Shown here: positions 1-64,000 of the stretch, in pieces
How the letters are laid out: every line of letters begins with the position of its first letter
How positions within the stretch are numbered: position 1 is the stretch's first letter
Made by a program: the position numbers and the translations under genes
Notes under the pieces: model-generated
Databases searched by the model: none
What the model saw: the letters and a program-made list of their open reading frames with translations, nothing else
Told to the model about the DNA's origin: nothing
NCBI GenBank assembly: GCA_003693705.1
Contig: RBZT01000771.1
Span: 43,592 to 107,591, forward strand
DNA from: Polymyxa betae A26-41
Taxonomy: Eukaryota > Protista > Endomyxa: Phytomyxea
DNA length: 64,000 nucleotides
Reading direction: 5' to 3'

Positions 1-549
1 CTCCAGTCAGTATTGGAATGGGCTTTTGACCTTTTTGTTGAGCATTTCATAGCGAAAGGTGTTATTATCTATTTCCGCTCTGGCATTAATGACAAAATCT
101 ACGAACGTCGTCATTCCGCGTCCCAGGACCAGCCAACGAGGCCGCATTGGATCGGTCGTGTCGAAGATCTCAGCTCATCGCCCAAATCGAAACTCGACTC
201 GAGCGCGATGAGGACGATTTGATGACTCTGAAGTCTCAACAAGACGAGTTGCTTCAGACCGACACGGAATCAAGGTCAAGAGCGGCGAAGACAGCTTTCG
301 ACACCCAAAATTCGGGCCCTGACACAACGAGTCGGAGCCGCCCAAGAAAGAGCGACAGAGCAGTCGTTGGCTTTTCTGAAGCGGCCGCGTCCATCGCAGG
401 TTGTCTTACTGGCCGCATCCATCGGTCCCGCAAGCGACATCGGCACTGGTGGCACCGTCGTACTCGGCAAGACTCCGGCTGGTCGGCCACGAGCCTGGAG
501 CGGTCGACGTTCACTTCTCCGAGTTTCCCCGACGCCCACCACTATCTAG
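1..549 (+). CDS. Possible 3' part of a gene or pseudogene entering from the left; product unknown
   Basis: Overlapping + ORFs (13-222, 147-629, 367-549) with coding-like composition; no recognisable domain. Confidence 0.25.
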
Positions 550-902
550 GTAATCGGGTATTCTTAACCGATGAACCGTGTAGTTTGTGCAACCTCGTCA
601 TTAGTCTGTCCAAAAACGGGTATTTATAGAGCAGGCTGATGGGCTGGCCGCCGCTCCCAGATGACGCCCTATTCCATCGAGGTCATTTTTTGTCCTTGCA
701 AATTTGAGAGGTTTCGGCTGCGTTGCTCCTTTATCCCGTATATAGAACGACAGGTTCGTTTCTTGTTGAATGATCTATTGAAGGCTATGATTCTTCGCCC
801 AAGAAGTGAAGCTTCGCCACGCGGGGTAGGCGTTAAGTCACTTAAGTGACGGCATAGCTATTGATAGCAATACGTGCAGACTCGATTAGCTCTGGGCGAT
901 TT

Positions 903-1050
903 GGCCGCATGCTCAAGACGGATCCGCCATCATGGAAGCGCTTTGCAAAGAGAAGATGGTCATTGATCAAATCGATGAGCTGATGACAGTTTGCTCAAGA
1001 AGACGGGAATCAGGCGTTAGCACTCGTATCTGGAGCGATCATGGTGTTTG
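903..1050 (+). pseudogene. Relic C-terminal fragment of a 7TM-RGS paralog
   Basis: Manual translation GRMLKTDPPSW / ALCKEKMVIDQIDEL matches the paralog tails GRFLRTNHPSW..ALCEEKRVVHNVD and PRFLRTNPPSWNQFRALCEERMVANQVDEL, with a ~10-nt frameshifting deletion after W. Confidence 0.7.
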
Positions 1051-1218
1051 ACACACTTGAGACCCATTGATATATTTTATCTTTATAGCAATCTGCTTGT
1101 CTGCTTGTTGTCGGATGCCTTCATGATAGTTTTGGAACTTCACCAAAGCGCCCAAAAACATCCTGTGATGAAGATTGCAGCACAGCCCGTTGAATTTATT
1201 ACCCCCCCCCCCCCCAAA

Positions 1219-1330
1219 GAGGCCGCTCCATTCCATCTGCTTGTTCGCGATGAAACGTGATCATCGTCGGTGTCGAACGAGGCCGCTCCATTCCATCTGC
1301 TTGCTCGTAATGAAACGTGATCGTCGTTGA
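1219..1330. repeat. 60-bp tandem duplication (~1.9 copies) next to a poly-C run (1202-1215)
   Basis: GAGGCCGCTCCATTCCATCTGCTTG..TGAAACGTGATC at 1219 and again at 1279. Confidence 0.9.
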
Positions 1331-1550
1331 TATCAGCAGAGGAAGTAAAGTTACCCGGCGCAGTCAATGTAAATCATTTTCATTTTCAGTAAAATTCATT
1401 GTCGATTGTGTCTTTCCACACGACCGACGTTCGGTTGGAGGACGGAAGTTCGCGAGGCGTGGCTTCGATGCAGACGCGGGAAACCGTATTGGCCATGGCT
1501 GTGGGCGCAATTCTTCCGGCTATTAATGTTGTTCACATCTATGATTAATC

Positions 1551-2921
1551 ATGGCGAGCTCGCTGTCGACTATCTTTTGGGCCGTCCTCAGTGTCCTGCA
1601 TCTGCCCATTTTTGCAATTCCGGTCCTGTATTGGCGTAGGCGGAACCTCGATCCGATCAATGTGAGACGGCCGCGAATTCTCATCATCCCCTTGGTGACT
1701 CTTGTCATCGCCATCTGGCACATCCTGCTTCGAGCCCTGTTCCACCTATCATCGAAATCCTGGCTGAACATTATTATCCTATCTGTTCTGCTTGTGACAT
1801 CATCCGAATCGTTCTTCGTCTTTGCCTTATCGCTCTATATCGCCTACAACAAGATGAAACTGCAGATCGCTATGTATCAAGAGAGTCAGAAATCCTCGGA
1901 CATGGAAAGCTTGAAAACGTTCCTCGAATCGATCAGAATGATTTCTTGGCTGCTGAGCGAAAAATTCGCATACGCCTGGGTCGTCGGGCACGTTCTGCTA
2001 TGGACCATGATCGTCTTGATCTACATCGGAACCCGGATTGGGTTCCCGAATTGTTTAACTCCGTTGAGTGATATCTCAGAGCAAGCTGCCCATCATGTCT
2101 TAATCATGGTCTATGGACGGAGCTTGTTGACGGTCATTTGCTGGATTGTCTTGTCTTTCAAACTGCGTCTGATGCAAGATGCATTCGGCACCAAATCGTT
2201 GCTGAAAAAGACCGGCCTGATCGGCGCCACTTGTCTTTGTTATCATTTCTTTTTAGAGAAGACGGTGGCTGAAATTTCGGTGCTCCGCTTGCACGACTTA
2301 TGCACTTTAGTGCTCGTTGATGCAGCTTTTATCATTTCATTCATCATTCCGTTATTGCAGACACGCAAGATTGCGAATCGGACACCGTCCACAAGCTATT
2401 CTTCTGGCACCTCGGCAAGGCCGTCGGATTTTGAATTGTTCTTGCACACGGCTGATGGCTTTGCAGCATTCAAACGGCATTTAGAGAAGGAGTTCGCTGT
2501 CGAGAATCTGCTCTTCTGGAAAGATGTGAATTTGTTTCGTGAAAAGTGTGATGCCGACGATGCAGGCCGACTGAGCTGTAAAAGCATTATTCTGTCCTGG
2601 GCAATATTCGACAAGTATCTTTGCAGCTCGGCGCCTCTGGAAATCAACCTACCATTCCAGCTGTCAATGAAGTTCAGGAATATATTCGCGAATCGGATGG
2701 GCGGAAGCCCAGCAATTACAGCGGCGATCTTCGATGAGGCAGCGAATCAAGTCCTTCAGCTTATCGAAGTGGATTCTCTACCAAGGTTCCTGAGGACTAA
2801 CCCACCATCTTGGAATCAGTTCAGGGCTCTATGCGAAGAGAGGATGGTCGCCAATCAGGTCGATGAACTCGGCAAGGCGCGAATATCTCGCGAACGTACA
2901 AGCGACAGTTGCGATTGCTAG
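1551..2921 (+). CDS. 7TM-RGS protein (seven-transmembrane domain + RGS GAP domain), copy 1
   Basis: 456-aa single ORF with ~7 hydrophobic segments and DAFG loop, then an RGS box (FKRHLEKEFAVENLLFW..PLEINLP..FDEAANQVLQLIEVDSLPRFL). Confidence 0.9.
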   Translation: MASSLSTIFWAVLSVLHLPIFAIPVLYWRRRNLDPINVRRPRILIIPLVTLVIAIWHILLRALFHLSSKSWLNIIILSVLLVTSSESFFVFALSLYIAYNKMKLQIAMYQESQKSSDMESLKTFLESIRMISWLLSEKFAYAWVVGHVLLWTMIVLIYIGTRIGFPNCLTPLSDISEQAAHHVLIMVYGRSLLTVICWIVLSFKLRLMQDAFGTKSLLKKTGLIGATCLCYHFFLEKTVAEISVLRLHDLCTLVLVDAAFIISFIIPLLQTRKIANRTPSTSYSSGTSARPSDFELFLHTADGFAAFKRHLEKEFAVENLLFWKDVNLFREKCDADDAGRLSCKSIILSWAIFDKYLCSSAPLEINLPFQLSMKFRNIFANRMGGSPAITAAIFDEAANQVLQLIEVDSLPRFLRTNPPSWNQFRALCEERMVANQVDELGKARISRERTSDSCDC

Positions 2922-3089
2922 AACCAATTGTATCTGTTAAATGATATTATTATTATTAAGGCAAGGGGGGTTGTTCTCCAAGTAGGAGACGTTCTCAGAC
3001 GTTTAATACCACTACTTGATTCTGAACCAGGTTGCAAAAAAAAATACTTGTTATTTAAAAATCAGGTGATCTAGTCGAAATGACTCCGG

Positions 3090-4040
3090 CTTTTAGCCAA
3101 ATCTTTTAGAGACCGACTGTTTGCCAGAGGCGTTCCTCGAAGCCAGTCGAGGAGAATTGACGGCAATGTGGCCTTCCTCGCTACAATATAGGCATAATTG
3201 ATTATCAATACGCCTCTGCCGTCAAGGACCATGGTAGAGCGCCGCCTGTTGACCAAAATCAACGAACTAGAATAATCCAATCCAATCCAATCAAGGACCA
3301 TGGGATCAGAAGCTGGAGAGCTTCCCGGATGAAAAATGATGCTGTACGATTTCCAGGATTCATTCGATGATCGCGTTCAATGGCATCATTGGTAGCAGAC
3401 TCAAGTAGTAGGCGTCGACTGCGACAATAGCAGTTGCTGAACTTCGTTGTTAAGTCCGCAATGGTGATTATCAATACATTTTTGCAGAATCGTTCTAATC
3501 TACATCGGGTGCGATAAGACGAAATATAGAGGTATGTGCAAGTTGGTTTGCGACCTTGCTGAAGGGGTCCTATTCTTGGCGAAGCTGTATTGATGCGATC
3601 CGGATCGCCAAAAACTTATCTAACAACTGTATAACAACATTGGCATCAGGGAGTCGAACATCTTTAGATTCCAATAAGAAAGGAAACCATTGTAGAGCTG
3701 TCCCCTTCAAAAAATGTTCCGAGGGGGCAACTTTACAGAATTTGCAGCAAATGTTGCGGCTGAAACTTCCAAATAAGTCTAAGCAGATTGAGAAAGCCTC
3801 TCAATTTGCTTAAATCGACATCGAATGGGTCTGGATGAAGAACATTTGGTTTAGATAACATACTTCCAAAATGGTTGAACTACTAATCCGTTCACAGGCG
3901 TTCGCTGCTTCTGCTGATGGTACAGCTATTGATGTTGGAGCTGCTCGATCTGCGCTCACATGCCATCAGTTTGTAGCTGATAACTATTTTGCTGTTCCAG
4001 AAGATCTGAAGTCGGAGGTGAGAGTAGCAGATCTGGGCCC
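3090..4040 (-). mobile_element. Decayed Ty3/gypsy LTR-retrotransposon gag relic
   Basis: Minus-strand manual translation across stops and frameshifts gives PDPFDVDLSKLRGFLN, LKGTALQWF, FGDPDRINTA, LQQG, DPMVLD and a zinc knuckle RQRRIDNQLCLYCSEEGHIAVNSP (last Cys lost). No pol is seen. Confidence 0.8.
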
Positions 4041-4180
4041 AAAACCAAACAAAACTGAACAAAACTGAATAAAGCAGAGCTAGAACGAAGACTGGAGACT
4101 GAACTAAAATTTAATTGAGATAAACAGATAAACTGAAGAGAGATTAGTTAGAACCAGAATAAGAGGTGTGATGTTGATTA

Positions 4181-4537
4181 GAGCGCGTCTGGAGGTGACC
4201 GTGTTTCAAAACTCCGTTACGGCAAAACGCCGTTACGACTATTTGAGAAAACGGCGTTTTGCCGAAACGGCATTTTGATGGGCTTGGAACCTCCAGACAC
4301 CCAAGACAAAACGCCGTTTGCGCAGAATCCTGTGCGTCAGGAAGGTGCGGCGACACGCAAAACGGTGTCAAAACGGAGGTCGGACCTCCGTTTTGAAAAC
4401 GCCGTTTCACGGAGATAAAGCTGCGTTGTCGGATGAGGCTCCGTTTTGACTCCAGACAGTCGCAACTCAGTTTCAAAACGGCGTTTTGCCCAAAACGGAG
4501 GTGAAACGGCGTTTTCAGCCTGCCTCCAGACGCACTC
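4181..4537. mobile_element. Non-autonomous TIR element (PIF/Harbinger/Tourist-like MITE)
   Basis: 15-bp TIRs GAGCGCGTCTGGAGG / CCTCCAGACGCACTC (14/15 match); TTA on the left, TTTA on the right; many internal AAAACGG(C/A)G / CCGTTTT motifs. Confidence 0.75.
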
Positions 4538-4715
4538 TTTAGCTGCACGGACTCCGTACGAGGTCTGATGCTCAGACTCAGTCAAGCTTTTGACAATTTT
4601 TTGCTGAAAATCTTGCGCATTTCTACGTTTGCATGGCCAAACATTTTGATGAAAACCCTCAACTTTTTCAAACCTTGACCTGGGACACCGTTGATCAGTT
4701 CCAACAGCTATTTTA

Positions 4716-5456
4716 ATGCTGGTTTGGATAAGAATTCTAGTGATCGCGAGTCTACTGGCTGTGATACACGCCGGTAGACCTGTTTCACTCCTCACCGAAC
4801 ATACCGTGTCGGTGAAACGTTCGTATTGGGATTATCGTCCTTGGGATGACCTGCTTAAGAACATCTGGATTGTCTTTCAATGCCGCGAACCTTCCCTTTG
4901 CTATAAACTGACTGTTGTCATGGGCGACCAGACAATCATGAGGAACTGCCTCGCGTCCCGCAGCGCCGACGATTTGCCGAATGAACTCAGTACAAAGCTG
5001 TCAACAACATCAGAAGCTTTCCAGTTCTTCATGAGAAACTACAACAAGCCCACTGCTGCTGTAGGCGTCTTGACTTTTGCCATATTCGTCGCTGATTCTT
5101 GCCCTGGACAGTTTATAGTTGAATATAATCAATTTGATGTTGAAGGAATTCGTGTCTATTTCGATCACGGTCTGGAGCGTAATGCTGATTTTGTGGACGA
5201 AAGGATTCGTGTCGAATTGGATTTGTTAGAGCGCCAAGTCGATGTGCCCGAGATTCCAGCTCCCGTGAATACCGAAAGCGAGTCCGACGAACCTGAAGAA
5301 GCAGATGCTCAAGAACCTGCGACAGTCCAGTCCCAGCGCAATCTTGCTATTCAGCGTGTCCAGGTAGAGAACCCGTTCGATGCGGAGCTGAGGGCAGCCG
5401 TCGACCGACTTTTCATTGGATCGAGAAACAGATGGAATGACTCTGATTCTGATTAA
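4716..5456 (+). CDS. Orphan secreted protein (candidate effector)
   Basis: 246-aa single ORF with a signal-peptide-like start (MLVWIRILVIASLLAVIHAG), several Cys and an acidic linker; no recognised domain. Confidence 0.65.
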   Translation: MLVWIRILVIASLLAVIHAGRPVSLLTEHTVSVKRSYWDYRPWDDLLKNIWIVFQCREPSLCYKLTVVMGDQTIMRNCLASRSADDLPNELSTKLSTTSEAFQFFMRNYNKPTAAVGVLTFAIFVADSCPGQFIVEYNQFDVEGIRVYFDHGLERNADFVDERIRVELDLLERQVDVPEIPAPVNTESESDEPEEADAQEPATVQSQRNLAIQRVQVENPFDAELRAAVDRLFIGSRNRWNDSDSD

Positions 5457-5722
5457 ATAAACCAACTTGTCTAACTGTTATTAAGAATTTTCATCAATTC
5501 TCTGAGATTTAAGGGGAAACTATTCAAAAGTTCGAAATAGGATTCGTGCGCTTGTAAAGAGGCGCCAGATGGACTGCGGTGCCAGAAGTACTAGGTCGTA
5601 CTTAATAGAGACAATCCACACAAGAAGGAAAGTTCTTTCGGAATGCGAACCACATTCTTAACGCCTTCTTACGGATATCGATATTCACCACTTTCGAACC
5701 CCAAAGAAACGAGCAAAGAACC

Positions 5723-6745
5723 ATGGAGTCGGAACCGTCAGCGTATTATCGGCACTCGAGAGATGAGCCCTCTAGTCATGATCAGATGGTCGACCGTGTG
5801 AAATCTCAGAATCTGTTTCGCTCCGGTAGGGCCGAGAAATGCATGAGACTGGTCGATCGTCGTCGTTTCATTCCAGTTGAATGTCATTCTCCTTATGCGG
5901 ATCAAAGCGTCCAGATAGGTTAGAATCGATTTCAGCCTTGGGTTGGCAAGCTTCCATAACAGCATGCTTTGCGTTCATGGACGTCGCGAATCTGAAAACG
6001 TGGATAGGATATGGGGCTTGGATAGCGGCGCCTTCCATCCAGGCATTTTGTCTTGATAGACTTACTGAACATCTTGAGCCAGTAAGAAATCCGAGGTCAT
6101 AAATGCCACCTTTGATAGATGGATCAGGGATCGACAGTTCTGGATATCGGCAGTGGGACTGGCTATCTAGCAGCGGTCATGGCCCTCATGCTGCAAGGCG
6201 ATACAAGACCAGGTCAAGAGAGCGGCCGTGTCTTTGCTGTGGAGCATATTCCAGGTAAGAGCGTCACTGCATTGAACGTGCCGTTCTTTAAAGATAGTCA
6301 GAGCTGGTGGCAACTAATAAAGAGATTATCAAGCGATATTATCCAGATCTGCAGAAGGTGATTGAGATTGTTGCTGGTGATGGAAGGCAAGGGCTGCCAG
6401 AACATGGTCCATATGATTGGTAACAAATTTCGATTTTCTGGAATCCATCACAAGCCAAATCGTTTCGAAGCATCAATGTCGGTGCCGCTTCCGAACAGCT
6501 GCCAAGCGCGTTACTCGACCAGTTGAAACCTGGAGGTAAATTGTGGTCAACGTTTGTGCCGCAGCGGCTGACGTCGGTGACCAGGTCGAATGATATGTCC
6601 TGTGGGGATCGGCTACTCGCAGCAGCTCCTGGTCGTCGACAAGCGCCCGGACGGCTCCATCGACGAGCGAGTCGAATATGAAGGTGTCGAATTTCCCCCT
6701 CTAACAAGTGTGAGCTGTCAGCTCGATACTGAAACCTTTGATTGA
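5723..6745 (+). CDS. PCMT1: Protein-L-isoaspartate O-methyltransferase (multi-exon)
   Basis: Exons encode VDRRRFIP..SPYAD, IGYGAWIAAPSIQA, VLDIGSGTGYLAA, VEHIP, GDGRQG..GPYD, INVGAA, LLDQLKPGGRMICPVG; stop TGA at 6743-6745. Confidence 0.9.
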
Positions 6746-6961
6746 AACGTTACTAATGTGTCAGCTCGATAATGAAACCTTTGATTGAAACGTTACTAAT
6801 GTGTCAGTTTGATAATGAAACCTTTGACATTACTAATGTGTTAGCTCGATAATGAAACCTTGGATTGAAACGTTACTAATGTGTCAGTTTGATAATGAAA
6901 CCTTTGACATTACTAATGTGTCAGCTCGATAATGAAACCTTTGATTGAAACGTTACTAATG
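6716..6961 (+). repeat. Minisatellite, 6 units (43,43,37,43,37,43 bp), beginning inside the PIMT 3' coding end
   Basis: Unit TGTCAGCTCGATAATGAAACCTTTGATTGAAACGTTACTAATG plus a 37-bp variant. Confidence 0.95.
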
Positions 6962-7088
6962 TTCCTCCGCTGTATAAACCCTAAATAGACTCTACTCTCT
7001 CATTCAATCTCATTTAGTATAAAATGTCTTCATTTTCATTGCGAGAAGTTTAAGAGGCGCGCGGCGGAGTCGAGCAATCTGCTCATAG

Positions 7089-10000
7089 ATGCAGAGTCTG
7101 CTGGACCGGGCAGCGAATGATCCAGCCTGTGTCACCGAACTGTTGGCGTCGGTGACGTCGGTGTCGTCGGTGCCTCGAGAACTGCTTCCTAAGGTGCTGG
7201 ATTTCCTTGCGACCGAGGCGGCGCCGCTCCAGACTCGGCAGAACGTGTTCGTTGTCGTGACGGCCGAATGCGATCCGAATTTGGTGCCCGCCTGCGATGC
7301 TGCCCGAACTCTCACCAGTTTGTTGAAGCAGACGACAACAGCTGGTGTGCAATTTTGTGACAATAACGCCCTATTCCGTTGTCTGCTGTCATTGGTTTCC
7401 ACCCCTTCGCCTTTGGTACCAGCTTCTTCGGAATTCGACGAACTCGTCATTGCTGTTTGTAGCTACCATCGGGTGGTTTCGCTGCAATTTATTGATGTAG
7501 GCGATACTCTACTTTTACGCTGCCTCTTTCTTGCTTCGTTTGTTTTTGCTTTCTCATCTTTGTTAATAAATTTAGTCATGTTGATAACAGGCATGTTCGA
7601 AACTGCAATTGATTTCGGCTAAAGTGCTACCTGATGTGTTGGCCATGCTCTGTTCTTGCAGTTTGGATTCGAGTCAGCCGTATAGAATCGTGAGTATCAT
7701 TCTATCTGGGGCTCTCCGCCAGCAATGCATCAGCACCATTTTAGAATATTCTGGCGCTGCTTCCCAACCAGAGCGCTGTAGTGGAGCGATTTCATTGTTG
7801 GCGGCGGCATTATGGGGGCCTAATTGCACTCACGATCTATCAGCAGCGACAGATTCAGCACTAAATCAGATCGCATTGCTAGTTCAACGTGGCATCATCG
7901 ATAACAGGATTGCCACAGAAGTATGTCTTGCATTGGAGCTTTTTGTTAACACTCTTCAAGCAGAATGCGTATCTGAGCTTGATCAACTTGTCGATATAGT
8001 TCGAGATTTAGGTCCAGCTCTGCAAACAGATTCGAAACCTCGGCTGACAAACATTCTTCTTGTCATTCTAAAGTTATCAAACTCACCAACTGTGCTCGAT
8101 ATGGCGCTTTGCTATGTCGATTCTTTAAAGGATGACAATCCCGTTCTGGATTGCCTATTGACCCATCAGAAAGCCAAAGTTCATCCTTCAGATCCGTCCT
8201 GGTTGGAGCACTTAACCGATTTGATGAGGTCCTTCTTCGTCAACGTCAATCTCCCGGAGCCTATTCGTCACTCTGCTTTTCTATTCGCTCTCGAACTGGT
8301 CTCCCGTTATCGATTCTTATTTGCCGACGATATCCTACGGCGCTGCATTTTGCCATTCTGCAGCTCGCTGCCCTCGCTCAGCGAAGCTGTACAAATCTCT
8401 GTCTACACCGAACTGGAGAAGATTGCTAGCTCTACCGCTATGGAGACGTTCTCCGACCTGATCGAAGTCCTTCGATGCTGTACTGATTCTCAATATGACA
8501 GCGTTCGGGATCTGACTGTTGTAATGTTACGCAACCTGCTCAGTCAGAAGCTGCCCCATCCATCATACGAGCACTCCATTCTCCTATTCAATGTTCTCGT
8601 TCAGCTCATATCACACTCGCTGCGAAGACTTCGTCAGCAGGCGATCCAGGCGCTGGCTAAGATTGGCGCCAACCGCGATGGCACTGTCAAATTCGTCGCC
8701 GACGACGCTGTCGTTACCAGCTCATATGTGTTTATCGGGTCCCGGTACTATGATGAACGAACGTCGACCGTTTTGCCTCTTTCTTCATTTGTGGATGCTT
8801 TGACTGAAGTGATTACAACTGATCGCGATCCACATTCTTTCGAATCAGCGATTCAAGCAATTCGAGGTCTTTGTTCAGGTGATTCGGTGGCTTTGCGCTC
8901 ATTTGCTTTTATATTCACCGACTGATATTTGCTTAGATGTCATCATGTCGTCAGAAATTGATGTCGGTCAGCTGTGCTCTCTGTTTAGGTCCGATTGCAT
9001 ATTGCACCAGCATAACTGTTTATTCGTGATTTAGTACCTACCTAAAATGCAACCATCTCGGTGAACAAATGCAAGTTGTTACAAGTGAATGGGCTTCAAG
9101 ATGTCTCTCAGCCTACGAGATTTTTGGTATTTTGCTGTCGTATCGCCACCGTTTTGACGAGAACCGGTATAACCTTGTTGTTGATGCTATCGTCACTGGA
9201 CTTGATGTCCATGTACATTATTTCTCCGGTGCGAATTGTCATCGGATACGCGTTTTGTATCTCATCGTTTTTTTGTAGAGCTTGCCACAAGTCGTCAAAT
9301 TGTTGCTGTCTGTTTACGTGCTCTAATCTTGCTGGCACTGGAGAGGCCCGAATTGATCGCGCTTCACATATCCAAGGTATTCGCTTCACGACGTGATTCG
9401 AATGCTAATAGCGTGTAGATTTTGTTGTGCTTCAATCGCATACGAGATCAGTCATTTGACCGGAAGTTGATACAGTTCTTGCACAGTTTTCTCAGCGGCA
9501 TCCGTGAAAAAAAGCTGTCTCAAGTAAACTGGAAAGCTCTCCATGGTGTGTTTGTTAAGATGATTTATTAGAATGGACAAGAATGGTCGCCTTCGTCTAC
9601 TGACATGTTCCTGGTGTTCAAATCAGTACTTCATTCATTGTCTGGACCTAATCTTGACGCTTTTAAAATCCGACTGTCATACCGCTGCTTGCGATTTTGC
9701 TTCATGCTTTGCATTTCCAACGATCGGTTATTGTGCTTTGATCACGTAAGTTCAATGGATCTTGATGAGTATGTACAGATTGGTAACAATCGCTAACCAG
9801 GCTAAGAGAGTATCGAAATCGGATGATGTCGAAATGCTGTGCTTATTGGGTTTCATGCATCGACATCTTCACTCGGACTCCTCCTCTATGCCAGGCCATT
9901 CTGAAAATGTTGATTTCGGCTCTGTTACTGATAGCAAAATTGACCTCAGTCGTTCCTGGATCACTCCCTCATCAATAATTACGATTTCAACATCGAACAA

Positions 10001-11224
10001 GGAAGGCTGCACGTATATAACTTTACGCTGTGCAAGTGCCCCGAATTCATCGTATATTCTACGTTCTGCTGATCCGTTCTATTCTGGTAAAACACTTTCA
10101 CTGTTTTCTTGTACCTAATCAACCTTTGCTAGATTCCAGTAAAACTTCCGAAAGTACCGGCACATCGAGTCCTGACGGAATCGTGGACCTACTTAAAATT
10201 TTGTCGGGTTCTGAAAACTGCAGCTGTATCCAACGTAATATAACATCGAGCATTTTTCCCGTTTTCTGATGATTTTCAGCGCTGGACGATGGAGAACAAT
10301 TGGAGCGGTCCTTGGCTATTTTGGATCAGATCTCCCATCAGGAAACAATGAAAATCGGGGTAGTTTATGTAGGGCCAGATCAAGTTGACGAACATGACAT
10401 CCTTAACAATGTTATCGGCTCATTGCGTTATCATCAAGTAGGCTCTAACAATATGGAGGCAGCGGTCTCCTTAGTTTGATGGCAACAGATGCTAATGTAC
10501 TTGGGCGAATCTTTGGTTTTAAGAGGAACCAAATCATATACGGGAGGGCTTGACCGGCACAATGACAACGATGGTCGTTTGACTTTAACATGGCTTGATT
10601 CATGTACACAGATCTGTTTTCATATAGCCACCATGATTCCGAATCGTTCTTCTGCTGCACGAGTATTTTTAAATCTCGGTTTGCGCTTCAAGTTTTTCAC
10701 AATTGCTCTGTAGGGAGAACACAAAAAGCGGCATATTGGCAACGATTTTGTCAATATTATCTACAACGACAACATCGACTTCAATTATGATCCGGATACT
10801 CTCTCTAGCCAGCTAAATTTCGTACAGATTATTGTAGAGCACGTTGGTGACGAACAATTTTCAATCAGTTTAAATATAAAGCCACATGTACCCGACTTCT
10901 GGTAGGCGAACTATTCCGGATTATGCTCAGCCGTGTGAAAGTTCATAATCAGGTTTCTTCATGAATGTCGAACGTTTCACATATCTACTCTCGGGCGTGT
11001 ATTAAGACAGCTTATCATCCAAGCACAGATTGCATGCTGGGTTATGCAGGTCTGTGTTTAGTTTGACTAAATGTCGCTGAACAGAATATAACTTTTCTAT
11101 TTAGCCTCAAAAGCTGCAAGAGACAGCTTGGCAGGTTCGATATCAGCAAATCCAACGTATTGCTGGCCGTCATGCTCTACGACCCGTATCGTCATCCATA
11201 GATCCTGCAATTGTTCCAACATGA
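7089..11224 (+). CDS. TSC2: Tuberin/TSC2-like protein (HEAT-like N-terminus + Rap-GAP domain), multi-exon
   Basis: C-terminal exons encode ERSLAILDQISHQETMKIGVVYVG, YTGGLD, FHIATMIP, KKRHIGNDFVNIIYND (Asn thumb), QLNFVQIIVE and WQVRYQQIQR. RalGAP-alpha cannot be excluded. Confidence 0.75.
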
Positions 11225-11367
11225 CATAATTCCATTATTTATAATAATACATTCAGTAATATATTGCATTGTTCAAATAGTCACGTAATGAAACTAATGG
11301 AACTCTTGGAAAGTATCATACTGTTATATGAGGTTATGATATAGTCTCCGGGGCTTTATAGAGATTG

Positions 11368-13914
11368 ATGTTGTTGCCTGAGAGAATAGGTCAACTTGAG
11401 CGATGCATTGCGGCTGTAGATCGAGCCCATTCTCTTCATAGCCGCCTACTGACTGTCAGCGAATCATATCACGACCTCTATCCAATATGTATGCAGATAG
11501 CAGGGTCTGGCCAGCTCGCGCGCTAATGAATGTCATAGATAAGCAGATCCAACCGTATGTCCTCAATAAAGATTGGAATGTATCGCCGACTGAAATCGCC
11601 GACTTCATTCACGATGGCCTCGACAAAGTTCGAAACGCCTCGGGCAACTTAGAAATGCTCTCTTCGCTTCAAGGTCAGTCGAACAGAATCTGGTAGATTA
11701 TTATCGAAATGCGTCATGTAGAATTTGCATCAGAAGACCTGAAAAGATTGCAATCGAAACAGCTAACCGATCGTCTGGTGGCATTAGAGAAGGCTGTTCG
11801 CCTGCGAAAGAAACGAATCGCTGATCTCGTAGAACGGGTGGAAAACGTCGCACAAACATACTACGATGGGGTCTGGTTTCGCCTTTTTAGCTTTTGAATT
11901 GTCGCTCTAATATTCATTTAGATCCATCAGATATCTCGTAAACTCGTTGATCTTAGTGAAAGCACTCGATCGTTAGAACTAAATACAAAGCCCTTGAGCA
12001 GGTCTTCCTACTTATTCGACTCATGTCGCTGACAAACAATTTTGAAATCATCGCGTTTGCTTCCGAGCGCCTCATATCTATCGTGGCGAGCGCGTGCCAA
12101 CGATCTTTCATTCGATCAGCGAGGTCGCCCTTGATCGACCGGGGCGCCACGCCGATGGAAGGGTCGCTGGAAAAGCTGACCAATAATAAGCTCGGCCTGA
12201 ACTACTATCAAAAACGCCATTTCCGCCTGGAATGGTCGAAACTCAAATATTACGCCAGGCCGGAAGACGACCAGGAGAAGGGTTCTATCAACCTGGCTGA
12301 GATGCATGGCGCCTATCTATCCGATGAGGACTCCCAGCGGAAGACCATCGTCTTGCTATTCGGGAATCGCAGCATCTTCTTGCTGGCTCCGGATCCGGAA
12401 GAAGCTGCCGCTTGGGTCTATAATCTTCGTAGCTATACGAAACGGGTGTCGCCCAGCGATCCGATTCCCATGCCACGACATATCGCCAGATCTCTTCTCG
12501 TCCTCATTAACTCCTGCAAAAACCAAGGCGGGACTAAACAAGAGGGGTAGAAAGCATTGTCGAGGCGTTCGGCGATCGCGTCTCTGAAATGGCTGCGTAG
12601 GCTGTTTCGCGTTCCCGGAAGGGCGTCGGAAATCAAATCGATTTGTCGGTCGGTGTATCTGAATCGGACCACGATTCTAACACAGGAAGAGGCTCGAGAT
12701 GTGGAATCCACAGCTGGTGCTATCAAGCGGCTGCTGTGGTGTCTTCCGGAACCGCTCTTCACGAAGACTCGCGTTGAGCCTATGATTAAGTCACAAAATC
12801 CAGAGAAGATACGCGAGCTGATTCTGGTTTGAACAAGTTTTTGTGTTTCACGACGATTTCGTTGTTTGGGGATGCCTCGTTTCTTGGAATTAGACTTGAT
12901 TGCGTTTGTTTTTTATAAAAGCGTTTCTTTAGTGATTGCAAGTTAATATTCGCTTCTTTACAGGAGATGCCGTTAGACAATCGTGTAGTGTCGAACAACC
13001 TATTCGGTCTGCTGAAGGAAGTCTGTGATAACACAGCCTCGACAAAGATGACGCCACTATCGCTGGGCATGTGCTTCTCGCCCTGCCTATCCGGAGCCGA
13101 GACCGGTGCCATCTTCGAGATGAAGGCGCTGTTCACGCTCATCATCAACGACTACGCCGATATCTTCAGAGATATCCCTCTTACTTTAGAATCCGACGAA
13201 TCGCTCACAACCAACATTGTCGATTGCCTATCGAAAACGTCGTCGGCGCGCGCCATCACCGCCGTACTGGCCGAAAACGGCGGAGACATTCAGGCCACGT
13301 TGAAACGCAAATCGCAGTTCGTCTGGGATTCGATTCGGCCGCGGGTCTCGACGGCCGCCACGTCCAAGCCGCAATCGATGAAGCCGAGGCCGTCCATACC
13401 GAATTTCGTCGAAACGAAACCGGAGCCGTTCAAAGGTGCTCCGGGGGCAACAACGAGCATGGCTTTGGCGTCCGCAGCGTTCCCATCGTTATCGAACGTT
13501 CATGACGACAACGACGATGGGAAAGTGTCACCGAAAATCCAGCAGCAGCTCGATCATCTACGAAATCGGGTTCACGAGCTCGAAGAGCGCTGCGCATATT
13601 GGCGGAATAAAGCGGAGGCGGCGGAAGCGGCCTTGGCGGCTGTGAAGACGTCGCCGATGCAGGCGTTGCCGAGGAAGTCGGTGAAATCAGCCACGGCCAA
13701 CAACCTCGTGATCAGGACGTCGATTCCGGCAAGGCAGGCGCCACAATCGGATGATGAGATCTCCAGCGAGGACGGCCTCACGACCGACGATGACGCCTAT
13801 CGAACAGCAATGCCGGAAATCAGCAACGAATCGAAGACTGACGAGGAGATCAGCGATCTGAGCGATGAAGACAGCTCGATCGTGGCGCCGCCGATTTCTG
13901 TGGCGCCATCATGA
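11368..13914 (+). CDS. PH domain + RhoGAP + coiled-coil protein (multi-exon; start uncertain)
   Basis: PH: MEGSLEKL..YQKRHFRL..KGSINL..WVYNL. RhoGAP: QEG|LFRVPG (Arg finger), KRLLWCLPEPLF, KMTPLSLGMCFSP. Confidence 0.8.
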
Positions 13915-13966
13915 TATACAACAAATAACTAACACGAACGAGCCATGAAATAAACTCGTCGAGCGT

Positions 13967-14413
13967 TTATGCAGCAGCTTGAGGCGTTTCCGTTTCGGTT
14001 GGTGGCTCTGGTTGGGCGGACTCCCAGGGCTTCCAATCGGCCATAGTTGGAATCAGGTTAAGCTCAGCCTCGGCCTGCTCGATGAGTTCCTCAACCTGGC
14101 CATCATTGATTAAGGCCTCGATCTTGTTGCAATCGTCGTTCTCCTGGACGACCTTCAGGCGGAAGTTCGAGATCTGCTCGACGCCTTGCCGATATTGGGC
14201 GCTCTCAGGGATAACCTAAACCTATCGGATTCATTCCAATGATATTGAAGCGGCAGGGTTTAAGCCGCCGACCTTGATCTCTTCCAGGGTTTTGGCGTAC
14301 AGACCGAGCAGCACCTCACGAGCATTGGCGACAACGGGGACGCCTTTCAACCCAGTGGTTGATTTGATATTGGCGGAGAATGGCCGAATCACGGCCCGAC
14401 TAAGACGAAGCAT
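13967..14413 (-). CDS. NDUFA5: Complex I subunit NDUFA5/B13 (2 exons)
   Basis: KSTTGLKGVPV..LYAKTLEEIK|VIPESAQYRQGVEQ..GQVEELIEQAEAEL..WKPWE. Confidence 0.9.
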
Positions 14414-14669
14414 CCACTAATAGACGAGCGAAAGACCTCGGAAAGATAATGAGCTTAAACGATAAAGCGTCACTGTTCAAGTTAAATCAAATAACACATC
14501 TGAAATTTGAAAATTGCGCCACTGAGAACTCTTTCACGCACTTTATTTAGTCACATGGTGCAAGGAAACTACGCACATTTTTAGTAAGTGTAGCAAGATG
14601 TTGGAGGAATTTGCTGTTTGAGAAAGGTTCATGATATAAACAAACAACTCTAAAAAAATATATTTATGA

Positions 14670-17600
14670 TTATGTAGCGATGGCGGACTCATCGAGGTTG
14701 TTGTTGTTGTTGTTGCTGGTATCGACATTGGAGCTGTCGTTGGATTGGAACAGAGCGGCGGCCAGCTCCATCTTCTGGGCCTGGTTCAGATCCGGTCGTT
14801 GCAGAATCTGCACAAGACGCGCCTTCATGTGCGGCTGCTTTTGAACCAGTTGTCTGAGCAAGAACATATTGCCCTGGTCGATCTCACCGTTAACCTGGTC
14901 GAGATCGTGGCTGCTATTAGAGACCGCTATAGCAGGCGGGATGCTTTCAGGAGGTGCCATCATAACAGGCGACATCGCTAATGGAACTGAGGCAGCTCGC
15001 ATCAATGGTGTTGTTACTGTTGGAGGCATCTTCGTCCCGCGAACTGATGGCGATGTGATTTGTTGTGGTGGCGCCATCGCCGACATCTTCTTGGATTCGT
15101 GCGTTCGATCACGAAGAGCACGAAGCTCGACAATTTGCCTAGGACTTAGAGTCGATCCAATATTCGCATGCGGAATCATCAGCCCTGAACACATTTTAAG
15201 TTTCAGCAATGTCAAACGAAAAAAAGCTGCCACGTTTGTGTCCGGCGGTGAGGGCAGCTGCATGAGAAGCATGTGATCGCATCAGTGCCTCCTTGAAAGC
15301 TTCTGCCGGGATGCCACTAAGCGGCGTTCTTAAAGCTAATTTACATTGGATATGGTTTTGCATGATGACTGAGGCTGATTTAGAATTCTGTTAGTTTGGC
15401 CACTGAACGACACTTACTTCGAACGGCGCCGGAGATGACTTCGAATGACTTCTCAGCAGTGGCTTTGTTTCGGATCTGGCTACGATATCTGAGCCATTCC
15501 AAAGCCGATCGGTAAGCCATCTGCGGGTCGGCATTCGGCAGCGGAGGGACTGAAACAAGACGTTGGACGAATTCAAGCGACCAGAAAAACCCACGAACCT
15601 GGAGTGCCAGGATTGCTGATGGCTTGAAGTTTCTCCCAAAGACGCGGCCCGATTTCCTTGGCCTTTCGAACAAGGAGCGAGAAGCGGTCCGAACACATTT
15701 TCGGCGTCCTGAGCCGTCCACGAACAACCAGATCGGATTCTGCAATCGCAGTTAGCAACTAGAATGGAAACTTGAGCGAGGCAACCGACCCAGAAAGTTG
15801 GACGCTATCTGGAAATTGGGCCCGAATAGAATCGCCGAACAGACAATGAGCGCATCCTGGCAGATGATCAATACGAAGGCGAAATAGTGATCGAAAGGAG
15901 GGAAACCTCTTCGTCGCTGAACGGAACTGGATGCGACATGGCGATCGGTTTCGGAAGAGCGCTTGGCGCCATTGATACAACAGGTTCATCAGCACGAGGC
16001 CGCTTGATTGCAGGACCTTCGGTGGGAACTTCGTCGCTCTTGCGTTTGGTTGGGACAAGCTGCTTTTTCGCGATTCGAATGCGCATCGTTCCGCTGACGT
16101 CGTCCACGATGATGGTGGCAAGACGAGGCCCACGACGCCGTAGTTTCTTCTTCTTCTTTCGTGGCAGCCCTGTTCGAGTACGGAACATCTGCGCCTGAGA
16201 TTCGGCGGAGGCGAACAAACCCCATCTATAGGGATCATTCGGATCGTCTTCTGATTGCAAAGGCGTCGCAAACATCTCCGACTACAGACGTCAGCGATAG
16301 ATACAGAGCCCATTGATAAACGTACTGCTGAGAGAGGCGCAGGTGGGCACTTCACAATCGGGTCATACACGAGCTTGTGACGAAGGGCGAAATTGCGAAG
16401 CTGTGCCTCCATGGGCATCAGCTTTGATCTCCTGTAGAAAAGAGCCGGTTGTGACGAGGTCGAAATGAGACTTCCGGCGGCGATTACGACTCCATGCGGC
16501 AAGACGTCGTTTTGCTGATTGATGATAAGGAATTCATAGAGGCGAACATCGCTGAATCTTACATCAGCAGGCGGCTTGTATTTGCTTCGAATTGTAGACA
16601 GAGCCAACTTTGTATCATGCGGAAGTGGATTCGGAAACGACGCCTGTGTCCTGGGAGCCGTCTCCCCAATCGCATTCGAAAGCGACAGTATCCTAACCGG
16701 ATCCACGATGATGGATGGCGCATCCGGCAAAATCTCCGATGGATTCCTCTTCAATGCCCAGAGCTGAACCCATATTAGAGCCATACAGAGAAGGAGAATA
16801 TCAACGGTGTACTTCGAATGGTCTTAAGAGATAGGACAAACCCGTCCCGATCTGAGGGATGGACTGGGTTAAAGCATCCGAATCACCCTCGATCTGGGAT
16901 CTGAATCTTCTCCATATCTATACGACTTGTTATCGAATGACAGATAGACGCGCCCAAAAACCATACACTTAAAGCGACCGTGTCGATGGGGGTTTCCGCA
17001 CGAGTGATGATGGCTTCGGCTTCGTTCTGATTCTAGAATTGACAATGAATAGATAACTTTGAGAGATGGAATGGCGTACAGATTCGATTGCAGAAGCCTC
17101 CGAGAAAGGACCGAACAGGAGCTGGTCGAAGTCCATCTGAGAGAAGGCCACCTGGGTCGACGTTAGCAAAGAACACTCAAACCAAAGCCAAGCTCGACTA
17201 CATTGGCAAATCGGTAGGCGTATTCGTCAAAGGTATCTTTGACGATGAAGCGAGATAGCTGAAAATCGCCAAGACGGGCAGATCGCGAAAGACATTGCTC
17301 CATCTAAGACGCAATTAGGGCCATATTAGTGGACAGAGCTAATGCACACCAGTTGTCGTGAGGTCGGGTTCCAGTCGTGTTCGAACACAATTACGGATGA
17401 GAACAGCGACAAGCTCGGATACGAAAACACCGACATCGTTCTAGAGGATGTTAAGTAGATGAAAGGCGCCTGTTCCGACACATAGTCCAATGCGAATCGC
17501 CCGATGGATGGATTGGTTGGAATCGGAAGTTCGCGAATCTACAGTGAATTTAGCGAAAGGAAGAGAGCAATAGGTCGACATACATAGCGGAAACGATGAC

Positions 17601-20425
17601 GTCCCAGAAAGCGTTGGATGACATCCAGAGTCTGACAGCTACAAGCTATAATGACAATACGAGCCGAGGGCCTATATTGCTCTCGTAACATGTCGTATAA
17701 AGCCCGAAGTTTGCCCGAGTCGCCAACCAGAAAACGAGGCTCGCCAATATCCAGATATCCGTCCTAAGGAACAATCAGAAAAGCAAAAAGTGAAATCCAA
17801 AAAATGAAATGCAAATCTCATAATGACGAAACTGAAGAAAAAGGAAATGTACTTTGTGATCGGAGTGCAAATCAAGCGAAGAGATTCGAGCAATAGCAGC
17901 TGGAACAAAAACATTTCTGGAAAGCTGAATCGATGGTGAATCGCGATAGGTGTCAACCACAGTTGAGTCGAGATCGGCAATGAGCCCTGGCAAAGCGACA
18001 GAGAGCCACCTCGGGAACGTCACCGATTGATGATGCGGATCGAGCGCGGATTCCAGACAACATCGAAGTGCATTGGCGGACCTCGAAAACTTCGCACCAT
18101 CCAGTCTTCTGGGCAGAAGGCGCTCAATAAAACATTGCATGAGCTGCCTAGAAACAGCACGGAGCGGGTCCCTTTGAACGAATAGACGTTGCGCATAAGC
18201 CGGACCAATCTCGAAAAGAATGCTATGCCTGGAATACACGGGTCTGAACAAATCAGGATGCGTACAGATCTGATGCATTCATCAGAAACCAAAATCAATG
18301 TGGTTCAATTAAAGTACAGAATGCAATCGGGTAACAGCGCGAACGAGATCTGGCAGAGTGGTGAGAGATTCAACAGGAGCGACTTCGTCATAGAGAAGCG
18401 ATTGCCTTTCAGACAAGCTGAGCGGAATGACATATTCATTCAGGCAGGGCAGCTGTCCTTGAACTAAAAAGATTCAGCAAGATTTAACAAACGGGAAACT
18501 GGTTACCATCGGTGAGAGTCCTGCGTAAACAAAACGCATTCAGAAAGTCGTGACCGAGAATGCCTTCACAGCGCAATGGTTTCTGATTGCCCAATGATTC
18601 CTAAAACAATATTGAGTGATGTTTGAGGTTGAAGCTTGAGGGCGAACATATAGTTGGGAGAGATCGCGGAACGTCCTGGGAGCAATGAAGTTCAGCAACG
18701 ACAACTGACTCCTTTGCAGATCGGTCTGCAGTGACGCCAAATGACGGAACAGCAGAATCCGAACGCATGCATTGAGCTTGGTTAAGCTCGACCAGCGAGC
18801 GGATGTGAAATCAATCGCGGAATCTTCGGGAGAATCAATGGCGATGCATTTCCACGACTGCGACATGAGATGGACATCATCAAGTGGCATCTCGAACGAT
18901 GTTATAACAACAGAGTTCGGAGGCAGCTCCGACGGCCATGACTCCCTGGAGCTGTTTTAAGCATTGCTAGCAAAACACAAACAATGAAACGGCACCTATT
19001 TGTATAAACGAAAGCGTTCGAGTTCGGATATCGGCATTTGAGTTCAGAGTCCCATCGTAGCAGATTCAAAGGCGTTGTGATGACCAAATGGGGTGCGGAT
19101 TCTAACGACATCCACGCCATCACCGATATGCGCTTACCCAGACCTAGAATCTGTCAGAACATGAAACGATGCGTTCCATGGAACGTCAACCTTGATCATC
19201 AGCAATGATGAAACTCGCAGGAGAGATCAGAGTGCTAACGGCCTCCAGCCAGGCAACGCATTGCCTTTGGTGTTGGTGCAAAGACGTGTTGCTTAGAGGG
19301 TCGCCGAAATCTGCAATCGGTTCGCCGAACCTTAAGCGAACCATGGCGTCGCGTTGAGCCACGAGCTGATTCAAATAGGGTTCCCGCCATTCTAACAAGC
19401 ACCGCCATCAGTCGATATCAGAAGACTCAGCCTGATAATAACCTTCATCCAGACCGCTAACAGATTTCTGCGACAGCATGCTGCAGGAACGGAAATATTC
19501 CTGACAAAGGTCAAAACACGAACAAATCTTGATAGGCAGCGATTCTCACATTGATCGGGTTGGTATCGATGGCGAGGTCGTTGTAAATGCCCCTCGCATA
19601 TTGATCAGATCGTTGTACGACCAGATCGAGCGGCGCCCGATTGCGCTGCATACTCTGCAGTCGGCGGATGGTGGACCAGAACTCGGAGATCATCTGGGAC
19701 GCTCTTCTGGCTTGCGTCCACCTCTGAATCTCCACGACTCGTTCGTTCATGCGGACCGCCTTCTCCTTGCGCTCCAGTAACGATTTCGTCTGTTTGGCGA
19801 CCGACAGCGCCAACGTCCGTTTCCACGTATCTTCGTGCATGAAATCGGCCGCCATCCAGCGCATCTCCTCAAGAACGCAATCCCAATTCGTTCGAAGACG
19901 AGGCGGTTCTTTCTGCGGCGGGAGGCGTTTGCCAGCGCGTTGCTGGAACTGAACGATCTTCTCCTGAATGGCAGCGCGTTCCTTCACCAATTCGTTCAGA
20001 TCAGCACGCTGGGTTCCCTTCAAGTAAAGCTGCTGCAATCTTGAATAAACAAAATCGGGTTTCTTGGCCGCAGAAGGCGCCTTGGACGTGTCTGCGTTCT
20101 TGGCAATCGCACCGTTTGGGCCCTCAGCATTATTCGCATCAGTTTCATCTGGTGTAATACCAGCCGCTGTTCCCTCTTCTGTCGACTGGGCAGCAGCTTC
20201 GCCCATCTCGGCAAGAAGCAGAGTCAACTCCTGGTTTAATAGCCCGCGCCTTCACAAACGTATTAAATCTACCGGAAAAACAAAAACGAAATTGAAAAAC
20301 CTGGTACGAAGCTTAGCGAGGGCATTTCGAAGTTGAGCGGCAATAGCAATCCGACTGCGATCGCTTCCAAAGTCGATCCCAACCAAACGACTTGTCACAT
20401 CGACGGCAAGTCTACCCGGCTCCAT
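14670..20425 (-). CDS. p400/SWR1/EAF1-like protein: HSA + degenerate SNF2 + SANT/Myb (multi-exon)
   Basis: HSA: EPPRLRTNWDCVLEEMRWMAADF. SNF2 relics: ADDQG|LGKR, PHLVITTPLNLLRWDSEL, WKCIAIDS, QLHQICTHPDLF, IHRAIRIG. SANT: PFSDEE|DALI..FGPNFQIAS..RTPKMCSDRF. Joining these into one gene is inferred. Confidence 0.7.
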
Positions 20426-21119
20426 CTTTTACAGATAAAAAATCAATAAAAGGATGCGATTAGGCGATCAATATCCGTATGCCATGCACATCCAGACCCA
20501 GAGCCGGGCGCTTATTGGACCGGGCAGATTCCGGCCGTATGGGGTGCAAACAGTCGTCCTAGATCCGACCGGACGTGACGCGACGACGCCCCTGGTTCGG
20601 TAAGGACCGGGTTGAGAATGCCGATTGACACCTTATAGCCGCCGTCTCTTGGTGTTATCGGTGCCCAATATCGCGCTACAACAGCGCACCGCGGGAAACC
20701 GCCAGAATTTCCGTAAAAACTTTCAAACTTTCACATCGAAAATTCATCCAAGGCCTGTTTCTGATCTCATGATAAAGTCATCGTATAAAGCATTAATATC
20801 ATGGATACATCGCTTGGATAGAATGCACTGGATCCATCCTGGGAAACAAGTGAAAATGAGAAAAAAGCCAAGTGCGAAGATCGTGGCAAGCCATCATGCC
20901 TCTGATCATCCCCAACAAACACCTTCAGGCGCTCCTATGTGGACACGAAGGAAATTTCCTGCATAGTTTCTGCTCGAGCCACGGGCGACCCATGGCGAAA
21001 CTCGTCTCAAATATAAAGAAGAGTTCTTCATGATTTGAAAAATGCCGTTCACAATGAAGGCGCAGCCACTTTCAAATTCATTTTGATTTCAGTATCAATA
21101 ACGCGGCCCTGATTCGGTC

Positions 21120-22370
21120 ATGTCGTCGCCCTCGTCAGCGCCAATGGCCGTCGATCTAACCGTTGAGCCCAAAGTTCAATCGTCGAGGCCAGCTTTACCG
21201 CCTGGATCCATGGAGCAACCTTGGCTGGAGAAATATCGCCCAATGGTTCTGGATGATGTTGTCGGCAATGAACCCACTATCAAACGGTTAAAGGTTTGTT
21301 GGCGGTCGGCGGTTACCTTGGTCTGTTTACAAGATGATTTAGGTCATTGCTGGCGATGGAAACCTGCCGAATATTATTATCGCTGGGCCGCCAGGTACAG
21401 GAAAAACAACCAGCATTATGTGTCTAGCTCGACAATTGCTTGGCGATGCGATGAAGAACGCTGTCCTGGAATTGAATGCTTCAGATGAACGGTATAAGCT
21501 GGTAGCTATCAAACAGTATCGCGTTAATCCTACTTTAGAGGTATTGACGTTGTTCGGAATTCGATCAAACAGTTCGCACAGCAACGTGTCGCTGGTCTGC
21601 CACCGAATCGTCATAAAATCATCATTCTTGATGAAGCGGATAGCATGACCGTCGGTGCTCAGCAGGCTCTGAGGCGGACCATGGAAATCTACTCGGATAC
21701 TACACGATTTGCATTAGCATGTAATATTTCCAGTAAAATCATCGAACCCATCCAGAGTCTGAAAATTATTCTGCTAAATTTAAAAAATTAATCAAGTTTA
21801 GGTCGATGCGCAATCGTTAGGTTTAACCGTTTGTCTGATGAAGAGATATTGGCGCGATTGCTTTCTGTTCTTGAAACGGAAGGCATAACAACGTTCACGA
21901 ACGATGGTCTCGAGGCCATTCTTTTTACAGCTGAAGGAGATATGCGAAACGCAATCAACAATTTGCAATCGACTTATGCTGGCTTCGGCTTGATCAACGC
22001 CGACAATGTTTTCAAGGTCTGCGATCAACCTCATCCAAAGGTGTTGCAGTACCTGCTATCTCAGTGCCAGCAAGCAGCAATTCGGCAAGCGCTGGCTGCA
22101 TTTCAAGGTGACGATCAGTTCGGAATCCCTTGAGTGCGTTTTAAACAATGAATAGGTCTGTGGTTGCAAGGGTACTCAGCCATTGATATCGTTTCGACTC
22201 TGTTTCGAGTATGTAAAACTGCCGATATGGAACCATCGCTTAAGCTTAATTTTATTCGAGAAATCGGATTCGTGCATCTACGAATTGCCAATGGCCTCGA
22301 CACAAATCTGCAGCTTTGTGGACTCATTTCGAAGCTATGCCTGCTTGCTGCTGGCAAGTCTTTTGACTAA
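21120..22370 (+). CDS. RFC2: Replication factor C small subunit (human RFC2 / yeast Rfc4 type)
   Basis: [26 protein letters not shown]|[32 protein letters not shown]|RC. Confidence 0.93.
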
Positions 22371-22584
22371 AAATGTCTGTATATGTAAAAATCATATTCT
22401 ATTCCAAGCTATCCAATGTTAGCCATTAGCCGCATCAGATGTTATGAAGCGTTCGTGATGAGATGTCGGCTTGTCCTACGTTTCAAACCTCAATCTATTG
22501 CACAATGCATCACGCATTAGCTTTCTTCAATAATCAGCGGAAGCACAAAAATAAGATCGATTATTGGTACAGTTGCCCAAAACA

Positions 22585-25500
22585 ATGTCTACAGTAGCCA
22601 TGAACTTGTTTGACGACCGATTTTTGCAGCTTTCTTTAAAATCCTATCCAGAACAGGTTTTATCAATTCGCTCATGTATAGAGAGCTTACAAGATTCTTC
22701 ACAAATCACTGCGTTTTTACAGAATAGCGACTTTCTTGTCTCTATTATGAAGCTGATCTGCAATGGCGATGTGAACGTTAAAAAAAACACACTGGATCTT
22801 CTGATTGGCATTTTGAGCCAGTGTCGAGCTAATATCAGTATATTTTTCAAGAAAGCTCGTTCGAGTTTGGATATGATGGGTAAAGTTCTTTTGGAGTCCC
22901 TCAATGATTTAGAGTGCGATGGACCTAGCGCAACGATCCCTGAGCTATTGACTTCCGTAATCTTGATGTATTTCGAATCGAAATTTGGACCATATTTGAG
23001 TGTTAAGTTGAGATTAGGTTAGCTCAACTGAACCCATCGGCAATCTTAGCTAAGCTGGCTCCTGTATTGTCGGCCGTCTATGAATCACAGTCGAAGGTGA
23101 ATCTACCTAATTTGCTTCGACTCAACATGGCTCGCATCTTGATTGAGATTATTACCCGTTTTGATCTTGACGGGCATATTTCCGTGCTGTTGCAGTCGGG
23201 AGCAGCATCTGCTTCCGTTACCAAAGATCTTATCAGGGCTTGCGAGGAGTTCTCGGAGACACCTGAGGAATCAGTAATTGAACGGGTTCAGGTAAGAGGA
23301 CAAATTCGCTGATCTTCCATATCCAATTTCTCGCAGTGTTATTCTAGATGTCTAATAGCAATAGCGGCAGCACGATGGCCGCTAAACGAACTGATTGAGT
23401 CGCACGAAAAGCTGGTTGTCGTATTGGCGCACGATACGGGAGGACCAGCTCATCCACATCTCGTTGCCCTGCTGGGCTTGTTCTATAACGACACAGACTC
23501 TGTTCCTTCAGAATCGTTGCAAGACGATCTAAAGACCTTCAAGCAAATTGAAGCATGCTGCACTGATATCTGGTCAAACATCGGAAACGAAGACGTAATC
23601 AGCGCCAATCTGCAGGAATTAGCTGGATTGTTAGGGTAAGATGCATAGTTCTACTCATTGCGGATTCTGATAGTCTCAGAACGAAACCTGGAGCCGTCGA
23701 CATCGCATCGTGTATTTCAGATTTCGTCCAGCTACTAATCCAATGCCTCGGCAATATCGACGAACAGGTCATGATGGCCGCATTGAACGCGACCTATGCC
23801 CTGCTGCTGTATTGCCCGGACGTGATCCATACTCAGTTCATGAACCGTGGCGGGTTCGACGCCCTCGCCGACTGCCTTCACGACTACAACGTGGTAATTA
23901 GAGCGTCTGTATCTAGACGGATGTGAATAAGAGGCGACTGTCATCAGGCTATACGCGTAACGACGCTGGAGATTCTGAGTGTCACAGTGGCCCATCGAGA
24001 GGAGATGCGGATTACGTTACAGACCTCTGGCATTCTCAAATACATCATCGATCTGGTTGCTGAATATGGTCGCGATGATGATATCGAGGAGCGAATCGTG
24101 GAGGCGGCTGCTGGGGTTATCAGCCTGGCTCTGACCGACTCCATCGATAACCAAATGTATTTGATCGGTCAGCGCGGAGTCCAGATTCTGATTTCGACCA
24201 TCGATCTGTGTGTATCTTTGCAGGCCTCCGATTCTACTATCGAGGCCCTCCTGCTGACATTAAGCAATTTGGTCTATCGTAATCGTCGATCTCAAGATGA
24301 ATTCGCAAAGTATTCTGGGTTTGCAATGACGTTCCGATTATTTGACCATATGTCGACTGTGTCAACTTTGCAATCGGTACTTTGGCTCTGAACGCGGGCA
24401 CCTCCACTGCTCCCTAACCTAAATTTTAGGCATTGACTTTGATTGTGAATGCTGTAGACACGTGCGAACCAAATCAAGACGCTTTTGGGGAATGGGCCGG
24501 GATCGTCGAGCGAATTGGGCACCTTTTGAACAGCGATTGCGATATTGCATCGCTCGGTTGCCTGTTACTATCTCATGCGACGTGGAATCACCCAAGCAAT
24601 CAGGCGCTGTTCTCGGTCCCTGAAGTTATCAAGCGAGTTCTTCAATGGGTTCATAATCCCAAAACAAGCGTTTTCGCTTTAATGGGGCTATCGAATCTCT
24701 CATACCAGAATCGCAATGTCCAGGAAATGGTTAGCAGCGTCGACGGAATTGCTGTGGTCTACAGTGCACTGGTTGAAGCAGATGATGTCGCATTTATTGC
24801 CATCACGACCACTTTGAGCAATCTCGTCAATGGCGATGATGGCAATGCTGAGACACTGGCACGACTGGGAGGCGTGGAATTGCTTTTGTCATGCATCACT
24901 GACGACGATGACGATGAAATCAGCAAGCGTGCTTTCTCGACAATTGTCCAAATGGGTCCGGCTGCCATTCGCCACATCGTTAGTGCACTAAGTCAATTTC
25001 GCGATCATGATGCACTCGAGACGTTAAAACCATATCTGACTGCACTTAATGGAGTCGTGTATCTTAGCTCATCGATTGAACCAGAGCTCGCTATGTCGGT
25101 AATTCATGCGCTAATACCACTGCTGATGGAGGATTCCTTCCAAGAATTAATGGGGTAAGCTACTCACTTATTAAGCTTTGTTGTTCTTAGCTTGACGAAA
25201 AGGTACGCTCTGTTCACTATGGTTAACATAACGGTGTCGCATCAAAAGTTCATCCAAACTAAAGCTAGATTTTCTGGTGTTTTTGATGCTATCGAGTCAT
25301 GTATGAAAAGATTGGCGTTTATCAAAGGAGACCTCGATTCGTTCACCGTTAAGGACATTCGTGATGTGATTTATCAGTTACTTGATAATTTACTGACCGG
25401 CAATGTTGCATGCATCAATGACATTGCTAAACGGAGTTGGATGATCGATCAAATGCTGGAAGATTGCCAAGGCGATGTCAAGGACATCCAAGAGCCGGTT

Positions 25501-25656
25501 GAAGTTGTTTTGACTCTCTGTGAGCATAACTCAGCTATCAAGCTGATCGGAGCTGAACGCATGCGACCATTGATAGAAAGGCTAAAAAGCCAAGGCTCAT
25601 CTCAGATCGTGCAAGCGAAAGCATTGCAAATCGTTAATCGCTTAAATAGGATATAA
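22585..25656 (+). CDS. Large armadillo/HEAT-repeat protein (multi-exon)
   Basis: Repeated ARM-like motifs: LSNLVYRNRRSQDEF, LSNLSYQNRNVQEMV, LSNLVNGDDGNAETLARLGGVELL. Confidence 0.75.
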
Positions 25657-25699
25657 ACTGGAGAATCATACTGCTTCAAAACGAAAGTCACATTGTGAT

Positions 25700-26335
25700 T
25701 TATCGAAACGTTTTGGCAAATGTTTCTCTTGCCGTTTGAAAGGCTTGAGCTAATGATTGTTCAGTAATTGGGGCGTCTTTATCGGCACCCTTCATTGTGA
25801 CTCCATCGATAACGGTTTGACTTTCGTTTTCTAAGATGATGCCATCATCAATAATTTCATCGACAGTTAGAAGCAGAAGATCCAAGTTGTCGATCAATAA
25901 TGGGCGATCAATTGGAGCTCGAAGGAGTGCTGCGAGGCTCTCCTCGAGACACATCAAAACTTGAGCAAGTACAATCTCATTCTCATCATCAGATCCAATC
26001 ACATATAATAATGCATCAGAGCAGAAATGGAAAACTGCTACATAGCCATCAAACATGACAACTTCCGCTAGATTTCCACATTAGTCATCAAACCATTAGT
26101 ATGACACACAAAACATACAATCTTTTCTGGCATTGAGTATTTTACTAGTCTTAGCAAACAGAGACTTTTCTAGAGCGTGCTGGGAGTCCAGCGACATTAG
26201 ATTTGGATCGAAGTATTTGACACCAATTCGAGCACCATCGGCGTCCAACACTATAACCGCTTTCACCAAAGTCTGGACCTAGGTTGACATCGACATCAGC
26301 GAATGGTCCAGCACTGGCGACGCGACTGCTACCAT
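25700..26335 (-). CDS. COPZ: Coatomer subunit zeta (first coding exon appears to be the ATG only)
   Basis: ATG|VQTLVKAVIVLDADGARIGVKYF..YVIGSDDENEIVL..NLDLLLLTVDEIIDDGIILE..EQSLAQAFQTARE. Confidence 0.9.
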
Positions 26336-27074
26336 GTCAACGTATACCGACAACCCAGCGACGACGACCCAAGTAATTATGCGTGCGACGAAGCTCTTGC
26401 TGTCTCTCACTACGAGACGCTTCGCGATGACAGCGATGAGGCCGAATGGGGTCTGTCTCGAAATGGGCTGCGTTCACAACAAGAAGTGATCAGTGATTTT
26501 CTTCTTGGCTCGGCCACCTGTACTGTGTAGTAGTGTAACTTCTTACCTCTCATTTGTCAATGTTGGTTGTCAATCTTCATCTTGGCATTCCAGGCAGACT
26601 GAAGCAGCTTCGAGGTCATGGCATTGATGACATCGTTGGTTTCGAATATTTAGTATTTTGCCAACATTATCAGTTGCTATCGTACGAGATCTTTTACTTT
26701 ATGCTGACATGAAATCTTGGGCTTGACTTCAGCATCTATAGAAATACACAATTCTCATTGGGTTTGGGTACTATACTGCTTAATTCAGTTTATAACAACA
26801 AGCTTCATTTCGTCTGCTTCTGAGATACAGCTCTTTGCGTTTCAATGTTTCTTAGCGAATCTAGCTCATCAAGAATTACAATCTTACTTTATTGAGACAA
26901 ATTGCCAATAGCATCGTTATCACTTTCGAATCAACATCAGTGCTGCTTTAATGAGCTCTATTATCAGCTTCTATCTTCTGTTCTTTCAACGTCCCTGTTA
27001 AGAACTTTCGTGAATGATATTGCTTTCACAATAGCGTCTTGCTCTTGGTAATTGCATATCGAACAACACTTAAT

Positions 27075-28371
27075 CTAAACAGTCCTATAACGCTGCGCTG
27101 TATTATTATTTTGAAAATCGTTCAGAGTCGATTCAATCGCGTTCATGGCGCACTGCAGCAATTTCAAATCAGTTTCCTCGAAGCCCATATGGGCTACTCG
27201 GAATATTCGATCACCGATATGTTCGAGATGATCACCAACATCAACGTCAAATTTGGTGAGCAGGGTCCTACGAAATTCGGTACCGCATATCTTTGTAGGA
27301 ACCTTAAAAACGGTGCCCGTTGGAGACGAGCACAATGGCGACGATACAAACAGCTCCAGCCCCAATGCAGCACCTCGTTGGATGACATAGTCTTTAGCTC
27401 GAGCGTGACGTTCGATGAGATTGTTTTCGGAAAGCAGACGCTGAAGGCTTATATACAGATCCAATAGGCCCGGCCGCCAATGCTTGTAAGGGATTGCATG
27501 GTCTCGAGTTCGATAAGCATAACGCCATTCTAACAGGCTATCATAACCGTAATATTTCACCTGATCGATTCGGCTCCAGGCTCGTTCAGATACCATCACT
27601 ATCGACTGCACCGGAGGCAATCCCAGAGCCTGTTGAAGGTTTGAAAGATTTCGAAAAAAAACATTCAAACTAGACCTGTTCCACACCAAGACAGGCGATA
27701 TCAGCTCTCCAGCTGGCAAGATCGATAGCTGTGCTGCCAGCGCTGGAAATCACATCGATCACATAGAGGGCGTTGACTTCATCAGCGATCTGTCCGATGC
27801 CAGCCATAATTTCATTGCTATTAATCAATCCTGTAGCGACTTCGCAATGAACGACAGTGATAATCTCAGGGCGGAAAGCTCGGGCCGCCGAACAGACCGA
27901 ACTGAGGTCGATCGGCGAGTTGAAAGGGAACGCCAGCTCTGAGATCGCCAACAGATCCCCGAACGATTCAGCCAGGCGGACGAAATGATCGCCGCCAAAC
28001 CCATTCACAACGCAGAGGATCTTCGTTCGACAGCAGATCGACGATCCTGCTGCATACGGCGACGCGATTGAAGATGGAAGAAGCGACTTCAGGGCGCTCC
28101 AGGGACCCATCGTCACCGCCCCAATCTTACAATCCATCAGATTATCATTTGTTAATGGAGAAATTCTAACCTGAATAACAGGAGTCATTGTAGCAGGCGC
28201 TTTCAGCAGCTGACGAATAAGATTCTGAGAGCCGGTGTAGAGAGAGGGGAAATCTAAGCCACGCCCTGCGCCAGACGCCTCAGAGCCGGGTTCCTCGGGA
28301 TTTGGGGTTTCATGGATCCGAAACGAATCGGGATCCGTTTTCTGGCGATCGCCGCCGCTATTGACCGTCAT
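27075..28371 (-). CDS. Class V PLP-aminotransferase-fold protein (AGT/PhnW-like), apparently lacking the Schiff-base Lys
   Basis: VVNGFGGDHF, VVHCEVATG, YVIDVISSAG, DIACLGVEQ|ALGLPP, FRVAHMG. Confidence 0.8.
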
Positions 28372-28694
28372 TTGTCGCGCTCTTCATGGATAATGAGGCC
28401 GATCGCAATCGGAAACACCGACTGGACAATATTGTGTCTCTGGTTACCTCGCCCTTGCAATTTGTAAAATCGCTTTGCGAACTGTAAGATCGATTGCGTC
28501 ACAATTCTTTTAAGAATTCGTCGTTATTGGGAATACAATTTGAGTAAATTACGCTCTCATACGAACATCTGTCTGCTATAGCTGGAGCCACATTCTATGC
28601 TGCTATGTAACATTATCACGGTAAGTTCAAAAGGTTTTCTCTTCAACTGCGTGATAGCCTTTATTGATTGCAATCGATTCGGCTCGTTCTAGCT

Positions 28695-29034
28695 ATGGCT
28701 GAAGCCTGGCGGAAGCATCCCCTGCTTACCAATATCATCAACAGCAAACATGTTTTTCCGGGATGGAAGTTAGGAGTCGGCGCCTTCCTCCTTTACTGGG
28801 CTTACGAAGGCGCTCAAAGCGCAGTATGTTTTCTGGTTCATGCTGAAAACGATATAAATCTTATTGTTATAGATTGAAAGGCAGAAGGCTTTCGAGGCCG
28901 CGAAAGCAAGCGGGAAACCTGTTGCTGACCATGGAGCGCGCCATCATGAACCAGCAACACCTAAATGGATTATTACGAAGAAGTTAGGCGATAGAGTTGA
29001 AGTCGAACGCAACCCCGATTACGTCGAGGATTAA
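28695..29034 (+). CDS. NDUFB3: Complex I subunit NDUFB3/B12-like (2 coding exons)
   Basis: EAWRKHPLL..HVFPGWKLGVGAFLLYWAYE resembles the plant/protist B12 motif; single TM helix. Confidence 0.7.
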
Positions 29035-29647
29035 GAGTTGTTGCAAACTGATCGATCCATTAGAACAGTTTATCTAAACGTTCGCATTGGTGTCTCGAAA
29101 ATTCGCTCTAAACCAAATTCGTTGATTATCGCTCCCAGTTATTTCGCGTTGAGGCAATCTCTACACGAGGACTGGCAATTAGCCTTACATGGCTCAGATG
29201 CTCTAATTTGAGGTCACGCTTGCTTAACCGATTTGGCTGAAAGGCAAGGCAGGGGGCTCCCTAATTACAGGCGTTGGCCACGTGCTTATGTTTTGCAACG
29301 CTTTTTGTTAATATTCAGTGTGGTTCGTCCGACCTGGTCTTGGTAGCGCTTGGCTCTTTCTTGCGCAGGCTACAACAACTTGGTCATTACGCGGGATAGG
29401 ACTTCTATCGTGAAAACCCTCATCATTCGGTCAAGATATTGTCATATAATCCATGAAAACAGCCATCGCTTTAGCTACTGTAGATAGGTTGCACTTTCGC
29501 GATGTGGAATGCAAAGTATATCATTGAAGCAAGTTGGGCCAACATTTGAAACGGCGATATTGCAATGACAATATTTATGTCAGTTTAGCACACTTGCAAT
29601 TCGGAAATTACGTCCATTGCAGTAGGTATCGTTTATGAACAGTGATT

Positions 29648-31720
<2,073 letters not shown>

Positions 31721-31773
31721 TGATTGCAGTAGCTTGATGGTATCTGATAGGATGATGCGCACATTAGCTACAA

Positions 31774-31857
31774 CTTGAAGGGAGTCCAATTTTCAAAATG
31801 ATAACGTAAGCTCACCTTGAAGGTAAACCAATTTTCAAAATGATAACGTAAACTCTC
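31774..31857. repeat. 42-bp tandem duplication in the NAP-LAP intergenic gap
   Basis: CTTGAAGG....CCAATTTTCAAAATGATAACGTAA occurs twice. Confidence 0.85.
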
Positions 31858-31918
31858 TATTAGACAAGGTAGCAGTTGGAATAGATTTTAATGGGAGAGT
31901 TATTCACAGATAAAAAGG

Positions 31919-32670
31919 TTAATCTTCGGCATATACAGCTAGAAATGCCTGTAAAGGGTTCGTCCAAAGGCCTTCTCGAATGACATCGGCGACGACGTCG
32001 TCGGCGGTGGTGGATTCCTCCGAGAACCAATCCACGAACCAGGAACTGGGGTGGCTTTCAGGCAGCTGTGGGTCGTTCCATGCAATTTGAGTAGGCACGA
32101 TCGTGGTTTCACCTAATTTTGAAATCAATTGCGATGTTTGACGACTCAAATGTGATACCTTCGTCGCTAAATTGGAACGATTTGGATAGACAGCTATTAT
32201 GAAAATATGGATTCTCTTTGAAAAAGAGGCTAATTGTGTATCCTGATTTGATATCTTCACTTTCGTCAACCCGAAGTTCGGTCAAATACTGTAAAATGTC
32301 CCTATCAATCGATTCGAGTAAATGCTGCAAAGTCTCATGATGACAGAACTGAGATCGCATTTAGTCCAGATAATGAGATGAGAAACACCTCGACAGACCG
32401 CTTGAGACCAAAAATTTGGAATTTCGTCGATTAATTCCTGGCGACTTTTATAAATAGGCTTCCTTTTTAAATTATATTCTCTCTCGATTTGCAAAATTTT
32501 CGAGGCTACCTGGACAAAAAATTAGAGAACGGCTGCCAGCGAGGCCTATCGCCCCTGACCTCGTCTTGGTATTGCTCCAGCGTGTTCTGCAAATCATCAA
32601 GCCTCTCGATCGGATCAGTGCTGTCCCCAACCTTGCGTCTCTTGCTGAACGGTTCACCATTACTATTCAT
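31919..32670 (-). CDS. NAP/SET-family histone chaperone (multi-exon)
   Basis: LQIEREYNLKRKPIYKSRQELIDEIPNFW, FFKENPYFHNSCLSK, SWFVDWF, IREGLWTNPLQ. Confidence 0.88.
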
Positions 32671-32880
32671 CTGGTCAACGCCGTGCAATCGCCTCTAAAA
32701 TAGGAAATGTCGGACTGCGCTTTTCATCTCCCACAAGAATCCAACTTTATACAGCCTTCACCAACACCGTTCTAAATGCTTTTAAACATCAACACGAGCA
32801 AGAAAGCGCAAATGTAAAAATGAATCAAATGGGATGAGGTTGCGCCGCTCTGTCAGACAGATCCTTTCACGAAGCTGAAG

Positions 32881-34644
32881 ATGTCTCCTACTGTGCCATT
32901 TCCTTCTGTGACTCCAGCCAGCCTTAGTCATCTTCGTTCCATCTCGCGCCGTTCAGCGGCCGCCGATGAACAACCTGAGAAATTACCTGAATCGGATCTC
33001 GAGCAGGAATCCATCGATTGGTGACGCTGCTGCTCTTCAACCAGCGCCGCCAGAAACGCCTACCAGAAGTCACAAATATGACGACAGGTAAATCATTAGA
33101 AATGTTTCTAGCGTATTAGTTTATTCAATGCCAATCAAGGCTGTCGGATTTTGAGAGATGTCTTCGTGGTCCTGTAATCCCGCTTCATATTTGTAGAATG
33201 CTGTGCTTCGGTGGAATCCCTGATTGCAAGGGCTTACGCTCTCTATGTTGGAAGGTGTGAGCTGTATGCAACCCATAAGCAATATGTAATTTGATGTTAG
33301 ATCCTGCTAGGGTATCTGCCTACAGATAGGAACTTATGGCCAGAAGTTCTTGAAAAAAGACGAGCGGAATATGAAAAAATAGCTTCCGCGATCTTGGTTA
33401 ACCCTTTTCAAGTGGACCAACAAGAGAATGCTGTAAATAGCCATGTACGAGGAGTCGAAGTGAATCCTTTACCTGAAGTGAATGCTGCCGATGTCACCGA
33501 AGACGTAATCGACAATCCGCTGCTTATTCCTGGAACTAATGCAAAAGAGACTACATGGGGGAGGTTTTTTGATAATAATCATCTACGAGGCGAAATTGCA
33601 AAAGATGTTCAAAGGCGAGTTGGACGGTGTCGCTACTTCTAATAGCCCTGCTGAACTCAGATTGTGTTTAGGACTCACTCCGGAATGCACTTTTTCACAC
33701 AAAAACTGGATTACTCTGAATCGTATTCCAAATTGAAATCCGGCGATGTTAAAGCGCAATTCGAGACTCATCATGACGTCATGGCTCGTATTCTCTTCCT
33801 GTTTGCTAAAGTAGGACGCTCGTGACTGCGCTCCCACAATTATGATTCAATGGCATGTAGTTAAACCCTGGGGTGCGTTATGTTCAAGGCATGAATGAGC
33901 TTCTTGCTCCAATTTATTATGTCTTCGCCCAGGATCCTGATGATTCTTTTCGTCAGTGTGCTGAAGCTGACGCTTTCTTCTGTTTCACTGGTGTAATGGG
34001 AGAGCTGAAGGTAGTTTAACACAGTGTGCAGCATAATCTACTTACCTGTATTAGGATCGTTTTATTGCTAGTCTAGATTCTTCAGATACAGGAATTAGCT
34101 CTTGTATTGAGGAATTCAGGGATCTTCTGAGAAAAGCGGACCCAGAGCTCTACTTGCATTTAGAAAAACAGTCGGTTGATGCGAGATATTACAGCTTAAG
34201 GTCACTTCATTATCGGTACCTGCGAATCGAGAACTTATCGTCAGCATAGGTGGTTGACTCTGCTCTGCAGTCAGGAGTTCCGATTACCAGATGTGCTGCG
34301 TTTATGGGATTCGCTATTTTCCGATCCTTTAAGATTTGAATTTCTGCAATACTGCTGTTGCTCAATGTTAATGTAAACAATTGTCCAAATTTGTTATGTT
34401 TCTGAGCCGACACTGCCCTCTCAGATGTATTCGTTCGCAATTGTTGTCAATGGACTATATCGGCATCCTCCAGATGCTCCAATCATATCCTGATGCGGGT
34501 ACATTGTAAAATGTGTCGCCAGAACCCCTGGGCTAACTTATGGCCACAGATCTAATCAACATTCTGAATGGAGCAGAAGAACTAATGCAGAGGATAACGG
34601 GTCGCCCGCTAACCTTTGCTGAAACTGATGTTTATACAACTTGA
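32881..34644 (+). CDS. TBC-domain Rab GAP (TBC1D13-like; multi-exon; start approximate)
   Basis: GGIP..LRSLCWK|ILLGYLP, IAKDVQR|T (Arg finger), LNPGVRYVQGMNELLAPIYYVF (Gln finger), EADAFFCF. Confidence 0.88.
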
Positions 34645-34973
34645 TTATGCAAATGCTGGTAGACCAGCGGTTTTTAAATTATAAGGATAGTTTACTAAAG
34701 AAATTACATCGGCACCGATTGTTTGCAGATTTTTTTCTATGCACAGTACAACTGTGGGCAGTGTATTATAAGGATGCTTTCCAGGTCCAGCCATTGAGGC
34801 ATACGGCGTGCACGTATTGTCCTGTCATGTGTTGTAAAAGATCTGGAATGAGCAGAAAAACTAGCGCGGAGGATGATGGGCCGACAATCGACCATTAATG
34901 CTTAAACTGATGCCAATAACACTTGATTATGTAAATGTTGATATGCAGTGCTATATTAAGACATTTCAGAATT

Positions 34974-37651
34974 TTAATATCGGCGCCGTTTCTTCTTATG
35001 GGAATTTTTGGCAGATTTTCTCGTTTTTGCAAAATGATTCCCGCTGCGTACTTGTTTTGAAAGCTGCGAATCTCTTTGCTTTTCTCTGACCGCTTGGCTG
35101 TGCTTCGTAAGCATAAACGGTTTGAGCCTCTTCTTTTCCTCATTGGTGGCACTGTTGCCTCCCTTCTTTCCACCAGGCATAAACGTTTGTTTGCGCTGCA
35201 ACGAATTAGAGCGGCCTGGAACAGTGAGCACAGTATTACCTCTTCCTGGTTAGCTTTGATCAACTCCAATCTTTCTTCGAGACGCTTCCGCTTGCGCTTA
35301 GATGAAGCCTCCAGATCCATTGGATTGACAGAAGTTCCTTCTTCCGAATACGATCTTTTCTTGGATAAGCCAGCAGCTTGCTTCTCCTTTTCCAATTTTT
35401 CAAGAAGCTCGAAATCTTTTGGAGTAAGAATCTCAACAGCACCCAGAGGAAGTGATGACTGCTTTTCCAAGGCCTCGGCAGCAGCAATTTTCTCGTGAAA
35501 ATCAGCAGCTTCTTCTTCATCTAATAGAGAAGGAACAGATTCCTCACCATCTGTATCATTATTAAACAATTGGTTAACCCAGTACAAGATCTAGATACCG
35601 CTATCCTCATCGCTGTCATCGTCCGAGTTTTCAGACATGCTCTCATCTTGATCCCATTCATCGTTCTCAGAATGTTCTCCTTTCTCAACATGCAATAAAT
35701 GAACACCAGGAACATCAGCTGGAATTTGCTCCTCTCCATATTCTTGCTGGACCTAAGATACAAATAAGCGCTGAGCATTCCTCAAATACAGATAGCACTA
35801 CGGGGATTCCTTCAGGAAGACGACCGCGATCCTTCTTTTGTAAGAGCAAAGGGTTCACCTGCCGGAACAGAGTAATGAGAGACCTGGCAGCCATCACAAC
35901 CTGAGGATGACATTAGAGATCGGGGTCTGTGAGACAAGGTAGGCACGAACACTCTTATCGCGATGATCTTTGTACTGAGACAGATCATGAAGCAAAATGG
36001 CGTTCATACAAAGAGGTTGACGAGCACAAATAGCTCTTTAAAAAACGTCAGAGCTGGCGATTTTTCAGAAACATTGCAGGCATTACCGGATAGAATTGAT
36101 TCCGACCGCCATGGCTTCCGGACGGCTGCGATCATTAACGAACTGATCAGCGATCGCTTTGACGATCGGTTCGAGGACGTCCGGAGGAATCTTGCTGTGA
36201 CAGGATTGCACCAAGAACGACATGATCGTTGTCACATTCTTAACATGAGCTTGCAGATAGCGCTAGACAGATCAAATAAGCAATAAAATGGAATTGACTA
36301 TTAACTTAACGCACCTGTAAGAAAGGATAGAGATTCAGCAGGAACAAGCAGTGTTCATTAACAAGCCTCGAGATGACATTCATCATAAGCTGGCGAACAG
36401 AAAACGCCTGCCGCTTATTAGACATTGTAAATGCTTTCATCAGTTTCAGCATACCTCCTTCGTCGTTCGCAGCTTGGAGAACAATCGCTCAGCGAATGTC
36501 TGCGGATCATAAATCATGGAGATCGGACCCTGCTCGATCTTTGGTCCGAGCTCTTGTTTCTTTTCGGCTTTCTTCAACTTCTCTTTGGCTCTGATAAGAC
36601 TCTAAGATGATAGCAACGACCACAAATAAAACCTGCTACCGTTCAATGGCACGTTCGCGCTTCTTCTTTTTCGAGCTGACATTGGCACCGCACGCGTTCT
36701 CACGAATCATCTTCATAGCCATGCGAATCGACTGGCCCAGCTTCTCGCCACCTTCTTCATCGGCGTCATCGGTAAACGAATCGCACAGCAAAAACCTTTG
36801 ATCAAAAAATCAGTCTCAAGAGTCATGGCATCACGAAACAACCTCAGGGCTGCGGTCGTCATCTTCGACGACGTCGAAAACACCGCCTCGGCCATGATAT
36901 TGGCGGTCTTGTCATTCCTCCAGACATTCTTGCGGAACAGCTCAACAGCCGCACCCAGCGCCTTTAAACTCTGAACCTCAGACCTCTCTGTAGCACCCTC
37001 TATAAGCGCAATTAGTGACCCCAGCAGAGCCACCCCATCACCCCATTCTATACCATTCTGCCCTCTCTTATCACTAATCAGCTCATAGACGAAACAGCGA
37101 TGGGCGCGCTGCTCAAGGCCGGTGCCCTTCTCCTCGACCCGAACGATGTTCGAGACCAGATCGCCGAACACCAGCAGTCGCAGCGCCTTATCGGGGATCT
37201 CGAACAGCGAGAACCAAACCGGCAGCAGATCCAGCGACGCCTGGACGCCTCGGTTCCTGAGCAAAGCCAGCGCCTGCACCGTCGCTTTTCGTAGCGGCGG
37301 CGACATCGTCGATGCCCGATCACGAAGCATCTTTAGTAAGAGGCCCGGCAGGTCTTTGACGCCGTCCAGCGAGCCCCAATAGAGAGGCAGGCAGTGCGAC
37401 ACGAATTCGATAACGTCGGCAAAATGGTGATCATGTTGGCTCTGGGCGCGAGCCGCTCCCGGGTCGCCGCCTTGGTTTTGGACGTGGCCGGTGATGGCGG
37501 TCAGATCGACGAGATTGGTGGCGATCAAGGAGCGCAGATGCGACGCCTGCTGTTGGAATTCGGCAACATAGGCGCCCGGGTCTCGTTTCAGAAGGTTTCG
37601 AAGCGAGAGTAGATTGGAGCAGTCTGACGCCAGGTACTGCTTGGTGGCCAT
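34974..37651 (-). CDS. SDA1: SDA1 60S biogenesis factor (multi-exon)
   Basis: LRNLLKRDPGAYVAEF, ALALLRNRG, DKS|VVMAARSLITLFRQVNPLLLQKKDRG, EILTPKDF, TNEEKKR.KPFM. Confidence 0.9.
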
Positions 37652-39054
37652 GGCGACAGGATTCCCCCGATCGAACTGCCTCAGACTCCGTCACGGACTC
37701 CGATTTTCCAATTTCGATGACTGATTGGCTGCAATTTTGCCAATTTCGGTGCCTTTTTCCTGATTTTCTTTTGATTCGATCAGCTCGAATTCGTTTTTTC
37801 ACTGATTGAATCATTGACTAATTTAAAATGAACCGAATGCAAACTTGGCTCAATAGATGTAATGGCAACAGATGATGCACAATCTGTTTCATACAGGGAG
37901 AAAGATTAGAGTGGAACCTGCTCAAGATCCATTAACTAATATTCGTAAACAGTGAGACACAAGGGCTGCCCTTTCTTCGGTTTTCCAGAACTTTTTGACT
38001 ATATGTCTGTATTGTTTTCTCTTTTAGCGAAACAGTAGGTAGGAATCTGCCCACAGCTCCAGGCTTATTTTATCGAAGCTCGACGAAAACGTTGCTAACC
38101 TCACAGTTGGTAGAATGGATTCCTGATACCGTGCTTAGATTGTTGTCTGGCTGTTGCTCAGACATTAGCAATTAGAATATGATCACTTTCGGTCCACCGG
38201 CTAGAGAGAAGTTCATCGACCGATCAATCGCTCAAACGTTGATAAAGAATCCAAACAATTAAGCATATGACGCGCTACTAACAATCAAAGAGAGAGTTTC
38301 ATTGTAATACAAAACCTAATCAACACGATCGTTTTCAATAAAAAAAACTTGAAATTAGCTACAAAATAATGCCCGCATTGATTCCAATAGAATGTCATGA
38401 GGTCCAGCAATTTTTTGTAAGATCTGGCCGCCATTAAGGTTGATGGATTATAGACATTTGTATGCGTCGATGGTTATTGATTAAGAGCGCGTGTCCTTGT
38501 ATAGGACAATCTGCTTGCCAGCATTGCCTTCAAAACAGATGGCATTGGTACTGAACCTATTCCTGCTGGTATAATAGCATGAAATTCACTATTGCAGATC
38601 ACGCCCTCACTATCCTCGCTATGAAATGGGAGTACGTCATTGTACTCCGCTGGTGGGAAGCCAGCCAGTAAGACAGAGTGGAATGGGACGGATCCGTGTT
38701 GACTGGCTGCGAGGCCGCGATCGTGCCGCAACGGCGCGGTGCCTGGTGCGGCATGCGGGGCCCGTCGCCGAAGGCCGTCAGCGTCGGAGCGAGAAGGGAC
38801 GAGCGGGGCCATGGGACCCACCCCGCCGATTAATCCCTCCGCGATCGATCTGGGCATGAGTCACGCAGTTTCCGTCGGACGGAGTCACGCAAAGTTTGCT
38901 CCCGACATAGAGAAGGGAGCGCAGTTTTCCAAATCTCCCGATATGGGGACGGAATCTCGATTGTCAATTCGAATTCCACTCCTGGAATCGAGCTTCGTTC
39001 CGATCCGCCGCCGTGGTCGCCAAGCTGCCGCTCACGGACGACACCCCGGCTGAG

Positions 39055-40521
39055 ATGTCCGGCCAGAAGCGCAAGCGTCTGACGCCGGGCCTCAGCGGCT
39101 TCACTAAAGTCGGGACCAGTGATGTTAGTGGGCCGGCCCGGTCGCCCCACGACCCCATTGAAAATGTCGCGCAGGGACTGAACCCGCCCGGCGTCGATCC
39201 CCTGTCCATGTCGTTCGCCGGCGCTGGCGCCGGATTCTCCTGTGAGACGCCCACCATGGCGCCCGTATCGACGCCGGCCACCGGGCCGCCGGCCACCGCG
39301 AAAATGTTCCGATTTAGCCCGCGGCTGTCGGCGTCGTCCGGCATCTTCAATTCGCCCAGTGCGTACCCGGCCCAGTCGTTTGCGTTACCCATTGTAACCT
39401 TGCCTCTGTTCAGTGTTCAGCGTTCAAACTCCGGTCTTCGAGTATCAGTCGGCGCCGAACGTTTTCCATAATTCGTTGCTGTCGCATGGCGGCGCGGGAT
39501 CCGGCGCTGTGGCACCGCACTTCGGCGCGACGTCCGCCATGGGAGGTGGAGCGCCGCAGCAGTCGCAGCAACATTCCGGTCTGATGTCGCCGATCCCGTT
39601 CATGGAATCACCCACGACAATGTATAGCCACGATCTGCAACAGCATTCGTTAACGATGGACAACCCGCCGGGTCTCTCGCTAGCAGGGTAACTGTAAAAC
39701 CCTAAAACCCTAGCCGGGGACTGATCTCTCGTGCAGGACGCAGCCACAGAATTCGGTTCTGGAGCGATTCAAGAAGTTCTTCGATAATCAGCGTATGCCG
39801 GCGGATTTCGGGAGCCCTTCAATGTCTGTAGGAGGTTCCTCCATAAACGATTCCTTCTCTCTTGGGATGCCATTTCAATCGCGAGATTCGCCCTCGAACA
39901 AACCACCAATACCTCTCTCTGACAATCAGCAATCCGTACCAACACCTGCCGCTGACGACGATGAGATCTCTTCCGGCGATTCTCACGAACTATTAAGTAA
40001 GCGGCTGTCCTCTCAGCTTCATGCGTTCTCAAAGGCGATCAGGTCCAGGGACGAACCCGGAGCTGGCCGAATCGCTGCTGCGATCTGGCAGCAGCTGCCA
40101 TCAGTGTAAAAGCCGCCGAATGCAGGGCTACCTATCGTTCTGTTCCGGGGCGAAATCCAAGCGCAAATCGTGTCGAAAGAAGTATTGTGATGCGTGTTTA
40201 GCGAAGTTCTATCAGATGGCTCCATCCAGGAATAGATCTGCACGAGAACAGACCGTATGGTCGTGTCCATCGTGTCAAGGAATCTGCTGCTGTGCGGCAT
40301 GCCGACGATCGAAAATCCAGCAGAATCAGGCGTCCAGAATGCAGATGCAGCAGCAGTACGCGAAGACGCCCGAGCTGTACTCGCCCGCCACATCGATGGC
40401 CGTCGGCCTCGTGTATTTCGGCGATTTCGACCTGCTGGATGGATCGATACCGATCCAGCTGCCACCACCCGCGATGTCCTCCAGGCAACCGGAGCCGTTG
40501 GCCTTCGCATCACTGCAATAA
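39055..40521 (+). CDS. Low-complexity protein with C-terminal zf-4CXXC_R1 (CDCA7/JPO1-type) zinc finger
   Basis: GSSCHQCKSR..CRKKYCDACL..WSCPSCQGICCCAACRR; NLS-like KRKR near the start; short introns. Confidence 0.8.
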
Positions 40522-40823
40522 TAATTTATTCGAGTACTGGACCAACATACACACTGCTCGCATGCGTTATCTCATGCGTGCTACACACAAATATGGCGTC
40601 AATATATTAATAAACGGCGCTAACAAACATCTTAATGAGACAGGTTGTTGTCCCCGTGTCAGATAGAACGTAAATTGTAACAAATTGCAGCAGGATCAGC
40701 TGTCAATTGGAAGCGGAATGGCATCCGAATTGCGAATGAGATCCGTTTGTGAGCGATGGTAGGACGGGGATAATAGACGATAGAGCGTCACGGACTGCGC
40801 TACGGACCACATTTCCTTGATTA

Positions 40824-41768
40824 ATGGCATCGTCGTCGTTCGAACTGGACGCCGGCCTGCTGGCCGTCTCCCAGCTCGGCCCGCTTCAGCCCGCGTCGCT
40901 CGCCACGAATGGCGCCGATCGTGACGCGTACCTGCACGGCCTCGTCAGCGACGGCGTCCAGGCCTTGATGAAGGCGCTCTTCGAGCTGCCCGTCGAACCC
41001 TCCGACGAGGGCCGCGTCGTCGCCCTGCCGCCGGCCGCCACGCTCCATCTACCCCGTGAGAAGCCGGTACATAGGCGACGACGTACTGGTCCCCGGCCGC
41101 GTTTACTGACTGTTGTTGCGTAGCTGCCGAAGAAGAAGGAGATGACGACCTGGGAGAAGTTCGCCCAGCGCAAGGGGATCCGATCGCAGAAACGCGACCG
41201 GCTCCAGTACGACGACGTGAACCAGGACTGGAGGCCGCGTTTCGGTCGCAATCGCGCCAACGACAACGAGGCCCAATGGTGCTGTGAGCATAAGGACGGA
41301 GTGACGACCGGCGCGGATCCCTGGGCGGATCTGAAGGCTGCGAAGAAGGCGCGCGTCGCCAAGAACCAGGGACAGCAGGAGAGGAACTTGACCGGCGCGA
41401 AAGGCAATCGTCTGCCGGGCACGATCGATCTGGCGTCGGCAACGCAGCGCAAGGTGAAAGGTGTCGCCAAGGATAAGAAGGGTCATGTTGATGTCGCGTA
41501 CAATATCGCGGCGGCTTCGACGGCGTCCATGGGCGTGTTCGATAAGAAGGCGAATTCGCTGGAGCCGGTTAAAGACAAATCGAAGGCGAAGCTGCATTCC
41601 GCCAAGAAGCAGAACCGTATCGATATGAAGGCGGAGAAGAGCGCCAACATGGCTCTGCTGAACAAGATTCTGGGTGGTACCAAGGCCGGCCCGAAGATTG
41701 ATAAAGATAAGGCCGCCAATCTGCACAAGGCCAGATCCGAGAAGAAAGTCCATCGTGCGAAGAAATAA
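40824..41768 (+). CDS. RRS1: Ribosome biogenesis regulatory protein RRS1 (2 exons)
   Basis: LPREKP|LPKKKEMTTWEKFAQRKGI..WRPRFG..STASMGVFDK. Confidence 0.92.
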
Positions 41769-41776
41769 ATATTTAA

Positions 41777-42852
41777 CTAATGATGAGATAGTTTGGTGAT
41801 TTTAGCAATGAATAGAGCGCTCGTATTGGAATGGATCGGATCCAGACGCCGAGCTAGAGGCATCTCTACACCCGGATTCGATTTCGAACACGATTCCGAG
41901 CTCAAGGCGACCAGATTGGCGCTCGGATATCGATCCAGCAGATACCGTACAATCTCTTCGTTCTGAGACATACAGAAACTACAAAGAGGTTGGATTTGAT
42001 AGAAACTCCGATGACGATTATGAGCTCTACCTGCAAGTTGAATAGATCATGACGCCACCTTCATTGAGATGGCGGAACCCATTACTGATTAACCGTCGCT
42101 GCAATTCAGTGATGCGATCAATGCGAGCGGGATCCAGGAACCGCTTCTCGAACGAATCCCATCCCCAGGATGAGAATTTCACGATGTGCTGGCACAACCA
42201 CTGATTCATCAGTGTGGAGAAACCCTAAACCCTAACCAACCTTCAGCGACCCATCATGCGTGCATTCAGCATCAACCAGGACGCGATCGAATCGCCGGCC
42301 AAGGTCGACCTGAGCGCCATTGGCGCAGTTCAGCTGCAGCTGGAGCCTGTCGGGGGCCGGTACGTCCCCGAACCCGTATTTCGCCACGATCTGGCGCCGT
42401 GTCACGTTCAATCGTTCATCGCTGACGTCGACGCCGACCACGGAGCCGGTACGGCCGATGCGATCGCAGATCATGGCGAGTTTGGCGCCCGGCGCACAGC
42501 ACAGATCGAGGACGGTCTGGCCGGGCTCCAGATCGAGGTTGTCGACGGCGATCCCGGAGGCCAGATCGACGCCGTAGAACTGGCCCCATCGATACGATTC
42601 GGAGGCGGCGATTTTAACGTGGCCGGGCAGCGCGAAAAAGTCGGCCAGATCAGTGGCCTGGATGTGGCAGTTCAGAGCGGCGCCCAGCTGGCCCAGGTCC
42701 GGTACGGCGAACGGGTTCAGGCGAATGAACCGCGGCACTTCGATATCGAGCTGGTGGTTGTACGTCGATAAGTCGACATGGTTCTGCAGGAGGAAGCGCA
42801 GGAAGGACGGCGGCAGCGCTGCCGGCCGTCCTGGACCTGCCTCGCCGGTCAT
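41777..42852 (-). CDS. NOL1/NOP2/Sun-family RNA m5C methyltransferase (3 exons)
   Basis: VLDLCCAPGAK, FDRVLVDAECTHDGS, GGVMIYSTC|S..QNEEIV. Confidence 0.88.
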
Positions 42853-42903
42853 GCAAGCGATTGTCGGGAAAACTGCGGCAAGAATCCGACCGAGGTTTAA
42901 ACA

Positions 42904-42921
42904 GGTTAGGGTTTAGGGTTT
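42904..42921 (-). promoter_or_regulatory. Telo-box-like element just upstream of the Sun methyltransferase ATG
   Basis: GGTTAGGGTTTAGGGTTT (AAACCCTAAACCCTAACC on the sense strand), ~50 bp upstream of the start; function inferred by analogy only. Confidence 0.4.
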
Positions 42922-42961
42922 ATCAACAAGAACCAACACGGAAACGTCCAGGTGAACTTAT

Positions 42962-44112
42962 CTAAGCTGGACTAATGGTTGGCACATAACGAGCTGGTGT
43001 GATAAAGTAGATCTGTTCGAAATAGCCGTTTTCGGCACCTGTGTAGACCGGTTTGTAATTGTAGATCAACTGCTGGTCCTCCTCTGTAAAGCTGGCGAAC
43101 GATCGGGTAGATTTCCGGGCCACGTCCACGAACACATCGGCGAAAAAACGGTTAGCGAAGATGGCGTTGCTGCTGTGAGAGATATTATAATTACGGGGCC
43201 ATTCATATCTGCAGATCGTTTCAATTTTTAGCGTTTTAAGATCGCTGCTTACATTTGTTTTTCGGGATGGAAAACGAGAGAAAAAATTGGTGCTTCTTTA
43301 CCCTCAAATGCTGACACGAACTGCTTGTCAGATCGATCATCGTTAACTGCAACCAAACGGAAATCTTTCGCCAACAATCTCCGGAAGTCATCGGGGCTGA
43401 CCCCGCGTGAATGTTGGTGGAACGTGATCGGCTTGGTCGCCAGCAGGTTGTAGACGTGCGACCATTCCGATCGCGAATCAGGGAACAACTGGCTGCTGGC
43501 TCCCCCGAACACGAAATCTAGAGGCAGCGATAGATTTCGAGCATCGAAACGCTTCAAAATCGAAGTCCCGCCCACAACCGAAGCAATGGCTTCAAACCCT
43601 GACGTTTTTGCCGTTAATACCTATCAGGAGAAAACCTTTGACGTCACCTTGACAGATGCCAAGAAGAGGGAAGACTTCGCCCTTTTGATTCGATTCGAGT
43701 GTAAAATTGTATATTGTGGTCAGAGCATCGAAGAATGGTGTGTTTTCTTGCAGATAGATTCCTCCTCCAGTCAGTAGAACACCATTGATTTTTGATAGCA
43801 AATCCCGGAGCTCGGCTTGGTTCAGATCATACTGGCACAAGCCGTTTCAACTTTCGGCTTGCGTATGGCGATAGGTTCGTACCGGTATGGGCACTACCCG
43901 AGCTCCAGCTTGCTCGACGAACTTCACATAGCCGGCGACGATACACTGCCCGAAATCGTATTTCTTGCTGCATCGCGGCAGGGTCAGGATCCCTGAGCCT
44001 GCCTCAGCAAGGGCAATAATATGCTAGTGGACGTACCAACAATGGGACGATCATCAGCGATCGACAGTCCAACAGCACAGACGACGACGAAGATGAAGAT
44101 CAATGAAGGCAT
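42962..44112 (-). CDS. GGH: Gamma-glutamyl hydrolase (peptidase C26) with signal peptide (multi-exon)
   Basis: MPSLIFIFVVVCAVGLSIADDRPIVG, YVKFVEQAGARVVP, INGVLLTGG, FPLLGICQG, FHPEK. Confidence 0.88.
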
Positions 44113-44399
44113 CCTCTTATGCCTTGTGTGCTGTTACCAAGCAGGCCGCCCAACTATACTTCCTGACACGCTGTAACAGAACAACGGGTCGAGCCCCTGA
44201 CTGCTACTACAGTCAGCGCATCCCCATGATAGACACTGTGCCGAACCAGACAGAGGCAGACAAGATCAGATGCAGGTCTCCATTCGGTTATTCTCACTAT
44301 ATTCAGCTCCTGCGTTGGATTCCTCAGGCGGATTAGCTGGCAAGATCTGCCAGATACAGTTGAGAATGGTTTGAATATTATGATGTTTTGTGTTTATGA

Positions 44400-45797
44400 T
44401 CAGTGCATAGAACGGTAGGTTTCGAATTCGTTAGATTCGTGCCAACTCAGTGGCGCTTTTACCAATTTATCGACTTGATGAGCCACCATGGATTCTTCGT
44501 TCAATGCCAAGAACTGCCTCCATGCTGGTGGGTCGGTGTTCAGGAAGCGTTTTAATGAATCCACTTCCATTAGGAATAGAATCTGTTTCGCTGATTTATC
44601 GAAAATCGACGCTGTAATGGCGGAATTGTCGCCAGAACGATCGACAAAAATCTCCTCTCTGAATTTGATCAAATGCTCGCTTGGTAAGTTTACTTCCAGA
44701 GGCGCCGATTTTGAGAGATACTTGTCAAATATCTTCCATTCTAGATTGATGCTGTGATCACTTCGATAGCCCGATGGAAATGAATCGCAACATTCCCGAA
44801 ATAAAGTCACATCTTTCCAGAAGAGCAGATTCTCCAGAGAGAACTCTTTCTCTAAATGCGATTTGAACGCCTCGAACCCTTCCTCTGTCAGGAGAAATGA
44901 CTCGAAATTCGACCTCGTCGGATTGCAATCTTGAACTTCGCAACCAATAACAGCTCGAAGACGGGTGTCTCCTCGCGCCCGATATAAAGGGACGATGAAG
45001 GCAATAGCAAAAGCTGTATCTGCAAGTAATATCGTGATTACATCATTTAGGGCTAGATTTGATAATGCTAATATTCTTTGATCCAGAACTATTAGATAGA
45101 TTACACTGACAATAGCTATGAAGCCACATTTTTTCAGCAACGCCTTCGTCCCAAATGCATCTTGGACTAAACGCAATCGCCACGATAAAACAAACAGCCA
45201 GAAAGCGGTGAACAGGCATCGGCAGAAGATGAACATCGCGGCCTGATCTCCAGCACTTAATGCGTTTTCGTCCAATTGGCTCCAAGAAGTCATCAAATTA
45301 GCAAAGCCAACCTGGTACCACAAATAACTCAGGACGACTGTTGTCCATAACAAGGTATTTCCAATAATCCAGGTGTAGGCGAACTGTTCGCTTAACAGAA
45401 AAGAAGACAGATGGATGGATCTGATGGTCTTGTTAATCCTTTCAGTATCCGTTGAATCGCGAACCGCTTGGTACAGATTCAGTTGTTCCTTGGTCTTATT
45501 ATATGCAATGTATAAGGTTAAAGCGAAGACGAAGAACGCCTCGCATACATAACTCAAGAAAAAACATATAATTATAAGGTCAAGAGCGCAATAGGAAGGA
45601 ACTCCGAGTAGATTACGAATCAAAATGTACCATATGCTTGTATAAAGGGACAGAAGCGCTGCGATAAAGATTCGCGGGCGTCTCACCTTGATTGGATCCT
45701 GGTGTCTTTTCCGCCAATAAAGCCAAGGAACAGGAAGAATGGGTAAATGAAGCACATTGATGACCGCCCAGAAGACAGTCCGTGACAAATTAACCAT
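44400..45797 (-). CDS. 7TM-RGS protein, copy 2
   Basis: 465-aa ORF colinear with copy 1; EFSLENLLFW, PLEVNLP, MEVDSLKRFL. A terminal intron after VDKL is possible. Confidence 0.9.
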   Translation of the reverse strand: MVNLSRTVFWAVINVLHLPILPVPWLYWRKRHQDPIKVRRPRIFIAALLSLYTSIWYILIRNLLGVPSYCALDLIIICFFLSYVCEAFFVFALTLYIAYNKTKEQLNLYQAVRDSTDTERINKTIRSIHLSSFLLSEQFAYTWIIGNTLLWTTVVLSYLWYQVGFANLMTSWSQLDENALSAGDQAAMFIFCRCLFTAFWLFVLSWRLRLVQDAFGTKALLKKCGFIAIVSVIYLIVLDQRILALSNLALNDVITILLADTAFAIAFIVPLYRARGDTRLRAVIGCEVQDCNPTRSNFESFLLTEEGFEAFKSHLEKEFSLENLLFWKDVTLFRECCDSFPSGYRSDHSINLEWKIFDKYLSKSAPLEVNLPSEHLIKFREEIFVDRSGDNSAITASIFDKSAKQILFLMEVDSLKRFLNTDPPAWRQFLALNEESMVAHQVDKLVKAPLSWHESNEFETYRSMH

Positions 45798-46514
45798 GGC
45801 TGGACATCAAGCAGCAAGGCCAAAATCGCAGCGTGGATTGTCGATCATAGATATTCTGAAAGGTTCAGTCCCTGATTGCAGGTACCGTCTATCCTGATTT
45901 CCAGCTTGTATCAGCCCTCAACGTTCTATCAAAGGAGCAATAATTAGCTATGTACTAGTACAGAGCTCACCATAATTGCAGCCTAATACCGTATTGAGTT
46001 CTCCGTTCGCCTTTTCAATCACCGTATAGGAAGCGATCGTATGACGAATCCGATCCATCCAAGGACGGATACCGAACACGTTTTAGTCGAATGAGCTGGC
46101 ATCGGTCAATGCCTGGCTGCAACAAGTCCTTCCAGCGGCATTGACCTTGATGGCCAGCGTCCATACATTAACGGAAGCGAATCTAGCAATTTTGGCCTTT
46201 CAAAATGCTCAAGTGCTAACAATACAGTCTTATTGTTTTAATCATTGAGCCTCTATTTGGCCCTGATTGTAGTTGGTTCAATTATAGGAGCCGTTGGACC
46301 TGGAGCCAGCTTTTGGTGATACGGTCTCCTCCTAAGGACGTTGCAAACCTCTAGGCAAGATAACGCTTGATGTTGGTGCCAGCGACAAAAAGCAGGTTCG
46401 GGTTGTGCAGACGGATCGGCAGGGTGCTGCTCGAGGTACTCGTCGTGCTACCTCTTTCGGCGCTTTCCAGATCGGTCGATGATATTCGCTCAGATCTGTG
46501 GTACTGTTGGTATA

Positions 46515-47907
46515 TTATGGTTTACGATCGATGTTTGGAAGGACAGGTTTCGAGTTCAGAAAATTCACCAATCTATCGACGTGATTCGCGACCATCGTCT
46601 CTTCGTGCATGGCCAGAAACTGCCTCCATGTTGGTGGATCCGTTTTCAGGAATCTCTTCAGTGAGTTGATTTCCATTAACAACAGAATTTGATTCACGGA
46701 TTCATCAAAGATCGTTGCTGTAATGGTCGAGTTGTCGCCGGAACGATTCACGAAGATCTCGTTCCTGAATATGATCAACTGCTCGCTTGGTAAGTTTACT
46801 TCCAGAGGCGCCGATTTTGAGAGATATTTATCGAAGATCTTCCATGCTAGATCGATACTTGGAATACCTCGATTGCCTGCTGAATTCAAATCGCAACACT
46901 CCCGAAATATTGTCACATCTTTCCAGAACAGCAAATTCTCCACAGAGAACTCTCTCTCTAGATGCGACTTGAACGCCTCAAACCCGTCTTCTGTCAAAAG
47001 AAATGACTCGAAACTTGATCGTCTCAGCTTGCAATCATGAACTTCCCAACCGATTACAGTTCGGAGACGGGCGCTGGCGCTCCTTCGCGCCCGAAATGCG
47101 GGAATGGCGAATGCCATAGTAAAAGCTGTGTCCATAAGTGATAGCGTAAACACATCGTTTAGGCGAAGATCTGACAATCCCAGGATCATCTTGTCCAGAA
47201 ATAACAGAAAGCAGAGACAAGCAACGCCAATGCAGCCACATTTCTTCAGCAACGCTTTCGTCCCGAATGCATCCTGGACCAAACGCAATCTCCATGAAAC
47301 AAAAGCCAGGCCCAATACGGTAACAAGGCCACGGCTGAAGATCAGCATCGCCAGCTGCTCAACAGTTCTTGCTGTGTTTTCATCCATCTGATTCAATGGA
47401 GTCAACCACAGAGAAAACTCAATCGTGATCCCGATGTAAAGCGCGACGATTATCGTCCATAACAACGTATGCCCAATAATCCAGGTGTAGGCGAATCTTT
47501 CGCTTAATAGGACAGTACAACCTGATGGATCTGATATTTTTCTCAATGCTGTCAGTATCATCTGATTTGCGAATGGCCTGGTACAGAACCATTTGTTCTT
47601 TGGTCTTATCATACGCGATATACAGAGCGAGAGCAAAGATGAACCACGCCTCACATACAGAAATCATCAAAGGACATAGTATTAGAATGTCGAGCAAACA
47701 GTAAGAGGACATTCCGAATAGATTACGAAGCAGAATGTGCAGAAAGTTCGCAAGCAGGGTCAAAAGCGCTGGCATGAAGATTCGCGGGCGTCTCACCTTG
47801 ATCGGACCATGGTTTCTCTTCTGCCAATAAACCCATGGAACAGAAAGCAGCGGTAGATGAAGCATACCGATGATCGCCCAGAAGATGGTCAACGACAAAT
47901 CGGTCAT
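46515..47907 (-). pseudogene. 7TM-RGS copy 3 with a 2-nt frameshift at ~47514 (pseudogene or sequence error)
   Basis: ORF 47907-47419 gives the N-terminus and ORF 47654-46515 the rest; junction AGG TTG TAC T GTC CTA TTA AGC versus copy 2 CAT CTG TCT TCT TTT CTG TTA AGC. Confidence 0.8.
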
Positions 47908-48151
47908 GGCTGGCCCCTAAAGCACAGCGGCGCATGCAATGCTGTAGGGAAGATATTCTTATAATCACAGGGTACCCTCTACCGACGTTCACCTCCCCAT
48001 AAGCCCAAGCCCATACAGCTGCATAAGCAGACCGTATATATGCAAGTGCTTTTGATGGACAGGTTGATGCCAATACCGTGATTCGGTCCAGAATTTGTTG
48101 CCATCAATCAACTCGACGCTTCGAAAGAGTAGAATATGAAGGCAGTACGAG

Positions 48152-48197
48152 CGTGACGAATCCTCAACAACCATAGTTGGTGGCGGGATTCGTCACG
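48152..48197. other. Perfect 12-bp-stem hairpin between AGO and 7TM-RGS copy 3
   Basis: CGTGACGAATCC ... GGATTCGTCACG, with an inner CAAC-cata-GTTG mini-stem. Confidence 0.7.
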
Positions 48198-48548
48198 ACG
48201 AGCACTAGCTATCAATGCCCAAGTACATCATGATCGCACAGAATATTGTTGACGACCGATTTGGAGCTCGTATTGTAAGGTTCACTTCCTAATTACTACA
48301 GAGTTACAAATACAATATCAGCAGCAACTTTGTCTACCTATCAGGTAACTAGTCGATAGAGTTGCACTACTCTTCTACGGCGTAGAAACGCAAGAAAGCT
48401 CGAATAAATGCAAATGCTGTTAATGCTTAACTGACAAGAGCAAATGTGACGTCAATAAAGTGATATTGTCAAGGACCCTGTCATTAGAATGTACAGCATA
48501 TCGAACCTCGAGGAAGTAAACCTGTGATAGTTCGGTAGAATCAAGATT

Positions 48549-51053
48549 TCAGATGAAGTACATCTGGGAAGCAGTACGGGCCCTAACAGTGGGAATGGCA
48601 CCGAAAGTAGGCGACGCTTCAGAGATAGAGCCAGACATGGCTTCTAATTCATCAGCCTTGGAATGATAGCGGGCACGGAAAGCAGCGAGATGAGCATAGT
48701 AAGCGGCCGGTACAAGTGAAACCGAACGGGTACAGCGGGCGTACAAGTAGCACATTCGGTTGGTGAGATCTTGCAGGAAGTCGGCGGTGAAGTTATTCTC
48801 GTCGAATATACAATGATAGTGAGTTGGTCGCGAAGTTCCCTGAATTCCACCATGAGCTACCAGGTAGAAATCGAATTGACGGGGATGAACGACGTTAGTA
48901 TCGACCACAGTGCCAGCCGGGACGTTACCAGAGCGATCAGCTTCACGAGAAGAAGCGCCGTTGACAAAAAATCGAGCATGATGACGCTTTTGAACAATGA
49001 CGAAGGTGATCTTTGGCGAGTAATTGGCCTCCAGTTCACTGCAAGCGGTTCGAAGGGCGTTCAATTCGTGTTTGAGGACATATTCGAACTGGCCTTCCGA
49101 AACACCATCTCGATAGAACAGAATTCGTTCAGGTTTCTTGCCCTTGGTAGATATGTGAAAGCGTTTCAACAGGTTCATGGCCATGGACTTCAAGTCTTCA
49201 ATAATTTCTTGACGACTTCTTTGAACCCGGGTCTCGACCTCATAACGGAATGGAAAAGCATCCATTGAAGCCACCACAGCCGCAAGAGATGGCAATTTCG
49301 AAAATGGCGCAGCGTGTGATACATCGGCACCAAAAACAATGGCAGGTTTGGAGAACAGGAAATCGGACGATGGAGACGGGCTCAGAATATTGTTAACGCC
49401 ACCAGTACGAGCGTTAATTTTGAGAAGCAGGTTACGGGCGTACATCGGATTGGCTCTCTGCATATTCTTCGACTGCATACATTGAGATGGAACATCAAGA
49501 ACGGTGTCACAGACGCGTTTGATTTCTCCATAAGCCGATGGATCACCAAATGGTAAGATGATCAGCAGAAGCTGAGGCTGGCCCTTCGTTGTCTGTTGAA
49601 CTTGCTGGATAGCACGCATGATAATCTCGCGATAATCAGGTGCAGAGCGACGTTGAGGGCGATGAGGAATCAGGACGGGTCGCTGGAAGGCGACACCATG
49701 CTCTTTGCCGGCACCATTCAAAACCTTAAGAAAATTCATAACCTCTTGCTCACGAGCACGGGTTTCTATAACCAAACAGCCCCAATGGTTGATTGGGTTC
49801 GAGACATACATCTGGGCATCGCGTGGCTGCAAGACGCCCACGTTCGGCTTAACAGCCTTGTTACGAGAGGTCGGCTTGTAAGTGATGGTTGGAGGTTCGA
49901 GAACACGGCCATCGATATGCAGAAGCTGCTGGTTGACGCGAATGCCGAAGTCCTTCAAAGCAGGATCGCGATCGTAGAATCGCTCGTTGATAGCGTTCTG
50001 GACGTGCTGCAGACGGACCGTTAGATTCGTAGCTGTTTTCTTGATCATGGAGGCGGTTTGAGCCGGAGCCAGTTTGTTGATACGTTCTCCTCCTAGGACA
50101 TTGCAGACCTCTATAGGAAGGTATGTTGGTTTCTGCTTAGAGCCAACCACCAATAAGGGCAGGTTCGGATACCGCAGGCGGACCTGATAACGCTCTAGAA
50201 AGTATTCGGCAACATTAGTTCGGCGAGCACCGTCGTCAACATCAAAATGGGCTTGGAGAGCGTTCTCTTTGGCGATATCGCGAATGATGTAGCGGCGCTT
50301 GAATTCATTACGGTGGGTGACGAAGACCTTGACACCAACCAATTCAGCACGTAAGGCACCACGATTGACATCGAGGATCTGGCCCAGGGGATTCTTCGTC
50401 ACACTGGCAACCAATTCCATGACAGGCTGCGGCTTGCGAAAACAGGAAGCGGCAATATCGAGGTTCACCAACAGGCGACCATGCGCAGGACGAAGCGATT
50501 GATGGTAGCCGAACCAGATTTCAGCTCCAGCATCAAGAGGAACAGTGTTCTTGCCGGAGAAAAAGGATGACCCAATAGTGGTGCAGGTGGCAATCGGTGT
50601 CGTACGAAGGACGACGTCCAAGGCTTGGATCGCATCCTGTGGAATGTCGATATCTTGACCGTCCAAGAAGGCAAGGAGTGTGGACATGCTGACAACGGCA
50701 ACATGCTCGATTTTGACAGTGAACTTATCACGACGATCGGGAAGCTCAACAATCTCGACACGGCTGCTCCATGACATACGCTTAGGATAGTAAAGCGACG
50801 CTTCACCGTCATAAGCTGGGGTCAGGTTGCCTTCGAATAGATCGTGACTGCTGCTGCGAAGGTGGACTATAATCATACGATTGATGGGTTTTGGAACGTT
50901 CGGCGTGATCTGAACATTATACATGTGCAGGTCGGCAGACGGGACGACTGGGATTTCGAAAAAGTTCGTGACAAGTTGGATGCGACGGCCGCGAGTGCCT
51001 GCACCAGGGCGTTTTGGCATGAAGGCAGGGTTAGATATCACGAGTTCAGTCAT
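48549..51053 (-). CDS. AGO: Argonaute (AGO clade), intron-free, catalytic tetrad present
   Basis: 834 aa. N: KRPGAGTRG..LVTNFF. PAZ: YFLERY..LRYPNLP..YLPIEVC. MID: YGEIKR..SQCM. PIWI: FGADVSH, QEII, YRDGVSEGQF, QGTSRPTHY, AYYAHLAAFRAR, ending MYFI. Confidence 0.97.
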   Translation of the reverse strand: MTELVISNPAFMPKRPGAGTRGRRIQLVTNFFEIPVVPSADLHMYNVQITPNVPKPINRMIIVHLRSSSHDLFEGNLTPAYDGEASLYYPKRMSWSSRVEIVELPDRRDKFTVKIEHVAVVSMSTLLAFLDGQDIDIPQDAIQALDVVLRTTPIATCTTIGSSFFSGKNTVPLDAGAEIWFGYHQSLRPAHGRLLVNLDIAASCFRKPQPVMELVASVTKNPLGQILDVNRGALRAELVGVKVFVTHRNEFKRRYIIRDIAKENALQAHFDVDDGARRTNVAEYFLERYQVRLRYPNLPLLVVGSKQKPTYLPIEVCNVLGGERINKLAPAQTASMIKKTATNLTVRLQHVQNAINERFYDRDPALKDFGIRVNQQLLHIDGRVLEPPTITYKPTSRNKAVKPNVGVLQPRDAQMYVSNPINHWGCLVIETRAREQEVMNFLKVLNGAGKEHGVAFQRPVLIPHRPQRRSAPDYREIIMRAIQQVQQTTKGQPQLLLIILPFGDPSAYGEIKRVCDTVLDVPSQCMQSKNMQRANPMYARNLLLKINARTGGVNNILSPSPSSDFLFSKPAIVFGADVSHAAPFSKLPSLAAVVASMDAFPFRYEVETRVQRSRQEIIEDLKSMAMNLLKRFHISTKGKKPERILFYRDGVSEGQFEYVLKHELNALRTACSELEANYSPKITFVIVQKRHHARFFVNGASSREADRSGNVPAGTVVDTNVVHPRQFDFYLVAHGGIQGTSRPTHYHCIFDENNFTADFLQDLTNRMCYLYARCTRSVSLVPAAYYAHLAAFRARYHSKADELEAMSGSISEASPTFGAIPTVRARTASQMYFI

Positions 51054-51771
51054 GATTGAAGACGGATAAATAGATTAGAGAGCTGCACACTTCGACCAGC
51101 TCATGTACAGACACAAAAGGCAATGAGGGCTACTTAAGAGATAAAGTTGACTCCGGCCCGATCTTATTGGTGCATTTCTTCCCACTTGTATGAAGCTGAA
51201 ATTAGTTTCTGTGGAAACCAAATCGGCCGAGTCTTTCCACAAAATTCATGCATCTTGAATAAGCGTTTGATTGGTATCAAATCAAACATAATGATGTCTA
51301 AACTATGTAATCGTTATACCGTCCTCTTCTTAGATCAGGTTAGTCTAGACGACATGTTGTTGGATGAAAGGTCGTGATACTTCTTCGAGATCAGTCAAGT
51401 TCTGGTAGCTGACAGGCTCGAGACGCGACATTGTTCGCATTGACCAGGGCGTCCTAATTTCTGGGACGATGTAGGCTTTGACTGATGAGACGACTCGTGA
51501 CCATCATGATTCATGAAGAGACGAAAACCACTTTAAGGCTTTGAACCTGAAACACTCCTGAGGCCGCGCCCACCTTGCCAGTTACATCAATCTCAGTGCG
51601 ATTCGTGACATGATACAATTTTGAGCGAGAGTCCTTCATTGAGTGCCAAACTCTAGGCCCTGCTCTTCCCATTAACCAATGAAATGAATCCATAGAGCAT
51701 GGCAGACGGATCCACAGCCTCTCAGCCGCGACCAGCAACACCCAATAGCGACTTTGCTCATGATAATTGGT

Positions 51772-53193
51772 TTATTTAGATGCTGTAGAGGTAAGCTGAT
51801 GTATTGAGATATGGACGTCATCTTGCGCTTCTGAATCCGGTCGTTTTGTCCTAATTTTCGCGAACGTATCGACATTGTGCACAACCCTTTTCTCTTCACA
51901 TAACGCCTTGAAATGCTGCCACGATGGGTGATTCGTCCGAAGAAACCGCCCTAACGAATTGGTTTCCATCAACAGTAATATTTGAGCTGCGGACTCGTCG
52001 AACATGGTAGCCGTGATCATTGTATTCTCGCCTGACCGGTCCTTGAAGATGTCCCGGAAATGCTTCGATAGCTCGCTTGGTAGGTTGACTTCCAGAGGTG
52101 ACGAACTGGAAAGATACTTGTCAAAGATCTTCCAGGCCAGGCCGACGATTTCAGTGTTTGGACTGGCTCCGTCAGCAGTCCCGCATCCGGCGCGAAATGA
52201 GGTCACGTCTTTCCAGAATAGGAGATTCTCGACAGAGAACTCCCTCTCTAAATGTGCTTTGAATGCCTCAAATCCCTCCTCTGTAAGAAGGAATTCCTCA
52301 AAATCCGATTTCTGCCCGTTTCCACCTGCGTCGTTGCCTTCAATCACAGTTTGCAGACGGGCTCGCTTTCGTGTCTGGAACAGCGGCATGACAAAAGCAA
52401 TTATAAAGGCGCTATCAATAAGCAAGAGAGTGCAAAAGTCTTGCAGATTCAAGGTTGACAAGGCAGCGATTCGTTTTTCCAGCAACATATTGCAGCATAA
52501 GGTGATGATGCCGATTAAACCGATCTTTTTCAGCAACTTCTTGGTGCCGAAAGCATCTTGGACTAATCGTAATCGCCAGGACAGAACGAACAGCCAGAAA
52601 ACCGTGATCAGGCCTCGTCCATAGATAAGAACGAGCGCCATCTGTCCTGCTTGTGCTGTGTTCTCATCGATTTCGCTGAGAGGTGTCAAGACATCTGTGA
52701 CACTGATTTGGCTGTAGAAATAAAGAATGACGACTGGTGGCCAGATCACAGTCTGGACAATCACCCAGGTATAGGCGAACTTCTCACTCAATAGGAACGA
52801 GAACATTTGCATCGATCTGATGAACTTATTGGCGCTTTCGACATCTGTCGAATTTTGGATCGCTTGATAGATCATCATTTGCTCTTTGGTCTTGTTGTAT
52901 GCGATATATAACGATAGAGCAAAAACAAAGAACGACTCGCATACTGGATTGATGAGGGCGCTTGAAATTACAATGTCCAAATATGAGCTTGCCGATAATC
53001 CAAACAGATTTCGAAGCAATACGTGCCAAATATTGACCCATAGAGCTATCAATGGAATCATGAAGATTCTTGGCCTTCTCACATTGATGGGATCGCGATC
53101 CCTGTTCTGCCAATACAGGAATGGGACAGCAAGCAAAGGCAGATGAAGCACGTTTGCAACAGCCCAAATAGCAATCGCGGACGAATTTGCCAT
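51772..53193 (-). CDS. 7TM-RGS protein, copy 4
   Basis: 473-aa single ORF colinear with the other copies; EFSVENLLFW, PLEVNLP, METNSLGRFL. Confidence 0.9.
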   Translation of the reverse strand: MANSSAIAIWAVANVLHLPLLAVPFLYWQNRDRDPINVRRPRIFMIPLIALWVNIWHVLLRNLFGLSASSYLDIVISSALINPVCESFFVFALSLYIAYNKTKEQMMIYQAIQNSTDVESANKFIRSMQMFSFLLSEKFAYTWVIVQTVIWPPVVILYFYSQISVTDVLTPLSEIDENTAQAGQMALVLIYGRGLITVFWLFVLSWRLRLVQDAFGTKKLLKKIGLIGIITLCCNMLLEKRIAALSTLNLQDFCTLLLIDSAFIIAFVMPLFQTRKRARLQTVIEGNDAGGNGQKSDFEEFLLTEEGFEAFKAHLEREFSVENLLFWKDVTSFRAGCGTADGASPNTEIVGLAWKIFDKYLSSSSPLEVNLPSELSKHFRDIFKDRSGENTMITATMFDESAAQILLLMETNSLGRFLRTNHPSWQHFKALCEEKRVVHNVDTFAKIRTKRPDSEAQDDVHISIHQLTSTASK

Positions 53194-53907
53194 CAGACTG
53201 CCGAGAGAGTAAAATGAAAACCAAGACGGTTACGATATGAGAATTTAAGATATTTAATCAATATCTTGTAAAAATCGCCCTGGAGAGCTTTCTCTACCGT
53301 GAGACAATCAGGAAAAGCGATCTTATCATTTACTCTCCGACAACAATAAGATTGTCATATCGAAGAGCAAGAATCGGCATCCATTACGGCAGGATGTATA
53401 ACACTTGACTGCAAACGACAGCACGGTTCCTGATGTCCGGAACGGGACTTCAATCTTGGCGATTAACGCCAGACAGTAATTGCGGGATTGGTCCCATCTT
53501 CTTGACGAGCTCGACATAGCTCCAGATGACTAGCCTAGCAATTGAAATGTTCCTTGTTTAACGAGAGAGACAGATGAATTTGTCTTAGACTAATAAGAAT
53601 CATTATAATGATGTTTCAGTTTGATATGTCTCTGCATCGTCTATAGCAATATGAACCGTTAGTAAACCCTATCCCATCTAATCCAAAATTGAGAAAGTAC
53701 TCTGAGAAACTCAGAAGGAATGTTCGAAGTCAGAGGACGGATGACACGCAAGCAAAAGATAATCGGCAATGGCGCAATAAAAAGTGCGTCGTCTAAGTTC
53801 GGGTTGCGGGGACTCTCTCTCTCCTCCCGGGTAAAGCGGCATTCTGAACACACTGTCGTCTGACAAAACCTTCGGCTGTGATCGTCTGACATTAGGCATC
53901 AAGCCAG

Positions 53908-56900
53908 ATGAAGGTCGTCGTTGCTGCCGCCCTCCTGCTCTTCTTTGCGCTAAATGCGTCTGCTTCGGTCATTGGGGTCGATTTCGGATCGCAGTATATC
54001 AAAGCGGTGGCGATCAAGCCGGGAATGCCGTTTTTCACGGTTTTAGATGAAGCATCTAAGCGAAAATCACTGTCACTTGTATGAGCTCTATCACCGTGTT
54101 GTGTCGTGCTTAACATGTCGTAGGTGTCGTTTGATACAAACCAGAGACTACTTGGAAACGCGGGCGAAGCTTTGGCGGTGAAATTCCCCAATGCTGCGTT
54201 CATGTGGACACATCGACTTCTTGGGAAGCCATTTGGATGTCAAATCCAACAGGAACTACTCGACGCTGGTTATCCCTATACATTCTCCCCGACCCCAAGA
54301 GGCACAATTGGTAATCTTATTCCTCAACCAGTCTGCCATCGCTTAAATTTTGTCAAGCTATGGACGTCGACGGTTCGAAATATTCGGTCGAAGAGTTGGT
54401 TGCGATGCAATTGCGCATGATCCGACATAATGCTTTCGTTCAAAGCGGTGTCCCCATTAATCAAGTTGTCATCACTGTCCCGCCGTATTTCAGGTAGAGT
54501 AAACTGCTCTGGCATTGTCATTTTACTTATTTCTGTCAGTCAAACGGAACGTCAGGCTGTTTATGACGCGGCGGCAATTGCTGACTTAAAAGTTCTTTCA
54601 TTGATTAACGACAATAGCGCTGCTGCCATTGAATACGGCCGTGAGCGTACCTACAGCTTAAATGAGACACACACAGCTTGCATCTTTAACGTTGGCGCTT
54701 CATCGACAACAGCAACTGTTGTCAAGTATTCTGCGTATCCCATAAAGAATGGTTTGTGCTTTCGGCTTCTGGTTTTCGTTTTTGTTTTTGACAAGTTATA
54801 GGATTAGTCAACGTTCCCTCTGGCCAGATGGAGGTCATTGGCAATGGCTTTGATGACAGACTTGGTGGCAACCCGTTTGACATTCGTCTGGCATTATATC
54901 TTGCCGACCAGTTCCAGGTATTATCGTGTTGGCTTCGCCTATGAAGATTTACATTTCGCAGGAACAAGTGAACAAAGCTGGATTCAATGTTGATGTCCGA
55001 ACTTTACCTCGCGTGATGGCACGTCTTCGCGGTGCTGCTCAAAAAGCCAAAGAAGTATTGAGTGCCAACCAAGAGTGCATAGTAATGCTCCCATTAGAGC
55101 TTATGGTTTGAGTTCTAAACCGCTTTAGGTTCGTGTTGAAAGTCTTTACGAAGAATTGGACTTCAAACATCTTCTCAACCGTGATATTTTCCACGACATC
55201 TCCAAAGATCTGTTTGATCGGTTTACCCCGGTTATCATGCGTGCTTTGGATGATGCCAAGGTTTCTGCTGAAGACGTCAATGCTTTCGTTCTTGTTGGTG
55301 GCGGCTCTCGTATCCCTCGTATTCAGGTAATGGTTCTTGATTAACGTCATTCACACTTCTGAAAGCGGTTCTTTAGGAAATTTTAAAGAATTCTACCGGC
55401 GGCAATGAATTAGACCAAAGCTTGAACGCCGATGAGGCGATTTCGTTCGGCGCTGCCCTTTACGCTGCTAATAACAGTGTGTCATTCCGAGTTCGTAAGT
55501 TTGGATATATCGATCGGCTCCAATATCCCGTTGGGGTTCGGCTTGTGGAGTTATCGGGCAAGGATGGAAATGAGCCACGATCAAAACGTGCTAGCGTGTA
55601 CTCCAAGTAAATATTTAACTGCTGCTTTTTATGCATTTTCTGATGTAAGTCAAGGCATGCTCGCGTTGATTCTCAGCGACATATCGAAGTTCCTTGGGAA
55701 TCTGATGTTCGTGTTGAGCTTCATTATGATGAAAAGAAGTTACCCTCTTGTATCGATCAGAAAATCTCTCAGTATGAGGTCACCGGAATCTCAGAGGCCT
55801 GCTCTGAATACAAGGTTCTATATCAGCATATTGATAGATCGATTTTTTACAGTCTTCTCAGAAACATGGAACTCCGTCTGTTCAGCTCACGTTTGATTTA
55901 AAGCCTGATGGGATGGTGCAGTTGGTGTCTGGTGAAGTATCAGTTACTTACACTGAAATGGAGCCAGTCCCTCCGAAGAAGTCCAAGGCAAAGGTTGACT
56001 CGATTTACTTCTCGCAATCGCCATTGATGTTTCTGTCTTTTAGAAGGATGATGAATCTTCAGAGCAAGATTCAGAACCCGAGATGCGCCCTGTAAGCAAG
56101 ACGCTGCAGACCCCTGTAAATATCATAAAGAAATCGTTTGGGAACATTCACTTCCTCGATGACGACGGCCTGAAGGCTTCTAAAGCCGCCATCGACGCTC
56201 TCGATAAACGTGACCAACACGTCAAGGTAAACTTTCACCATGCCTTCCAGGCTTCAATCGAACTCTGCTGACAGGATCTTGCTGCTGCTCGTAATCGTCT
56301 TGAAGCGCACATATATGAAACCCGTTCAAAGATGGACGATGACCTTGTCAAGAAGTATTCCACTCCAAAGCAGCAGGAACAGATTTCGGAAAGTTTAGAT
56401 TCTGCTGAACTGTGGCTGGAGGATAATTTCGAATCGGATCAAGTTTCGTTGTTTACGGACAAGTTGGCCGAGCTGAAGGCTTTGTCGGATGATATCTTCT
56501 TCCGTATCAAAGAGGCAGGGCTTCGTACAGATTCCTTGGCGGATCTCGACGCTGCTGTTGCCAGTACGTGTTAATCCTGGTTAACTATCTCATAATGCTA
56601 ATTTGAAACAGGTGCATCTAAATCGTTGAAGAAAATCCGGGAAAAAATGGATTGGGTTCCACAGGAAATGATCCAGTCTCACGAGAAGTTGCTGACTGAA
56701 ACTATGGAGTGGCTGGCAAGCAAGACTGCCGAACACAATTCCATGGTTTGATGATTCTGTTAATGTTAGATGAGAGCTGATACTGTTTCTATAGGATCCT
56801 GTCGAGAATCCCAAATTTTTAGCAAGTGACGTAGATAAGCAGAAAAAACAGCTTGTTGACCGTACTGCTCTACTTCAGCGCTACCCCAAACCGCCTCCCA

Positions 56901-57184
56901 AACCGGCTGACACTAAGAAAAAGAACGCCACTGAACCAGGCAAAGCTAAGAGCTCCGGCAATTCGGAATCTTCTGCTGAGCCGTCAACGGATTCATCGAA
57001 GGAAGCCTCTAACGAGTCGTTTAATGAACCATCTGTAGAGTCATCTAATGAATCATCAACTGAATCTTCAAACGAGGATCCAGCAAAATCTGGAGAAGTT
57101 CCAGAGAGTACACCTGAAGAAAGCGGCGAGTCCGAGCCCCAAGATGTTGAGAACTCCCACGATACAGGAAAAGACGAACTGTGA
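53908..57184 (+). CDS. HYOU1: ER Hsp70-family nucleotide-exchange factor HYOU1/GRP170/Lhs1 (multi-exon)
   Basis: Signal peptide + VIGVDFGSQYIK, LVGGGSRIPRIQ, LNADEAISFGA, ARNRLEAHIY, acidic tail and C-terminal KDEL. Confidence 0.92.
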
Positions 57185-57545
57185 ATGCGAATGCATGTCG
57201 TTACCGATTGCAATCAATAAATTGTACCTATCTTTGGATGGATTCTGGGTGTTGATAAAAAACTTATAAATTTTGAGCAAACGATTGGATCACGAGTTGA
57301 TTCTTCATTCAATGGTATGCTTGCTTCCTTATGTGCTGTCTCTGAAGCTTTTGTATCTGGAATCCGCCGATGAGAGTTTCCCAAAGAACCAAGGTTAGGG
57401 TTAGGGTTTGTTATCGGCCATAAGGGGGCTGCTCCAATTCTACTGATGAAATGTTGGCAGGGTGCACCGACCATACTTAGCGAGCGCTTCGGTTCTTACG
57501 TACACCCGTACATTCATATTAACGATCCTAGTTCAAAATCCGTTT

Positions 57546-59310
57546 ATGACCAACGAGTTTGCATGCCCGGTCACTGTCGGTTTTCCAAAACCCGGTTCTT
57601 CGCTTCAATGTGACTGCAAAGTCAGCTCGGAATCGATCAGTTTCTCAGCTGCTCAAGCAAAACCCATACCACTAACAACCAGTTTATATCTCGATGAGTT
57701 CGGTCAAACGAATGGATTCGCTATTTGGAACGATGATGGGATTCAGGCTGTGATATCAAGCAATCCAGATAATCAACTGAATCTGGTGTGTGGTTTTGAG
57801 GGAAGTTGAACTGGTCTTTGATTTGCCCTATTCAGATGAATGCAATCATCGATCATCTCTGGGAACCTATCGGTCGTGTGAGTTCAGAACCCATCGACCA
57901 AATGGAATGGCGTCATTCGGTATTCTGGCTTCTTAACCTCGCATCGAGTTCTCATACCATTTAGGTTCACAGAGGAAGTTTACATTCTGCTTGTGTTCTT
58001 GGAGACAAGGAACGTTTTGAAAAGCTTATCTCAGAAATGGCGTCCTTCTCAGTCGATCGGCAGTAAGTCAAGCGAAAACAGTTTACGACTGCTTTCAAAG
58101 TTGATTTTGAAGGGACTCTTCCGGGCGTACAGCACTTTATTATGCTTGCAGCCGCGACTTCAAACATGGCGTTGAATCACTTGTGAAAGCAGGTGCTGAT
58201 CCAGCATATGGCGATAATGAAGGCGTTACGCCACTACACGTCTCGTCACGATTGGGGCATGCCAACACGACTCAATTCCTTTTGACATCAGGAACCGGTG
58301 TCATCGTTGCTGAATTCGAAGGTGATCAGACCTCTCCAGTCTGGTTGGCCGCTTGCAGTAACAACCCTCGAGCTGCTGCATGCTTGAAAGCTTTGTTAGC
58401 GCATGGGTTTTCTGCCGATCTTACATACGAAGGCAAACATTTGCTACATGTCGCTTGTATTCAGAACCAAACGGAGGTGGTTGAAACTCTTCTCGTAGAA
58501 GGGAAACTCGACCCTAATATCATTTCTAGCGAGGGACTCGGTCCTTTACATTATGCTGTTCGTGAGAACGCCACGAATGAGCCCACGTTGGTGAAAGATC
58601 TGCTATGGGCGGGAGCCTATGCTAACTATCCCACTGACGACGACCTCAAGAATACCCCTCTTCATTTATGCAGGCAAGAAGACGTCGCGATGGCGTTGGT
58701 TCAGCATGGCGCCCGACTAGACATATTGAACGCATCTGGACAAGCAGCGACCTATCATCTATCAGAAGACTTCGTCAAACGTCTTTCATCGACCAGTTTA
58801 GTTAGATGGAAGCTAAAACGAGAAGTCGCGATTCTGTTCTGCCCGAACGCTGCCTATCTGGATGGGTCGACATGCCGCCTATGCAAGTACGCTTTCTTGC
58901 CACTCATTGGCAGAAAGCATCATTGTCGGATCTGTGGCAGTTTAGTCTGCGAATCGTGCTCACTGAAACGCGTCACGTTCTCAAGCCAGGCTTATCGTGC
59001 ATGCGATGGTTGCTTCAACCGTGCCATCGAGGCCAAGGTCGCATTCCAAATGCTCCCGAACGCGATTCCTGCTGTGCCTGATAGTCCCCCGGGTGAGCTA
59101 TTAGACTCCCCTGAGCTGTCACCGACGTCCCGGCCAGCCGCCTTGGACCTCTCTGATAATGAGACGGCTATAGCTCGACCCATAGCCGCCCTTCAAGAAA
59201 GGAGCCAGGCTCTGGATGAGCTGGGCAACAGATCGGATGCCCTTCGCAACGATGCCGAACAGTTCGCCAGTCTGGCCGACAAGCTGGCAGCGAAATTCGG
59301 TGCCAAATGA
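57546..59310 (+). CDS. Ankyrin-repeat + FYVE zinc finger + C-terminal R-SNARE-like motif protein
   Basis: Ankyrin: GVTPLHV, GPLHYAV, TPLHL. FYVE: CRLC..RKHHCRICG..CESC..RACDGC. Tail: LQERSQALDELGNRSDALRNDAEQFASLADKL. Confidence 0.85.
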
Positions 59311-59384
59311 TGCCTATCTATTAAATACAACATACAGACAAGTTATGACATAGTACTGGTAGTATCGATCTCTTAGTATGTATC

Positions 59385-62270
59385 ATGTCGTCATTCAGTC
59401 ATGTCCAGATAGCCTACTTTAGGCGCCTTTATGATACATACCGGTCTAAGAGTGCCGGCATAAATCATAACGATTTAGTGCTGATATTGGTAGAGTCCCT
59501 AGTAGGGTGTGTGTCGTCGGTCGCCATGCTGAAACTGGATCCAGAGGCATCTTGGACCAGATATCCCGCTGGCCGTCGCCAAGCTCAAGATTCGTGATTA
59601 CTCCAAGAGCGGCGACTTCATCAAATTCGATGATTTCTGTCGCCTGCTGGCTGCTTACCAGAATGAGCTTCCGGATCTTCAGATGGAGTTCGTCAAGGCA
59701 TTGCAGTATTTCTTGAAGGTAAGGTTTCGTGGGTCGCTGTTCGAGTTTCTCTCACATACTAGGCAGAAAAGGACGAAAGCCATGACCTTTGGTATCACCG
59801 AAGGGAATGGACTGAATCGCAACGATCTGATTAATATTCTGTTATCTGGTAGTCAGCCTCTTTCCATCACCGAAGCCAATGCTGTCTGTGCCAGCTGCTA
59901 CTGCAAAACTAATGCTGAGTTTGGGCGCTAATAGGCGGTCGATGACATCCTTGCTGGCCACACCACAATATCCACGAAACGGATTCTGAAGAAGATTAAC
60001 CACAATGGGGCGTTATGGGCGTCGATCTCGTATGATCATAAATATATCTGTATTTGTTTAAGCCCACAGAGCATCAAAGATCTGATTCCAATGTGCAGCC
60101 TATCCTCCAAAGATTATGCTGAAAATCTGCCTGACTGAAATCAGCGATCTGTCCATGCTTCGAAGAGTCAAATTCCGGCCTGGGCAAGGCATCGCTTTCA
60201 ATGCCTTAGATCCGTTCATTCGCATTCGATTCTGCAATTCTGTTTTAACAACCACAGTGAGATTTAACCTACTTTCTGCGTTTCGATTTAGTTTATAACT
60301 TTCGAAAAGATACGACAAGCTGAATCGGGGAACTTTTGGCCTCGGACGTTAATGCTGCCGATACAGATTCCCTCTGTGTCCCTGGATTATATTCAATCGA
60401 AGGTACCGGTTTGATAATTCGCTATTCGCTTGCCGACCTTTTTAGATTGGGTTTCGCAACTCGGTGATAATCGATCTGATGGACAGCCAGCGTACTAGTC
60501 GCAGCTCGGTCTATGCAGAATGGATTGGATCCGGACGGCTGCGATTAACTACAGTTATGAGGCAGTCTATTGGTGTAGTGCCATACGAGGTTCTGCTTAG
60601 AAAGTTCCGATCCCTTAAATGACAGCTGTTCTCAGGTGTCGTTCGATTGTCAGAATTCCAGCTCCAATTTAAGGCTTCGCTTAACGATCGAGCTGATTGG
60701 TCTGATATGGACATCTAGGTAACCCGGTCTAAAATCGTGTTCAGGTCCCTCGTTAGGATCGATATTCGATTCTATAGACGACCTGATTCTAACCAACCAT
60801 TATGTGAAATTGGCCAAAGACGTCAATCCAGCTCCTGCTAAACCACTAGCTGGTATTTGGATAAACTCGCTTTGTGCTCTGATAAGCTGATAAAAGGAAT
60901 AGGAAAGAGAGAAGTTACTTTACCGGGATCTATCAAAACTGCAACAATTGCGACCAAAGACGGCCATTCTAAAAATCTGCTTGATCGCGTTATCCAGATT
61001 TACGAGCGGGTCGAGGCTCAGGTCCCCCGACGCAACGTTCGCCTATTCGGGCGTGACTACAACGATAATTTCGCCCTGATTGTCCAGTTCGTGACCAAAT
61101 GCCAAATACCACCGTCGTATCAGAATCCTCAAAAACTTGCCGAGTCGTTCTGTTTTCTCAAAGGAAATCCAGCACATTCGTGTGAACCCGAAAATACCGA
61201 ACTCGTAACCGATACTGAGGTTCCTTAAATTCAGGTCCTTAACTGACACCAGGACGCCGATATCGTTCTACCCCCCGATTTCTTCATTCGTCGTGGATTC
61301 GTCTCCATGCTGGACCGAAGTTTATTCCTTTGTGGGCTATTCAATGCATGTGGATTAAATGCATATGTTGTGACTGGAAATGATGGCCTATATGAATGTG
61401 TTTGGGTAATCGATATTGACCAAAATGGCACAGTTCGACATTGGTAGAATCTAATTCTATGAAGCATCAGGCTGTGTAATGATATTGATTGTAGGGATAC
61501 GCTAACCGGTAAATACAGCTACAGCAGCTCCTATGTTCCTGGAGCGGTCTGGAACAGCCGACAGTTCTATTTCAATGTCTGCTCGGATGATCGTCCAGAT
61601 TTGGACTGGAATCTCTCCGACATGTCGTCATGGAAGCCGTTACTGCTAGAAACCGATGTATTACCATCACGATACCGATATAACTTAGTATGACTCCCCT
61701 CCATATGTTGTAGTGATCCTTTTCAATACAAGTTGCAGGTCATGACGCCAATGCAATTGTCGAATGATTCGACTTCCACGAACTTGATTGTGAGCGGTTC
61801 TGTGGGCGATACTTCAGTTTGTATTCAATTTGTTGCAGGTTGCAGGAATCCAGTCGTACCGTCAGGCCCGCCTGGGCTTAACAACTCCATTCTACTGGCC
61901 GATTTGCGAAGCGTTTCATTCGTTGTTGAGCTCTACCGATCTGACTACCGTCATGACCAACCGATATCTTCAAGATTATGCTCGACAGCACTTGTTTCCA
62001 AACACGCTGTCATCGTTTCGCCAAATTGTCTTTAAGTATACGGGATCTTAGACAATACTTTTAGACAACTGAAAAATGTGTAGATGTTGCCCTGAAAACA
62101 TCATAGTTCAAGAGCTGATTTGGATGGGTCTACTGGACTGTACAGCTCCTGATACAGTATTTGGTATTGGAGTTAATACCAGATCACATGGTCTAGGCCT
62201 AACAACAACCAACGTCATCATTGGATATATCATCAACCTGAATTCCATATTATTAAATTCAATAGAATAG
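59385..62270 (+). CDS. EF-hand-like + C2 + transglutaminase-like (CEP76/CC2D2A-type) coding region; may be one or two genes
   Basis: EF-like: IKFDDFCRLL. C2-like: LKICLTEISDL..LDPFIRIRF. CEP76-like: LLCGLFNACGLNAYVVTG..VWV..HW|DTLTG..AVWNSRQFYFN..WKPL. Confidence 0.55.
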
Positions 62271-62330
62271 TTGCCGCAATGACTCCAAATCGGTCAAGAC
62301 CCGTCGGAGAATCTCACCGCGGATGGCGTT

Positions 62331-62833
62331 ATGAGCTCGTCTGGCATCACCTATTACGAGATCATTGGTGTCGCCGCCGACGCCACCGAACACGAAATCC
62401 GGTCGGCCTATCTTCGGAAGGCGCTGCAGCATCATCCAGATAAGTCGGAGGGTGGCCACGAATCCGAGCATTTTTTGGCGCTGCAGGCTGCTTGGGAGAC
62501 GCTACGCGATCCCATCGCCCGAGCCAGATATGATGCGGGCGTTCGAGGTACATTCTGGCCCACGTTTGGTCTTGTGGTCGTAGCGAAGTTGACGCCTTGG
62601 TAGACACGAGATTGAAATCGAGATCGTCTAACAATGGGCCGATTTACCTGATTGTTGGGCTTGATGAATGCACGGCGGTGTCGACCGACCCGGATCGCCC
62701 TGACATCATCGATGCCTATCTGTACCAATGCCGATGCGGCGATGATTATTTCGTGGAGGTGGGCGCCTTCCAGCACGACCAGCAGATCGTCCAATGCAGC
62801 AGCTGCTCGTTGCGGATACAAGTTAATAGATAA
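62331..62833 (+). CDS. DPH4: J-domain + CSL zinc-finger protein (DPH4/DNAJC24), 2 exons
   Basis: YYEIIGV..HHPDK..AWETLRDP..YD, then YQCRCGD..CSSCSLRI. Confidence 0.9.
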
Positions 62834-62842
62834 GCAAATAAT

Positions 62843-63568
62843 TTATTGGGAGAAGGAATCGTCCTCGGTCCTGGCGTAGTCTTGTACTGAGATATTGGGG
62901 GCGTTCAGACCCGAGACTAAGCTACGCCCGCAAGGGTCGTCGATCACGACAGAGAAATCCGACGCCGAATCCAATCGTGATCGGAACCCCTGCATGAAGG
63001 CCTCGAACTCTTCGCGATTATTGGTCATGAGCAGGCGCTGCGGATCGTCGAGATTGGCGTAGATCTCGTCGAGCAGCGTCCCGACTTTGGTGAACTGACA
63101 GCCCAGCTGACCTCTGCCCAGATCCAGACCGATTTCTGGAATAGATAACGACGCCGTCGACGACTGTGTTGGAATTAGGGATTTGTGATGAAAAACGAAC
63201 ATTCAACATACGATGGCGGCGTCCCTTTGCAGATCCATCTCCGATTGAACGGAAAGCGTTAAGATTCGGCCCAGGGAGCGAACCGGGCCAGATTCATCGA
63301 CGGCGATCTTGCGATAGCCACAGTGCTGGCATTGATCAATCAGCAAACTGATATCCAGGAAGCCGTCCTGCAGCGATCTCCCGACGTACTGCTGCAGGGC
63401 CGAGAGACAGCGCGGGCAGGGGTGTGACGCCAGACGGGATTCGGCGATCTGAATCACGAGTCCGACCGAGTTCGAGACGACGGTCTCGTCCTGGGCAGTT
63501 TCTGGCTCCGCTTCGGTGTCTAACGTGGTTTGATCGGGAGTCGGTTCCGCTGGATTGCCTTTACACAT
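62843..63568 (-). CDS. ZPR1-like zinc-finger protein with a single ZnF + A/B module (2 exons)
   Basis: CPRC..CQHCGYR..G..LTLSV..DLQR..|SSTASLSIPEIGL..GTLLDEI..IDDPCGRS. Confidence 0.8.
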
Positions 63569-63926
63569 GATCGGCGATGGGAAAAGCGAAAATCGCGAAA
63601 ATAAAACACAAACAATGGCTGAACAGCGGGCCACGGACTTTTTTTTCGGATTTTTGTCTAGAAAGCTCTTCGATTTGCCGATTGGCGTTCAACTTGGTAC
63701 CTACACAGACTTATTAGAAGTAACAATACAGATGGACTGATGATCGCCTAAACGGGCATAATCTCGTCAGGTGAGACGTATTACATCTGTGGAGTACTTA
63801 AAAACAGATAAGAAAGCAGAATGGAAGATACAAGACACAGATGATAGAGAGATGTGAATGTATAATAAAAAAGATAGAAGATGTATGAATGGAGATGTGA
63901 CAGAGATGGGAGGTGTTGCACATTTA

Positions 63927-64000
63927 TTAGGGTTTAGGGGGTATTTAGGGTTAGGGTTAGGGTTAGGGTTTAGGGTTTAGGGTTTTGGTTAGGGTTAGGG
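63927..64000 (+). repeat. Telomere-type repeat array (mixed TTAGGG/TTTAGGG), running off the window
   Basis: About 11 G-rich units with degenerate proximal copies; the G-strand points toward the right end. Confidence 0.85.

Follow-up and report, generated by a model that had tools for sequence, protein, structure and literature searches.

The window analysed here, a stretch of 64 000 nucleotides from the genome of Polymyxa betae, a plant-root parasite and the vector of rhizomania virus, contains an Argonaute (AGO) gene (48549–51053, minus strand) standing among three genes for 7TM-RGS proteins, in which hydrophobic segments are followed by an RGS box. These are RGS_A (44400–45797), RGS_B (46515–47907) and RGS_C (51772–53193), all on the minus strand. 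A fourth 7TM-RGS paralog, belonging to that local clade and 456 aa long (1551–2921; RGS match at C355:46024–46389, supported by its ORF, jackhmmer and the tree) is encoded on the plus strand ∼42 kb from the array. The same-strand array around the AGO gene that had been proposed in the preliminary description therefore holds for the three RGS genes and AGO but not for this fourth copy. The array is flanked by ordinary intron-rich housekeeping genes, which are split into ORF pieces of 70–200 aa; it lies between GATase/NOP2 genes and an HSP70-like gene. A compositional island was considered and rejected (G+C 0.44–0.48, genome mean 45.1%).

The AGO gene is an intact single exon encoding 834 aa and was assigned to the AGO clade using Pfam, alignment with human AGO2 (hAGO2; PDB entry 4OLA and others) and the tree. 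ArgoN, ArgoL1, PAZ, ArgoL2 and Piwi score above their Pfam cut-offs, and ArgoMid reaches 17.6 bits, below its cut-off of 27.5. The alignment with hAGO2 runs end to end (residues 10–811 to hAGO2 22–830, E = 5e-194) and, together with the Pfam matches, places N, L1, PAZ, L2, MID (below the cut-off) and PIWI in order across the full length. The uninterrupted ORF of ∼2.5 kb with a D-E-D-H tetrad noted earlier is borne out: GADVSH, RQEII, YRDGVSEGQF and AYYAHL fall on the hAGO2 columns GADVTH, QEII, RDG and YAH, which we take to be D597, E637, D669 and H807. Among the residues that presumably form the 5′-phosphate pocket of hAGO2, Y, K and Q are retained and one K is replaced by R. The likeness to hAGO2 thus covers the full-length alignment, the DEDH columns and most of this pocket; the P. 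betae protein differs in being only ∼40% identical, in having no N-terminal extension and in its MID score, and slicing is here a prediction. By its sequence the protein would be slicer-competent. A 5′ leader of ∼91–95 nt with an upstream ATG inside it (51054–51144, minus strand) precedes the coding sequence.

RGS_A (465 aa; RGS Pfam match 1.5e-13) and RGS_C (473 aa; 1.6e-16) are intact. Kyte–Doolittle analysis gives seven hydrophobic segments in RGS_C and six to seven in RGS_A, with a weaker TM4, and the RGS box lies C-terminal to these segments (residues 298–422, Pfam 1e-13 to 1e-16), so that both genes have the seven-TM plus RGS box architecture. RGS_B, which is the sister of RGS_A in the tree, is broken: it appears as two overlapping ORFs and, by alignment with RGS_A and RGS_C, is otherwise open (464 codons, no stop). 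The lesion is a single 2-nt deletion between positions 47516 and 47517, which was confirmed by contigs of the sequencing runs X3, X7 and X8 (three runs from three studies) showing no indel or letter change. Of the array copies in the preliminary description, RGS_A and RGS_C are open, and RGS_B, the copy adjoining AGO, is frameshifted.

In the RGS box of RGS_C, aligned to RGS16 (E = 1e-9), the FSxEN (as FSVEN) and EVN motifs are retained; the contact of these residues with Gα is assumed by us from RGS4. Matches to Gα were found on a dozen contigs of the genome, some of which are exon pieces of one gene (best E = 3.5e-119). As judged from motifs and architecture, the most likely role of the three RGS genes is that of receptor-like GAPs for these Gα proteins. 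Seven N-terminal hydrophobic helices, a C-terminal RGS box with FSxEN and EVN and the presence of Gα are shared with the 7TM-RGS receptor-GAPs of the AtRGS1 type known from plants and protists (Bradford et al., 2013; de Mendoza et al., 2014, PMC3971589); the likeness is one of architecture, and the P. betae family is large. A word search with RGS_C returned one distant match only. The Atlas model of RGS_C has a TM-score of 0.87 to its own cluster (483 members, mostly Endomyxa); beyond that cluster, the closest structures are those of a 7tm_3/RGS cluster of Zoopagomycota, with a TM-score of 0.74. Genome-wide, 37 RGS Pfam matches and about 29 family ORFs were found (∼30 genes), often in tandem, and most of the 7TM-RGS paralogs are long single ORFs. 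Radiations of RGS genes in Rhizaria have already been described.

The P. betae genome contains four AGO paralogs, each a single ORF of 832–838 aa; a genome-wide protein search for further AGO fragments returned only these four full genes and is insensitive, as it also misses the AGO relic in the window described below. In Plasmodiophora brassicae two tandem genes, PbAGO1 and PbAGO2, are the only AGOs, the orthologues mediate silencing and there is neither Dicer nor RdRP (PMC13547706). Both P. brassicae genes are single-exon (838–840 aa). The preliminary description had set intron-free AGO and RGS cores against intron-rich neighbours; the absence of introns stands, but it is no mark of this AGO or of this RGS set because all four AGO paralogs, both P. 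brassicae AGOs and most 7TM-RGS paralogs are likewise uninterrupted.

In the AGO phylogeny, which the preliminary description had called for together with a survey of paralog introns, the window AGO forms one group with a gene on contig C776 (C776b; G000:C776:44152–46667) and a JGI orthologue from a related organism (support 100/100). The branch lengths are 0.14 for the window AGO and 0.012 for C776b, and the two genes are 80.7% identical over 2609 bp of DNA (blastn). The C776 locus and the P. brassicae AGO locus have an Arm-repeat gene and an exportin in common (the neighbours of the P. brassicae pair being an Arm-repeat gene, a DEAH helicase, SMC and exportin), whereas the flanks of the window AGO share nothing with the P. 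brassicae locus. By tree and gene order C776 is the conserved, ancestral plasmodiophorid AGO locus and the source of the window copy, which by the same comparisons is a lineage-specific dispersed duplicate of C776b. Duplication of AGO is recurrent: P. brassicae and the P0003/P0006 organism each have an independent pair. PbAGO1 and PbAGO2 (PMC13547706) and the window AGO are 70–73% identical, belong to the AGO clade, are single-exon, keep the catalytic residues and arose by lineage-specific duplication. The P. brassicae pair has stayed in tandem at the conserved locus, whereas the young P. betae duplicate, one of four AGOs, has moved to another contig and into an RGS array.

The homology to C776b spans the coding sequence, stop codon included, plus ∼91 nt ahead of the ATG (blastn alignment to 51144) and stops abruptly past the leader. 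The leader is conserved between the two genes: over the last 100 alignment columns, 53/70 compared positions are identical, while 55% of the synonymous sites of the coding sequence differ. Homology limited to the coding sequence and this leader, whose end could mark a transcription start, and the dispersal of the copy to another contig are what would be expected had C776b mRNA been reverse-transcribed and inserted in the array. Of the earlier proposal of an AGO retrocopy landed in a tandem array, the dispersed C776b copy in the array is upheld, but the hallmarks of a retrocopy were not found: the 3′ UTRs show no homology, the stop codon is not followed by an A-rich tract, no flanking direct repeats were detected and no other transposon or retroposition hallmarks were seen around the window AGO. 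The absence of a poly(A) remnant and of a target-site duplication could reflect age, since dS ∼1 could have erased both; equally, the neutral flanks of a DNA duplication would be unrecognizable at this divergence, and loss of introns is uninformative because C776b and all of its relatives are intronless. A processed retrocopy is considered unlikely, and the duplicate may have been DNA- or RNA-mediated.

Between the window AGO and C776b dS is 0.99, and either copy is at dS ∼1.55 from the JGI orthologue. The window AGO thus arose after its lineage had separated from the closest relative sampled, and deep conservation of its linkage to RGS genes is therefore impossible. With dN/dS of 0.08 overall and 0.24 for codons 201–300, the window AGO is retained under purifying selection. 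In Tajima's test 64 unique changes fall on the window AGO and 17 on C776b; its protein changes ∼4 times faster than that of the parent, and fastest of all in the PAZ region. This PAZ-centred acceleration suggests a sub- or neo-functionalized fourth AGO, and as the youngest and fastest-changing AGO of the genome the gene is a natural candidate for a specialized role.

A decayed AGO fragment (46157–46485, minus strand) sits in the spacer separating RGS_B from RGS_A; it begins ∼30 nt past the RGS_B stop and has the orientation of the AGO gene. It corresponds to approximately codons 271–382, from the end of PAZ to L2, and contains stops and frameshifts. In blastn it matches C776b (70.5% over 220 bp, E = 6e-17) and the window AGO at 50044–50182 (71% over 142 bp, E = 1e-15), and in tblastn the motif EVCNVLGGERITKKLAPAQTA is recovered. 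The relic keeps an ancestral codon that has since been lost from the window AGO. No AGO fragment was found at 20 other RGS loci, and the relic is unique among 22 RGS loci. It is absent from the preliminary description. Sensitive blastn comparing the array spacers with one another and with the sequence flanking the array gave nothing beyond the relic, and a duplicated upstream region that had been reported was not reproduced at the DNA level.

For comparison of synonymous divergence RGS_B was read through with NN/X at the break. RGS_A and RGS_B differ by dS = 0.75, and either differs from RGS_C by dS > 2. Since the values descend from > 2 through 1.0 for the AGO duplication to 0.75, we infer that an old RGS pair came first, AGO arrived next and the duplication giving RGS_A and RGS_B followed. 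The duplicate of C776b would have been inserted between two already diverged 7TM-RGS genes and kept there as a working gene, being transcribed, selected and probably able to slice. A later tandem duplication, with putative breakpoints near AGO codon 270 and at the 3′ end of the downstream RGS gene, would have given rise to RGS_B and RGS_A, with a truncated stretch of AGO in between that then decayed; RGS_B would have been hit by its 2-nt deletion afterwards. The AGO itself is most likely an ordinary small-RNA effector. The breakpoint model requires one further deletion of ∼1.6 kb.

Runs X3, X7 and X8 all provide transcript-like contigs over the AGO gene, RGS_B and RGS_C. A 49-nt GT..AG intron (48289–48337, minus strand), located past the AGO stop codon and ahead of the RGS_B start, is spliced out in an X3 contig of 4931 nt (joint 48287>48337, 255 letters on the shorter side), and the X7 and X8 contigs break at both spacers. 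This spliced joint and the breaks at the intergenic spacers establish that the three genes are transcribed. The X3 contig runs unbroken from RGS_B through AGO to the RGS_C stop, so that shared or read-through transcription of AGO and RGS_B is possible. In each of these runs the three genes have contig depths of similar magnitude, depth being a poor measure of expression. A joint on the opposite strand inside RGS_B (46788>46850) occurs in one 59-nt X8 contig, of which 29 letters fall to one side of the joint; the sequence there is common to paralogs.

These observations bear on whether the array is a co-regulated module, held together by a shared chromatin domain or by read-through, in which AGO is made together with sensing receptors, for example in zoospores or at host entry. 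The common strand, the short spacers (∼640–720 bp), the spanning X3 contig with its spliced minus-strand spacer intron, the similar contig depths and the retention of the copy by selection at this site since dS ∼1 would all fit such a module. Against this, a two-gene contig is no proof of a single transcript, the contigs of the other two runs break at both spacers, and depth gauges expression poorly; in a genome this compact, closely spaced genes with overlapping UTRs are commonplace, the gene to which AGO is joined most closely is the broken RGS_B, and the linkage is absent from P. brassicae and from the three other AGO loci. The co-regulated module is accordingly regarded as improbable. Still less is to be said for AGO policing, in which transcripts of RGS_B and the relic would give rise to small RNAs that are loaded into the window AGO and tune the ∼30 RGS paralogs or the AGO paralogs. 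A transcribed pseudogene adjoins AGO, an AGO-derived relic lies within the array, the genome has kept an RdRP and the weak opposite-strand joint could mark antisense transcription, but this joint comes from the single 59-nt contig mentioned above. RGS_B moreover carries a single lesion and has evolved at the rate of RGS_A (40 versus 41 unique changes), which fits a gene broken only recently and not a dedicated small-RNA source. We consider policing extremely improbable.

An island coupling sensing to a small-RNA pathway, as had been proposed, is unsupported: the copy is younger than the relative's split, and the conserved AGO/RGS linkage that was to be looked for was found neither in P. brassicae nor at the paralogous AGO loci. 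Around the P. brassicae AGOs no Pfam or tblastn match to RGS was obtained in ∼25 kb (no less than 10 kb beyond the pair in either direction), and there was none at the other three P. betae AGOs on contigs C351 and C776. A hint is given by the Ank-FYVE neighbour, since a 9.3-kb Logan contig of a relative has HSP70-like and Ank-FYVE genes in the same order and no long ORF in the 4.2 kb upstream. The abundance of 7TM-RGS genes, which the preliminary description had itself named as speaking against a meaningful linkage, is real. Functional AGO–RGS coupling is thus unsupported, and the adjacency probably marks no functional module but the chance landing site of a duplicate within an array prone to duplication, with the capture history as set out above. 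By a rough estimate sequence no more than 1 kb from an RGS gene makes up ∼0.2% of the genome, so that a chance landing has a small a priori likelihood; the persistence of the AGO/RGS neighbourhood since dS ∼1 also speaks against chance adjacency.

The capture history resembles other dispersed duplicates captured in tandem arrays in that a gene of a conserved locus was copied into an array and the next duplication re-copied part of it and left a relic; it differs in that the captured gene is an RNAi effector and has long remained intact and under selection. It is very improbable that the fourth AGO has been neo-functionalized with its expression tied to the flanking receptors through read-through or a shared promoter domain, of which the spacer intron would be a trace, or, in a variant, with RGS_B and the relic as small-RNA sources tuning the ∼30-member family. 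If true, a virus-vectoring root parasite would possess a sensing-linked small-RNA arm that is missing from P. brassicae. A connection of this kind, from G-protein sensing to RNAi, would be of interest; the evidence favours a historical accident.

The description of RNAi in Rhizaria is very recent and comes from P. brassicae (PMC13547706). The four AGOs and the RdRP-family gene present in P. betae, set against two AGOs and no Dicer or RdRP in P. brassicae (PMC13547706), mean that the RNAi toolkit varies among plasmodiophorids. The relic and the ladder of dS values offer a clean, datable case of a receptor array capturing and re-copying an unrelated gene.

The window Argonaute (AGO) gene, at 48549-51053(-), is a single ORF of 834 aa in which ArgoN, ArgoL1, PAZ, ArgoL2 and Piwi scored above their Pfam cut-offs and MID below its cut-off. 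Human AGO2 aligned to residues 10-811 (E = 5e-194), and the segments GADVSH, RQEII, YRDGVSEGQF and AYYAHL share columns with its catalytic D, E, D and H. The uninterrupted ORF with a D-E-D-H tetrad reported in the preliminary description was thus borne out. The best named relatives were the two Plasmodiophora brassicae AGOs (73% and 70% identity), and the window DNA is taken to be plasmodiophorid, most likely from Polymyxa betae. The assembly searched (G000) comprised 27,085,814 bases in 1001 contigs; the published draft genome has 1,001 contigs, 27,085,946 bp and 45.1% G+C (PMC6328671).

Three 7TM-RGS genes flank the AGO on the minus strand. RGS_A (44400-45797, 465 aa) and RGS_C (51772-53193, 473 aa) are intact. 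In each, about seven hydrophobic segments precede an RGS box, in which the FSxEN and EVN motifs are preserved in alignment with RGS16; G-alpha genes were found in the assembly. In RGS_B (46515-47907), a 2-nt deletion at 47516/47517, as judged against RGS_A and RGS_C, divides the gene into two overlapping ORFs. Contigs assembled from three sequencing runs of three studies (X3, X7 and X8) span this site with zero differences, so the deletion does not stem from misassembly of this record. Since RGS_B has 0 further stops in 464 codons and 41 unique changes against 40 in RGS_A, it appears to have broken recently. The same-strand array described earlier exists, with one member broken and a fourth window copy (1551-2921) on the plus strand; a fifth paralog lies just beyond the window edge on the same contig. 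The four in-window copies formed one clade with RGS_A and RGS_B as sisters, at a dS of 0.75 from each other and >2 from RGS_C. The assembly gave 37 RGS hits, many of them tandem pairs, and about 29 RGS-type family ORFs. The cluster of the Atlas structure resource that holds the RGS_C protein has 483 members, mostly from Endomyxa, and 7TM-RGS architectures and RGS radiations have been published for rhizarians and other protists (PMC3971589).

The lack of introns in the AGO and RGS cores, on which the preliminary description had remarked, does contrast with the intron-rich genes neighbouring the array, but is a trait of both families and does not mark out this locus. Each of the four Piwi-bearing genes in the assembly is a single ORF (832-838 aa), both P. 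brassicae AGOs are single-exon, and most of the RGS-type family ORFs are long and uninterrupted. For the AGOs, the intron-free state predates the Polymyxa-Plasmodiophora split.

A tree of 20 AGO sequences placed the window AGO with C776b, one of an AGO pair on contig C776, and with P0002, a JGI metagenome orthologue (100/100 support); the window AGO has a branch length of 0.14 and the other two have 0.012 and 0.019. The P. brassicae pair and the P0003/P0006 pair were separate lineage-specific duplications. C776 and the P. brassicae AGO locus have two flanking genes in common, an Arm-repeat gene to one side and, to the other, an exportin gene; apart from the AGO, the window has nothing in common with that locus, and no RGS sequence was found there. 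C776 is therefore ancestral and the window copy derived. The AGO pair is convergent on C776 and tandem in P. brassicae. The AGO of contig C351 and the second C776 copy (C776a) fell in a clade for which the hits included no P. brassicae sequence; of two old AGO lineages in plasmodiophorids, P. brassicae may thus have lost one.

Between the window AGO and C776b, dS was 0.99 and dN/dS 0.08, rising to 0.24 in codons 201-300. The dS to the JGI orthologue was ∼1.55 for both copies, which places the duplication after the split from that orthologue. When P. brassicae served as the outgroup, 64 unique amino-acid changes fell to the window copy and 17 to C776b. The parent lineage is under very strong constraint (omega 0.017), and the window copy is accordingly several-fold relaxed or accelerated, yet still selected.

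The two copies are 80.7% identical in DNA over a stretch that begins ∼91 nt ahead of the ATG and extends to the stop codon; homology ceases within ∼10 nt past the stop and ∼95 nt before the start, and the last 30 nt of the coding sequences are 100% identical. The preliminary description had also proposed a retrocopy that landed in a tandem array. The capture of a duplicate is supported and is refined here, whereas no A-rich tract, 3' UTR homology or flanking direct repeat was found around the gene; as the parent is itself intron-free, a retrocopy and a DNA-level duplicate look alike. The 5' leader (51054-51144(-); C776b counterpart L012:6669-6759, L012 being positions 40000-49999 of C776) is ∼76-80% identical over ∼95 nt (53 of 70 compared positions), against near-saturated synonymous sites (pS 0.55). 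It is probably functional, judging from an upstream ATG conserved in both copies.

A decayed AGO fragment (46157-46485, in AGO orientation) lies in the interval from the RGS_B stop to the RGS_A start. It matched C776b at 70.5% identity over 220 bp (E = 6e-17) and the window AGO at 71% over 142 bp (E = 1e-15); its translation corresponds to codons ∼271-382, interrupted by stops and frameshifts, and retains the codon for the T of ERITKKL that is gone from the window AGO. No similar sequence was found in 20 other RGS loci or elsewhere in the window. In the simplest history, an AGO duplicate would have arrived, at a dS of ∼1, within an old pair consisting of RGS_C and the ancestor of RGS_A and RGS_B. 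A tandem duplication with breakpoints inside the AGO and near the RGS gene 3' end would then have produced RGS_B, RGS_A and a truncated AGO piece, which would later have been partly deleted, the RGS_B frameshift coming last. This order is inferred from dS values near saturation.

A 4931-nt contig of X3 skips 48288-48336, which, shifted by one, is a 49-nt GT..AG intron (48289-48337(-)) in the AGO-RGS_B spacer, past the AGO stop and ahead of the RGS_B start; the splice shows an RNA origin. Together with breaks of the X7 and X8 contigs in both spacers, it shows that the AGO, RGS_B and RGS_C are all transcribed. The bridging of AGO and RGS_B in this one assembly may reflect overlapping UTRs or read-through, and the intron may belong to the AGO 3' UTR, the RGS_B 5' UTR or read-through RNA. 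The same spacer carries a 12-bp perfect inverted repeat (CGTGACGAATCC ... GGATTCGTCACG, 48152-48197); no duplication of the upstream region with this repeat was found at the DNA level. A 59-nt X8 contig skips 61 nt with GT..AG ends (46788-46850(+)), antisense to the part of RGS_B that encodes its RGS box; with 29 letters on one side and a stretch common to paralogs, the joint may be an assembly artefact.

The proposal that the locus is a functional island coupling sensing to small RNAs is unsupported. P. brassicae has two AGOs only (PMC13547706), and no RGS gene was found in a segment of ∼25 kb around them that reaches at least 10 kb past each outer side; the contigs of the other three AGOs of the assembly gave no RGS hit. 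The share of the genome taken up by RGS arrays was put, as a rough estimate, at a few tenths of a percent, making a chance landing unlikely for a named family; against these odds, the family was named post hoc and tandem arrays are duplication-prone. A literature search found no paper tying AGO to 7TM-RGS genes. Next to the array, an HSP70-like gene and then an Ank-FYVE gene with a synaptobrevin-like tail (54124-59310(+)) are found in the same order on a 9.3-kb Logan contig (ERR10755939) from a related organism; as a hint, no long ORF was found in the 4.2 kb upstream in that contig. A Spongospora subterranea orthologue is 53% identical.

Beyond its four AGOs, the assembly encodes an RdRP-family gene outside the window (G000:C885:53623-55347; PF05183, E = 1e-150; open frame of ∼1003 aa), whereas two AGOs, no RdRP and no Dicer have been reported for P. 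brassicae (PMC13547706); the RNAi toolkit thus differs within plasmodiophorids. The AGO-RGS locus itself would gain interest only if expression or small-RNA data were to link the AGO to its neighbours.
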